Part shown: piece by piece, positions 1 through 64,000 of the stretch
How positions within the stretch are numbered: position 1 is the first letter of the stretch
Layout of the letters: every line of letters starts with the position of its first letter
DNA from: Escherichia coli
GTDB taxonomy: Bacteria; Pseudomonadota; Gammaproteobacteria; Enterobacterales; Enterobacteriaceae
NCBI RefSeq assembly: GCF_003334405.1
Contig: NZ_QOWM01000015.1
Length of the DNA stretch: 64,000 nucleotides
Reading direction: 5' to 3' (one strand)
Notes under the pieces: model-generated
Databases searched by the model: none
What the model was told of the DNA's origin: nothing
Seen by the model: only the letters and a program-made list of their open reading frames with translations
Position numbers and translations under genes: made by a program

Positions 1-71
1 GTAGCTCAGCTGGATAGAGTACTCGGCTACGAACCGAGCGGTCGGAGGTTCGAATCCTCCCGGATGCACCA
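1..71 (+). tRNA. argZ: tRNA-Arg (anticodon ACG), 5' end truncated by window edge
   Basis: Sequence identical to the full tRNA-Arg copy at 270-346 from its position 7 onward; ends in CCA. Copy name within the argQZYV cluster is inferred from position. Confidence 0.85.
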
Positions 72-269
72 TATTCTCCGAAATCTTCAGCAATGAAGGT
101 ATCGAAGAGGTAGCGGAATTAACCGCAGGCACTAGGGATGATAACGTTGCTTTAGCAACGGCCCGAAGGGCGAGCCGCAAGGCGAGTAATCCTCCCGGAT
201 GCACCATCTCTTAATTGATATGGCTTTAGTAGCGGTATCAATATCAGCAGTAGAATAAGTTTTCCCGAT

Positions 270-346
270 GCATCCGTAGCTCAGCTGGATAGAGTACTCG
301 GCTACGAACCGAGCGGTCGGAGGTTCGAATCCTCCCGGATGCACCA
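270..346 (+). tRNA. argQ: tRNA-Arg (anticodon ACG)
   Basis: 77-nt cloverleaf sequence GCATCCGTAGCTCAGCTGGATAGAGTACTCGGCTACGAACCGAGCGGTCGGAGGTTCGAATCCTCCCGGATGCACCA with ACG anticodon and encoded CCA. Confidence 0.9.
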
Positions 347-626
347 TATTCTCCGTAACCTTCAGCAATGAAGGTATCGAAGAGATAGCGGTATTAACCG
401 CAGGCACCAGGAAGGATAACGTTGCGCCAGCAACGGCCCGAAGGGCGAACGTCAGTGAGTCATCCTCCCGGATGCACCATCTTCTCCAAAAAATTTCCTT
501 CAAAAATATCTCATTTCTAAATAACTCCTTTATCCATTTCCTGAATTTTCTTCTCCTTCGCCATCAGCGACAAAATCAAGCAATTACGCTAAAGTAGCGT
601 CATATTTTTCGACTTGCGAGAAGACC

Positions 627-1193
627 ATGTACGAGCGTTATGCAGGTTTAATTTTTGATATGGATGGCACAATCCTGGATACGGAGCCTACGCACCGTAA
701 AGCGTGGCGCGAAGTATTAGGGCACTACGGTCTTCAGTACGATATTCAGGCGATGATTGCGCTTAATGGATCGCCCACCTGGCGTATTGCTCAGGCAATT
801 ATTGAGCTGAATCAGGCCGATCTCGACCCGCATGCGTTAGCGCGTGAAAAAACAGAAGCAGTAAGAAGTATGCTGCTGGATAGCGTCGAACCGCTTCCTC
901 TTGTTGATGTGGTGAAAAGTTGGCATGGTCGTCGCCCAATGGCTGTAGGAACGGGGAGTGAAAGCGCCATCGCTGAGGCATTGCTGGCGCACCTGGGATT
1001 ACGCCATTATTTTGACGCCGTCGTCGCTGCCGATCACGTCAAACACCATAAACCCGCGCCAGACACATTTTTGTTGTGCGCGCAGCGTATGGGCGTGCAA
1101 CCGACGCAGTGTGTGGTCTTTGAAGATGCCGATTTCGGTATTCAGGCGGCCCGTGCAGCAGGCATGGACGCCGTGGATGTTCGCTTGCTGTGA
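627..1193 (+). CDS. yqaB: HAD-family sugar phosphatase (fructose-1-phosphatase YqaB)
   Basis: 188-aa ORF starting MYERYAGLIFDMDGTILDT, with the HAD motif I DxDGT; position between the tRNA-Arg cluster and gshA. Confidence 0.9.
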   Translation: MYERYAGLIFDMDGTILDTEPTHRKAWREVLGHYGLQYDIQAMIALNGSPTWRIAQAIIELNQADLDPHALAREKTEAVRSMLLDSVEPLPLVDVVKSWHGRRPMAVGTGSESAIAEALLAHLGLRHYFDAVVAADHVKHHKPAPDTFLLCAQRMGVQPTQCVVFEDADFGIQAARAAGMDAVDVRLL

Positions 1194-1618
1194 GTGAAGC
1201 GTTATCGCTTTTCTCGTTGTTTGCCAGTAGTTTTCTCAGCGCTACACTATTACCCGGCAACTCCGAAGTCGTGCTGGTGGCAATGTTGCTTTCCGGGATC
1301 AGTCATCCCTGGGTTTTAGTTTTAACAGCAACAATGGGTAATAGCCTTGGAGGGTTAACTAACGTTATCCTTGGGCGTTTCTTTCCATTGCGTAAAACAT
1401 CGCGCTGGCAAGAGAAAGCTACCGGCTGGCTGAAACGCTATGGTGCAGTCACGCTATTATTAAGCTGGATGCCCGTGGTTGGCGATTTACTGTGTCTGTT
1501 AGCGGGATGGATGCGCATCTCGTGGGGACCGGTAATCTTTTTTTTGTGCCTTGGTAAAGCGTTACGCTATGTTGCAGTTGCAGCAGCGACCGTTCAGGGC
1601 ATGATGTGGTGGCACTAA
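1190..1618 (+). CDS. yqaA: DedA-like inner membrane protein YqaA
   Basis: 142-aa hydrophobic ORF overlapping the yqaB stop by 4 nt; conserved synteny. Confidence 0.85.
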   Translation: MSEALSLFSLFASSFLSATLLPGNSEVVLVAMLLSGISHPWVLVLTATMGNSLGGLTNVILGRFFPLRKTSRWQEKATGWLKRYGAVTLLLSWMPVVGDLLCLLAGWMRISWGPVIFFLCLGKALRYVAVAAATVQGMMWWH

Positions 1619-1663
1619 TTGTAGGCCTGCACATATGGTCACCATTACAGTTATGCTAATTAA

Positions 1664-3247
<1,584 letters not shown>

Positions 3248-3255
3248 CAGAAAAG

Positions 3256-3328
3256 AAAAAGGCCACTCGTGAGTGGCCAAAATTTCATCTCTGAATTCAG
3301 GGATGATGATAACAAATGCGCGTCTTTC
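3256..3328 (-). ncRNA. micA: MicA (SraD) small regulatory RNA
   Basis: Reverse complement of 3256-3328 reads GAAAGACGCGCATTTGTTATCATCATCCCTGAATTCAGAGATGAAATTTTGGCCACTCACGAGTGGCCTTTTT, matching MicA; the GGCCACTC/GAGTGGCC hairpin plus U-tract is its terminator. Located between gshA and luxS as in K-12. Confidence 0.85.
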
Positions 3329-3396
3329 ATATACTCAGACTCGCCTGGGAAGAAAGAGTTCAGAAAATTTTTAAAAAAATTACCGGAGGTGGCTAA

Positions 3397-3912
3397 ATGC
3401 CGTTGTTAGATAGCTTCACAGTCGATCATACCCGGATGGAAGCGCCTGCAGTTCGGGTGGCGAAAACAATGAACACCCCGCATGGCGACGCAATCACCGT
3501 GTTCGATCTGCGCTTCTGCGTGCCGAACAAAGAAGTGATGCCAGAAAGAGGGATCCATACCCTGGAGCACCTGTTTGCTGGTTTTATGCGTAACCATCTT
3601 AACGGTAATGGTGTAGAGATTATCGATATCTCGCCAATGGGCTGCCGCACCGGTTTTTATATGAGTCTGATTGGTACGCCAGATGAGCAGCGTGTTGCTG
3701 ATGCCTGGAAAGCGGCAATGGAAGACGTGCTGAAAGTGCAGGATCAGAATCAGATCCCGGAACTGAACGTCTACCAGTGTGGCACTTACCAGATGCACTC
3801 GTTGCAGGAAGCGCAGGATATTGCGCGTAGCATTCTGGAACGTGACGTACGCATCAACAGCAACGAAGAACTGGCACTGCCGAAAGAGAAGTTGCAGGAA
3901 CTGCACATCTAG
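3397..3912 (+). CDS. luxS: S-ribosylhomocysteine lyase (autoinducer-2 synthase)
   Basis: 171-aa [26 protein letters not shown]... with the HTLEH metal-binding motif. Confidence 0.95.
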
Positions 3913-3939
3913 TCAGTAAACTATCTTCACAATTAATTG

Positions 3940-3972
3940 AAAAAAGCCAGTTCAAATGAACTGGCTTAGTTG
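3940..3972. terminator. bidirectional rho-independent terminator between luxS and emrB
   Basis: Hairpin GCCAGTTCA/TGAACTGGC flanked by A-run (5') and T-rich (3') sequence between convergent genes. Confidence 0.6.
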
Positions 3973-3975
3973 TAC

Positions 3976-5514
3976 TTAGTGCGCACCGCCTCCGCCGCCA
4001 CCTGCGCCAAATGGCGGTTTAGCAAACCACACCAGCCCCAGCAGGACGAGGAATATCCCGGCTGACATCCAGAAGATCTCATTGGCGGAAATAATCAGCC
4101 CCTGATTGGTGATCTGCTGGGCAATCCAGCCTGATGCCTGCTGTTGCGTCATCCCAAGCCCTTCCAGTTGACTGTACATCGCCTGGGCATTCGGGTTGAA
4201 CGGGTTTACCGACTCAGTCAACTGCGCATGGTGCATCGACTCGCGGTTGGTCCACATGGTCGTGGTTATCGACGTGCCGATAGACCCCGCCAGCGTTCGC
4301 GTAAAGTTAGAGAGGCTCGATGCCGCCGCCAGTCGTTCCGGTGGCAAACCAGACAGCGTAATGGTGGTCAGCGGCATAAAGAAGCAGGCCACCGCAAACC
4401 CCTGGATAAACTGCGGCCAGGCCGACGCGCCAAAATCCATACCTGGTTCAAAGGTATAGGCACGCCAGTAGAAGCAGACGGCATACATAATAAAGCTGAA
4501 GGTTACCAGCCGCCGCATATCCAGTTTATGCGCGAAGCGGCCGATAATCGGCGACAGGATCACCGGAATAATCCCTACCGGCGCAGAGGCCAAACCTGCC
4601 CAGGTCGCCGTGTAACCGTAGACCTCCTGCAACAACTGCGGCAGCAGAACAATAGCGCCGAAGTAGAGCATATACGCGAGGCTGATACACAAGCAGCCGA
4701 TGGTGAAGTTGCGCGACTTAAACAACGACAGATCGACTATCGGGTTATCGTCGGTCAGCTCCCAGACAATCAGGAAGCAGATAGCCACCACCGCCACCAC
4801 GGTAAGGATGATAATTTCCTGTGATGAAAACCAGTCCAGCTCTTTACCGCGGTCGAGCATAATCTGCAGGCTGCCGATACCAATAACCAGCAGTGCCAGC
4901 CCCACGGCATCAATCCGCCGCCGTTCGGTGCGGGTTTCACGTCCGCGCAGAGTTTGCAGTGTCATCAACACCACCGCCACGCCAATCGGCACGTTGATGA
5001 AGAATATCCAGCCCCAGTGGTAATTATCGCTGATATAACCGCCGAGGATCGGGCCGCAAATTGGCGCGACAATCACCGTCATCGACCACAACGCCAGCGC
5101 GATCGAGCGTTTGGCTGGCGGGTAGTTATTCAGCAATAGACTTTGCGAAAGCGGGATCAACGGCCCGGCGACAATCCCCTGAATCACGCGGAAGAAGATC
5201 AGCATATTCAGGCTGCTGGAGACACCACACGCCCACGACGCAATAGCAAAGGCGATGGTGGACCAAAGGAACAGTTTCACTTCCCCGACGCGCTTTGCCA
5301 GCCAGCCGGTAAGCGGGATCGAGATGGCATTCGCCACCCCGAAAGAAGTGATTACCCACGTTCCCTGGCTGAGCGATGAGCCCAGATTCCCGGCGATAGT
5401 GGGGATCGCCACGTTAGCAATGGTGGAGTCCAGCACCTGCATGAATGTCGCCAGTGACAGCGCAATCGTCATAATGACCAGTTGCGCGCCTTCCAGCGGT
5501 TTTTGCTGTTGCAT
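3976..5514 (-). CDS. emrB: multidrug efflux MFS permease EmrB
   Basis: ORF 3976-5523; canonical start MQQQKPLEGAQLV at 5514 gives 512 aa; multi-TM MFS protein. Confidence 0.93.
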   Translation of the reverse strand: MQQQKPLEGAQLVIMTIALSLATFMQVLDSTIANVAIPTIAGNLGSSLSQGTWVITSFGVANAISIPLTGWLAKRVGEVKLFLWSTIAFAIASWACGVSSSLNMLIFFRVIQGIVAGPLIPLSQSLLLNNYPPAKRSIALALWSMTVIVAPICGPILGGYISDNYHWGWIFFINVPIGVAVVLMTLQTLRGRETRTERRRIDAVGLALLVIGIGSLQIMLDRGKELDWFSSQEIIILTVVAVVAICFLIVWELTDDNPIVDLSLFKSRNFTIGCLCISLAYMLYFGAIVLLPQLLQEVYGYTATWAGLASAPVGIIPVILSPIIGRFAHKLDMRRLVTFSFIMYAVCFYWRAYTFEPGMDFGASAWPQFIQGFAVACFFMPLTTITLSGLPPERLAAASSLSNFTRTLAGSIGTSITTTMWTNRESMHHAQLTESVNPFNPNAQAMYSQLEGLGMTQQQASGWIAQQITNQGLIISANEIFWMSAGIFLVLLGLVWFAKPPFGAGGGGGGAH

Positions 5515-5530
5515 CACACGCACCTCTGGA

Positions 5531-6703
5531 TTAGCCAGCGTTAGCTTTTACGATATCGTCGATCAGTTTATTGACAGGTGCCAGGCTGATTTCACGCGCG
5601 GTGCTTACCGCTACCGGAGTGGAACGTACTTTATTTGCCAGTACCTGACCGTCACGGTTAGTGGTATTGACGCTCACCAGCGTGGACAAACCGATACGCA
5701 GCGGATATTGCTCCAGCTGTTTCTGGTCCAGTTCGATACGCACAGGCAGACGCTGAACGACTTTGATCCAGTTACCGGTCGCATTTTGCGCTGGAAGCAG
5801 TGAGAACGCGCTACCTGTGCCCATATCCAGACCAACCACTTTACCGGTGTATTTCACATCATCGCCGTAAATATCCGTGGTGATAGTGACCGGCTGACCG
5901 ATACGCATATTGGCAATCTGCGTCTCTTTAAAGTTGGCATCCACCCACATATTGGTGGCTGGAACGACCGCCATCAGCGGCGTCGTTGGGCTAATTTGCG
6001 CCCCAGGCTGTACCGCGCGGCGGGAGACATAACCGGTCATCGGACTGATAATACGAGTACGCTCCAGCGCCAGCCAGGCGTTACGTACTTCGGTGGCAGC
6101 CTGTTGCACGGCTGGCTGATCTTCCAGTTTAGTCCCCAGAATCATCGCCTGATTGGCATTGTATTGTTGAATCGCGACGTCCAGTTGCGCCTGGGCACTG
6201 GTGACGGCGTCGCGGGCGTGTTGCAGCTCTTCGCGACCAATCAGGTTGGCATTGCCCAGCGGCACACGGCGGTTGTAGTCGCTTTGTGCTTTCGCGAGGG
6301 CGATTTTCTGCACCTCAATATTCGCCTGCAACTGCTTGCTGTTAATCATCAGCTGGTGGGTTTGGCGAACGCTGGAAGCCAGTGCAGTTTTGGCTTTTTC
6401 AAACGCCTGGCGAGCATCTGTCGGGTCGAGAGTGACCAGCACGTCGCCTTCTTTTACAAAATCGGTGTTATCGGCCCAGACTTTCGTCACGCTGCCAGAC
6501 ACCTGAGACATAATTTGAATTTGATTCCCTGCCACGTATGCGTCATCGGTTTCTTCGAAGTGACGCAGTACCAAAAACCAATAAATCCCTATCGCTACGG
6601 CAATAATTATAAAGAGCAAGGTGAGAAGGAGGAGCAGATGCTTACGTTTGCCGCTCTTCTTTACCGGTTGCTGCGGGGTTTGAGTCTCCGCATTTGCGCT
6701 CAT
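5531..6703 (-). CDS. emrA: multidrug efflux periplasmic adaptor EmrA
   Basis: ORF 5531-6715; start MSANAETQTPQQPVKK at 6703 gives 390 aa; single TM plus coiled-coil HlyD-type adaptor. Confidence 0.93.
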   Translation of the reverse strand: MSANAETQTPQQPVKKSGKRKHLLLLLTLLFIIIAVAIGIYWFLVLRHFEETDDAYVAGNQIQIMSQVSGSVTKVWADNTDFVKEGDVLVTLDPTDARQAFEKAKTALASSVRQTHQLMINSKQLQANIEVQKIALAKAQSDYNRRVPLGNANLIGREELQHARDAVTSAQAQLDVAIQQYNANQAMILGTKLEDQPAVQQAATEVRNAWLALERTRIISPMTGYVSRRAVQPGAQISPTTPLMAVVPATNMWVDANFKETQIANMRIGQPVTITTDIYGDDVKYTGKVVGLDMGTGSAFSLLPAQNATGNWIKVVQRLPVRIELDQKQLEQYPLRIGLSTLVSVNTTNRDGQVLANKVRSTPVAVSTAREISLAPVNKLIDDIVKANAG

Positions 6704-6829
6704 ATTGTTCTCCACGATCTTCTTAACTCATCGGCTGAGTCGACCTGCTTGCCAAAAAGGCCAGCATGTTGCGATGCTGGCCAGTCATTTTTTCTTTTAT
6801 AAATCTGGATTTTTGAGCGAGATGACGCG

Positions 6830-7360
6830 TTAGCTCATCGCTTCGAGAACCACACCGTCTTGTTCCATCTGGTCGAGACGGGAGAGCAATTTGCGGGTGA
6901 TTTGCTCGAGCTGATCTTTTTCTGTTGTGCTGAGCGCGGACCAGAGTTGATGCAGGCAGTTATGCTGCGGTGGTAAAACCTCGCGCAAAAACTCGTGACC
7001 TTTTTCCGTTAATTGCAGATGCAGGCAGCGGCGATCGTTATCGCTTTCACGACGTTCGATCCAACCGCGTTTTTCCAGTTCATCGGCAATACGCGTCGCG
7101 TTGGTACGGGATGATCCAAGAGCACAACTTAATTCAGAAGGCTGAATACTGTGGTTTTCCTGAGACTCCAGCGTAATCAACGCCATAAACAACGTCTCGT
7201 TAATCCCCTGAGCCTTCAGCATTTTATTGCGGTTCTCCAGCAGCTTGCTTTGCATGTGCATGCAAAGACGAGTCAGAAGGATCTCCTGATAAGGAAAATC
7301 TTCGTGGCGGCTGGCGCGAAATTTTAGCATTTGTTCAATGGGCGTAAACGAACTATCCAT
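6830..7360 (-). CDS. mprA: MarR-family repressor of emrAB (MprA/EmrR)
   Basis: 176-aa ORF immediately upstream of emrA on the same strand. Confidence 0.92.
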
Positions 7361-7450
7361 TTGGGTATGACCTCATTAATTTCAGCCGATATAGTAACGA
7401 CAGTGACAAATAAAGTAAATGTATTGTTTTAGAAAAATGATTCTTGTGGG

Positions 7451-7786
7451 TTATATAATCGCCATCACTTTCCAGGCGAGCCCATAGGCCAGCGCACTAA
7501 GCAGTGTTGGGATGATAATGCTGCGTGTTTTATAGAAACTGGCACCCAGTACCGCGAAGCCGACCAGCGTGGGCACGAAACGGCGTGTATCGTGCATCAC
7601 TTCTGGTGCGGTAGAGACAACCAGCAGAGCGCATATCGAGGCGATGCCAATGGTGTCGAGCAAAATACCTACCGCGCCACGTTTGGTTGGGCGGGCATTA
7701 CCCACACGCAGGCGCAGCGGCAAATAGCGGAAGCAATAATTCGCCACGCCAACTAGTAACCCAAGCAGCAGAACCTCATAGCTCAT
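7451..7786 (-). CDS. ygaH: branched-chain amino acid (L-valine) exporter small subunit, AzlD-like
   Basis: 111-aa hydrophobic ORF overlapping the ygaZ end. Confidence 0.85.
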
Positions 7787-8513
7787 CGGGCGCTCCTTGC
7801 CAGAATGCCTGGATTAACGCAGTGAGGCAGCCACAGACAATGCCTGCCAGAATGGCGACGGGAATAGAAAATAGCGTTACGCCTGCAAGGGCACCAACTA
7901 ACGCTGCGGTAACGCAAAGAGATTGTTTGCGCTGGAAAGAGGCGAGCAGGAAACTCATAAAGAGTGCCGGAAGCATAAAACCTAATGCAGCTTCAACGGC
8001 GGGATAACCTTGCAGCAAGCCGCTGCCGGAGAATGCCCCTATTACCGTACCAAATACCCACGATGACCATGAACTGAAGGCAATGCCGATCATCCAGTTC
8101 TCGCTCCAGCGGCGATTATTGCGTACCAGTTTTGCGGTTGCGGCGGCAAAAACCTCATCCGTCAGGCCAAACGCCCACAGGGCGGTTTTCGATTTTTGCA
8201 GACGCTGAATAATACGGCTACGCAGTGACGGGCCATACAACACATGGCGAACATCCATTGCCATGACGGTCAGTGCAGCAATCCACAAACTACTCCCGGC
8301 TGCCAGCATCGCGGTAATGACGAACTGGCTCGCGCCTGCATAAATGATGCAGGAGAAAAAAACGCTTTCGAGAGGAGAGAATCCCAGACGGGTCGCATTC
8401 AGACCGAACGCAAAGGCCACCGGAATATAACTAATAACAATCGGTAAACTGTCTTTGCATCCTTCCATGAAGGTCGCCGAACCAGGAGCAGGCTGTGGAG
8501 TAGGGCTTTCCAT
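7776..8513 (-). CDS. ygaZ: branched-chain amino acid exporter large subunit, AzlC-like
   Basis: 245-aa membrane ORF upstream of and overlapping ygaH. Confidence 0.88.
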
Positions 8514-8636
8514 AGAGTGTACGCTTAACGATTGTTAATATTATAAATAGACTGAATGAATATCTTAACCTTATCAGACTGATGGGCTTCTTAACACCCT
8601 TATAAGTGTAAAGCCACGAAAACGGTTGCTGATTGC

Positions 8637-9821
8637 TTAATTTGCGGCTTCCTGACGATGAAAACCTCGCCACCAGACCAGTAAGTTAACCAGGGCAATC
8701 GTCGCGCCAGCCAGACAAACGCCAGCCCAACCGCCATGTTGCCAGGCTGAGGCTGAAATTAGCGAACCGGCGGCACCGCCAATAAAGTAGCTAGTCATGT
8801 AACCTGCGGTCAGGCGATTGCGCGCATCAGGATGTATCCGATAAATTACCGTCTGGTTAGTGATATGCACGCCCTGCACGGTGAGATCCAGCACCAGGAT
8901 TCCGATAATCAACGCCAGTACGGAAGTGTGACCAAACCAGATCGCCAGCCATGAAAGTAATAGCAGCAGCAGACCGAAAGTTGTGGTGTGGTGCGATTTG
9001 CCCTTATCGGCAAAACCGCCCGCCGGACGAGCGCCCAACGCTCCGGCAGCTCCCGCAAGTCCAAACAGACCAATGACACCATCGCTGTAGTTAAAAGGTG
9101 GAGCGGCAAGCAAAAAGGCCATTGAGGTCCAGAGAATGCTGAAATTGGCAAAGGTCAGGCAGCCCAGCAACGCGCGGGTACGCAGAATTTTATCGCTGAT
9201 AAACATACTGAAAACGGAACCCAACAACTGTGGGTAGTTGAGGTGGGTTTCTGATTTCATTTGTGGCAGACCACGCCATAATGCCAGCGCCATCAGTGCC
9301 ATTAACACCGAAGCAACCCAAAAGACGGTGCGCCAGCCGCCGAGATTCGCCAGCAATCCGGCAACTGTCCGTGCCAGCAAGATCCCCAACAGCAGACCGC
9401 TCATAATAGTGCCAACCACTTTGCCGCGTTTATCCGGTGAAGCCAGCGTCGCTGCCAGCGGAACCAGAATTTGTGCCACGACTGAGAATAAACCGGTTAA
9501 TGCCGTACCGAGGATCATCATCGCCAGCGACTGACTGCTGGCGGTAATCAACATGCCGCATGCCGCCAGTAAGGTCATCGAGACAATCAGGCGGCGGCGT
9601 TCAAACATATCACCGAGGGGAACAAGAAACAGTAGACCTGCGGCATAGCCCAACTGCGCGGCGGTAACAATAAAGCCTGCCGAACTGGCGGAAAGGGAAA
9701 AGTTACGCGCGATGGTGTCGAGCAATGGCTGGGCGTAATAGTTACTGGCTACCGCCAGACCGGTGGCGATAGACATCAGCACGATCAGCGCCGGGCTAAG
9801 CTCATGATTAGGTTTAGTCAT
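8637..9821 (-). CDS. ygaY: MFS transporter YgaY (intact here)
   Basis: Uninterrupted 394-aa ORF with multi-TM MFS features, between ygaZ and proX. Confidence 0.8.
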   Translation of the reverse strand: MTKPNHELSPALIVLMSIATGLAVASNYYAQPLLDTIARNFSLSASSAGFIVTAAQLGYAAGLLFLVPLGDMFERRRLIVSMTLLAACGMLITASSQSLAMMILGTALTGLFSVVAQILVPLAATLASPDKRGKVVGTIMSGLLLGILLARTVAGLLANLGGWRTVFWVASVLMALMALALWRGLPQMKSETHLNYPQLLGSVFSMFISDKILRTRALLGCLTFANFSILWTSMAFLLAAPPFNYSDGVIGLFGLAGAAGALGARPAGGFADKGKSHHTTTFGLLLLLLSWLAIWFGHTSVLALIIGILVLDLTVQGVHITNQTVIYRIHPDARNRLTAGYMTSYFIGGAAGSLISASAWQHGGWAGVCLAGATIALVNLLVWWRGFHRQEAAN

Positions 9822-9920
9822 TATTTTTGTTCATCAGGTGATGATTAAGCTGGAAATCAATAATAGCGGATGTTGATGAATATGGGATGAAAGATAGATT
9901 GTTGAAATGTGCGATGTGGT

Positions 9921-10003
9921 TTGTAGGCATGATAAGACGCGCCAGCGTCGCATCAGGCATTGTGCACAGAACGGCGGATGCGGCAAAAACGCCTTATCCG
10001 CCC
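9921..10003. repeat. REP/BIME extragenic palindromic element
   Basis: Contains TGTAGGCATGATAAGACGCGCCAGCGTCGCATCAGGC and GGATGCGGCAAAAACGCCTTATCCG, typical REP consensus in inverted arrangement, downstream of proX. Confidence 0.7.
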
Positions 10004-10012
10004 GAATAAAAA

Positions 10013-11005
10013 TTACTTCTGCGCTGCCAGCGCCTCATTCACCCAGCCATCGAACTGCTGCTGGTGGGCTTTGATCCAACCATCAACGTGTCCCTGAATA
10101 TCGCCTTCTGAGGCTTTGCCGTCATGCATAATGGCGTTCTGGGCGTTAATATCTGCCACTGGCAACTGCATAATGGCAAACAGTTTCGCTGCTGCCGGGT
10201 TTTTCTCGGCCCAGGCTTTGTTGGCAACGATATGCATGGTGCTGACCGGGAAGCCATAATTCGCACCATTCGGCAGTTTGGTATCGGCGTTTTTATCGCC
10301 CGGCAGTGCGGAGAACGGCACCTGCAACCAGACGACATCTTTGCCCGGCTTCAGTTCGTTACTCACCCAGTACGGCGTCCAGGTGTAATAAAACACCGGT
10401 TTGCCCTCTTTGTAGCGACTGATGGTGTCGGCCATCATCGCTGCGTAGTTCCCCTGATTATGCGTCACGGTGTTGGTCAGTTCATACGCGGCAAGCTGGT
10501 GGTTGATCGCACCTTCGCAGCCCCAGCCAGGGTTACAACCGGTTAAATCCGCTTTTCCGTCGCCGTTGGTATCGAACAGTTTGGCGATCTTCGGATCTTT
10601 CAGTTGTGCGATGTTGGTGATTTTGTACTGGTCGGCGGTTTTCTTATCGATCAGGTAACCCTGTGCCGCGCCGTTAACAAATACCCCTTCACGATAAAAT
10701 TTCTTATCGCCACCGGCAGCTTCGTACATGTTGTCATGCAGTGGCGTCCAGTTCACGGCGGTGAAGGTTGCATCGCCGGAAGCAAGCGAGGTGTAGCCAA
10801 CGTTGTAATCTACTTCGCTGGGTTTGTTGACGGTATAACCTAATTTCTCCAGCGCACGACTGACCAGCAGCGTCTGGAAGGTTTCTTCAGTGATGGTGCT
10901 CTGAACTGGATTAACAGTAATGCCTTTGCCCGGCAGATCGGCAGCAAAAGTTTGTGTAGAGATAAGCGTGGCAAACGCTGTCGCAAAAAGTACGCTATGT
11001 CGCAT
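10013..11005 (-). CDS. proX: glycine betaine/proline ABC transporter periplasmic binding protein
   Basis: ORF 10013-11047; start [21 protein letters not shown] (signal peptide) at 11005 gives 330 aa. Confidence 0.93.
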
Positions 11006-11062
11006 TGTTATTCCTTTTTTTGGCAGGGTGATAATGCCCGGCGTCACCGGGCAAGTGCAGAG

Positions 11063-12127
11063 TTACTTAATGAATGGGCGGGTCAGCAGACCAACAGGGC
11101 CAGTGGTGTACCAGCGACGGTTGCCGCGACTGCGTGAGTCGCGCCCAACGGCCTGCGTCAGACGATCGAGGATAATGGCGAGGATCACAATCCCGACGCC
11201 GCCAACGGTGGCAAGCCCCATATCCAGACGACCGATACCGCGAAGTACCATCTGACCCAACCCGCCGACGGCAATCATCGAGGCGATGACCACCATAGAA
11301 AGGGCCAGCATCAGCGTCTGGTTAACGCCCGCCATAATGGTCGGCATCGCCAGCGGTAACTGAACTTTGAACAGCATCTGGCGCGGGCTGGCACCGAATG
11401 AGCGCGAGGCTTCAATCAGATCCGCCGGAACCTGGTTAATCCCCAGAATGGTCAGACGGATAATCGGCGGCAGAGCAAAGATGATCGTCACCACCACGCC
11501 CGGCACGTTACCGATACCAAATAGCATGACGATTGGCACCAGATAAACAAACGCTGGCGTGGTCTGCATGGCATCAAGCAGTGGACGAATAATTTTCGCC
11601 GCTCGCGGACTTCTCGCCAGCCATATCCCCAACGGCAAACCGATGACGATACAGAACAGCAGGGCGGTTAACACCAGCGCCAGAGTCACCATTGCCTGCG
11701 ACCAGGCACCGATTGCGCCGATGGCAATCAGCGAAACCAGCGTCGCCACACCCATTCCGACCCCGGAAATCTGCCAGGCGATGAGAGCGAAAACGATAAT
11801 CGCCACCGGTGCGGGCATACCCAGCAGCAATTGCTGGAAACCGTTGAGGATATAATCAACCGGAACGCGCACGCCCTGGAAGACGGGACGGAAATGGGTA
11901 ACGACCCAGTCGATCCCTTCAGTGACCCAACTGTCGAGCGGGATCAGCGTTTTATGGAACGGATCGAGAATATTAAAATGCTCGACGTTTGGCGCAGGCG
12001 TACTGGTCAGCCAGTCAGCACCACCGCCGTCAGTCGGTGCAGTCGTCGGTGTACCCCAGGCGTCTGCGGATTGCGCGGCACTGTCCGCCGCTGGCGTGGT
12101 ATCCCACGGATTATTTTGATCAGCCAT
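11063..12127 (-). CDS. proW: glycine betaine/proline ABC transporter permease
   Basis: 354-aa multi-TM ORF between proV and proX. Confidence 0.93.
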
Positions 12128-13322
12128 TATTTACCCCCTCACGATCTAAAGCGCGCAGCAGCATTCCTTTCGAAATGATGCCGACATACTGTTGGTCCTC
12201 GTCGACCACGGGCACCGCACAGGGTGCCTGTCCGACATGAGAGAGCAACTCGCTAAGAGGCGTTTGTGCATCGACTGCTAACGGCGCATCAATCAGCGCC
12301 GCATCAAGACCTTGCTGCTGCGTTAACGCGGTTTTAAGCGAATCGATGGAGACTGCGCCGACAAACTTATTACCGCGTTCGATAACGTAGCCATATTCGC
12401 GATCTTCATCCTGCAATAATTTCAGTGCCGAACGTGGGCCGAAGCCAGGGGTTTTACGAATTAAGCCATTCGGTGTCCGGCGGGCAATATCTTTCGCACT
12501 GAATACCTGACTAATATCAACGCCACGGAAGAAGGTACGGACATAATCATTCGCCGGATTATTGAGAATTTCATCCGGTGTGCCGACCTGTACCACTTCA
12601 CCATTTTGCATAATGGCAATTCGGTCGCCAATACGCATGGCTTCATCAAGATCGTGGGAAATAAAGACAATGGTGCGCTGATGTTTCGCCTGTAATTTTA
12701 CCAGCTCATCCTGCATCTCGGTGCGAATTAATGGATCGAGCGCCGAGAAGGCTTCGTCCATTAATAATATATCCGGATTAATCGCTAACGCGCGGGCTAA
12801 TCCCACACGTTGACGCATCCCGCCAGAGAGTTCATCCGGGTAGCTGTGGGCATAATTTTCCAGCCCGACCTGACGCAGTGCATCAAGGGCTTTTTCCCGG
12901 CGTTCTTCGGCATTAATTCCGGCCAATTCCATACCGAACGCAGTATTGTCCAGCACGGTCATATGCGGCATTAAGGCAAAGGACTGGAAGACCATCGCAA
13001 TCTTTTTTCTGCGCACCTCACGGAGTTCGGCGTCGGATATTTTGGCAATATCCACACCATCAATCAGCACTTGCCCGCGGGTGGGTTCAATCAGGCGATT
13101 GAGAAGGCGTACCATTGTGGATTTACCCGAGCCGGATAATCCCATGATGACAAATATCTCGCCTTCTTCAATGGCCAGACTGGCGTCTTTTACGCCAAGC
13201 GATAGCCCAGTTTTTTCCAGAATTTGTTCTTTTGAAAGTCCTTGTTCGATATATTTGAACGCTCGCTGTGGATGCTCGCCAAATATTTTATAAAGATTTT
13301 TAATTTCTAATTTAATTGCCAT
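12120..13322 (-). CDS. proV: glycine betaine/proline ABC transporter ATPase
   Basis: ORF extends to 13595, but the canonical start [19 protein letters not shown] at 13322 gives 400 aa; Walker [13 protein letters not shown] signature LSGGMRQR, C-terminal CBS domains. Confidence 0.93.
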
Positions 13323-13600
13323 GCAATAGAAAGATTCCTTTATTTGTCTATGTCGATATATTACCCAATGGAAATAGTCACTTTTTTCTACCCTAACATA
13401 CTGAGAATCTGAGGCAACCCCTGATGGCAAATGTGGCATGAATATTGATGCGAGCAAATCGCCGGAATTTCCCGTGATATAAGGGCTGAGAGCAAATCGA
13501 GAAAGTTGATATTTTTTGTCAAAGATAGCGAAAAAACGCCTGAATATTGTGGTTTCAGGCGAATAATGCAACAGAGTATCAGTGTAGATCACCACAAATT
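13323..13600 (-). promoter_or_regulatory. proU (proVWX) osmoregulated promoter region
   Basis: AT-rich region upstream of the proV start; assignment rests on established knowledge of the proU promoter and H-NS regulation, no specific -10/-35 asserted. Confidence 0.45.
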
Positions 13601-13675
13601 ATTTGCGTGATAAAAAGCTATTTGGCGGGAATTATTTCCCTGCTGCGGGTAGTGATATTTTTGAAAATAACACCC

Positions 13676-14644
<969 letters not shown>

Positions 14645-16789
14645 TTAAAGTGCACAGGAGACGCAGCCTTCAATTTCAGTGCCTTCCAGCGCCATCTGAC
14701 GCAGGCGGATGTAATAGAGCGTTTTGATACCCTTGCGCCAGGCGTAAATCTGCGCTTTGTTGATATCGCGAGTGGTGGCGGTATCGGGGAAAAAAAGCGT
14801 CAGCGACAGCCCCTGATCGACATGGCGAGTCGCTTCCGCGTAGGTGTCGATGATCTTTTCTGCGCCAATTTCGTAAGCGTCCTGATACAGCGCCAGATTC
14901 TCGTTAGTCATAAACGGGGCAGGGTAGTAAACGCGTCCTGTTTTGCCCTCTTTGCGTATCTCTACTTTCGCCACAATCGGATGAATACTCGACGTAGCAT
15001 GGTTGATATAAGAGATAGAACCGGTTGGCGGCACCGCCTGAAGATTCTGGTTGTATATGCCGTAGCGCATCACGTCGTCGCGCAGCTGCGCCCACATCTC
15101 ACGGGTAGGTAACGTAATACCGCTACGGGTAAACAGTTCGCCAACTTTCGCCGTTTTCGGCTGCCAGTTCCCTTGCAGATATTGGCTAAAATATTCACCA
15201 CTGGCATAGCGTGACTGTTTGAACCCGGCGAAGGTTTCACCGCGTTCGCGTGCCAGCAACATCGAGGTACGCAGTGCATGCCAGGTGATGGCATAGAAAT
15301 AGAGATTGGTGAAATCCAGTGCTTCCGGCGAACCATAAGCGATGCCTTCTCGCGCCAGATAGCCGTGTAAATTCATCTGCCCCAGTCCGATGGCGTGCGA
15401 GGCGGCATTTCCGGCTTCGATGGACGGCACGCTGCGGATATGACTCATATCTGATACTGCCGTTAAACCGCGCACGGCAGTCTCTACCGTGCGGGCAAAA
15501 TCGGGGGAATCCATGGTGTGCGCAATATTCAACGAACCTAAATTGCAGGAAATATCATGGCCTGTGCGGGTATAGTCGAGATTCTCGTCATACTCTGAGG
15601 CGCTGTTAACCTGCAAAATTTCTGAGCAGAGATTACTCATATTTATGCGCCCGGCGATAGGGTTAGCACGGTTTACCGTGTCTTCATACATGATGTAGGG
15701 ATAGCCGGACTCAAACTGGATTTCTGCCAGTCGCTGGAAGAAATCACGGGCGTTGAGGTATTTTTTGCGAATGCGTTCATCGGCAACCAGTTCGTCATAG
15801 TGTTGGCTGATGGCCACATCGGCAAACGGCTTGCCATAAACTCGCTCTACGTCATAAGGCGAAAACAGCGCCATCTGCGCATTCTCTTTTGCCAGATGGA
15901 AAGTGATATCCGGGATCACCACGCCAAGCGACAGTGTTTTAATGCGGATTTTTTCGTCGGCATTTTCCCGTTTCGTGTCGAGAAAACGCAGAATATCGGG
16001 ATGATGAGCATGTAAATAGACTGCACCAGCCCCCTGACGAGCGCCGAGTTGGTTGGCATAGGAAAATGCGTCTTCCAGCATTTTCATCACCGGAATTACG
16101 CCAGAAGATTGATTTTCAATACGTTTAATTGGCGCGCCCGCTTCTCGCAGATTCGACAGCAAAAATGCTACGCCGCCGCCGCGTTTCGACAGCTGCAGTG
16201 CGGAATTTACCGCCCGACCAATCGACTCCATATTGTCTTCAATACGCAGCAAAAAACAGGAAACCAGTTCGCCGCGCTGCTGCTTACCGCAGTTGAGGAA
16301 TGTTGGCGTGGCTGGCTGAAAGCGTCCTGACAGCATTTCATCGGTCAGTTGCAACGCCAGCGTCTCATCGCCTTGTGCCAGCGTCAGCGCCACCATCGTT
16401 ACTCGATCGGCAAAATCTTCCAGATAACGTTTACCGTCGAATGTCTTCAACGTATAGCTGGTGTAAAACTTCCATGCCCCGAGGAATGTCTGGAAACGAA
16501 AACCGCTGGTGTGTGCGTGGGCAAACAGCGTAATGACAAAGTCGCGAGAGTAGCGATTAAGAACGCTTTCATCATAGTAACCTTCGTTGACCAGCCAGTT
16601 CAGGCGCTGCTGCTGGCTACTGAAGGTCACACTGTTCGGACGCACATGCGTCGCAATAAAGGCGTCAACGGCCTGGCGGTCTTTATCGAACTGAATGCGA
16701 CCTGCGCTATCGTAGAGGTTAAGCATCGCATTCAGCGCGTGGTAATCCATCGTTTCCTGCGTCAGGCATTCTGCGGTTGTCGTTGCCAA
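14645..16789 (-). CDS. nrdE: class Ib ribonucleotide reductase alpha subunit
   Basis: 714-aa ORF ending with the C-terminal Cys pair (…EGCVSCAL). Confidence 0.95.
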
Positions 16790-17172
16790 AATTCGGTTAC
16801 TCCTTTACGAACGTTTTCGATATCGCTTTGCGTACCCATGAGTTCAAAACGGTACAGCCACGGCACGCCGCATTTCCGGGCAATCACATCTCCGGCGCGG
16901 CCATACGCCTCACCAAAGTTGCGATTACCAGAAGCAATAACGCCGCGAAGCAACGCCCGGTTGTGCTCGTCGTTTAAAAAGCGAATTACCTGTCGTGGCA
17001 CCGCGCCAGCCGTACCGCCGCCGCCGTAAGAGGGCACGATCAGGATGTAAGGCTCGTCTACCTGAATCCGTTCCCGCTCATTGAGCGGGATGCGCACCGC
17101 GGGCAGACCTAAACGTTCGATAAAACGCTGCGTGTTTTCGGAGCTGCTGGAGAAGTAGACGAGCTGGCTCAT
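16762..17172 (-). CDS. nrdI: flavodoxin-like NrdI
   Basis: 136-aa ORF overlapping the nrdE start. Confidence 0.92.
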
Positions 17173-17414
17173 GCACTGGCCGCGTGTGGCGCTGGATGCA
17201 GACGGTTAATCATGTCCGGACGGAAACCAGACCAGCTAAGATCGCCAGCAATCACTACCGGCAACTGACGAAAGCCCTGAGCACGCAACGCTTCTGCCGC
17301 TTCAGGAACGCGATCGACATTAATCATTTCAAAATCAAAGCCCCGGTTTTCCATCGCCCGTTTGGTGGCGTGGCACTGAACGCAATCGTTACGAGTGTAA
17401 ATAGTAATGCGCAT
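17169..17414 (-). CDS. nrdH: glutaredoxin-like NrdH
   Basis: 81-aa [24 protein letters not shown] with CVQC redox motif. Confidence 0.93.
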
Positions 17415-17661
17415 GATTCGTATTTCCGTTTAAAATGAAGATACGGCGCGATGATACGCGTCGGGTTGTCTCTCTGTTGATACAGAGATACTAGATGTAG
17501 TTGAAAAAAGATTCAACCACACAATATATAGCAAATAGTGGTCGAAATTACCCTGGATATGAGCGTGACGGGGTAGGGGGATTTTTGTGATTCACCAGGC
17601 AAAAAGAAACCCCGAAGACAGGCTTCGGGGTCAAAGACGCGTATTTATTATCATTTTTGCA

Positions 17662-17991
17662 CTACGATTTGCGCATGCTTAACAGTGCGCCGATAAAAAT
17701 ACCTACCGCAGCTGCTGTACCCACGCTACACCAGGGTCTTTCACGAACAAAAGAATCCGCGCAGCCAACGGCATCGCGCGCGGCTTGCTGGACGCGAGTA
17801 CGACCATGCATTCGCGCCCTGGTTTCTTTCAGCAATGCCTGAGCTTTACTGCGTGCGGCTTCAGCTTCCCCTTTGGCGTCGCTGCCCCAGGACTTCAATA
17901 CAGATTCGAGGCTGTCAGCTAATTGATTGACATCATTCTGGATATCCTGCACGCCATCATCAACGTCGTTGCGGTTCGGTCGGTTAAACAT
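17662..17991 (-). CDS. ygaM: ElaB/YqjD-family membrane-anchored ribosome-binding protein
   Basis: ORF 17662-18003; probable start MFNRPNRNDVDDG at 17991; C-terminal TM anchor. Confidence 0.8.
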   Translation of the reverse strand: MFNRPNRNDVDDGVQDIQNDVNQLADSLESVLKSWGSDAKGEAEAARSKAQALLKETRARMHGRTRVQQAARDAVGCADSFVRERPWCSVGTAAAVGIFIGALLSMRKS

Positions 17992-18142
17992 ATGATCCCC
18001 CATTAGAATTCGATGTAATTTTCAGTGTAGACCATAATTTTCTTAACTGAGGTTCATCGCGGCTTTATGGACTTTTCTGAAAGCGTTGTGAATGCGCAAT
18101 CAGGTAAGGTAGGCCCGCGGTTGATAATAACGAGGATCAAAT

Positions 18143-18487
18143 ATGTATTTACGACCAGACGAGGTGGCGCGCGTACTTGAAAAAGTCGGTTTTACTGTCG
18201 ATGTGGTAACCCAGAAAGCGTATGGTTACCGCCGTGGGGAAAATTATGTCTATGTTAATCGCGAAGCGCGAATGGGACGTACCGCTCTGGTAATTCATCC
18301 AACATTAAAAGAACGCAGTTCGACACTGGCTGAACCCGCTTCCGATATTAAAACTTGCGATCATTACCAGCAATTTCCGCTCTATTTAGCAGGCGAGCGA
18401 CACGAGCATTACGGTATCCCGCATGGCTTTAGTTCGCGTGTTGCGCTTGAACGTTATTTGAATGGTTTATTTGGCGAAGCCAGTTAA
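18143..18487 (+). CDS. ygaC: uncharacterized protein YgaC
   Basis: 114-aa ORF; conserved synteny. Confidence 0.8.
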
Positions 18488-18489
18488 AG

Positions 18490-18518
18490 ACGCGACTGGC
18501 GATGCCAGTCGCGAAAAG
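18490..18518. terminator. bidirectional hairpin between ygaC and alaE
   Basis: GCGACTGGC-GAT-GCCAGTCGC perfect hairpin followed by AAAAGAAG, between convergent genes. Confidence 0.55.
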
Positions 18519-18523
18519 AAGAG

Positions 18524-18973
18524 TCAGGCTTTTACCTGCTGGTAACGGCTGACTTTAAACAGTCGGCGGCAATAATCGAGGAAGTAGCCATAAACCGCCC
18601 CCATCAACATCGAAACAACGATGTTTGAACTGACCGCCGCCATAATCTGATGCCAGTCTGCGCCCACCACTAACAAGATCGCCACATACACCGGTGACTG
18701 GAACGTCACATAAGCCAGGATATCCGCCAGATTTTTTATCCAGCCCGACGGGCTAACTTTGCGTGCCGCGCGCATAAACAGATCACGGTACATACCGTAT
18801 GGCCATGCAATTAAGATGTTCACCGGAATCGCTACCAATCTGGAATAAAAAGACTGTTCGAAGCTCATTCCGGAGAGGAAAACTTCAATACACATGTTCA
18901 CGACAGAACAGTAAACAACCATCGCGAACGTATCTGCAACTGCATGACGCAAGCGTGACTGCGGTGAGAACAT
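18524..18973 (-). CDS. alaE: L-alanine exporter
   Basis: 149-aa membrane ORF (formerly ygaW). Confidence 0.85.
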
Positions 18974-19641
18974 GCTAATGCTCCTTAATAAAAGCGTAAT
19001 GGGATGTTAATGGAGATGAAAGCAGTGGATCTCATTGCCATCTGCATTTTCGCATAGCGTATATCGCTGGCTATGACTAATCAATTAGTGAAAAATTTTT
19101 ATTTAGTCAGTTTTTGTAGATAAAATATTCCGTAACGGCTCGTTTTTTGTACATTGTGGATTTTTACATGCCGATATGATTTATTTTTAATTAAATCAAT
19201 TAGATATGGCCTTACCTTTAATATCACTAATGAAAGTTTGGGGGTGAGGTAACGCTATAAGCGTAGAGAATTCGGTGTATGTAGTAGCTGGGTCATTTTC
19301 AGCATTTTTTATGCCAGACAATGTACATTAACAGCAGAAAGCACCAGTGATGGATGTTTTCTTTTATTCTGTTATATTGCATTTTTATTCACTTTGATTT
19401 TGTCAGGCTTGCGGAATTAGCGAGCAGAGAGCGCCGCTCTGTTCACCAATAATCTAAATTACTCATCAAAATGGCTAATATATAATCTTGAAATTATTCT
19501 GAGAGTTTCAGAAAATAACAGCTGAAATAATCTCGCGCAGGACTGTAAATAGATTAAATTTTGTGGAAATATAATAAGTGATCGCTTACACTACGCGACG
19601 AAATACTTTTTTTGTTTTGGCGTTAAAAGGTTTTCTTTATT

Positions 19642-20046
19642 ATGTCCGTAATGTTACAAAGTTTAAATAACATTCGCACCCTCCGTGCGATGGCTCGCGA
19701 ATTCTCCATTGACGTTCTTGAAGAAATGCTCGAAAAATTCAGGGTTGTCACTAAAGAAAGACGTGAAGAAGAAGAACAGCAGCAGCGTGAACTGGCAGAG
19801 CGCCAGGAAAAAATTAGCACCTGGCTGGAGCTGATGAAAGCTGACGGAATTAACCCGGAAGAGTTATTGGGTAATAGCTCTGCTGCTGCACCACGCGCTG
19901 GTAAAAAACGCCAGCCGCGTCCGGCGAAATATAAATTCACCGATGTTAACGGTGAAACTAAAACCTGGACCGGTCAGGGCCGTACACCGAAGCCAATTGC
20001 TCAGGCGCTGGCAGAAGGTAAATCTCTCGACGATTTCCTGATCTAA
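19642..20046 (+). CDS. stpA: H-NS paralog nucleoid protein StpA
   Basis: 134-aa [36 protein letters not shown], preceded by ~650 bp of AT-rich DNA. Confidence 0.95.
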
Positions 20047-20092
20047 TTACTGAGGCCGGATGTCGCTGCTAGGGCGCGTCCGGCGTCGCTTC

Positions 20093-20617
20093 TCAAGCTC
20101 GTTGGTTCCACGGCATCTTATCTAACAACCTTGCCATTCCACAAAAACCGCTGATTCCTGCAAACAGTAACCCGGCACCAACAAAGCCACTTAATAAGAA
20201 GAAACCGCTATTTACGGTATAACCCAGTACAACGCCGATTAATATTAAACCACCCGCAGCGATCTGCACCTGGCGCATTAACGGCAAGGGTTGAGATTTA
20301 TTTACCGCTACTGGCAATCCTGCTTTTTTCCAGCCATCAATCCCATCTTCGAGTAAAAAGATTTCTGCGGGGGCGGCAATCGCTGCTAATTTATCGGCAT
20401 TATTACTGGTGCGTTTACCTGCCTGGCAGTGGAATATAATTTGCTCGTGACGTAATTTAGCCGGAAGACCTGACTGTTCCAGCACGGATAATGGAGCCAG
20501 ATCTGCTTCAGGAATATGTTCACGAAGATATTCATCAGCATCACGAATATCGATTAACTTTGCGCCGCGTGCGATTAATTCTTGTGCATCATGCGGCGAA
20601 ATGGTTGTCAAAGCCAT
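20093..20617 (-). CDS. ygaP: membrane-anchored rhodanese (thiosulfate sulfurtransferase)
   Basis: 174-aa ORF with rhodanese active-site Cys (…FHCQAGKR…) and C-terminal TM segments. Confidence 0.9.
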
Positions 20618-20626
20618 AGTGACTCC

Positions 20627-20926
20627 TTACGGACAATAGACATTTTTCAGGGTGGCGATAATGGCATTTACCGCCTCATTTTTAATGGAATATAGAATGC
20701 GTTGGGCATCCCGTTGGCTGTCGATAAGCCCTTCGTCCCGCATACGAGCGAGATGCTGTGATGTCGCAGAGGCACTCAGTCCGGTAATGCGCGTCAGCTC
20801 TCCCGCGCTGGTGCCGGGGGAACCGCTAAGCATGCACAGAATCAGCAATCGTTTAGGGTGGCTCATTGCTTTCAATAAGGCCGCTGCCTGTTCGGCACTG
20901 GCCTGTAATTGCGCGAGTTCAGTCAT
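20627..20926 (-). CDS. ygaV: ArsR-family transcriptional regulator
   Basis: 99-aa wHTH ORF upstream of ygaP. Confidence 0.9.
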   Translation of the reverse strand: MTELAQLQASAEQAAALLKAMSHPKRLLILCMLSGSPGTSAGELTRITGLSASATSQHLARMRDEGLIDSQRDAQRILYSIKNEAVNAIIATLKNVYCP

Positions 20927-21109
20927 ATTTATTTAAGTATTTTCTAAATTAAGTAAACTCTAAACTAAAAATGCAACATATACCAGCCTCAGCAGCGTAA
21001 ATGAGAGTAAAAGCGTAAGCTGAAACTGGCAGGCTCCGCTAAAATTACTACGCTTAAGAGATAAAATCTCTTTTTAAACAATGAGTAATTTTCTTATAGG
21101 GAGTACATA

Positions 21110-21268
21110 TGGGTTTCTGGAGAATCGTCATCACCATCATTCTGCCGCCGCTCGGCGTGCTGCTCGGTAAAGGGTTCGGTTGGGCGTTCATTATTAATAT
21201 TCTGTTGACACTGCTTGGGTATATCCCCGGTTTGATTCACGCGTTCTGGGTGCAAACCCGCGATTAAA
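21110..21268 (+). CDS. yqaE: small membrane protein YqaE (UPF0057/Pmp3 family)
   Basis: 52-aa ORF MGFWRIVITIILPPLGVLLGKGFGWAFIINILLTLLGYIPGLIHAFWVQTRD read directly from the + strand; not in the supplied ORF track. Confidence 0.85.
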
Positions 21269-21350
21269 CCTGTGCTCATCCCCGCGGCGTTAACGCGCCG
21301 CGTTCCTCTGCTACACTTTCTGAGTGTTTCCGTTAACGAATGAGGTAGCT

Positions 21351-21800
21351 ATGGGTCTGTTCAATTTTGTGAAAGATGCCGGAGAAAAACTCTGGGACGC
21401 GGTTACAGGTCAGCACGATAAAGACGATCAGGCGAAGAAGGTGCAGGAGCATCTGAACAAAACCGGTATACCGGATGCCGATAAAGTGAATATTCAAATT
21501 GCCGACGGCAAAGCGACGGTCACTGGTGACGGCCTGAGTCAGGAGGCGAAGGAGAAAATCCTTGTTGCGGTGGGGAATATTTCCGGTATTGCCAGTGTCG
21601 ATGATCAGGTGAAAACGGCGACACCAGCCACTGCCAGCCAGTTTTATACCGTTAAGTCTGGCGACACTCTGAGTGCCATTTCCAAACAGGTCTACGGTAA
21701 CGCTAATCTGTACAATAAAATCTTCGAAGCGAATAAACCGATGCTAAAAAGCCCGGATAAAATTTATCCGGGGCAAGTGTTGCGTATTCCGGAAGAGTAG
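21351..21800 (+). CDS. kbp: potassium-binding protein Kbp (BON + LysM domains)
   Basis: ORF 21324-21800; start [15 protein letters not shown] at 21351 gives 149 aa. Confidence 0.9.
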
Positions 21801-22463
21801 TTAATTGCCAGCCATCGCCTGCTGGATAATGGGAATTGGCGTCAGTAAATGCTGGCGCATTAACTCACTGGCGCGCGCGGTATCTCGCGCCAGTACCGCC
21901 GCAGTCAGGGTCTGGTGCTGATCGTGTTTATCCTCCAGCATTTCCACCGAAAGCACCGTTCGCCGCAGCCAGATAAATCGATAACGCGCCGCCAGATCAA
22001 ACAACCGTTCACGCATTTGCAGCAAATAGTGAGAACCACAGCCCGCCACAATTGCCGTATGAAACGCCTGATGACGCAGATCCCACTCATCAAGCATTTT
22101 CTCGCTGGCGTCACAGGCCTCAAGCTTACTCAGCAGATGCGCTTTTGCGAGAACGTCTGCCTCCCACTCATCGCCACCGCGGGCAATCGCCAGACTCACT
22201 AACATCGCTTCCATATTGGCGCGGGCGTCGAAAATATCGAGCAGCTCCTGCTCTGACATAGACGCCACCCGATACCCTTTTTGATTCACCACCGTGACCA
22301 GCCGTTCCGCCACCAGTTGCGAAAGAGCTTCCCGTAACGGCCCAACGCCAAGTGCATAACGCGATGTCAGCAAACTCATTCGTAATTTTTCATCCGGTTG
22401 AAAATTACCGCGAATAATATCGTTCTTCAGCCAGCGATAGCCATCCAGAGACGTAATGGTCAT
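21801..22463 (-). CDS. csiR: GntR-family repressor of the csiD-lhgO-gabDTP operon
   Basis: ORF 21801-22481; start MTITSLDGYRWLKND at 22463. Confidence 0.9.
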   Translation of the reverse strand: MTITSLDGYRWLKNDIIRGNFQPDEKLRMSLLTSRYALGVGPLREALSQLVAERLVTVVNQKGYRVASMSEQELLDIFDARANMEAMLVSLAIARGGDEWEADVLAKAHLLSKLEACDASEKMLDEWDLRHQAFHTAIVAGCGSHYLLQMRERLFDLAARYRFIWLRRTVLSVEMLEDKHDQHQTLTAAVLARDTARASELMRQHLLTPIPIIQQAMAGN

Positions 22464-22483
22464 GGTGTGACTCCTGATCATGA

Positions 22484-23884
22484 TCAGCGCGTATTATGAA
22501 CGGGTGTTTTTTGCCACAATACCAGCTTTTTCCAGCGAGCCATAATTGGCACGGTACAGATAATCCCTATCGCTAATAAGCCGGTGGAGATCACTTCTAA
22601 CTGTTGCGCCGGACGGAATAGCATCACTACCAACACAAAGGTAATAAAGCCGATGACTAGCCAGGTGAGCCACGGATAAAGCCACATTCGCAAGCGAATT
22701 TCGCTTCCTTCTGCTCGCAGAATTTTGCGCATCCGCAACTGTGAAACGGCGATGACTAAATAAACCAGCAGGGCGATAGCGCCGGAGCTGTCGATCAGAA
22801 ATTTAAATACCTTCGCAGGCGCGTAATAGTTCACCACCACCGTTAAGAATGCCGCGCCGGTGGAGAGTAACACCGCCACGTACGGGGTTTTACTGCGGTT
22901 GATTTTACCCATTACCGCGGGAGCATCACCGCGACGACTTAAGGAGTAGAGCATCCTTGACGCGGTATACAGCGCCGAGTTCAGGCAACTGGTTACGGAA
23001 AGTAATATCACGCAGTCCATGATTAATTTCGCATGGGGAATATTGAGCAATTCCAGTACCGAGCGATAAGAACCGACGGCTTTTAGTCCGGGCATATTCC
23101 ACGGAATTAATGCCACGACGACAAAAATAGAACATAAATAGAAGATAGAAATACGCCAGATAACCGAGTTGGTGGCGCGGACAATATGTTTTTCCGGCGT
23201 GTCGGATTCCGCGGCGGCAATGGTGACAATTTCTGCGCCCATAAACGAGAACATGGTGATCAACATCGCGCTTAATACCGCACCGAAACCGTTGGGCATA
23301 AAGCCGCCGCTATCCCACAATCTTGAGATCCCGCTCACTTCGGCATACGGGTAAAAACCGCTAATTGCGACTGCACCAAGGAAAATAAAGGCCAGGATAG
23401 CGATGACTTTGCACAGCGCCAGCCAGAACTCAAATTCGCCGTAGTTTTTAACGCTTAATAAGTTACTGCCAGTTAAGGCGAGGGTAATGACGAGGGAAAA
23501 TAACCAGATGGGAATGCCTGGAACCCATGAGTGCAGGATCATGGCGGCGATGTTGGCTTCCAGCGGGATAACCAGTACCCAAAACCACCAGTACAACCAG
23601 CCGATGGTATAGCCCGCCCAGCGACCAATGGCTTTATCGGCATAGGTGGAAAACGAACCGGTATCGGGCGTGGCAACCGCCATTTCCGCCAACATCCGCA
23701 TAATCATAACCACCAGTAGCCCGGCGAACAGATAGGCCAGTAATACCGCCGGGCCCGCTTCGGCGATGGCGACGCTGGAACCGACAAACAGACTTGCGCC
23801 GATAACACCGGCAATAGACAACATGGTGACGTGGCGTGACTTCAGCCCGCCGCCTAACTCATGTGGTTGCGATGATTGCCCCAT
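22484..23884 (-). CDS. gabP: GABA permease (APC family)
   Basis: ORF 22484-23947; start MGQSSQPHELGGGLKSRHVTMLSIAG at 23884 gives 466 aa. Confidence 0.93.
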   Translation of the reverse strand: MGQSSQPHELGGGLKSRHVTMLSIAGVIGASLFVGSSVAIAEAGPAVLLAYLFAGLLVVMIMRMLAEMAVATPDTGSFSTYADKAIGRWAGYTIGWLYWWFWVLVIPLEANIAAMILHSWVPGIPIWLFSLVITLALTGSNLLSVKNYGEFEFWLALCKVIAILAFIFLGAVAISGFYPYAEVSGISRLWDSGGFMPNGFGAVLSAMLITMFSFMGAEIVTIAAAESDTPEKHIVRATNSVIWRISIFYLCSIFVVVALIPWNMPGLKAVGSYRSVLELLNIPHAKLIMDCVILLSVTSCLNSALYTASRMLYSLSRRGDAPAVMGKINRSKTPYVAVLLSTGAAFLTVVVNYYAPAKVFKFLIDSSGAIALLVYLVIAVSQLRMRKILRAEGSEIRLRMWLYPWLTWLVIGFITFVLVVMLFRPAQQLEVISTGLLAIGIICTVPIMARWKKLVLWQKTPVHNTR

Positions 23885-24033
23885 CCTGAATCCTCTCGAA
23901 AGTGTGTCACTTGGGAGAGCGCCCCGACATTTCCCGCGCCGGGTCACGCGTATAATTGTTATTGATTCTTTTTGCCGGAGAGCGGCTCCGCCTTACCCGG
24001 CCAACATAGATTTCTTCCTGTTCACGTACAGAT

Positions 24034-24112
24034 TGTCGGATGCGGCGTAAACGCCTTATCCGACCTGGATCCCCGTAGGCCGGACAAGACGCGCAGCGTC
24101 GCCTCCGGCATA
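24034..24112. repeat. REP element(s) between gabT and gabP
   Basis: GTCGGATGCGGCGTAAACGCCTTATCCGAC and CGTAGGCCGGACAAGACGCGCAGCGTCGCCTCCGGCATAGG, typical REP palindromes. Confidence 0.7.
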
Positions 24113-24121
24113 GGAGCGGCG

Positions 24122-45683: not shown

Positions 45684-46082
45684 TTATTGAAAAAGGCCGG
45701 TTTTCATCTTGCTGTTGTTTTCAGAGAACGTCCACTTGCTGACGGTTTCGCCTTTAAATTCGATTTCCAGCGTTTTGGCCTGCGTCTGTGAACCCCCGGT
45801 CAGCAGTCCAATCACGGGAATGAATGTGGTGGCATCAAACTGATTGTTGTCCATCGAATAAGTCCATTGTTCATTGCCACTATCAAGTGTAGTTTTGGTT
45901 TCGGGCTGACCGAATGCGGTAATGATTTCTGATTTCGTTGTTTTATTTTTGATGATTTTCGACTGCAGACTTTGTGATGTTTCTTTTTTTAGATGCTGGT
46001 TGCCTGATGTTGAACAGCCAGAAATAAGTAAAGAAGAAATAAAAAACACAGAAATCATGAATCTGTTCATAAGTTTTCTCAT
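45684..46082 (-). CDS. lipoprotein
   Basis: 132-aa ORF with signal peptide and lipobox LISGC. Confidence 0.6.
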   Translation of the reverse strand: MRKLMNRFMISVFFISSLLISGCSTSGNQHLKKETSQSLQSKIIKNKTTKSEIITAFGQPETKTTLDSGNEQWTYSMDNNQFDATTFIPVIGLLTGGSQTQAKTLEIEFKGETVSKWTFSENNSKMKTGLFQ

Positions 46083-46119
46083 ATTAATTTTTTATGTTTG
46101 CGGTGGTGTGAAATTAATA

Positions 46120-46395
46120 TCATCTTATAAAAACAACTCTGTCTGCATATTTCTTTTTAATAATGCAGATAAGAATAATGACGCTGGCAAAAAACGTAAT
46201 GACTGAGGCAGGAGTGCTGCCGGTCAATGAAAACACTAACCAGGCGAGAGCTAATGCCACGAATTGAAACAGGAATGCCACACTGAGTGGACTTTCACCA
46301 TAGGCCACTTTTGCATGGCAACCTTTGCAAACCCGCACACCGTGTGGGCTTTGTGTAAAGCAGAAAGGGCAGCTAATCGTTTTATTATCCATCAT
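46120..46395 (-). CDS. zinc-ribbon membrane protein
   Basis: 91-aa ORF with CPFC…CKGC zinc-ribbon motif followed by two hydrophobic helices. Confidence 0.5.
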   Translation of the reverse strand: MMDNKTISCPFCFTQSPHGVRVCKGCHAKVAYGESPLSVAFLFQFVALALAWLVFSLTGSTPASVITFFASVIILICIIKKKYADRVVFIR

Positions 46396-46580
46396 GACTC
46401 CGTAGCCTGATTTAAGGTGATGTATTTTTGAACATTTTCGATGAATGAACTGCTTTAGTAAAATTGCTTGTACCGATCGATGGATCTCAGGCGATAGGTT
46501 ATATCTATTATAGCTAGATTATCGATCTATAAAAACGATCGATATCTTATTGACTATCACTAAAGTATGGACTAGCTAAC

Positions 46581-47810
46581 TTATGGTGCAGGATGGTTGT
46601 TGTTTTTAAATGATTGTTCTTTATTGGTATTTGTTGTCATGGGATGACAGGGTGTCAGAATATGTAGGTGGAGGATTTGGTGGAAAGGATGTGCAGTGGC
46701 ATGTAACAGAGACATGCCTCTGCGCCTGAGAAGTGCCACAATATGGACGAGCAATACAAGCCATGAATACAGACGACGCTGGCGGGGTATCTGACGAGCT
46801 GTATTGTGCAGATTGCTCCTGAGCTGGATGATACCCACTGTCTCCTGTTGTCTTTCCAGACGAATTTTTTCTTCAAGCTGATGGATTTTCTCCAGAATCG
46901 TTTCCCGGTTTGCAGCCTGCTCTTCAGACTCGCATGATGGCACTGGCACTGGCACTGGCACTGGCACTGGCACTGGCGCGGTTGTAGGTTCTATTGGCCT
47001 CTGGGCTTCTTTCAGTAAACTCAGATGCTCAGGCGTAAAATCAATCAGTGCTTGCAGGGAAGACCAGCCATATTTTTTACCCAACTGAGATGCTTTAAAG
47101 GCAATACCCTGGTATTGAAATGAAAATCCACTCATTTTACCCGTAGTGGCGATATTGGGTTTGCAGGTCACTCCTTCCTGTTCCAGTAAGCGAACAAAGG
47201 TTAGTAAATCGGGATGGTGTGTTAATGCATTGTCGAGCAGGGCCTGCAACAGTGACTTAGGGCAGGGAGCTGCTGTGCGTTCTGCCATCATCAGTTCATT
47301 ACGGGAAGGCTTCCTTTTATCCTGGCGGCTACTGCCGGTTACACCCGTAGTTTCGGTGAGGCCGTGTACTCTCTCCAGCTCACTGATAATCCGTGTGCCG
47401 ATAAGATTTTCATTTTTCCCCAGGTACAGTTTTCCACCGACCATGTTAATACGACTTGCAATGATATGAATATGCTGCCCATCCGGATCATCGTGCATGA
47501 TATAGCAGCGAAGATGGGTGTCAGTGAAGCCCATTCGGGCCATATAATCGTCAGCGAATGCTGCCCACTGTCTGTTTGACAGTTTCTCACCCTTTGGCAG
47601 GCGAAGTGAATTATGCCAGACAGGTTTGGCGACATCGGGACGCAGCAGTCGGGTGCCTTCAAATTCACTTATAAGCTCAGCAGCAGTGCTACCCGTCATG
47701 TTGCCACCGATGACATAAGGCGTGATTTTGTGGTGAGAACCTGACTTCAGGCTATAAATAACCACACCTGTGAATTGTTTACCCCTTTTTATTTTCTGCA
47801 TGCCTTTCAT
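46581..47810 (-). CDS. mobilization relaxase (MobA/MobL-like) with (Pro-Val)n linker
   Basis: 409-aa ORF; three-histidine relaxase motif HDDPDGQHIHII; internal PVPVPVPVPVPVP tract encoded by six GGCACT hexamers (46939-46974); the extreme C-terminus may be read-through. Confidence 0.75.
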   Translation of the reverse strand: MKGMQKIKRGKQFTGVVIYSLKSGSHHKITPYVIGGNMTGSTAAELISEFEGTRLLRPDVAKPVWHNSLRLPKGEKLSNRQWAAFADDYMARMGFTDTHLRCYIMHDDPDGQHIHIIASRINMVGGKLYLGKNENLIGTRIISELERVHGLTETTGVTGSSRQDKRKPSRNELMMAERTAAPCPKSLLQALLDNALTHHPDLLTFVRLLEQEGVTCKPNIATTGKMSGFSFQYQGIAFKASQLGKKYGWSSLQALIDFTPEHLSLLKEAQRPIEPTTAPVPVPVPVPVPVPSCESEEQAANRETILEKIHQLEEKIRLERQQETVGIIQLRSNLHNTARQIPRQRRLYSWLVLLVHIVALLRRRGMSLLHATAHPFHQILHLHILTPCHPMTTNTNKEQSFKNNNHPAP

Positions 47811-48214
47811 GGGTCTGACTCCAGAAATGTTGAGGGAATAAGGTGATCCCTGAGAGTTTTGATTTGTCTGCGCAGGGCGAAGAGTTCTGTACGGGTCAGT
47901 TCGCTGTCAGGGCTTTTGCTGTCGAGATGACTCAACAGGTAGTTTAAATCCTGTGAAAGGCTGCCAAGTTTTATCCATGCTTCACGATTGATTTCTGGCA
48001 GAACCGGCGGGAGTTTATTCAGGGAAGCCATCCTGAGCCATTCTCCTTTTTTATACTGACCTCTTTTACTGTCGAGAATAATTAATTCTTCTTCATTTAA
48101 TCTGACACTGATGCAGTGATGTCGTATTTCATTCTCAGGAAATTTGTCAGTATGGAATTTACCGCGTTTTGATACTCTGGTTATATCATCATCATTACTC
48201 ATGTCACTGTTCAT
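47807..48214 (-). CDS. MobC-like relaxosome accessory protein
   Basis: 135-aa ORF whose stop overlaps the relaxase start by 4 nt. Confidence 0.6.
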   Translation of the reverse strand: MNSDMSNDDDITRVSKRGKFHTDKFPENEIRHHCISVRLNEEELIILDSKRGQYKKGEWLRMASLNKLPPVLPEINREAWIKLGSLSQDLNYLLSHLDSKSPDSELTRTELFALRRQIKTLRDHLIPSTFLESDP

Positions 48215-48415
48215 AGTTATCCTTTTATTTCATGTTTATTACTACAGATAACCGATGAAATGAATAAGTCAAGTTGTTACGGGATAAATAATTTAATTAT
48301 CTGGATTAAAAAAGGTATACCATTTGACAAATAGTATACCCACGAGGACATATCAGATTAATGGTCATTAAATGAATCCTTGCAGACTAAGAAAAGGGTT
48401 GTTTACTCCAGAGTT

Positions 48416-49369
48416 TTAGAGTCTTTTTCGTACAGATGAACGGGGGATCTCTGGCTTCATTTCTTTTAACAGGTCTTTTTTCTCTCTTGCTGCGATATAA
48501 GAAAAAATCTTATCGGAGTCAGAACGCTGTCTGAGTATATCGTCGTCCATTCGGATACCATTTCGAATGAACCATTTCACACTTTCTATGCCGGTGTAGA
48601 TACCAATATGTTTATCATGATAACAATTATAAAACTGAACATGACTGATATCGGTATATTTTTTCAGTGAGGTAAAGAAGTACTTCATGTTTTTGACATA
48701 TAATGCGAAGGAACAGTGTTCAGCGATAAGGATATTACGCCCTTTTTCATGAAGCAAAGCAATTAGAGGCAAAGCCTCAGTTGAAACATGTTTAAATAAT
48801 ACTGGCGTGCTGTCTATTCTATCAACATGGCGTTTGAGGGCATTAATACTGAAATCATATATCCACCACTCGTTGTCAGTCGGAAGATCCAGCACCGCTT
48901 TGCCACCATAATCTCTGTGGTTTATGTCACACCCTTTATTTACCCAGTAATCAAAGACGTCATGATCGAGGAGGTCATAAAGAAGCGTTTGTCCTTCGTT
49001 ATCTGTGCTGTGGATATCAATGCCCGCGTTTATGAGGAGTTCCGCACAATCTATGGCGTAGCGCTGCCAGTGAAGACAGGACTGGCCTTTATTATTTTTG
49101 TGGTGAACGTTAATACCTGACTTTATCAATAGCCTCACTGCACGTGGGCTTTTTCTGCTAAACAGGGCATTATTACCATAACAATCTGTATGGTTCAGCG
49201 CTATGCCTGCTTCAATCATGGCTTTTAAAGCCCCGATACTGTCGCAACCGAAAAGGGCGTTTTCACCGTGTTCATTAAGTGTGTTAATGTCAATGCCTGC
49301 AGCAATGCAATTCTGGACGTCTTTTTTAGTTTTGCTGTCAAATAAATTATCTTCTGTATAGTTACTCAT
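48416..49369 (-). CDS. ankyrin-repeat protein
   Basis: 317-aa ORF; N-terminal half has repeated ankyrin-like units (…GENALFGC…LKAMIEAGIALNHTDCYGNNALF…AVRLLIKSGINVHHKNNKGQSCLHW…AELLINAGIDIHSTDNEGQTLLY…); C-terminus …SSVRKRL. Confidence 0.7.
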   Translation of the reverse strand: MSNYTEDNLFDSKTKKDVQNCIAAGIDINTLNEHGENALFGCDSIGALKAMIEAGIALNHTDCYGNNALFSRKSPRAVRLLIKSGINVHHKNNKGQSCLHWQRYAIDCAELLINAGIDIHSTDNEGQTLLYDLLDHDVFDYWVNKGCDINHRDYGGKAVLDLPTDNEWWIYDFSINALKRHVDRIDSTPVLFKHVSTEALPLIALLHEKGRNILIAEHCSFALYVKNMKYFFTSLKKYTDISHVQFYNCYHDKHIGIYTGIESVKWFIRNGIRMDDDILRQRSDSDKIFSYIAAREKKDLLKEMKPEIPRSSVRKRL

Positions 49370-49383
49370 GGGCGTTCTCCTTT

Positions 49384-49824
49384 TTAAGCGGTCGTTTTGT
49401 GCCAGGTATTATTGTTGTATTCATATTCTTTTATCTTAATGATCTCGTCATAGATCCGTGAAAAAGAAAACCATGAGATCTCTTTCACTTCGCCTTTTTT
49501 GTTTGTGTAAATGATATTGCAGCCACGAAAAGAAAATGACTGATAGAAAGTATCGTGATTCTCCTCTTTAAGAAAACGGGTAAAAGCTTTTATGGTGTCT
49601 TTTTTTTCCATGCTATAAGAGAAAAAGGTATGGATAGCAAATATGGTCAGAATATTTCTTTCCGTCACCATATGTCTGGAAAAATAATTAAGATAAAAAA
49701 CATGATCTTCAATGCTATTTTTACAGAATATTGAAAAGTGAGGGTTATACAGACGGTAGAGATCTGTATTCTTTTTTGTTTTAGATAGGTAACTTGTCAG
49801 GGTTGAATAGTTTTGTTTTTTCAT
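49384..49824 (-). CDS. hypothetical protein (upstream partner of the ankyrin gene)
   Basis: 146-aa ORF ending 15 nt before the ankyrin start, same strand. Confidence 0.5.
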   Translation of the reverse strand: MKKQNYSTLTSYLSKTKKNTDLYRLYNPHFSIFCKNSIEDHVFYLNYFSRHMVTERNILTIFAIHTFFSYSMEKKDTIKAFTRFLKEENHDTFYQSFSFRGCNIIYTNKKGEVKEISWFSFSRIYDEIIKIKEYEYNNNTWHKTTA

Positions 49825-49826
49825 TT

Positions 49827-50183
49827 TTATTCTCCTTTATTATTTTGATGAAATGAATGTATATTATCAAATAAATAAAAATCAAATTTATTTTTAATAA
49901 TAAAAAATAAGCAAGCGTTTTCTTTTGAATAAACTAATTTAATGTGATGTTTTATATAAATAAATTCATAGTTTGCAAAAAGTGCTATTTTTATTTCATG
50001 GTTGATTGATGGGCGTTTTTCCCCATTGCTTAGGGGGAAATATATCCCATTAATATTAAATGTTTGAAGTGAATCGTATTTTAGCAGGGGAATATTATAT
50101 CTTTTACTTCTGTTTTGATTTTCAACTTTGTGTGTGAGACACAATATGTGATAGTGTTGTGATAATCGTAAGTATCCTGCCAA
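49827..50183 (-). CDS. hypothetical protein (doubtful)
   Basis: 118-aa ORF in extremely AT-rich DNA; may be non-coding. Confidence 0.25.
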   Translation of the reverse strand: MAGYLRLSQHYHILCLTHKVENQNRSKRYNIPLLKYDSLQTFNINGIYFPLSNGEKRPSINHEIKIALFANYEFIYIKHHIKLVYSKENACLFFIIKNKFDFYLFDNIHSFHQNNKGE

Positions 50184-50405
50184 AACGAATCATTCACTTT
50201 AAACCTTTACTGACATATTGGTTATATATTCTGAGAAATTTATAGTGCAAAAGGCTCGGTGTGCAGACTTACGCCAGCCCAATCAAGCCGTAGTGCTTTA
50301 GTTTTGGGGCTTAGGTATGGTGGAAAAAAGCGACTCGTTAAGCTTACTGAGCTCTATGTATTTCAGGAGTCGGTCAGTAAGTTAACGATCCAAGAGGCTC
50401 ATCAA

Positions 50406-50678
50406 TCATAAGAGATGTATCAATCTTGCGAGACTCTCACGGATTTTATCGCCGTCATAAATAGCAATCTCTTCAATATTGTTACCAATGAAAGTTTCAG
50501 CTGCCTGGATGGCTATCAGTTCAGACATACCAACGTTATCAGCCAGCAGGCGTGCTGCAATGACCTTGCTTTCAAGAGTTAGGATGACCGGCCTGTAGCC
50601 TGCGCGTTTGATTTTGATACAGTGTGAAATCAATTTCTCCATAGGTGCGGTGGTCACTTGGAATGCAGTCGTACCCAC
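50406..50678 (-). pseudogene. possible gene remnant
   Basis: 90-aa ORF in a ~1.3 kb stretch (50.2-51.5 kb) lacking long ORFs; no family recognised. Confidence 0.25.
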
Positions 50679-51401
50679 CTGAAAGGCCCCTTCACGGTCA
50701 ATGTGTGGATCATTAGCATTGGCCCTGCGACTACTGATTTTAACATCTAGGGAAACGTAGCTGATGTTTGGCTTCGATAAGATTCTGTAGCACCGCCTCA
50801 GTGGGGTTGTCAGAACATTCCGCTGCCGCCTTAAGAATATCGCTTACTAGAGATGAAACTGGTTGATTGTAATCCCGGTCGACCGTTACTCTATGTTTAT
50901 CCGGATAATTTTGGCGTACACATTAAGTGAAGAAAACTTCAAAGTGATTTGAAACAGATGTTGTATTCACTGGCTCATTTACATTAACTTGAGTGTTGTT
51001 CAGCACATGTTGAAACGCAGCTGTAAGGAAGATGATACAGCCAAGATGTATCCTTCATTATGGGGATTGGCGCGATGACCACCACGGCTTAGCCCGATTG
51101 ATTATTTGGAAATTGATTAGAATGCATAATCTGGGCTGAGCTCACTTAAAGTCTCTAATGTTTGACTTGGAGATTTGGGGGGCAGTGGCTTTCAGTTTTG
51201 TTAACTCTAACATCTGGTTTACGTTCCTTTTGGAACAAGAAGCAGAGGTCTGCTAAGTAATGGTTGTACTGCTTGTGATAGGTATGACTGCATGTTCAGC
51301 GAGCAAGAATGGCTTAAAAGTTCTGTTACTGAGCACCCCATGAAGTTAGAACGATGTCATAACGTGCACGTAACCGTTGAACTGTTCTCTTACAGATAAT
51401 C

Positions 51402-51440
51402 TCTACATAGCTATTATTGCTTAGGCGGTAGCTATGTAGA
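51402..51440. promoter_or_regulatory. 12-bp perfect inverted repeat upstream of the NACHT gene (candidate operator)
   Basis: TCTACATAGCTA (51402-51413) and TAGCTATGTAGA (51429-51440) with a 15-bp spacer, ~80 bp upstream of the start at 51518. Confidence 0.45.
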
Positions 51441-51517
51441 TGGTTTTTGTAATATTATATTAAAAGTTCATACAGCGACTATAGCATCATTGCGAAAAAT
51501 ATCAGGAGGTGAGTTTA

Positions 51518-53623
51518 ATGTTACGAAAAAGCAAACTTACAGAGATATATAAAAGGTTTGGTTTTACTGAAGAAAATACAGGTAACGAAAGTATTGCTGT
51601 ATATTCTATTAAAACAGGGCACTACCATAACGCGGACATACTTCCACTAAATAATGAGGTTAATGTAAATCAAACCTTTGAAGAATATAGGCAGTTAGGT
51701 TATGCATGTCAAATTAAAAAATATCAGTCTTATGAAGAAGCACATAAGGAATTATTTAATGGCTTCTTTAGCGTCGATTCAACTAAAGAAAGGTTGATTA
51801 AAGATTATAATACTTTCACAGATTCAATTGTAAAAATTCACTCACCTACTGCAACTTATTCCTACATAAATTCAAAATATTACTTAAATGGTGTTATTGG
51901 CGAAGCTAATGTTGTTACGGAAATATTAGAGAGAATACAACATAGGCGTCCAATTCTGTTTTTGATTGAGGCTGCAGCCGGTTTTGGAAAGACTTGCACG
52001 GCGTATGAATTATTGAGGGAGATTATAGTTAACAATATAGGGAAAATACCATTATTTTCAGAACTATCAAGGAATAGGCAAGCAAAAATATTCAGGTATG
52101 TACTATTAGATGAAATTGATAGAAGTTTTCCTTTGTTAAGCTCAGCCTTAGTAAGGAATGAAATAAGAGCAGGAAATGTACCAGTTATACTTGACGGGTT
52201 TGATGAACTATTGCATGAAAGTACAAACGGAATTGAAAATAATTATGAAAAAACAGAGCCAATGCTGGAAACAATAAGTGAGCTTCTAACTGATAGTGCA
52301 AAAGTGGTTTTGACAACTCGAAGAACAGCTATATTTGACGGAGATGAATTCCATCAGTGGATAGCATCACATCAAGAAGATTTTGATGTGATAAGAATAA
52401 GAATTCATGAACCACAAATTGAAGACTGGCTTCCAGGTCAACGTTTAGATGAAATTTCATCGACAGGATTTCCTCTTAACAAATTATCAAACCCTGTACT
52501 GCTATCATTTCTAAGATGCATCGACGACACCGACTTTAATAAAGTTATAAGCGACCCAACAACTATAGTGAGGAAGTATTTTGATTCAATGCTTGAGCGA
52601 GAAAGAAAAAGACAAGATTTATTAATGTCTATTGAAGATCAATATACTATACTAAAAATAATAGCTGACGACATGGTCGAGGGTAACTACACATCTGAGT
52701 CTAGAGAGTATATATCGTTAGTCATAACTGAAAAGAATCAACAACTCTTGGAGGCTACAAGAAAGCTTTATACTGTAGATGAAAGACCAACTACTGACGA
52801 ATTAGTTAATAAATTAGCATCGCATGCTCTATTAGATCGGTCAGGCTCAGAAAACCAAGGTATTGGATTTGTTAATGAATTTGTTCTTGGTAATTTTGTT
52901 TCTGAAAATATTATTAATGATAAGTCAAATGAATGGATTGGTGATAAACGTTTTATAGAACCAGCAGTGCAATCTTATATGCCGAGGATCGATGATGAAA
53001 AAGAATTACTTTGGCATAGCTTAGAGTTTGCTTTATATTTTATGTCAGGTAATGATAAAATCCTTTATAGTCATTTGCTTATAGGAAAAGTTCCATTAGA
53101 TTTAAAAAATGATAGTGTTGAGCAATTGTCTATATCAAAACTTTCTTTAGGCGATATAAATATAATACATGATACTATCTTTGTTGATTGTTCCTTTTTT
53201 AGCAGCATATTTACCTGTGGTAATTATAAAAACGTTACATTCGTGAACTGTTCTTTTATAGATTGTAGTTTTAACGAATTAAGTGGTAGGGAAGATATTT
53301 ATTTTTTGGGATGTGAATGTGACAATGATGCTATTAATAAAAAATCTGTCGAGATAAACAGTGAAAATGATCACGATATTACAGATTGTGATATTTACAT
53401 CTTAGAGAAGTTCTGTCCCAGAGGGAGTGTTAGCTATCATAAGCATCGGCCTATAAAAGGCTTATGTTCTAACAACAATCAATTTCAGTTAAGTGAAATA
53501 CTCCATTCTTTAGATAAATTGAGGAAAGACGGTCTTTTACTTACGCCAGACAAGCGTTCGTTCCTTGAACTTAACATGGCAAGAATATCAGAGATTAAAG
53601 CAATTCTTGGGAGGAATTTCTGA
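51518..53623 (+). CDS. NACHT-type STAND P-loop NTPase with Cys-rich repeat C-terminus
   Basis: ORF 51509-53623; ATG at 51518 sits 8 nt after AGGAGGT. Walker A LIEAAAGFGKT, Walker B VILDGFDEL (hhhhDGhDE), then VVLTTRR, in NACHT order; C-terminal Cys-rich region (FVDCSFFSSIFTCGNYKNVTFVNCSFIDCSF…). Confidence 0.75.
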   Translation: MLRKSKLTEIYKRFGFTEENTGNESIAVYSIKTGHYHNADILPLNNEVNVNQTFEEYRQLGYACQIKKYQSYEEAHKELFNGFFSVDSTKERLIKDYNTFTDSIVKIHSPTATYSYINSKYYLNGVIGEANVVTEILERIQHRRPILFLIEAAAGFGKTCTAYELLREIIVNNIGKIPLFSELSRNRQAKIFRYVLLDEIDRSFPLLSSALVRNEIRAGNVPVILDGFDELLHESTNGIENNYEKTEPMLETISELLTDSAKVVLTTRRTAIFDGDEFHQWIASHQEDFDVIRIRIHEPQIEDWLPGQRLDEISSTGFPLNKLSNPVLLSFLRCIDDTDFNKVISDPTTIVRKYFDSMLERERKRQDLLMSIEDQYTILKIIADDMVEGNYTSESREYISLVITEKNQQLLEATRKLYTVDERPTTDELVNKLASHALLDRSGSENQGIGFVNEFVLGNFVSENIINDKSNEWIGDKRFIEPAVQSYMPRIDDEKELLWHSLEFALYFMSGNDKILYSHLLIGKVPLDLKNDSVEQLSISKLSLGDINIIHDTIFVDCSFFSSIFTCGNYKNVTFVNCSFIDCSFNELSGREDIYFLGCECDNDAINKKSVEINSENDHDITDCDIYILEKFCPRGSVSYHKHRPIKGLCSNNNQFQLSEILHSLDKLRKDGLLLTPDKRSFLELNMARISEIKAILGRNF

Positions 53624-54528
53624 TGTATAACGGGAATGAATTGCGAATTATTCAAAGTTTGCAAAAAGATATAGAAGATGAACTTAATCGTATTGGATTA
53701 CTTTATCGTTTTTTTTCGAGGACAAAATCAGAAAGCTCAATAATTAAGAAATATGAAAAAGAGCCTAATAAATACTCAGAGGATGGTAAAAAAATTCAAG
53801 ACTTATTTGGGGTTAGGATAATATTATATTTTCCTGATGATTTATTTATTGCTCAAAAAACACTGGAGAAATTATTCGAAATTGAATCTAAAACCGTAGA
53901 CGAAACCACGGCTAATCTCTTTGCGGCAACTCGATGCAATTACGTCTTTAAGTTACCAGAAGTATTATCAAATGATAGTGTCTTATTAAAGAAATATTCT
54001 TATATTGATACTACTTTTGAAGTCCAATTTAGAACTATTTTATCTGAAGGATGGCATGAAGTTGAGCATGATCTACGCTATAAGTGCAAAGAGGATTGGG
54101 TTGAGCATAATGACCTTAGTCGCGCGCTGAATGGAATTTACGCCTCTTTGGAAACATCTGATTGGGGAATAATGAAGTTATTTGAGGATTTAGCATATAG
54201 AAATTATAAGTCAAGCGCATGGTCCGCTATGCTAAGAAATAAATTAAGATTGAGAATGGACGATAAGCTTGATGAAAAGATAATTTCAATAATTAATGAG
54301 AAAGAGCTTGGTAAAAAGTTTTATAGAATTGACAGAGATCGTTTGTTATCGTTAATGTTAGATTATAATATTGATATACCAATTAATCTTAATAATATAA
54401 TTTACCTTTGTAATTATTTTTTCATAAAATCTACGGAGCTTCAGGATATAGCCCCTGCTTTAATAATGAAAAAGCTTACAGATGCTGATGAAAAATTCAA
54501 TAAAAATACTATTTTAGCATCTAAATAA
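53623..54528 (+). CDS. RelA/SpoT-homolog (RSH) synthetase-fold nucleotidyltransferase, toxSAS-like
   Basis: 301-aa ORF whose ATG overlaps the upstream stop (TGATG). Motifs SRTKSESSIIKK, DLFGVRIILYFPDD and EVQFRTILSEGWHEVEHDLRYK match the (p)ppGpp synthetase fold (compare RelA EVQIRT…AAHWKYK). Confidence 0.7.
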   Translation: MYNGNELRIIQSLQKDIEDELNRIGLLYRFFSRTKSESSIIKKYEKEPNKYSEDGKKIQDLFGVRIILYFPDDLFIAQKTLEKLFEIESKTVDETTANLFAATRCNYVFKLPEVLSNDSVLLKKYSYIDTTFEVQFRTILSEGWHEVEHDLRYKCKEDWVEHNDLSRALNGIYASLETSDWGIMKLFEDLAYRNYKSSAWSAMLRNKLRLRMDDKLDEKIISIINEKELGKKFYRIDRDRLLSLMLDYNIDIPINLNNIIYLCNYFFIKSTELQDIAPALIMKKLTDADEKFNKNTILASK

Positions 54529-54555
54529 TAACTATCTCCGGCTATTAAGTAGGCC

Positions 54556-54590
54556 TTGTATTTTAGGCCTACTTAAAAAGTTTCATTATG
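54556..54590 (+). terminator. rho-independent terminator after the NACHT-RSH operon
   Basis: Hairpin AAGTAGGCC/GGCCTACTT with T-rich loop, followed by AAAAAGTTT, 28 nt after the stop. Confidence 0.55.
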
Positions 54591-55580
54591 TGAAGTGATG
54601 ATGATAGCAAATCTGATATCTTTATGGTTGGATGCGAGAAAATATTTTTATCCCGACACAACAACTGGTAATGATAGAAAATTTAAACCCAAAAATGCTA
54701 CAGTAGCCTCAGCTCACAAACGGAGTATAAAGTGGCGGTTACTCTTTAGTGGGAATACTGTAGATAGTTGATAAACTGGGCTGGATTTTCTTTTCTAACC
54801 GAAGGGAAGAAAAGCAAGGGGAACCCAAAGAAACAAGCGCAGCGGCTTCGTAGGGTTAGCCCTTGCTTCTTTTATAATTGGCATTATTCATTCAAGAACA
54901 ATAGGATCTTCGCTTGTACAAGCGAAGCTATAATAAAAAATCAATTAATTATTTTAAAAGTATTAAGCAAGAGCCTATTGACATTCGTAAAATAAAAGTT
55001 ATTTTTAATGTATGCCATAAATAAAAAGTTTTATGTCATATGTATCCTGCACTATGTGCAGTTAATGTGCCACTTGTCCCATATATGGGAATATTGGAAA
55101 GGTTACTTTGTTTTGAAGTAGCCTTTCGTCCTTCAATATTCACGATTACTTATTGCTATTACCAAGTCCAGTCGAATCGAAGAACATCTTTTATCTGAAA
55201 CGACTCCTAATACCAGGTTGAAGCCACAATATCTCTCGCATAAGTAGACCAAAGAAAAATTATGATATTAACTATGTGATTTTTTTTAGCGTTAAGTTGA
55301 ATAATTATATACTGGAGAGTTTTCTGTACACTACCAATTGCTGGTTCATCTGTTCTGCCGCTGATGTTTCTGACTAATCTCCCGGTGACACAGAACTGTC
55401 CCTCTCTACCAGCCTTTATTCGACTCAATGTCCGGCTGCTGATACGCAGTTATCCCTTCGTATCAATGACTGACTCTTAAACGCAATGCTTTGGTTGCTG
55501 GCGTATCTGACAGCTTCTTCGGCGTGAAGGTCGTTGTGTAAGTATACTTCTTGGTTTATTTAGGCTATATAAAACCATGA

Positions 55581-64000: not shown

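Follow-up and report, generated by a model that had tools for sequence, protein, structure and literature searches.

The spacers behind the tRNA-Arg genes of the Escherichia coli serV-argVYZQ operon contain repeats that end in a partial copy of the tRNA gene preceding them. The question is what these repeats represent: relics of tRNA gene amplification, signals for RNA processing, sites where mobile elements integrate, or members of a recognizable family with a structure of its own. The repeats are found at one end of a stretch of 64,000 nucleotides from E. coli (contig NZ_QOWM01000015.1), here termed the window, which is 100% identical to E. coli K-12. We regard it as nearly certain that the sequences at positions 72-206 and 347-479 belong to the tRNA-linked repeats (TLRs), or RtT family, of which this operon has three. 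The explanation as a whole, which blends this identity with a proposed processing mechanism, is considered likely.

According to the K-12 annotation, the gene order of the cluster is serV-argV-argY-argZ-argQ, followed by yqaB. All features described below are on the + strand of the window. The window starts within argZ, a tRNA-Arg(ACG) gene whose 3′ part is at positions 1-71 (Rfam tRNA, 50.5 bits, 5′-truncated). A second tRNA-Arg(ACG) gene, argQ, is at positions 270-346 and is recognized by ARAGORN and by the Rfam tRNA model (67.1 bits) in agreement with the K-12 annotation. A unit of 135 nt (unit 2, 72-206) is located behind argZ, and a unit of 133 nt (unit 3, 347-479) follows argQ, the last tRNA of the operon. 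The assignment of both is based on alignments, the Rfam RtT model and the predicted fold, and that of unit 2 also on covariation. The third arg unit of K-12, unit 1, follows argV and is situated just upstream of the window. The units begin at the base after the CCA of argZ, of argQ and, in K-12, of argV, and are on the same strand as the tRNAs.

When 72-206 and 347-479 are aligned, they display ~90% identity from the base after the CCA through the pseudo-CCA. A repeat-finder match extends over 1-173 and 276-448, with 94% identity. The similarity between units ends at the pseudo-CCA, and the 63 nt that follow unit 2 (207-269) align instead, with about 90% identity or more, to the 62-nt spacer between argY and argZ, which itself carries no unit. 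Each unit is therefore a discrete block of ~135 nt. It is placed exactly between the CCA of a tRNA and the ordinary spacer of that tRNA, and is bounded by 18-nt direct repeats. A sequence-only reading had described the spacers in their entirety as near-identical repeats. This is correct for the two units, but not for 207-269, which is ordinary inter-tRNA spacer outside the repeat unit. Tandem Repeats Finder reported no repeat in positions 1-3000 of the window, a result that is uninformative because the window contains fewer than two periods of 275 nt.

The 18-mer ATCCTCCCGGATGCACCA is present in exactly four copies, which start at positions 54, 189, 329 and 462. Its chance expectation is nil, as it was found in 0 of 100 shuffles even with two mismatches allowed. 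The copies at 54-71 and 329-346 are the ends of real tRNAs; those at 189-206 and 462-479 are pseudo-ends, and the earlier observation that each spacer carries a pseudo-tRNA 3′ end is confirmed by this exact match. The pseudo-end of unit 2 corresponds exactly to tRNA-Arg positions 59-76, which comprise the 3′ part of the T-loop, the 3′ strand of the T-stem, the 3′ strand of the acceptor stem and the terminal ACCA. The copied host 3′ end measures 19 nt in units 1 and 2 and 18 nt in unit 3. Small open reading frames within the units were rejected as coding sequences; they have TTG starts and some run antisense through tRNA genes. The sole open reading frame at the units with an ATG start, which encodes 41 amino acids and lies mostly downstream of unit 3, was also rejected. 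Between unit 3 and yqaB, a consensus scan detected a weak terminator-like hairpin with a T-run (586-608), a candidate that could possibly mark the end of the serV-arg operon transcript.

Repeats of this type were first described by Egan & Landy (1978), and 22 TLRs at ten loci in K-12 were catalogued by Rudd (1999) (PMC8144298). The hallmark of the TLR is a match of 18-19 bp between its 3′ end and the upstream tRNA or rRNA gene (PMC8144298). Nineteen TLRs are found in tRNA operons of K-12, with up to five per locus (PMC8144298), which is consistent with a place of the arg units among the 22. The arg units display each defining feature of the TLRs that is testable here. They are directly downstream of a stable-RNA gene within a tRNA operon, and their terminal 18-19 bp are identical to the 3′ end of that gene. 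They are also homologous to other members: the core GCAACGRCCCGAAGGGYGA and the junction GA(G/A)T(A/C)ATCC align with the units of tyrT, as they do with K-12 units of the Lys and rrnB loci. The core shared by Arg and Tyr units takes the form CGTTGC-loop-GCAACG-RCCCGAAGGGY-GA. Past the junction, Arg and Tyr units each continue into the 3′ end of their own tRNA. The exact matches exclude the possibility that the shared core and the host-matched 3′ end are alignment artefacts.

The RtT family is represented in Rfam by RF00391, with a gathering score of 45 bits. The full length of the model can be aligned to unit 2 (31.0 bits, positions 79-206) and to unit 3 (22.8 bits, positions 354-479), and unit 1 scores 29.2 bits; the gathering threshold is missed by all three arg units. 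The tyrT-tyrV locus has four RtT units that score 133-138 bits, one of which is the annotated rttR RNA. Because the short arg forms are below the Rfam threshold, they are left blank by current genome annotation, and neither RefSeq nor the curated K-12 record has an annotation in the arg spacers. Reverse-strand Rfam matches termed "Plastid-ycf2" and "Plastid-psbl-rps4", which lie antisense to tRNA genes and score far below threshold, were treated as artefacts.

A scan for the core motif in one genome per species yielded at least 120 loci. Among the matches listed, the upstream tRNA gene is Tyr in at least 51, Lys in at least 37, Arg(ACG) in at least 26, Pro in at least 8, Glu in at least 3 and Arg(CCG) in at least 2, counts that include K-12 loci fetched earlier and in which the arg cluster was entered twice. 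Additional units are located behind 5S rRNA genes, where they end in AACTGCCAGGCAT and the 5S trailer. The taxa that carry the cassette, among the matches listed, are the Enterobacterales broadly, the Orbaceae, Photobacterium, Marinobacterium and Amphritea. In each kind of host the unit ends in a copy of the 3′ end of the gene in front of it, and in 96 of the 123 units among these matches at least 18 nt of the tRNA 3′ end are reproduced without a mismatch. Where the host tRNA displays a lineage-specific variant, the unit mirrors it in 15 of 16 cases, again among the matches listed. Core matches outside the Gammaproteobacteria (L024, L026, L028, L029, L050, L070 and others) have no tRNA context and were not accepted as members. 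Their number fits a rough estimate of ~10 chance 19-mer matches in the collection.

The family displays both long and short forms. The Rfam RtT threshold is passed, with 52-101 bits, by long forms after Lys, Pro, Glu, Arg(CCG) and Yersinia Arg(ACG) tRNA genes, and it misses the short Arg(ACG) units of Enterobacteriaceae and the 5S-linked units. In K-12, the lysT cluster has five units, one of which is a long form that is found behind the lysQ terminator and duplicates that terminator too. In the rrnB operon of K-12, one unit is found between terminators T1 and T2; it corresponds to the sRNA gene rrB (Stenum et al., 2021; PMC8144298). In the Pasteurellaceae, RtT members adjoin Asn and Lys tRNA genes (PMC4986893). 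Expression of RtT-family RNAs in Actinobacillus was detected by RT-PCR, and Northern signals consistent with this are reported for most of the candidates (PMC4986893).

Each unit opens with a 5′ part that is specific to the lineage, continues with the complement of the tRNA 3′ end and a conserved cassette of three hairpins, and closes with the exact 18-nt copy. In unit 2, a 5′ hairpin H1 (83-100) and a hairpin H2 (113-126) precede the 5′ strand of the closing helix P1 (129-142). Hairpin A (145-160), hairpin B (161-171) and hairpin C (174-183) follow, and then a GAGTA linker and the pseudo-end (189-206), which provides the 3′ strand of P1. The core motif is at 155-173. In unit 3, hairpin A is at about 420-435, hairpin B at 436-446 and the core motif at 430-448. 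Hairpin A is formed by CGTTGC/GCAACG and hairpin B by GCCC-GAA-GGGC; the stem of hairpin C is variable and covaries. The predicted folds have energies of -50 kcal/mol (z = -4.3) for unit 2 and -49.9 kcal/mol (z = -4.8) for unit 3. When folded individually, units behind Arg, Tyr, Lys, Pro, Glu and 5S genes are predicted to adopt one common architecture, in which a closing helix, made of the host-derived 3′ copy and its upstream complement, encloses hairpins A and B and the variable hairpin C. Two additional hairpins are present in the long forms. The closing helix of the Arg units pairs GCACC-A-GGGAGGAT with ATCCTCCC-GG-A-TGC and leaves the ACCA free. As modelled, this helix of 13 bp resembles the acceptor/T-arm stack of a tRNA.

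The structure is supported by comparison of 20 distinct Arg(ACG) units. In this comparison, 95.8% of cells are paired, versus at most 51% when the partners are slid. Eight pairs are changed on both sides, and 0 of 500 shuffles match the observed score. The outer helix that characterizes RtT is present in these units (columns 58-71 with 120-133) and is 96.5% paired across them. RNAalifold independently produced an essentially identical structure. Two compensatory changes in the closing helix, in Hafnia (L062 and L115), follow substitutions in the tRNA gene. The invariance of the 3′ strand of hairpin A and of hairpin B is uninformative, as these columns were fixed by the search pattern. Two swap controls, which asked whether the upstream strand of a unit suits the 3′ end of its own host better than the ends of other hosts, gave mixed results and did not separate Lys, Pro and Tyr consistently. 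With the longest contiguous run as a metric, Tyr and Glu were separated and 5S was weakly favoured; with duplex energy, Glu and 5S were separated and Arg was favoured in 13 of 20 units. Both metrics are too crude because the helices are bulged and the G-rich upstream sequence pairs promiscuously, and the aligned covariation test was therefore relied on.

Some units contain host sequence beyond the last 18 nt. In a Yersinia Arg unit (L078), tRNA-Arg positions 22-59 are repeated in sense orientation over 37 nt, and the cassette and then positions 59-76 follow. In the long forms of Lys and Tyr, a 22-23-nt antisense copy of the T-arm and acceptor 3′ strand precedes a piece of the T-arm in sense orientation. 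In each of these cases the cassette is located between TTCGA and ATCC, which is the T-loop of the partial host copy.

The arg units vary in number among E. coli strains. Collinearity with K-12 across csrA-yqaB was found in 2270 of 5426 complete E. coli genomes. The comparison of copy number between strains that the sequence-only reading had proposed shows one to three full units in six strains with four to five tRNA-Arg genes, and each of the three unit positions can be filled or empty. The spacers between tRNA-Arg genes are 198, 62 and 198 nt in K-12, 198, 62, 62 and 198 nt in EH08-18-36, 64, 62 and 102 nt in strain 272, and 64, 62, 62 and 63 nt in CFT073; in these strains the last tRNA-Arg is 280 nt from yqaB. 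This distance is 147 nt in Ecol_545 and in 08_3449, where the spacers are 198, 62 and 102 nt and 197, 63 and 198 nt, respectively. Of the three unit positions, CFT073 has only the one after argQ filled, and 08_3449 has that one empty. The 102-nt spacer is a remnant that retains only the 5′ hairpin. In two strains unit 3 is precisely absent, such that the CCA of the tRNA is joined to the sequence that follows the pseudo-CCA in K-12. The arg units are thus individually dispensable, and they are gained and lost precisely between the 18-nt direct repeats. Collinearity breaks at the CCA and at the pseudo-CCA because the 133-nt unit is present or absent.

RNA 3′ ends determined by Term-seq are found in both units of the window (PMC7815308, Supplementary file 1). 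In unit 2 an end coincides with the last base of hairpin B at position 171 (NC_000913.3 2817959, minus strand; two conditions), and another is in the loop of H2 at position 118 (NC_000913.3 2818012). In unit 3 an end is also at the last base of hairpin B, at position 446 (NC_000913.3 2817684, minus strand), and appears in all three growth conditions (PMC7815308). The Term-seq list has no end at or just past the pseudo-CCA of unit 3 (2817651), though reads should map uniquely there, and the arg pseudo-CCA may therefore not be the main stable terminus. Ends are likewise missing from the list for unit 1, the Tyr units, the rrnB module and the hairpin-B positions of the Lys units, and reads that map to several copies may be part of the reason in the case of the Tyr units.

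The annotated rttR RNA of tyrT starts 8 nt past the CCA of tyrV and ends at the pseudo-CCA. The RrA, RrB and RrF RNAs begin 3 nt past the mature 5S end, at a known RNase E site, and end 3 nt past the repeated 18 nt (PMC8144298). The earlier suggestion that the spacers carry a processing signal gains plausibility from these ends and from the Term-seq ends in both arg units, but is weakened by the missing end at the pseudo-CCA of unit 3. The repeats do not figure in the Salmonella RNase E cleavage-map paper, and RtT is no longer mentioned in the latest version of the CoCoNuT preprint. A promoter-like site was not found in positions 1-700 of the window. Behind lysQ, Pro, Glu and rrnB, the unit follows an intrinsic terminator and is made only by read-through, which argues against an essential role of the RNA.

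A mechanism based on processing can be proposed for the arg units, and we give it about an even chance of being right. The units would have no promoter of their own and would be transcribed within the tRNA precursor. Together with its trailer, the duplicated 3′ end would recreate the RNase E and exonuclease 3′-processing site of the tRNA, so that the nucleases that mature the tRNA would also excise the unit. Excision would release the unit as a separate, folded RNA that is probably short-lived. The closing helix and hairpins A and B would decide which fragment survives; the position of the dominant surviving arg 3′ end, at the base of hairpins A/B, suggests that the cassette acts as an exonuclease barrier or a secondary cleavage determinant. 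Recombination among the tandem tRNA genes and the 18-nt repeats would change the copy number of units and would also keep the 3′ copy identical to the gene.

The strain variation can also be read in other ways. A tRNA, an insert and a direct repeat of the tRNA 3′ end that starts in the T-loop form the classic footprint of tRNA-targeting integrative elements, and the block is precisely present or absent between its repeats. The 18-nt repeats might on these grounds be attL/attR-like junctions left by such an element, or spare attB sites, and the sequence-only reading had pointed to integrase attachment sites. However, the insert between the direct repeats is only ~117 nt long and has no credible open reading frame, and the same insert is found at many tRNAs and at 5S rRNA, which to our knowledge is not an integrase target. 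The two strain breakpoints examined, next to the CCA of argQ and next to the pseudo-CCA, have neither an integrase nor an island and show only the presence or absence of the 133-nt unit. In a 40-row spread sample, all records with a sizeable match fit copy-number variation alone. Integration scars are accordingly considered extremely improbable, and the attachment-site proposal is not upheld. Another reading is neutral debris, that is, decaying partial duplicates of tRNA-Arg that arose by unequal crossing-over and have no selected structure or role. The polymorphic copy number, the dispensability of single units and degenerate remnants such as the 102-nt spacer are consistent with this, as are the extra host-derived pieces (37 nt in L078; 22-23 nt, antisense, in Lys and Tyr units) and the pseudo-ends that are imperfect in 27 of 123 units among the matches listed. 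Yet the cassette is not derived from tRNA, and it is conserved from Enterobacterales to Orbaceae, Vibrionaceae and Oceanospirillales on at least seven host genes. The pairing of its stems is kept through compensatory changes, and in 15 of 16 cases among the matches listed a substitution in the host reappears in the pseudo-end. These features count against debris because neutral decay would erase them, and we hold this explanation to be very unlikely. The claim that the repeats are mere relics of tRNA amplification is not supported, on similar grounds, given a conserved core on six other kinds of stable-RNA gene and a fold with compensatory changes.

The RNA itself might have a role in trans. 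The excised arg units could bind Hfq, CsrA or ProQ, or pair with targets, and their level would report the transcription of the tRNA operon and hence growth rate, a role that has been proposed for the 5S-linked RrA, RrB and RrF. These three RNAs are members of the family that bind both Hfq and CsrA in vitro and whose abundance follows the transcription of rRNA (PMC8144298). The arg units leave RNA ends detectable by Term-seq, and the strongly conserved sequence of the cassette suggests a binding partner. Against this, all 19 tRNA-linked TLRs score <0.01 in a predictor of CsrA binders, and the deletion phenotypes of rrA, rrB and rrF are modest (PMC8144298). The arg units are, moreover, dispensable one by one and variable among strains, and no target or partner is known. 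A regulatory RNA is for these reasons quite unlikely. A broader view of the family, which we put forward as unlikely, is that TLRs are cut-down copies of host stable RNAs in which one conserved three-hairpin cassette of ~60 nt sits at a fixed point, and that this cassette has moved between at least seven kinds of stable-RNA gene. The point of insertion would be the T-loop, between TTCGA and ATCC, in tRNAs, and between GAGAGTAGGA and AACTGCC in 5S rRNA, and the host's own 3′ region would have been copied or captured, sometimes as an inverted repeat. The functional part would then be hairpins A and B, which would halt exonucleases or determine cleavage and in this way set the RNA 3′ end detected by Term-seq.

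The arg spacer repeats are real and structured, and they belong to a family known since 1978 rather than to a new one. Their identification is in this sense ordinary and contributes little, as the family has been on record since that date and is in Rfam as RtT. The short arg, short lys and 5S-linked forms are below the Rfam threshold, however, and so are unannotated in current genomes. More than 45 years after the first description, no tRNA-linked TLR has a known function (PMC8144298). The one phenotype that had been attributed to an RtT RNA, in the stringent response, was retracted (PMC8144298). Natural E. coli strains with one, two and three arg units represent a ready-made deletion series. 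Concrete experiments can build on the way the pseudo-end tracks its host across species, on the compensatory changes of the closing helix, on units that are precisely present or absent in natural strains, and on the RNA 3′ ends at hairpin B.

It is of interest to compare the arg units with known systems. Nothing categorical separates them from the other TLRs of K-12, to which they are alike in their site in a tRNA operon, the host-matched last 18 nt and the conserved core. They represent a short form, without the two extra hairpins of the Tyr, Pro, Glu and long Lys units. With rttR/RtT (RF00391) they share hairpins A and B, the GAGTAATCC junction, a position right after the tRNA, and an outer helix in which the pseudo-tRNA 3′ end pairs with its upstream complement. 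They differ in length (133-135 nt, versus ~178 nt for the Tyr units), lack the inner 5′ hairpins of the RtT model, and end in the 3′ sequence of tRNA-Arg and not of tRNA-Tyr.

The 3′ETS-leuZ RNA, a tRNA 3′ external transcribed spacer that functions as an sRNA sponge (Lalaouna et al., 2015, cited in PMC8144298), offers a more distant parallel. It arises as a by-product when a tRNA operon is processed and is released by RNase E, much as proposed for the arg units. Unlike them, it carries no copy of a tRNA 3′ end, and there is no sequence relationship between the two. It also has a defined sponge function. RrA, RrB and RrF, which are encoded in rrnA, rrnB and rrnD between dual terminators, are closer. 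They have the same cassette as the arg units and a 3′ copy of the end of the upstream gene, but their host is 5S rRNA and they are situated behind T1 and made by read-through. They also contain GGA motifs and are predicted CsrA binders, whereas the tRNA-linked TLRs are not (PMC8144298). As RrA, RrB and RrF are the only members of the family whose ends have been mapped, whose half-life has been measured and whose binding partners are known, they represent the best functional analogue of the arg units.

In the tRNA-linked repeat (TLR) units that follow argZ (window 72-206, unit 2) and argQ (window 347-479, unit 3), published RNA 3′ ends lie at hairpin B of the conserved cassette rather than at the pseudo-CCA. 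Term-seq 3′ ends, both on the minus strand, map to the last base of this hairpin at window 171 in unit 2 (NC_000913.3 2817959) and at window 446 in unit 3 (NC_000913.3 2817684). They are listed in the "orphan" class in the published Term-seq data (PMC7815308). A further minus-strand Term-seq 3′ end, at window 118 (NC_000913.3 2818012), is in the loop of hairpin H2. GA, the dinucleotide 3′ of hairpin B, is conserved family-wide, but its presence was a requirement of the search pattern, and its conservation therefore does not count as independent evidence.

The repeat is found in both reduced and extended forms. The 102-nt spacer between two tRNA-Arg genes of some E. coli strains is a TLR remnant, as observed at locus L126 (10094-10195). 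It retains the first ∼40 nt of the unit, including the 5′ hairpin, and is without the closing helix, cassette and pseudo-3′ end; ordinary spacer abuts directly. The sequence was read in L126 only, and the spacer of a second strain (L129, 1460-1561) is assigned by its equal length. A long-form unit linked to tRNA-Arg(ACG) is present in Yersinia nurmii (L078, 2034-2195, minus strand), where 37 nt of tRNA-Arg (positions 22-59) are copied in the sense direction, followed by the conserved cassette and then by positions 59-76. The unit reads as a putative 5′-truncated tRNA gene whose T-loop has received the cassette. Its score against the Rfam RtT model is 70.8 bits, unlike those of the E. coli arg units.

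In the E. coli K-12 cluster lysT-valT-lysW-valZ-lysY-lysZ-lysQ (L125, 1131-2340), a unit follows each of the five tRNA-Lys genes and neither of the two tRNA-Val genes. The unit after lysQ is of the long form and is positioned beyond the operon terminator; here the tRNA 3′ end and the entire terminator, about 48 nt, are duplicated. No TLR core motif was detected, with up to 3 mismatches allowed in a search of the window, after the tRNA-Met(CAT) gene (window 32300-32375, plus strand) or the tmRNA gene (window 60595-60957, minus strand; tag peptide ANDENYALAA).

Among the matches listed from the genome scan, the core motif also appears in Rhizobiaceae, Actinacidiphila, Clostridia, Archangiaceae and others, with neither tRNA context nor a pseudo-3′ end at these loci (L024, L026, L028, L029, L050, L070 and similar). 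By a rough estimate, their number is about that expected by chance for a 19-mer in the genome collection scanned. Rfam matches to "Plastid-ycf2 5UTR RNA" on the minus strand of the window (270-344, 33.4 bits; 1-69, 18.5 bits) stay below that model's gathering score of 65.7. They represent the reverse strand of the tRNA-Arg genes, and tRNA-like sequence within the plastid model most likely produces them as an artefact.

Two annotated protein genes, ychS and tpr, fall wholly on TLR repeats at the K-12 tyrT locus (L002; 1210-1485, plus strand; 1588-1677, minus strand). The first, ychS, a "putative uncharacterized protein", is antisense to TLR units 3-4 and looks like an open reading frame produced by the repeats and not a real gene. 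The second, tpr, annotated as a "protamine-like protein", is contained within rttR.

A TLR-type module is also present between terminators T1 and T2 of K-12 rrnB (L124, about 318-431). Its 3′ terminus, AAACTGCCAGGCATCAAATTAAGC, copies the 5S 3′ end and trailer. Many cloning vectors use this rrnB T1-T2 fragment as their terminator cassette, and those plasmids would therefore carry a TLR. The T1-T2 module is rrB, the sRNA gene that Stenum et al. 2021 (PMC8144298) describe.

What the first reader, a model, noticed from the sequence alone, without database searches (positions are those of the whole stretch)
8637..9821. ygaY is an intact 394-aa MFS transporter gene here
The ORF is uninterrupted with continuous transmembrane character. 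As I recall, ygaY is annotated as an interrupted pseudogene in K-12 MG1655; if so, this strain retains the ancestral functional allele.
Basis: partly seen in the sequence, partly recalled or inferred. Interest (0 to 1): 0.3.

Follow-up and report, generated by a model that had tools for sequence, protein, structure and literature searches.

The report
Intact ygaY transporter gene, K-12 pseudogene
This strain carries the normal, working-looking copy of a membrane transporter gene (ygaY) that the laboratory strain K-12 has broken by losing 7 bases; this is the state of the gene in about 93% of E. coli genomes, so it is correct but ordinary.

Summary
Window 8637-9821 (minus strand) is an uninterrupted 394-codon ORF. 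It encodes a 12-helix MFS transporter between proX and ygaZH.

The only difference between the window gene and K-12's is 7 bp. The window has a perfect tandem heptamer, GCGGCAT GCGGCAT, in codons 86-90. K-12 has one copy, which shifts the frame to a TGA stop after residue 88, inside TM3.

- The K-12 junction occurs in 353 of 5426 complete E. coli genomes. Every genome sampled was a K-12 laboratory derivative.
- About 5050 genomes keep the 7 bp.
- E. fergusonii, Citrobacter and Salmonella have 394-aa orthologues in the same gene order.
- dN/dS is 0.01-0.04, so the gene is under purifying selection.

One nuance: the window allele is the immediate precursor of the K-12 lesion, not the deep ancestor. 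A lineage-specific Gly88Cys change (GGC to TGC) made the repeat perfect. That exact allele is in 685 genomes.

The family is TCDB 2.A.1.36 (YnfM). The fold is closest to DHA1 exporters. The substrate is unknown.

This is already known and of low interest.

The parts
8637..9821 (-). ygaY coding sequence: 394 aa, intact MFS transporter (TCDB 2.A.1.36 YnfM family)
   Evidence: ORF. Pfam MFS_1 matches both halves. Identical to RefSeq CDS WP_000165680.1. AF2 model gives a 12-TM MFS fold.
9553..9566 (-). Perfect tandem heptamer: GCGGCAT GCGGCAT on the coding strand, ATGCCGC x2 on the + strand. K-12 has lost one copy. The period-7 tract is 9552-9566, so any 7-bp deletion within it gives the K-12 sequence.
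   Evidence: Pairwise alignment with MG1655 and DH10B. Sequence read directly.
9558..9560 (-). Codon 88, TGC (Cys). Other E. coli, E. fergusonii and Citrobacter have GGC (Gly). The G-to-T change is what makes the heptamer repeat perfect.
   Evidence: Allele comparison. Position 88 is variable in the family, with Cys in 4 of 81 sequences.
9926..10003 (-). REP/BIME-type repeat in the proX-ygaY spacer. It matches Rfam naRNA4, a REP-derived family.
   Evidence: Rfam RF02564, 72.2 bits against a gathering score of 59.5. This part of the query matches many places per genome.
10013..11005 (-). proX, the last gene of proVWX, upstream of ygaY on the same strand
   Evidence: RefSeq annotation of the identical region in L002. 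ORF.
7776..8513 (-). ygaZ (L-valine exporter subunit), downstream of ygaY on the same strand and followed by ygaH at 7451-7786
8540..8568 (-). Sigma-70-like promoter match (TTAAGA-17-TATAAT, 10/12) in the ygaY-ygaZ spacer. It is a candidate ygaZH promoter and would imply that ygaY is not obligatorily co-transcribed with ygaZH.
   Evidence: Consensus scan only. Not evidence of function.

Best explanation
Window 8637-9821 (-) is the intact orthologue of ygaY. It is a conserved 394-aa, 12-helix major-facilitator transporter encoded between proVWX and ygaZH-mprA-emrAB. K-12 carries the same allele minus one copy of a perfectly duplicated heptamer (GCGGCAT GCGGCAT reduced to GCGGCAT). This is the signature of replication slippage between tandem direct repeats. 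The loss shifts the frame and stops translation at TGA after residue 88, inside TM3. The repeat became perfect only in one phylogroup-A sublineage, through a Gly88Cys (GGC to TGC) substitution, so the window holds the immediate precursor allele. Shown: the ORF, the lesion, its restriction to K-12 laboratory strains, conservation, synteny and purifying selection. Inferred: the slippage mechanism; that the protein is expressed and active; and that it works as a proton-coupled secondary transporter, most likely an exporter of a small organic solute. This last point rests on analogy with its paralogue YnfM and with DHA1-type folds. The substrate is unknown.
For: - **ORF:** intact, 394 aa.
- **K-12 status:** MG1655 ygaY is a 1178-bp pseudogene; DH10B is 'frameshifted' and identical to MG1655.
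- **Lesion:** the only difference is a 7-bp gap at a perfect tandem heptamer, giving LLAAC* in K-12.
- **Closeness to K-12:** over 40,164 bp the window differs from K-12 by 8 SNPs plus this one indel.
- **Distribution:** the K-12 junction 37-mer is in 353 of 5426 genomes, and all 120 listed are K-12 derivatives or transconjugants. The window's 44-mer is exact in 685 genomes from humans, livestock and water. Other phylogroups keep the 7 bp with SNPs.
- **Orthologues and synteny:** 394-aa orthologues at 97-98% (E. fergusonii) and 93% (Citrobacter, Salmonella), with conserved gene order.
- **Selection:** dN/dS 0.013-0.043 in all nine comparisons.
- **Family and fold:** MFS_1 twice; motif-A residues L69, G70, D71 and G268, D272 nearly invariant; AF2 pLDDT 95.3; best folds SotB, MdfA and NorA with TM 0.80-0.87; 26% full-length identity to YnfM, E 6e-21; TCDB 2.A.1.36.3 (PMC5417439).
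- **Paralogue function:** YnfM is a proton-coupled glutarate exporter (PMC12622518).
Against: - There is no expression or transport data for the intact allele.
- No Shine-Dalgarno sequence is obvious before the ATG, and the consensus scan found no promoter-like site in the proX-ygaY spacer.
- No NCBIfam model reaches its curated cut-off, so no subfamily or substrate can be assigned.
- The DHA antiporter motif C (GxxxGPxxGG in TM5) is not present in canonical form, so export rather than import is not established.
- Cys88 is a derived residue in E. coli. Salmonella has Cys there too, and the position is variable in the family.
Confidence: 0.88

Rival explanations
1. The window allele is not the precursor but a secondary revertant. 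On this reading a K-12-like single-copy pseudogene was repaired by a 7-bp duplication that restored the frame.
For: A tandem duplication and a deletion at a short repeat are mechanistically symmetrical. The rest of the gene is identical to K-12.
Against: The two-copy length (1185 bp, 394 aa) is shared by every other E. coli phylogroup sampled and by E. fergusonii, Citrobacter and Salmonella. The closest non-identical allele, WCHEC035123, has GCGGCAGGCGGCAT: the same length and one base from the perfect repeat. The single-copy form was seen only in K-12 laboratory derivatives.
Confidence: 0.02
2. The ORF is intact but the gene is effectively silent or dispensable in this lineage too, for example H-NS-silenced. 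Under this reading 'functional allele' overstates the case.
For: K-12 lost the gene without known phenotype, and the locus is routinely used as a neutral insertion site or control. H-NS/StpA-dependent effects and an H-NS bridge to ygaY are reported in K-12 (10.1101/2023.07.10.548347). There is no clear promoter or SD upstream.
Against: Strong purifying selection within E. coli and out to Salmonella and Citrobacter (dN/dS 0.013-0.043, dS up to about 1.1). Length and synteny are conserved. ygaY transcripts are detectable by RT-qPCR even in K-12.
Confidence: 0.08
3. The 7-bp difference is a sequencing or assembly artefact in one of the two records.
For: Short indels at repeats are a common assembly error.
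Against: 353 independent K-12-derived assemblies share the single-copy junction and 685 independent assemblies share the two-copy sequence. None has three copies.
Confidence: 0.01
4. K-12 ygaY is not a complete null. The ATG of Met90 overlaps the new stop (GCATGTTGA), so termination-reinitiation could give an 88-aa N-fragment plus a 305-aa C-fragment, which might assemble into a split transporter.
For: Direct reading of the K-12 junction and its frame-2 translation, which runs from MLITASS... to the normal C-terminus.
Against: The split falls inside TM3 (helix 75-94 of the model). There is no SD upstream of the restart codon. A fall in transcript level along K-12 ygaY has been attributed to its crypticity. 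There is no experimental support.
Confidence: 0.03

Closest known systems
E. coli K-12 ygaY (b2681; UniProt P76628; TCDB 2.A.1.36.3), annotated pseudogene
   Same: Same locus, same flanking genes, and 1178 of 1178 shared nucleotides identical.
   Different: The window has both copies of the GCGGCAT heptamer, so it reads through to 394 aa. K-12 has one copy and stops after residue 88.
RefSeq WP_000165680.1 'MFS transporter' (e.g. E. coli strain 720632)
   Same: 100% identical DNA over the gene and both spacers. It is the same protein.
   Different: Nothing. This is the same allele, already in the databases.
YnfM (b1596, TCDB 2.A.1.36.1), founding member of the acriflavin-sensitivity (YnfM) family. 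Reported as a proton-coupled glutarate exporter in E. coli BL21, and as a glutarate exporter in Corynebacterium glutamicum.
   Same: Full-length alignment at 26% identity, E 6e-21. Same TCDB family (PMC5417439). 12-TM MFS architecture.
   Different: It is a distant paralogue at another locus. No substrate has been shown for YgaY, so the glutarate function (PMC12622518) cannot be transferred at 26% identity.
DHA1-family drug/sugar:H+ antiporters SotB (6kkk/6kkl), MdfA (6euq, 4zp0), NorA (8ttf)
   Same: Best structural matches to the AF2 model: TM-score 0.80-0.87, rmsd 2.3-4.4 A over about 380-400 columns.
   Different: Only 15-18% sequence identity. DHA1 NCBIfam models fall far below their cut-offs (Bcr/CflA 52 bits against 200.9). 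The canonical antiporter motif C is not evident.

Membership tests
Major facilitator superfamily (MFS) | Profile match to MFS_1 in both the N- and C-terminal six-helix halves | tested here: met
   PF07690 over residues 17-273 (E 8.5e-32) and 218-385 (E 3.2e-11).
Major facilitator superfamily (MFS) | Twelve transmembrane helices in two pseudo-symmetric bundles | tested here: met
   AF2 model with pLDDT 95.3 and pTM 0.93. Helices lie at about 10-40, 45-65, 75-94, 99-126, 132-161 and 163-184, then a linker helix at 196-209, then 211-239, 247-272, 276-298, 301-329 and 331-393. The last DSSP element is a single helix; reading it as TM11 plus TM12 is my interpretation. TM-score to solved MFS transporters is 0.80-0.87.
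Major facilitator superfamily (MFS) | Motif A (GxxxD(R/K)xGR(R/K)-like) in the TM2-TM3 loop, with its repeat in the TM8-TM9 loop | tested here: met
   The sequence PLGDMFERRR lies at residues 68-77. L69, G70 and D71 are at least 90% conserved, and G268 and D272 are at least 90% conserved, in 81 homologues.
TCDB 2.A.1.36 acriflavin-sensitivity (YnfM) family | Full-length sequence similarity to YnfM and curated placement of YgaY in the family | tested here: met
   BLASTP against K-12 YnfM gives 26% identity over about 409 columns, E 6e-21. P76628 is listed as 2.A.1.36.3 in PMC5417439.
TCDB 2.A.1.36 acriflavin-sensitivity (YnfM) family | Transport phenotype (acriflavine sensitivity or dicarboxylate export) | not testable with these tools
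   Needs expression and transport assays.
DHA1 drug:H+ antiporters (TCDB 2.A.1.2) | Profile match above the curated cut-off to a DHA1 subfamily model | tested here: not met
   TIGR00710 Bcr/CflA scores 52 bits against a cut-off of 200.9. Cmx/CmrA scores 53.9 against 400. EmrD scores 39.2 against 479.
DHA1 drug:H+ antiporters (TCDB 2.A.1.2) | Antiporter motif C (GxxxGPxxGG) in TM5 | tested here: not met
   TM5 reads GKVVGTIMSGLLLGILLARTVAGLL. The conserved pattern is G137/G142/G146/R151/G155, with no GP or GG (direct reading).
Intact allele, as opposed to pseudogene, of ygaY | Uninterrupted ORF of orthologue length, and purifying selection | tested here: met
   394 aa, the same length as E. fergusonii, Citrobacter and Salmonella orthologues. 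dN/dS is 0.013-0.043.
Intact allele, as opposed to pseudogene, of ygaY | Expression and activity of the product | not testable with these tools
   The only data found are K-12 transcript measurements.

The most novel reading that the evidence does not exclude
A nonsynonymous change (Gly88Cys) in one phylogroup-A sublineage created a perfect 7-bp tandem repeat inside ygaY. This made the gene prone to one-step inactivation by slippage, which would be reversible in principle. K-12 is the one lineage caught in the OFF state. The window carries the ON precursor of a conserved YnfM-family exporter whose substrate is still unknown, and which sits in a cluster of exporters (ygaZH, emrAB). Restoring the 7 bp in K-12 would re-create a transporter that all K-12-based physiology has been missing.
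Probability: 0.5. Interest if true: 0.2.

Novelty: already known. Interest (0 to 1): 0.1.

Why it matters
It matters little beyond book-keeping.

- It confirms that K-12's ygaY pseudogene is specific to the laboratory lineage and is not a species trait.
- It pins the lesion to a 7-bp slip at a tandem heptamer.
- It shows that natural, near-K-12 strains carry a conserved, selectively constrained transporter of unknown substrate.
- Practically, ygaY is widely used as a 'neutral' integration site or control in K-12. That assumption should not be carried over to non-K-12 hosts, where the gene is intact.

Tried and rejected
- **Three-copy (expanded) heptamer allele.** I looked for this as a sign that the repeat is hypermutable. 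A 51-mer query could not separate two from three copies, because overlapping pieces were joined. A 31-mer that can only seed on three copies found nothing in 5426 genomes. There is therefore no evidence of phase-variation-like behaviour.
- **NCBIfam subfamily or substrate.** All 27 hits are far below their curated cut-offs.
- **Sequence search of the PDB.** It gave only weak hits: GlcP 6e-9, EmrD, SotB. The fold search was more informative.
- **Promoter and terminator scan of the proX-ygaY spacer.** There was no promoter-like site upstream of ygaY. The counts were not above the shuffled expectation.
- **Rfam on the locus.** The only hit was a REP-derived naRNA4 match in the spacer, with no riboswitch or leader.
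- **Reversion, artefact and split-protein readings.** I considered and rejected these; see the rival explanations.
- **Not done.** I did not count other, independent ygaY lesions among the 5426 genomes. The tools do not expose pseudogene flags in bulk. In a spread sample of 39 full-length or near-full-length hits, the only net length difference was the 7-bp one in the three single-copy genomes: two K-12 strains and the transconjugant THB42-F5.

Full report
**Observation**

The ORF listing shows a single uninterrupted ORF at window 8637..9821 on the minus strand, with an ATG start and 394 aa. Downstream on the same strand are ygaZ (7776-8513) and ygaH (7451-7786). Upstream is proX (10013-11005).

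Pfam finds MFS_1 in both halves: residues 17-273 at E 8.5e-32 and residues 218-385 at E 3.2e-11. The region is 100% identical to RefSeq genomes in which this CDS is annotated 'MFS transporter', WP_000165680.1.

**Comparison with K-12**

NC_000913.3 annotates ygaY (b2681) as a pseudogene of 1178 bp. DH10B carries the identical sequence flagged 'frameshifted'.

A global alignment of the window gene (1185 bp) with the MG1655 gene shows exactly one difference, a 7-bp gap, and no substitutions.

- On the coding strand the window reads CTG GCG GCA TGC GGC ATG TTG, which translates as L A A C G M L. This contains the perfect tandem heptamer GCGGCAT GCGGCAT, at + strand 9553-9566.
- K-12 reads CTG GCG GCA TGT TGA, with one heptamer copy and a stop after residue 88.
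- In the structural model residue 88 lies in helix 75-94, which is TM3. The K-12 product would therefore have only about two and a half of the twelve helices.

Loss of one unit of a perfect tandem direct repeat is the classic outcome of replication slippage. That mechanism is inferred here, not shown.

**How close the strain is to K-12**

Window 1-40164 aligns to K-12 2818129-2777973 with 8 SNPs and one gap, which is this indel. Window 60594-64000 also matches K-12. The 20.4 kb in between, next to ssrA, is a different island from K-12's CP4-57 prophage.

The window therefore comes from a very close natural relative of K-12. The ygaY deletion is the only indel in 40 kb.

**Distribution of the alleles**

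- A 37-mer spanning the K-12 junction cannot seed on the two-copy allele. It occurs in 353 of 5426 complete E. coli genomes.
- An 80-mer query gave 354 genomes at 99% identity or above. The other roughly 5050 genomes aligned with the 7-bp gap.
- All 120 listed single-copy genomes are K-12 derivatives, transconjugants in K-12 recipients, or K-12 used in mouse colonisation. Examples are MG1655, W3110-type strains, BW25113, DH5alpha, DH10B, C600, J53, MC4100 and O16:H48 strains.
- The window's 44-mer with the perfect repeat is exact in 685 genomes, from humans, dogs, pigs, poultry, cattle and water.
- No genome has three copies.

**Direction of change**

Six other E. coli alleles, including O157 and ATCC 25922, as well as E. 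fergusonii, Citrobacter and Salmonella, all have 1185-bp, 394-aa genes.

At the repeat they read GCAGCGGGCGGTAT or GCGGCAGGCGGCAT, which is an imperfect repeat with Gly88 (GGC). Only the window/K-12 haplotype has TGC (Cys88), and that change makes the repeat perfect. Salmonella independently has Cys88. Position 88 is variable in the wider family (L/V/A/I, with C in 4 of 81), so the substitution is probably tolerated.

The order of events is therefore:

1. Gly88Cys arose in a phylogroup-A sublineage.
2. One repeat unit was then lost in the K-12 line.

The window holds the immediate precursor allele rather than the species-wide ancestral sequence.

**Evidence that the gene is real and constrained**

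- Orthologues are 97-98% identical in E. fergusonii, 95-96% in E. albertii, and 93% in Citrobacter and Salmonella. Nearly all are 394 aa (E. albertii 391-393 aa).
- The gene order nrdF-proVWX-ygaY-ygaZH-mprA-emrAB is conserved in Citrobacter and E. fergusonii. The Salmonella contig lacks ygaZH but keeps ygaY between proX and emrR.
- Nei-Gojobori dN/dS against the window allele is 0.013-0.043 in all nine comparisons, with dS up to about 1.1.
- The family is large: 1152 50%-identity clusters at E 1e-30 or better.

**What it is and how it probably works**

- An alignment of 81 homologues shows the MFS motif A residues (PLGDxxERRR; L69, G70, D71) and their second-half counterpart (G268, D272) to be nearly invariant.
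- The AlphaFold2 model has pLDDT 95.3 and pTM 0.93.
- Its best solved-structure matches are the DHA1 proton antiporters SotB, MdfA and NorA, with TM 0.80-0.87.
- By sequence YgaY is a 26%-identical full-length paralogue of YnfM. It is classed as TCDB 2.A.1.36.3 in the YnfM family (PMC5417439).
- YnfM has been reported as a proton-coupled glutarate exporter in E. coli BL21 (PMC12622518).

My best inference is a proton-motive-force-driven secondary transporter working by alternating access, more likely an exporter than an importer.

This is not established. No NCBIfam model reaches its cut-off. The canonical antiporter motif C is absent. No substrate can be assigned.

**Expression**

Upstream, the proX-ygaY spacer contains a REP-type element (Rfam naRNA4 hit at 9926-10003). 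It has no consensus promoter or strong Shine-Dalgarno.

A published K-12 study detected ygaY transcripts that rose after osmotic shock in a stpA mutant, which is consistent with some read-through from proVWX (10.1101/2023.07.10.548347).

**Novelty**

Both facts are already in public annotation and literature. K-12 ygaY is a recognised pseudogene that is used as a neutral insertion site and as a control deletion. The intact protein is a RefSeq entry present in hundreds of genomes.

The precise description of the lesion is a tidy detail, not a discovery: a 7-bp slip at a repeat made perfect by Gly88Cys. Interest is low.

Noticed in passing
window 40165-60593: A 20.4-kb island lies directly next to the tmRNA gene ssrA (60595-60957, minus strand), where K-12 has the CP4-57 cryptic prophage, and it does not match CP4-57. 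Full-length copies occur in only 56 of 5426 complete E. coli genomes, for example MRE162 and 52F4. It encodes a P4-type integrase (59199-60572), a large serine-recombinase-like protein (57360-58922), two ParB-like proteins (55581-57370), a MobP-type relaxase-like protein (46581-47810) and an ankyrin-repeat protein (48416-49369).
   Followed up: partly
window 51509-54528 (+): Inside that island, a 704-aa ORF is immediately followed by a 301-aa ORF. RefSeq calls a NACHT domain-containing protein in the matching genomes. The 704-aa ORF has no NCBIfam or PADLOC hit. The 301-aa ORF has weak RelA/SpoT-type (small alarmone synthetase, YjbM) similarity, E 2.7e-7. The pair matches no known PADLOC system and could be an uncharacterised defence module.
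   Followed up: partly
window 9926-10003: A REP/BIME-type repeat in the proX-ygaY spacer scores above the Rfam gathering threshold for naRNA4 (RF02564; 72.2 bits on the minus strand and 38 bits on the plus strand). The same stretch matches a median of 8 places per E. coli genome.
   Followed up: partly
window 9814-9960 (-): A 48-codon ORF runs out of the REP element and ends (…MNKNND*) 4 nt past the ygaY ATG, in the arrangement ATGACTAA. ygaY itself lacks an obvious Shine-Dalgarno. This is probably a chance ORF, but translational coupling was not tested.
   Followed up: no
window 1-40164 compared with K-12 2777973-2818129: Apart from the ygaY indel, the window differs from MG1655 by only 8 SNPs in 40 kb, at window 6639, 6740, 16522, 28046, 31156, 36229, 37552 and 38136. 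Other K-12 pseudogenes in this stretch (ygaQ, pinH) are therefore in the K-12 state here apart from at most a single base change (the SNP at 31156 maps inside ygaQ); only ygaY differs by an indel.
   Followed up: partly
K-12 locus L003 5571-5580 (no window equivalent): In K-12 the new stop overlaps the ATG of Met90 (GCATGTTGA). This leaves a 305-codon ORF in the original frame and explains the old two-ORF annotation of the locus. Whether re-initiation occurs is unknown.
   Followed up: no

What the first reader, a model, noticed from the sequence alone, without database searches (positions are those of the whole stretch)
46581..48415. Mobilization module (MobC + relaxase) with an in-frame (GGCACT)6 repeat encoding a Pro-Val linker, and a candidate oriT
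The relaxase (HDDPDGQHIHII motif) and a MobC-like gene overlap by 4 nt. Inside the relaxase, six perfect GGCACT hexamers (46939-46974) encode PVPVPVPVPVPV; repeat-number changes would keep the frame and vary linker length. Upstream of mobC (48215-48415) there is an inverted repeat GGTATAC…GTATACC (48314-48340), a plausible oriT or nic-region hairpin. A relaxase without a cognate T4SS implies mobilization in trans.
Basis: partly seen in the sequence, partly recalled or inferred. Interest (0 to 1): 0.45.

Follow-up and report, generated by a model that had tools for sequence, protein, structure and literature searches.

The report
Island mobilization module, variable relaxase linker
The relaxase and helper gene of an E. 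coli chromosomal island at the tmRNA gene are real and carry a Pro-Val spacer that varies in length between strains, but the proposed transfer origin looks like a transcription terminator, and the family's conserved origin-like hairpin lies 6.6 kb away behind cargo genes.

Summary

The module sits on an island integrated at ssrA that has no T4SS, so it is an integrative mobilizable element.

The (GGCACT)6 array is a true in-frame VNTR. Near-identical E. coli alleles carry 6 to 13 copies. Relatives carry (PV)n, (PM)n or (PA)n arrays of up to 21 units.

The oriT proposal is not supported. The 48314-48341 palindrome is a 13-bp stem followed by T6, 75 nt after the ankyrin gene, so it is terminator-like, and relatives do not conserve it.

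Two other cis elements are conserved across the family:
- **Hairpin U** (AAGCAAGGGCTAAC...) shows compensatory changes. It lies just upstream of the accessory gene in relatives, plasmid types included. In this window it is at 54812-54868, separated from mobC by 6.6 kb of cargo. It is the best oriT candidate.
- **Element D** (46452-46556) lies just downstream of the relaxase. It is the most conserved DNA of the block, and its role is unresolved.

This is a new member of a known kind, of moderate interest.

The parts
46581..47810 (-). Relaxase gene, 409 aa. N-terminal HUH relaxase domain plus a conserved middle domain (residues 1-270), a (PV)6 spacer (279-290), and a C-terminal coiled-coil and hydrophobic region (293-409).
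46939..46974 (-). In-frame hexanucleotide VNTR: (GGCACT)6 on the + strand, CCAGTG (Pro-Val) in coding sense.
   Evidence: TRF. Copy numbers 6, 7, 9, 11 and 13 were read directly from sequence, with at most 4 differences in 2065 flanking nt. Copy numbers 8, 10 and 12 are inferred from match spans.
47807..48214 (-). Relaxosome accessory gene, 135 aa, ribbon-helix-helix type, a homolog of IncQ2 MobC and NikA-like.
   Evidence: 42% identity over 86 aa, E 9e-22, to pGNB2 MobC. NikA-like PF21983 at E<=0.1 in 22 of 25 family members, best 9.8e-5. No Pfam MobC or NCBIfam hit.
48245..48272 (-). Likely promoter of the mobC-relaxase operon: TTGACT, 16 nt, TATCTG.
   Evidence: This is the main conserved stretch of the upstream spacer across six relatives. 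Coordinates. It falls below the threshold of the consensus scan, so it is an inference.
48307..48341 (-). Terminator-like, downstream of the ankyrin gene (stop at 48416).
   Evidence: Terminator scan. RNA fold of the 66-nt segment containing it -16.6 kcal/mol, z -2.98. Not conserved in relatives.
54788..54868 (-). Element U: a conserved hairpin (54812-54868, AAGCAAGGGCTAACCC...GGGTTCCCCTTGCTT) followed by TTTTCTTCCCTTCGGTTAGAAAAG. Best oriT candidate.
   Evidence: One mismatch to the family core; sequence. The same hairpin lies upstream of the accessory gene in about 55 relatives, including plasmid-type relaxase-primase genes. Compensatory changes occur at 6 or more stem positions. ssDNA fold -14.3 kcal/mol, z -2.71.
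46452..46556 (-). Element D: a conserved array with fixed spacing, IR1 at 46518-46546, GATAG-N7-CTATC at 46492-46509, and the invariant core CATCGATCGGTACAA at 46468-46482. A promoter-like TTTACT-17-GAAAAT follows just below 46468. Role unresolved.
   Evidence: Alignments. It is the only 12-mer stretch of window 42-51 kb shared with at least 5 of 15 distant loci, apart from two A/T-rich 12-mers. It always lies 75-135 nt after the relaxase stop, whatever gene follows. Four GATC sites within 66 nt.
48416..54787 (.). Variable cargo slot between U and the mobC promoter. It holds the ankyrin gene, ORFs of 146, 118 and 90 aa, and a gene pair encoding a 704-aa P-loop protein and a 301-aa RelA/SpoT-like protein.
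   Evidence: The U-to-mobC distance is 183 nt in L003, 2.3 kb in L004, 4.6 kb in L001 and 6.65 kb in the window. Gene content.
45337..46395 (-). Three small genes downstream of element D: a 91-aa zinc-ribbon membrane protein, a 132-aa lipoprotein and a 106-aa lipoprotein. They are part of the conserved block.
   Evidence: ORFs. Conserved synteny in L004-L006. Block conservation.
59199..60957 (-). Island integrase ORF (59199-60572) next to ssrA, the tmRNA gene (60595-60957), which is the integration site.
   Evidence: ARAGORN. Integrase PRK09692, E 2.7e-133. Annotation of the identical island.

Best explanation
This is the mobilization module of an integrative mobilizable element inserted at ssrA in the E. 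coli chromosome.

Shown here: an intact HUH relaxase with a conserved Tyr19 and His106/His113/His115 triad; a ribbon-helix-helix accessory protein translationally coupled to it by an ATGA overlap; and no T4SS on the island.

Inferred mechanism: after excision the accessory protein and relaxase assemble at oriT. The relaxase nicks one strand, stays attached to its 5' end, and is exported with the strand through the T4SS of a co-resident conjugative element.

The oriT is most likely not the palindrome next to mobC. That palindrome is best read as the intrinsic terminator of the upstream ankyrin gene. The better candidate is the family-wide hairpin U at 54812-54868 (- strand) together with the conserved CCCTTCGGTT stretch after it. 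In relatives, plasmid types included, U sits directly upstream of the accessory gene. In E. coli islands, variable cargo of 0.2 to more than 6 kb, including defence genes, has been inserted between U and the mob promoter.

The (CCAGTG)6 array is a slippage-prone coding VNTR. It encodes a proline-rich (Pro-X)n spacer between the DNA-processing half of the relaxase and a clade-specific C-terminal coiled-coil and hydrophobic domain. Copy number changes quickly and always in frame, so it alters spacer length and not expression.

A second, very strongly conserved element (D, 46452-46556) follows the relaxase gene. It is most simply read as a regulated promoter and operator for the downstream small membrane and lipoprotein genes, but that is not shown.
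For: - **Accessory protein:**
- **Context:** ssrA island, chromosomal in all 205 E. coli genomes that hold it, with no nucleotide match on 72,556 plasmid records except one 3.6-kb linear contig filed as a plasmid. The same block also occurs in islands beside mutS that carry Kiwa and type I R-M genes.
- **VNTR:**. Homolog lengths run from 399 to 413 aa, nearly all differing by multiples of 2 aa.
- **Terminator reading:**
- **Element U:** conserved from Enterobacterales to Pseudomonas, Acidithiobacillus, Gallionella and Burkholderiales. It lies directly upstream of the accessory gene of a relaxase-primase in Acidithiobacillus, in the kind of spacer upstream of the mob operon where oriTs are predicted for IncQ2-type plasmids of that group (bioRxiv 10.1101/2025.04.02.646953). 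Double-sided compensatory changes include the window's own CTAACCC/GGGTT against the common CTAACTC/GAGTT. U stays conserved when cargo separates it from mobC. It is present in 609 of 5426 E. coli genomes.
Against: - No transfer, nicking or excision data exist for this family in the literature I could search.
- U lies 6.65 kb from the mob operon here.
- In Enterobacterales U is followed by a T-rich run, so it could also, or only, act as a terminator.
- No nick site can be assigned. The IncP-type ATCCTG is not conserved; the copy at the 3' end of the relaxase ORF is absent from L006 and L004.
- Within Enterobacterales, element D is more strictly conserved than U and is physically tied to the relaxase gene, so D could be the site the relaxase acts on.
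- No helper element was identified.
- No att direct repeat of the ssrA end was found in the window.
- IS elements interrupt some copies, so individual islands may be immobile.
Confidence: 0.62

Rival explanations
1. One reading: oriT lies in the 48215-48415 spacer immediately upstream of mobC, and the GGTATACC...GGTATACC-type palindrome is the hairpin of the nic region.
For: This is the usual position of oriT for MOBP and MOBQ modules, including pGNB2-type plasmids and the wider family of this relaxase. The palindrome is real and not a chance match.
Against: The palindrome is followed by T6 on the strand of the upstream gene, 75 nt after that gene's stop. The spacer is 42% identical on average across six relatives. 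The palindrome itself is not conserved, and each relative examined has a different hairpin there, most with a T-rich stretch after it. No 12-mer of this spacer is shared with 5 or more of the distant loci. The element that occupies this position in relatives (U) has no match at up to 4 mismatches within 1.2 kb upstream of the relaxase start here, and it is found at 54.8 kb instead.
Confidence: 0.07
2. Element D (46452-46556), just downstream of the relaxase gene, is the oriT, or a second relaxase target such as a termination or priming site, in the enterobacterial islands. U would then be a vestige or a terminator.
For: D is the most conserved DNA of the block. It is always 75-135 nt after the relaxase stop, on the same strand, even with relaxases only 48-60% identical and with unrelated downstream genes. 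Its layout, inverted repeats at fixed spacing followed by an invariant 15-mer, resembles that of relaxosome sites. Pipelines that look only upstream of relaxase genes would miss it (method of bioRxiv 10.64898/2026.01.13.699239).
Against: D is absent from every plasmid-type relative, all of which must have an oriT and all of which keep U. D is followed at a nearly constant distance by promoter-like hexamers and a start codon, which fits a promoter and operator. It has no significant single-strand fold. It does not resemble the MOBP or MOBQ nick consensus as I recall them.
Confidence: 0.2
3. The module is a decaying relic. The island no longer transfers by conjugation, the displaced U and the repeat-length variation are neutral by-products, and spread is by recombination or transduction.
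For: oriT-like U is separated from the mob genes. IS3 and IS2 insertions occur in some copies. No helper or att repeat was identified. The copies are exclusively chromosomal.
Against: Both ORFs are intact, and the relaxase shows pN/pS below 1 over its whole length. The catalytic residues are conserved. The same block occurs at two different chromosomal sites and in many genera, which argues for ongoing horizontal movement. U and D are conserved far beyond neutral expectation.
Confidence: 0.15

Closest known systems
IncQ2-type mobilization systems (pTC-F14, pTF-FC2, pGNB2; relaxase family MOBP14 according to PMC6856555)
   Same: The relaxase domain is 43% identical over residues 6-253. The accessory protein is 42% identical to pGNB2 MobC. 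The accessory gene sits immediately upstream of, and overlaps, the relaxase gene. Acidithiobacillus relatives with a relaxase-primase carry hairpin U just upstream of the accessory gene.
   Different: There is no primase or RepB fusion; the protein is 409 aa against about 800. The C-terminal coiled-coil and hydrophobic domain is specific to this clade. The (Pro-X)n VNTR is new. The module is chromosomal and integrative. U is separated from the operon by cargo. Element D is absent from the plasmid types. pGNB2 itself has no recognisable U at up to 4 mismatches.
IncP and IncI MOBP relaxosomes (RP4 TraI/TraJ, R64 NikB/NikA)
   Same: The HxDx..HxH motif, an N-terminal Tyr, and a ribbon-helix-helix accessory protein of NikA type.
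   Different: NCBIfam TraI_MobP_relax scores 52.6 bits against a cut-off of 250. The ATCCTG nick consensus, as I recall it, is not conserved at any of the candidate sites.
R1162/RSF1010 MobA (MOBQ) and pMV158 MobM (MOBV) relaxase domains
   Different: 9-11% sequence identity, and no sequence-level PDB hit.
Integrative mobilizable elements that carry defence cargo (the IMEs of E. coli hotspot #9 at tmRNA, PMC10121019; PIMEs, bioRxiv 10.64898/2026.01.12.698999; SGI1)
   Same: Integrated at the tmRNA hotspot, with no T4SS, a relaxase and/or oriT, and variable defence cargo.
   Different: PIMEs are defined by int, alpA, repA, trbJ and trbL and have an IncP-like oriT. None of these is present here. 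SGI1 uses an unrelated MpsA.
Proline-dipeptide spacers such as TonB (Glu-Pro/Lys-Pro) and Ala-Pro linkers (own knowledge)
   Same: An alternating Pro-X run between two functional domains.
   Different: Here the run is encoded by a perfect hexamer array that varies among near-identical alleles and switches between Val, Met and Ala versions. No structural test was done.

Membership tests
HUH conjugative relaxase (Pfam PF03432 MobA/VirD2) | Match to the family profile | tested here: met
   E 3.5e-22, residues 32-151
HUH conjugative relaxase (Pfam PF03432 MobA/VirD2) | N-terminal catalytic tyrosine | tested here: met
   Y19 is invariant in the close family and at least 90% conserved among 24 diverse relatives. 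Its catalytic role is inferred from position only.
HUH conjugative relaxase (Pfam PF03432 MobA/VirD2) | Three-histidine metal-binding motif HxDx(n)HxH | tested here: met
   H106-D107-D108...H113-I-H115. H115 is invariant; H106 and H113 are at least 90% conserved.
HUH conjugative relaxase (Pfam PF03432 MobA/VirD2) | Relaxase fold | tested here: met
HUH conjugative relaxase (Pfam PF03432 MobA/VirD2) | Site- and strand-specific nicking of an oriT | not testable with these tools
   Needs biochemistry or nick mapping.
MOBP TraI/MobA(P) relaxases (NCBIfam NF041893) and IncQ2 MOBP14 | Score above the curated family cut-off | tested here: not met
   52.6 bits against a cut-off of 250. Bacteroides MobB 57.5 against 400; MbpB 41.7 against 400.
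MOBP TraI/MobA(P) relaxases (NCBIfam NF041893) and IncQ2 MOBP14 | Closest typed relatives belong to the class | tested here: met
   43% identity over 248 aa to the pGNB2 relaxase, typed MOBP and IncQ2 by MOB-suite. No phylogeny was made.
MOBP TraI/MobA(P) relaxases (NCBIfam NF041893) and IncQ2 MOBP14 | Relaxase-primase fusion, typical of IncQ-type MobA | tested here: not met
   409 aa. The C-terminal 120 aa are a clade-specific domain with no Pfam hit. The Acidithiobacillus relative has an 809-aa fusion.
MobC relaxosome protein (Pfam PF05713) | Match to the Pfam MobC profile | tested here: not met
   No hit for the protein or for any of 25 family members.
Ribbon-helix-helix relaxosome accessory proteins (NikA-like PF21983; IncQ2 'MobC') | Sequence homology to a member | tested here: met
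   E 9e-22 and 42% identity over 86 aa to pGNB2 MobC. NikA-like at E<=0.1 in 22 of 25 members and at E<=0.001 in 2.
Ribbon-helix-helix relaxosome accessory proteins (NikA-like PF21983; IncQ2 'MobC') | RHH fold | tested here: inconclusive
   The monomer model has pLDDT 62.8. The two helices are present but the strand is not formed. No fold search was run on it.
Integrative mobilizable element | Integrase next to a tRNA or tmRNA site; relaxase present; no T4SS or coupling protein | tested here: met
   Integrase and ssrA. No conjugation genes in the annotation or among the large ORFs.
Integrative mobilizable element | Flanking att direct repeats; excision; transfer dependent on a helper | tested here: inconclusive
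   No repeat of 13 nt or more of the ssrA 3' end was found in the window. Shorter repeats were not examined. Excision and transfer cannot be tested here.
oriT (element U, 54788-54868) | Inverted repeat next to a conserved core, conserved together with the relaxase across relatives | tested here: met
   About 55 loci, plasmid types included. Compensatory changes at 6 or more stem positions.
oriT (element U, 54788-54868) | Adjacent to the relaxosome genes | tested here: not met
   6.65 kb upstream of mobC in the window, although adjacent (60-180 nt) in many relatives.
oriT (element U, 54788-54868) | Confers mobilization in cis; contains the nick | not testable with these tools
   Needs experiment.
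Intrinsic terminator (palindrome 48307-48341) | Stable hairpin followed by a U-tract, downstream of a gene on the same strand | tested here: met
   13-bp stem, 3-nt loop, T6, 75 nt after the ankyrin stop. The stem is A+T-rich, with 3 G-C pairs.
Coding VNTR / contingency locus | Perfect tandem array with copy-number polymorphism among otherwise near-identical alleles | tested here: met
   6 to 13 copies, with at most 4 differences in 2065 flanking nt.
Coding VNTR / contingency locus | Slippage switches expression on and off (phase variation) | tested here: not met
   The 6-nt unit keeps the reading frame. All alleles examined are full-length ORFs.

The most novel reading that the evidence does not exclude
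The (Pro-X)n array may be a selected, fast-evolving length-tuner. It would set the reach between the oriT-bound relaxase domain and the C-terminal docking domain, and so let the island adapt to different helper coupling proteins or T4SSs. Together with this, element D may be a previously undescribed relaxase-linked DNA site, for example a termination, priming or methylation-sensed switch, specific to chromosomal islands.
Probability: 0.12. Interest if true: 0.6.

Novelty: new member of a known kind. Interest (0 to 1): 0.42.

Why it matters
This block is a widespread carrier of variable cargo, including anti-phage systems, in E. coli and other Enterobacterales, and I found no name for it in the searchable literature. 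The relaxase block is found by megablast in 205 of 5426 complete E. coli genomes. Hairpin U is found in 609.

Knowing where its oriT really lies decides how such islands are detected and tested. Here that spacer holds only a terminator and a promoter, and the conserved hairpin is kilobases away behind cargo.

The cargo slot between U and the mob promoter is a defined place to look for new defence genes. The relaxase VNTR is a ready-made strain marker. It is also a testable case of linker-length variation in a DNA-transfer enzyme.

Tried and rejected
- **Frameshift in the relaxase C-terminus.** The odd His/Leu-rich C-terminal 100 aa might have been a frameshift artefact or an overlap with a DNA element. 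Rejected: the full length is conserved in homologs. Against distant relatives the region diverges normally, with pN/pS below 1. The very low pS against L005 reflects a recombination mosaic.
- **Similarity of both spacers to pGNB2 and a Pseudomonas plasmid.** blastn-short returned only chance-level words.
- **IncP-type CATCCTGC at the 3' end of the relaxase ORF.** Not conserved in L006 or L004, so treated as chance.
- **Plasmid searches with D and U.** None found, apart from one 3.6-kb linear contig filed as a plasmid.
- **Literature string searches** for the D core, the U core and the hexamer array: no relevant paper.
- **PIME family.** Different gene set.
- **van Zyl 2003 (PMC225039)**, which would show the pTC-F14 oriT, is not held.
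- **Structure of the accessory protein.** Low confidence, so it was not used.
- **MAFFT alignment of U** was out of register in the right arm. Pair counts were therefore taken from per-sequence folds anchored on the ungapped left arm.
- **att repeat of the ssrA end.** None of 13 nt or more.
Full report
**Observation.**
- The two minus-strand ORFs, 46581-47810 (409 aa) and 47807-48214 (135 aa), overlap by ATGA.
- HDDPDGQHIHII is residues 106-117 of the relaxase.
- Tandem Repeats Finder reports a perfect period-6 array at 46938-47977-equivalent coordinates 46938-46977. There are six exact GGCACT units at 46939-46974, found nowhere else in the window. In coding sense the unit is CCAGTG, Pro-Val.
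- The inverted repeat upstream of mobC is stronger than described: 13-nt arms, 12/13 complementary, 1 nt apart.

**Context.** The 2.1-kb stretch is 100% identical to the chromosome of E. coli MFDS1001074.
- There it lies in an island between ssrA (tmRNA) and the ypjA/ileY region, which carries an integrase, a large serine recombinase, two ParB-like genes, IS elements and hypothetical genes, and no conjugation apparatus.
- The window has the same layout, with tmRNA at 60595-60957 and an integrase ORF at 59199-60572.
- Megablast finds the block in 205 of 5426 complete E. coli genomes, always on the chromosome.
- It finds the block on none of 72,556 plasmid records, except a 3.6-kb linear Salmonella contig filed as a plasmid.
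- Related copies of the same block (window 43170-48190 plus 49278-49999) sit in islands beside mutS that have a different integrase and carry Kiwa and type I restriction genes. Other copies lie next to a reverse transcriptase or PLD/AAA genes.
- E. coli tmRNA is a known hotspot for mobilizable elements that carry defence genes (PMC10121019).

**Relaxase.**
- Pfam PF03432 matches residues 32-151 (E 3.5e-22).
- NCBIfam gives only sub-threshold hits: Bacteroides MobB, MOBP TraI and MbpB.
- Across 24 representatives that are 35-61% identical, Y19, H106, H113 and H115 are conserved.
- An AlphaFold model of residues 1-278 is confident (pLDDT 90).
- The closest plasmid-borne proteins are 50% identical (small Pseudomonas plasmids) and 43% identical (pGNB2-type IncQ2 plasmids, typed MOBP), but only over residues 1-250. 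IncQ2 relaxases are classed MOBP14 (PMC6856555).
- A whole-library search shows that about 3,570 representatives share the first 260 residues or so, attached to many different C-termini.
- The C-terminal 120 residues here (coiled coil, then WLxxLxxIVxLLRRxGxSLLHA) are specific to an enterobacterial clade. They evolve under purifying selection, with pN/pS below 1 against L002, L003 and L004.

**Accessory protein.**
- Neither Pfam MobC nor any NCBIfam model matches.
- The protein is nevertheless 42% identical over 86 residues (E 9e-22) to the annotated MobC of pGNB2.
- 22 of 25 family members touch the NikA-like profile at E<=0.1, best 9.8e-5.
- The conserved segment CxSVRLNxxELxxLxxKRGxYKKGEWLRMASL has the strand-helix-helix pattern of RHH relaxosome proteins. 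This is an inference; the monomer model was poor.

**The repeat.**
- Alleles that differ from the window at 4 or fewer of 2065 flanking positions carry 7, 9, 11 or 13 units.
- Match spans in three searches show that every value from 6 to 13 occurs.
- Isolates of one pig-farm series, at identical chromosomal coordinates, differ by one unit.
- Homologous proteins are 399-413 aa long, nearly all differing in steps of 2 aa.
- More distant relatives have the array at the same place but homogenised to other units: (CCAGTG)17, (CCAATG)14 giving Pro-Met, (CCTGCT)~10 giving Pro-Ala, and up to 21 Pro-Ala units. A few relatives have none.
- So the spacer is a family trait that expands and contracts by slippage and always stays in frame. 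It changes length and does not switch expression.
- Against L005, synonymous divergence is 0.35-0.76 on the 5' side of the array and 0.03-0.08 on the 3' side. The array therefore also marks a recombination junction between the two halves of the gene.

**The proposed oriT.**
- On the strand of the genes, the palindrome is a 13-bp stem with a 3-nt loop followed by TTTTTT. It starts 75 nt after the stop codon of the ankyrin gene.
- Aligned with five relatives, the spacer averages 42% column identity. The palindrome is not conserved; each relative examined has a different hairpin at that position, most followed by a T-rich stretch. The main conserved stretch is TTGAC(T)-16-TA(T/A)nT just before the accessory gene.
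- This is the arrangement of a terminator followed by the mob promoter.
- A k-mer comparison with 15 distant loci found nothing conserved in this spacer.

**Element U.** A scan of one genome per species returned 75 loci with relatives of the relaxase.
- In about 55 of them the motif (A/G)AGC(A/C/G)AGGGCTAAC lies 416-600 nt before the relaxase start, that is, just upstream of the accessory gene. These include long relaxase-primase genes from Pseudomonas, Acidithiobacillus, Gallionella, Paraburkholderia and Burkholderiales.
- In an Acidithiobacillus contig, U precedes a MobC-like gene and an 809-aa relaxase-primase. A study of IncQ2-type plasmids of that group predicts oriTs in the spacer upstream of the mob operon, each a palindrome adjacent to a nick site.
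- The motif is the left arm of a long hairpin, -16 to -32 kcal/mol. Double-sided compensatory changes occur at stem positions 5, 8, 14, 15, 16 and further in.
- The window's own subclade has no U next to mobC. The window does, however, contain AGCAAGGGCTAACCC at 54853-54867 on the same strand. It has the full hairpin (54812-54868), a compensated CTAACCC/GGGTT inner stem, and the conserved TTTTCTTCCCTTCGGTTAGAAAAG tail.
- The distance from U to the mobC start is 183 nt in L003, 2.3 kb in L004, 4.6 kb in MFDS1001074 and 6.65 kb here. In E. coli 042 the order is int, recombinase, ParB, ParB, U, type I R-M, ankyrin.
- Cargo is therefore inserted between U and the mob promoter. U stays conserved although it is detached from the operon, which fits a cis-acting DNA site better than a leader or a terminator.
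- U occurs in 609 of 5426 E. coli genomes, never on a plasmid.
- I rate U as the oriT at about 0.6. The nick position and the nicked strand cannot be assigned here.

**Element D.**
- The 185-nt spacer after the relaxase stop holds the longest invariant non-coding run of the block, 46452-46482.
- It is the only 12-mer stretch of window 42-51 kb, coding regions included, that is shared with at least 5 (and up to 15) of 15 distant loci, apart from two A/T-rich words.
- In 28 distinct sequences from more than a dozen genera it aligns without a single gap over about 85 nt: TTATTGATCG-N8-AGATCGATAA, then 10 variable nt, then GATAG-N7-CTATCA, then 10 variable nt, then the invariant CATCGATCGGTACAA.
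- It is always 75-135 nt after the relaxase stop, on the same strand, whatever gene follows: a 91-aa zinc-ribbon membrane protein, unrelated 212- or 223-aa proteins, or a lipoprotein.
- It holds three conserved GATC sites, four in the window within 66 nt, against 3.2 per kb overall.
- It is missing from all plasmid-type relatives.
- It has no significant single-strand fold and no Rfam match.
- It is followed by conserved promoter-like hexamers about 45 nt before a start codon.
- I read it as a regulated promoter and operator (about 0.5). A DNA-processing role cannot be excluded (about 0.2 that it is the oriT or a second relaxase site).

**Mechanism, and what is shown versus inferred.**
- Inferred: excision; relaxosome assembly at U; nicking by Tyr19; export through a helper's T4SS; and the spacer role of (Pro-X)n.
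- No helper type could be named. From the literature, IncQ2 relatives are mobilized by IncP plasmids.

**Comparison and novelty.**
- Functionally this is an ordinary integrative mobilizable element with a MOBP/MOBQ-like relaxosome. It is a new, widespread member of that kind, and I found no name for it in the searchable literature.
- The recently named PIMEs are a different family.
- It fails the curated cut-offs of the named relaxase families, and it lacks the primase fusion of its closest plasmid relatives. I therefore file it as a relative of IncQ2/MOBP14 modules and not as a member.
- Three features go beyond the known pattern: the hypervariable Pro-X linker array inside a relaxase, the cargo slot that separates the oriT-like hairpin from the mob operon, and element D.

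**Limits.**
- Everything about function rests on comparative sequence evidence.
- Copy numbers 8, 10 and 12 were inferred from alignment spans and not read from sequence.
- MOB class is taken from MOB-suite typing of a 43%-identical plasmid protein, not from a phylogeny.
- The comparison of the U tail with the R1162 nick region rests on my memory of that sequence.

Noticed in passing
window 51509-54528 (+): Two genes overlap by 1 nt in the cargo slot between U and mobC. One encodes a 704-aa P-loop protein (weak HalA-like hit, E 5.5e-4). The other encodes a 301-aa RelA/SpoT-like nucleotide pyrophosphokinase (E 2.7e-7; PADLOC PDC-S33, E 8e-5). They are a candidate two-gene defence or toxin system. 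In the otherwise identical island of MFDS1001074, IS3 and other genes take their place.
   Followed up: partly
window 46452-46556 (-): Element D is a non-coding array with fixed spacing and three conserved GATC sites, and it is the most conserved DNA of the block. It follows the relaxase gene in about 50 Enterobacterales loci, whatever gene comes next, and is absent from plasmid-type relatives. Its role is unresolved.
   Followed up: yes
window 46581-47810 (-), junction at 46939-46974: The relaxase gene is a recombination mosaic with the VNTR at the junction. Against the mutS-site island L005, synonymous divergence is 0.35-0.76 on the 5' side and 0.03-0.08 on the 3' side.
   Followed up: partly
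window 46120-46395 (-): A 91-aa ORF with a CPFC...CKGC zinc ribbon and a hydrophobic, probably membrane-spanning C-terminal part is the best-conserved protein of the block, with a 32-nt invariant run at 46289-46320. Two small lipoprotein genes follow it (45684-46082 and 45337-45657). No family match was found.
   Followed up: partly
window 55581-58922 (-): A large serine recombinase (CcrB-like, E 7e-18) and two tandem ParB-like genes lie between the integrase and hairpin U. E. coli 042 has the same order. Their role in the island, whether partition of an excised circle or something else, was not examined.
   Followed up: no
window 48416-49369 (-); L005 and L006: An ankyrin-repeat protein gene and a 146-aa ORF directly upstream of mobC recur in relatives, sometimes with the ankyrin gene duplicated. 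The ankyrin protein has a weak match to PADLOC candidate PDC-M72A (E 3e-8).
   Followed up: no
window 60540-60680 and the whole window: No direct repeat of 13 nt or more of the ssrA 3' end was found elsewhere in the window, so the far boundary (attR) of the island was not located.
   Followed up: partly
OX345050.1 (L002): A 3.6-kb linear Salmonella record filed as a plasmid ('plasmid: 133', typed non-mobilizable) holds a homologous relaxase, an accessory gene and an ankyrin-like gene. The relaxase itself is unannotated. The record is probably a chromosomal contig.
   Followed up: partly

Follow-up and report, generated by a model that had tools for sequence, protein, structure and literature searches.

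A coupled NACHT–RSH gene pair on mobile DNA of Escherichia coli as a candidate two-gene NLR-type immune module

Does a NACHT NTPase gene that runs into a separate gene for a RelA/SpoT homologue (RSH) encode an immune module, and if so, which of the two proteins controls the other? The question is raised by a locus in a 64,000-nucleotide stretch of Escherichia coli DNA (the window), for which a sequence-only reading had proposed an undescribed anti-phage system in which the NTPase either licenses the RSH as an effector in trans or holds it in check as a toxin.

Structure of the two-gene operon

The two open reading frames described in that reading, with products of 701 aa (NACHT) and 301 aa (RSH), were recovered at the same coordinates from the ORF list and from RefSeq.

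51518..53623, + strand: gene 1, NLR-like STAND NTPase, 701 aa (RefSeq WP_000944877.1, "NACHT domain-containing protein")
51504..51509, + strand: Shine-Dalgarno sequence AGGAGG of gene 1, 8 nt 5' of ATG 51518, in agreement with the RefSeq start
53623..54528, + strand: gene 2, RSH pyrophosphokinase, 301 aa (RefSeq WP_000282312.1)
53621..53625, + strand: TGATG stop/start overlap of genes 1 and 2, reading ttcTGATGtat, with GGAGG a few nt 5'

The mechanical ORF of gene 1 opens at GTG 51509 and would encode 704 aa, and the start of WP_000944877.1 in RefSeq is the downstream ATG 51518; the spacing of AGGAGG together with the RefSeq start indicates that the 701-aa product is correct. The TGATG overlap, which had been claimed, was read in the sequence, and with the nearby GGAGG it points to translational coupling of both genes. 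Close junctions were the rule among 78 loci, with −4 in 24 and −1 in 13 (overlap in 37/78), and in all but two of the 78 the genes either overlap or lie no more than 17 nt apart.

Domains of the NACHT protein

Profile and structure searches assigned gene 1 to the expected class and divided its product as follows.

51533..51886, + strand: NA-iREase2 domain, aa 6-123 (Pfam PF22723, E 3.2e-33)
51887..52927, + strand: NACHT module, ~aa 124-470 (invariant columns in the homologue alignment and Foldseek matches)
53093..53332, + strand: pentapeptide-repeat right-handed beta-helix, ~aa 526-605, with a Phe/Cys core (profile matches and model)
53333..53620, + strand: small C-terminal alpha/beta domain, aa 606-701 (model), the most variable region of the product

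The Walker A (AAGFGKT), Walker B (ILDGFDEL) and sensor TTRR motifs noted earlier are present and, in an alignment of 77 homologues, invariant or near-invariant; a winged-helix His436 completes the NACHT motifs. The profile match to NACHT PF05729 was weak (E 0.008), and the nearest folds to the AlphaFold model (pLDDT 86) were those of NLRP14, NLRP7, NLRP3, NLRC4 and Avs4 (Foldseek E 3e-9 to 8e-8).

The N-terminal NA-iREase2 domain had escaped the sequence-only reading. It is rare (290 cluster representatives among 1.84 billion) and was seen only at the N terminus of ~700-aa proteins, the full-length members of the best 150 being 693-731 aa long. The domain has a restriction-endonuclease-like fold in which the catalytic residues are missing; among the 70-77 homologues aligned, no D, E or K was invariant in it.

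The C terminus, described earlier as a Cys-rich repeat, is indeed repetitive, and the repeat is better defined as the pentapeptide beta-helix, followed by the small C-terminal domain. Its profile matched McbG-like, Qnr, MfpA and HalA proteins at E ~1e-6, with a further match to SV2, and the model shows a beta-strand ladder at the repeats. Mean identity along the homologues was 50% in the NBD, 27% in the pentapeptide helix and 23% in the C-terminal domain (23-27% over the last 230 aa), and the helix is a putative ligand sensor. No other enzymatic or membrane domain was detected in the gene 1 product with Pfam profiles or in the AlphaFold model. With an NA-iREase2 domain that has no conserved catalytic residues, the NACHT protein thus lacks an effector, and no other observation argues more strongly for the RSH as effector.

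Domains of the RSH enzyme

53704..54102, + strand: RSH synthetase domain, aa 28-160 (RelA_SpoT PF04607, E 7.8e-15; invariant catalytic motifs)
54103..54525, + strand: helical C-terminal region, aa 161-301, family-specific (NGxxAxLE invariant; basic K196, R209, K231 and R238 conserved)

The RSH motifs previously reported in gene 2 are intact and were invariant in 83 homologues: R33-x-K35...S39...K43, D60-x-x-G63-x-R65, E133-x-Q135-x-R137-T, and H145/H149/R152/K154. The gene 2 profile matched PDB entry 2be3 (E 7e-14) as well as RelQ and RelP, and the predicted fold was nearest RelP/RelQ (RelP at Foldseek E 3e-7), with CapRel among the structural matches. The G-loop is noncanonical, reading F100-x-[A/P]-x-R104-x-N106 instead of GYRSxH, and two alignments differ on its placement. 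Given this G-loop, the substrate, and even a synthetase-type activity on nucleotides, is predicted and not assured. The C-terminal helical region, for which fold and profile searches returned no PDB match, may bind the partner or the substrate.

The domain content of both proteins also bears on a reversed order of action, in which the RSH would sense infection and make a nucleotide signal, and the NACHT protein would then act through its REase-like domain or through its pentapeptide domain as a DNA mimic. Nucleotide second messengers do drive many defence systems, CBASS, Thoeris and Pycsar among them, and the MfpA and Qnr proteins matched by gene 1 are pentapeptide-repeat proteins that target DNA gyrase. 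However, the REase-like domain is devoid of conserved catalytic residues, and neither a further enzymatic domain nor a membrane domain accompanies it in the NACHT protein. In the RSH, no sensor domain can be recognised, and variability is greatest in the last 100 aa only. In all characterised STAND/NLR systems known to us, moreover, the effector acts downstream of the NTPase, and we regard the reversed order as very improbable.

Pairing across genomes

The NACHT gene was found directly 5' of the RSH gene, on the same strand, in all 78 species genomes having upstream DNA (Gamma-, Beta- and Epsilonproteobacteria, Myxococcota, Bacteroidota, Firmicutes and Cyanobacteria) and immediately upstream of it in 7/7 contigs of the IMG/VR viral collection; the pair is co-conserved without exception. 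The same adjacency was seen in V. parahaemolyticus, in P. aeruginosa and on two plasmids. In the reverse direction, the four divergent NA-iREase2 proteins examined all have a directly downstream gene, which is RelA_SpoT in the three scorable loci, the fourth being cut by a contig end. Pairwise identities of the NACHT and RSH proteins correlate with r = 0.93. A third conserved gene was absent, any other gene being common to at most 6 of the 78 loci. By these results, the NACHT and RSH genes belong together as an obligate module. Profile-profile comparison found no domain common to the two proteins (hhalign probability 0.2%), so that any coupling between them would be heterotypic.

The species-level spread of the pair is patchy (92 of ~100,000 species genomes), and it occurs in 76 of 5426 complete E. 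coli genomes. It was absent from the 50,697 phage genomes searched, which we count as neutral rather than supportive.

Strict 1:1 pairing and co-evolution would also fit a binding pair of toxin-antitoxin type, the RSH being a constitutively active toxSAS-type toxin that the upstream-encoded NACHT protein sequesters until a phage or NTP-state trigger releases it. The putative neutraliser gene comes first and its stop overlaps the next start, as is typical of such operons. The RSH resembles the toxSAS enzymes FaRel, FaRel2, PhRel and PhRel2 and CapRelSJ46 in being a small single-domain RSH encoded on mobile DNA in an overlapping bicistronic operon, and it has the same catalytic core; CapRel is an abortive-infection effector triggered by phage. 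The toxSAS enzymes are toxic, and their neutralisers are encoded next to them or fused to them (PMC7229694). The neutralising partner there is either a pseudo-ZFD in the same polypeptide or a small antitoxin, whereas here it would be a 701-aa NTPase sensor, and the family-specific helical C terminus further sets the present RSH apart. In both sequence and fold, it is nearer the non-toxic RelP/RelQ than CapRel. We know of no toxSAS antitoxin that resembles the NACHT protein, an NTPase of 701 aa whose catalytic motifs are invariant.

Broken NACHT genes beside intact RSH genes

In ~17-19 of the best 60 E. coli carriers, the NACHT gene is broken and the RSH ORF is intact and identical. At least five independent lesions account for this: IS2/ISVsa5, IS66, a frameshift that keeps the promoter, and two 5' deletions. 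A Yersinia plasmid likewise carries an intact RSH gene beside an IS1-truncated NACHT gene. In contrast to toxSAS toxins, the present RSH therefore persists after partner loss in natural genomes, which disfavours the toxin-held-in-check mechanism offered in the sequence-only reading. The argument against an antitoxin role is weakened in that the RSH is possibly unexpressed in the NACHT-broken genomes. On balance, we consider a toxin-antitoxin arrangement unlikely.

Genomic context

60595-60957: tmRNA (ssrA), island landmark in the window

The placement of the pair in an AT-rich, tmRNA-linked island held up, the GC content of the locus being 31-37% compared with ~50% in core DNA. Recombinase and mobilization genes do flank the pair in the window, where an integrase, a serine recombinase, two ParB-like genes and a relaxase were found; on this ssrA island the pair adjoins a type II REase remnant. 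Elsewhere, too, the surroundings are mobile and often rich in defence genes. By raw count, type I R-M operons enclose or adjoin the pair, on the same strand, at eight loci, and AbiEi/AbiEii genes adjoin it at four; genes of BrxC/D-like, NERD-UvrD, HNH, DNA methylase and OLD-like ATPase type occur among the further neighbours. The P. aeruginosa copies adjoin Abi_2, DUF3987 and an integrase, and one cassette copy resides on an IncF plasmid beside pifC. At many loci the neighbours are ordinary housekeeping genes, for example katG and those for signal peptidase and HPPD. The distribution of the pair is thus mobile, patchy and partly that of defence islands.

A non-immune role would make the pair a stabilisation, addiction or inter-element competition module of islands and plasmids, or an accessory unit for stress signalling, whose NTP-gated receptor would adjust alarmone synthesis to a cellular cue other than phage. 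The pair is always on accessory DNA (islands, IncF plasmids) in the vicinity of partition genes, IS elements and integrases; at many loci no defence gene can be recognised next to it, and stress signalling is the classical role of RSH enzymes. However, embedding in type I R-M operons and proximity to Abi- and BREX-like genes argue against such a role, and the frequent pseudogenisation seen in E. coli is easier to reconcile with an immune gene that is costly to keep than with a housekeeping regulator. The NLR-type plan with a fast-evolving C-terminal repeat sensor points to non-self recognition, to which, to our knowledge, this architecture has so far been tied. A non-immune role therefore appears quite unlikely.

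Relation to known systems

Neither protein matched a defence-system model in PADLOC-DB 2.0 (2023), Avs models included, NCBIfam 20.0 (2026) held no model describing the pair, and a description of a NACHT protein with a separate RSH was not found in the searchable literature. To this extent the system is unnamed, as had been claimed; its NACHT part, however, belongs to bNACHT clade 15, for which Kibby et al. (Table S1) list NA-iREase2+NACHT+Pentapeptide, with V. cholerae WP_142737953.1 and P. fluorescens WP_123441813.1 as examples of the identical domain string. The same study (Kibby et al., bioRxiv 10.1101/2022.07.19.500537) reports phage protection by bNACHT proteins, whose effectors or adaptors are N-terminal and sensors C-terminal, and counts "alarmone synthetases" among the effectors fused to bacterial NACHT proteins. 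RelA_SpoT-NLR fusions are established in fungi (Dyrka et al. 2014, PMC4986451). Pfam, too, already has an entry for the N-terminal domain, NA-iREase2. What is new is thus not a NACHT protein combined with an RSH, but the split, trans-encoded form and the strict coupling.

The present NACHT protein follows the clade-15 plan of an N-terminal effector or adaptor, a NACHT module and a C-terminal repeat sensor, with the NACHT motifs and winged-helix His conserved. It differs from the tested members bNACHT09 (TIR), bNACHT34 and bNACHT69 at the N terminus, its own domain there being catalytically dead. The short insert of bNACHT69 (2482 nt) indicates a single gene, whereas the present NACHT gene always stands in a two-gene operon. 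Avs proteins share the STAND NTPase fold and the sensor-switch-effector logic; unlike in the present protein, their effectors (nuclease, SIR2 or others) are fused to them and their sensors are TPR-like. In EAD-coupled STAND/NTPase systems (Kaur et al. 2020), a constant NTPase core likewise stands in one operon with a separately encoded effector, but there the coupling depends on one small adaptor domain that both proteins carry.

Closest in concept are the fungal and foraminiferal RelA_SpoT NLRs, in which a NACHT/NB-ARC switch and its repeat sensor govern an RSH-type enzyme; Reticulomyxa has a Tox-RelA+NACHT+Pentapeptide+beta-propeller architecture. Their RSH is fused in one polypeptide, whereas here it is a separate coupled gene and an inactive REase occupies the N-terminal effector position. 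For both, the biochemical output is only predicted.

Proposed mode of action

Taken together, these data lead us to lean, with modest confidence, towards a self-contained two-gene bacterial NLR-type immune module in which the NACHT protein switches on the RSH as a trans effector. Judged by its sequence features, the pair is probably an abortive-infection system, and we infer both its anti-phage function and a control by activation rather than release. The NACHT protein would be sensor and switch, its variable C-terminal half recognising a phage-derived or phage-induced cue, upon which the NTPase would oligomerise like other STAND/NLR proteins. With a dead REase fold at its N terminus, it could not kill alone. 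Translational coupling would set a fixed RSH:NACHT proportion, and the NACHT protein, once assembled, would recruit the RSH, the sole catalytic output, and turn it on. The most likely docking would be of the iREase2 domain to the family-specific C-terminal region of the RSH, a contact that is pure conjecture as the proteins share no domain. The active RSH may move pyrophosphate from ATP onto a nucleotide, yielding (p)ppGpp or (p)ppApp, or onto the tRNA 3' CCA end, and the product would halt growth or translation and so abort infection. If this reading is true, the pair would be a bacterial split counterpart of the fungal RelA_SpoT-NLR immune receptors.

Flanking elements of the operon

51389..51417, + strand: promoter-like CTTACA-17-TATTAT, overlapped by an inverted repeat (whole element 51389..51452)
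54545..54576, + strand: hairpin with a perfect 12-bp stem and an 8-nt loop, 17 nt past the gene 2 stop (−20.8 kcal/mol, z −4.2)

Fold and terminator-scan results for both hairpins leave "operator" and "terminator", the names first given to them, as unproven labels. The downstream hairpin is real, but it has no T-run and received no call in the terminator scan; it is possibly a weak terminator or an RNA-stabilising stem. The palindrome 5' of gene 1 is likewise real, with perfect 12-bp arms (51402-51413 / 51429-51440) that extend to 24 nt at 79%, and as RNA it folds at −27.8 kcal/mol (z −5.9). It is a candidate operator, or a candidate hairpin insulating the operon against upstream transcription.

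The NACHT and RSH genes form an obligate two-gene module

The window comes from E. coli chromosomal DNA and holds two adjacent genes that a sequence-only reading had described as an operon of a NACHT NTPase and a RelA/SpoT homologue (RSH).

51518–53623, + strand: gene 1, NACHT protein
53623–54528, + strand: gene 2, RSH, 301 aa

The feature is real and had been accurately described, with its ORFs, motifs, junction and island all borne out. ORF calls returned both genes. The mechanical start of gene 1 is a GTG at 51509 (704 aa); an AGGAGG at 51504–51509 lies 8 nt before the ATG at 51518, where RefSeq also places the start, so the product is taken to be 701 aa long, as had been read (with 301 aa for gene 2). 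The junction sequence, ttcTGATGtat, contains the reported TGATG stop/start overlap and is preceded by GGAGG a few nucleotides upstream.

The two genes are an obligate two-gene module. We scanned one genome per species (∼100,000 species) with an RSH profile and confirmed 92 relatives, of which the best 80 loci were kept. A NACHT gene lies directly upstream on the same strand in 78 of these, and in the other two the RSH gene is at a contig edge; the co-conservation that the earlier reading had suggested checking is therefore found in every locus having upstream DNA (78/78). The loci belong to Gamma-, Beta- and Epsilonproteobacteria, Myxococcota, many Bacteroidota, Firmicutes and Cyanobacteria. 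The two ORFs overlap by 4 nt in 24 of the 78 loci and by 1 nt in 13, and no gap exceeds 17 nt in 76. Copies in V. parahaemolyticus and P. aeruginosa have an identical layout and unrelated flanks. All seven matches on viral contigs (IMG/VR) carry the pair; four of them are proviral calls of the present E. coli island. Across 68 loci, the pairwise identities of the two proteins correlate with r = 0.93, indicating that the partners are not exchanged.

The reverse check started from the inactive restriction-endonuclease-like domain NA-iREase2 (PF22723), which occupies the N terminus of gene 1. Downstream of four divergent NA-iREase2 proteins, a gene was present in all four cases; three of these genes encode RelA_SpoT, and the fourth is truncated by the end of its contig. 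NA-iREase2 is uncommon, with 290 of 1.84 billion representatives matching at E ≤ 1e-3. Among the best 150 of these 290 matches, every full-length protein has 693–731 aa with the domain at the N terminus, and no other architecture was seen; exceptions may occur among the 140 weaker matches. No fused NACHT-RSH protein of this family was found among the 120 homologues listed or the 78 loci.

Clustering of 570 flanking ORFs from the 78 loci revealed no third conserved gene (antitoxin, hydrolase or adaptor), as no cluster was common to more than 6 loci, which indicates a module without a third component. The flanking genes that are shared were ruled out as module parts, since they represent type I restriction-modification (R-M), AbiE and similar neighboring systems.

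Gene 1 encodes an NLR-like protein with an inactive N-terminal domain

Pfam places NA-iREase2 at residues 9–126 of the 704-aa ORF, corresponding to residues 6–123 of the 701-aa product (E 3.2e-33), and gives only weak matches to NACHT (E 0.008) and pentapeptide repeats (E 0.007). We aligned 77 homologues from many phyla and found that the Walker A (E151-A-A-A-G155-x-G157-K158-T159) and Walker B (D226-G-F-D229-E230-L) motifs are invariant, as are T266-x-R268, P326 and the winged-helix His436. The NACHT-order motifs first read from the sequence (Walker A, Walker B and TTRR) are thus conserved throughout, and gene 1 has all the features that define the NACHT clade (Walker A, Walker B, sensor-1 Arg and winged-helix His). 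The first 126 aa contain no acidic or lysine residue that is invariant among 70–77 homologues, which fits the “inactive” label of NA-iREase2.

The AlphaFold2 model of gene 1 (pLDDT 86) also gave NLR-like matches; the closest by Foldseek were NLRP14, NLRP7, NLRP3 and NLRC4 (E 3e-9 to 8e-8), with Avs4 at rank 9 and with low TM-scores, as multi-domain proteins would lead one to expect. A profile search of PDB sequences matched no solved NLR, its sole match being residues ∼530–610, which resemble the pentapeptide beta-helices of McbG-like proteins, Qnr, MfpA and HalA. The NACHT assignment therefore rests on structure prediction and Foldseek, since the PDB profile search reached the pentapeptide region only. 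The C terminus had been called a Cys-rich repeat; it is a repeat, revised here to a beta-helix of the pentapeptide type, and a small alpha/beta domain comes after it. Evolution of the protein is fastest in the C-terminal 230 aa, which have a mean pairwise identity of 23–27% compared with 50% for the nucleotide-binding domain. Gene 1 accordingly reads as a tripartite string of NA-iREase2, NACHT and pentapeptide beta-helix, with the small C-terminal domain at its end.

Gene 2 encodes a divergent RSH with intact catalytic motifs

Gene 2 matches RelA_SpoT (PF04607) with an E value of 7.8e-15. Against the PDB, the family profile retrieved small alarmone synthetases, namely 2be3 (E 7e-14), RelQ (E 1.5e-11) and RelP, with E values ranging to 1e-10. 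The nearest structures to the gene 2 model (pLDDT 92.7) by Foldseek were RelP and RelQ (E 3e-7); CapRel (7ztb) ranked lower (E 8e-5 versus 3e-7 for RelP), and sequence and profile searches of PDB chains did not retrieve CapRel, even with E values up to 1 allowed.

The RSH synthetase motifs claimed for the 301-aa protein proved to be kept in 83 homologues (RxKxxxSxxxK, DxxGxR, ExQxRT and HxxxHxxxYK, including the ATP-binding and catalytic motifs), and the catalytic residues are intact on alignment. Invariant positions are R33, K35, S39, K43, D60, R65, E133, Q135, R137, H145, H149, R152 and K154, and G63 is present in at least 90% of the homologues.

The canonical RSH G-loop, GYRSxH, holds the acceptor nucleotide, a guanine nucleotide. 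In gene 2, its place is taken by F100-x-[A/P]-x-R104-x-N106, the position of which differs between the alignments with RelQ and with 2be3; prediction of the acceptor from the G-loop was given up because these two best alignments disagree. A helical extension, residues 161–301, carries conserved basic residues and an NGxxAxLE motif that is invariant; Foldseek of the gene 2 model found no structural match for it. On a more speculative reading, an RSH with this non-canonical G-loop and basic extension may use an unusual acceptor such as tRNA or a new nucleotide.

The pair matches no named system in the models and papers searched

The NA-iREase2+NACHT+Pentapeptide string of gene 1 is that of bNACHT clade 15 in the catalogue of Kibby et al. 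(bioRxiv 10.1101/2022.07.19.500537), where it matches Table S1 entries, a likeness judged by domain string. The clade-15 proteins assayed in that study have other architectures, and none of the phage-tested bNACHT proteins has that of gene 1. The same study lists alarmone synthetases among the effectors fused to bacterial NACHT proteins and notes that bNACHT genes are rarely in operons, those being poorly conserved. In eukaryotes, an N-terminal RelA_SpoT domain on fungal NLRs has been known since 2014 (PMC4986451), and a Tox-RelA+NACHT fusion is listed for Reticulomyxa; the literature searched contained no report of the biochemical output of RelA_SpoT-NLR proteins. The module is therefore not categorically new, its sensor family being catalogued and a fused counterpart existing in eukaryotes. 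The candidate had been put forward as an undescribed anti-phage system; “undescribed” fits the pairing and not the sensor, which has the domain string of bNACHT clade 15, and an anti-phage role is putative. The pair is best classed as a bacterial NLR-related system with a separately encoded RSH as its proposed effector.

RSH enzymes can act as growth-arresting effectors in toxic small alarmone synthetase (toxSAS) modules and in CapRel (PMC7229694). The partners there are small antitoxins or fused domains, whereas the partner of the gene 2 RSH is a 701-aa NTPase, and from its sequence the pair does not appear to be a toxic synthetase with a small adjacent or fused antitoxin. As to the five validated toxSAS subfamilies (FaRel, FaRel2, PhRel, PhRel2 and CapRel), PADLOC gave no match save a weak one to PDC-S33. 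Trans-encoded effectors have been predicted for NTPase conflict systems through shared EAD domains (PMC7159879; Kaur et al. 2020), a coupling that needs the same domain on NTPase and effector. The NACHT and RSH proteins have no homologous domain in common (hhalign of the family profiles, best probability 0.2%), and this profile-profile comparison ruled out EAD-type coupling. Membership in Avs1–5 (AVAST) was likewise rejected, the NACHT protein having no PADLOC family match and an N-terminal domain that is predicted to be catalytically inactive.

Apart from the weak PDC-S33 match, both proteins lack a match among the PADLOC 2023 system models; both also fall short of every curated NCBIfam model (2026) and have generic RefSeq names. 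In the literature accessible without subscription, we found neither the accessions nor a split NACHT-RSH pair; matches on the theme were confined to the Kibby catalogue, conflict-system papers from the Aravind laboratory and fungal NLR papers. The view that this split architecture is not a named system thus agrees with the models and papers searched.

A trans-encoded effector is proposed for the NLR-type switch

The NACHT protein combines an intact NTPase and a variable repeat sensor with a dead N-terminal domain and would therefore be unable to act alone. The RSH supplies the module's sole conserved catalytic output, and we therefore interpret the pair as a sensor-switch of the NLR type with its effector encoded in trans. 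The C-terminal half of the NACHT protein would recognize a cue, after which the protein would assemble in an NTP-dependent manner. The assembled protein would then recruit or activate the RSH, most plausibly via the iREase2 domain and the family-specific C-terminal region of the RSH, and pyrophosphate transfer by the RSH would lead to growth or translation arrest. Small alarmone synthetases such as RelQ function as oligomers, so that activation by induced proximity would be reasonable. A reversed signaling order is given lower weight.

In its full form, the proposal that an NLR-type receptor switches on a separate RSH in trans, with the dead REase fold as a docking adaptor and possibly an unusual acceptor, is tentative, and we consider it possible rather than probable. 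It would constitute the first immune pathway in bacteria to run from an NLR to an alarmone (or to tRNA pyrophosphorylation) and a tractable E. coli model for the fungal RelA_SpoT-NLR proteins noted in 2014. If true, RSH pyrophosphokinases would be a new effector class in bacterial NLR immunity, NLR assembly would be shown to switch on an enzyme outside its own polypeptide, and a function would be found for the “inactive REase” domain, by which an entire bNACHT clade is defined. Since sensor and effector are two separate proteins, the activation step is open to genetic and biochemical dissection; since the pair occurs naturally in E. coli and is a self-contained unit of just 3.2 kb, decisive experiments are simple. 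With its strict two-gene coupling, dead-REase N terminus and divergent RSH, the pair is a worthwhile and easily testable candidate.

The pair occurs beside defense genes and on plasmids

We sampled neighborhoods by annotating 20 neighbors with NCBIfam and 10 cluster representatives with PADLOC. In eight loci the pair is embedded in a type I R-M operon or directly adjoins one, in the same orientation and only a few bases away; the embedded pairs (L058, L050, L064, L065, L074, L075 and others), which come from several Bacteroidota and Betaproteobacteria, are placed after hsdM/hsdS or before hsdR with gaps of 5–26 nt. In other genomes, this slot is that of the PrrC-type anticodon nuclease. AbiEi/AbiEii adjoin the pair in four loci, and other neighbors are an OLD/retron-Eco8-like ATPase, a HipA-like kinase, an IS1182 transposase and UmuC, as well as plain housekeeping genes. 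The P. aeruginosa copy is flanked by Abi_2, DUF3987 and integrase genes, and divergent metagenomic loci adjoin BrxC/D-like, NERD-UvrD, HNH and DNA methylase genes. The “defense island” setting is a supported impression from these sampled neighbors. A non-immune role, in addiction or stress, is given lower weight than the immune reading.

The pair is also present on eight plasmids. One, the IncF (IncFIB/IncFII) conjugative Klebsiella plasmid NZ_CP043587.1 (L105), carries a 45%-identical pair at 2881–5864 between a tyrosine recombinase and IS3, ∼3 kb away from pifC, the gene for the regulator of phage exclusion by the F plasmid. On the Yersinia plasmid NZ_CP032488.1 (L106), the NACHT gene is truncated by IS1 and the RSH gene is intact, with reverse transcriptase and N6-methylase genes as neighbors. 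No homologue was found in phage genomes (50,697 records).

The cassette is often inactivated in E. coli

The 3.2-kb segment is present in 76 of 5426 complete E. coli genomes, always on the chromosome and at least 99% identical. We classified the 60 best matches by annotation: both genes are intact in 31, about 17–19 combine a broken NACHT gene with an intact RSH ORF, 5 have a broken or frameshifted RSH gene beside an intact NACHT gene, and another 5 were not assignable. Examples checked (L097–L100) comprise a NACHT gene split by a frameshift with the promoter kept, IS2 and ISVsa5 insertions, an IS66 insertion and an RSH frameshift; 5′ deletions are a further NACHT-gene lesion that leaves the RSH ORF intact. 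The cassette is thus often inactivated in nature.

These lesions bear on a toxin-antitoxin reading, in which the RSH would be a toxin and the NACHT protein its antitoxin. An unconditional toxin should not outlive loss of its antitoxin, whereas the E. coli lesions and the Yersinia IS1 truncation keep the RSH, although expression in those strains may be absent. The putative antitoxin would, moreover, be a 701-aa NTPase in a module with no third conserved gene. We give this reading lower weight than activation of the RSH by the NACHT protein.

The pair lies in an AT-rich island next to ssrA

The pair is in an AT-rich tract (GC 31–37% versus ∼50% in core DNA), in an island integrated adjacent to the tmRNA gene.

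60595–60957, − strand: tmRNA gene ssrA

RefSeq annotation of an identical copy lists a relaxase, an ankyrin-repeat protein, a degraded DUF4928 gene and two ParB-like genes around the pair, followed by a serine recombinase, a tyrosine integrase and ssrA, in keeping with the tmRNA-linked island with recombinase and mobilization genes read earlier. No ssrA att repeats of 18 nt or more were found to bound the island.

Other features of the window were noted alongside the pair.

50406–50783, − strand: type II restriction endonuclease remnant (PADLOC REase_II, E 1e-40, match confined to the final 88 of 331 profile positions)
48416–49369, − strand: ankyrin-repeat protein, 317 aa, with a weak match to PADLOC PDC-M72A, a candidate-system component (E 3e-8)
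44172–44305: 36-nt direct repeat, three copies, 75–81% identical to the reference copy, spacing 49 nt
32300–32375, + strand: tRNA-Met (CAT anticodon) by ARAGORN

The remnant, which RefSeq gives as DUF4928 with an adjoining pseudogene fragment, is a decayed defense gene directly upstream of the pair. Two small genes (49384–50183) come after the ankyrin-repeat gene. Three overlapping genes at 55581–58922 (− strand) directly adjoin the tyrosine integrase (59199–60428) and ssrA; they encode two ParB-like paralogues of 298 aa (phrog_31451 and phrog_3951) and a large serine recombinase of 518 aa. A double ParB with a second recombinase is an unusual set for an ssrA island and may serve in partition, excision control or another conflict system. 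The 36-nt repeats, in an intergenic region of the mobilizable island, are iteron-like and could be an origin or an oriT-associated binding array. RefSeq labels the tRNA gene tRNA-Ile, presumably because its CAU anticodon is lysidine-modified; its position within an AT-rich tract starting near 29 kb suggests a second island boundary inside the window.
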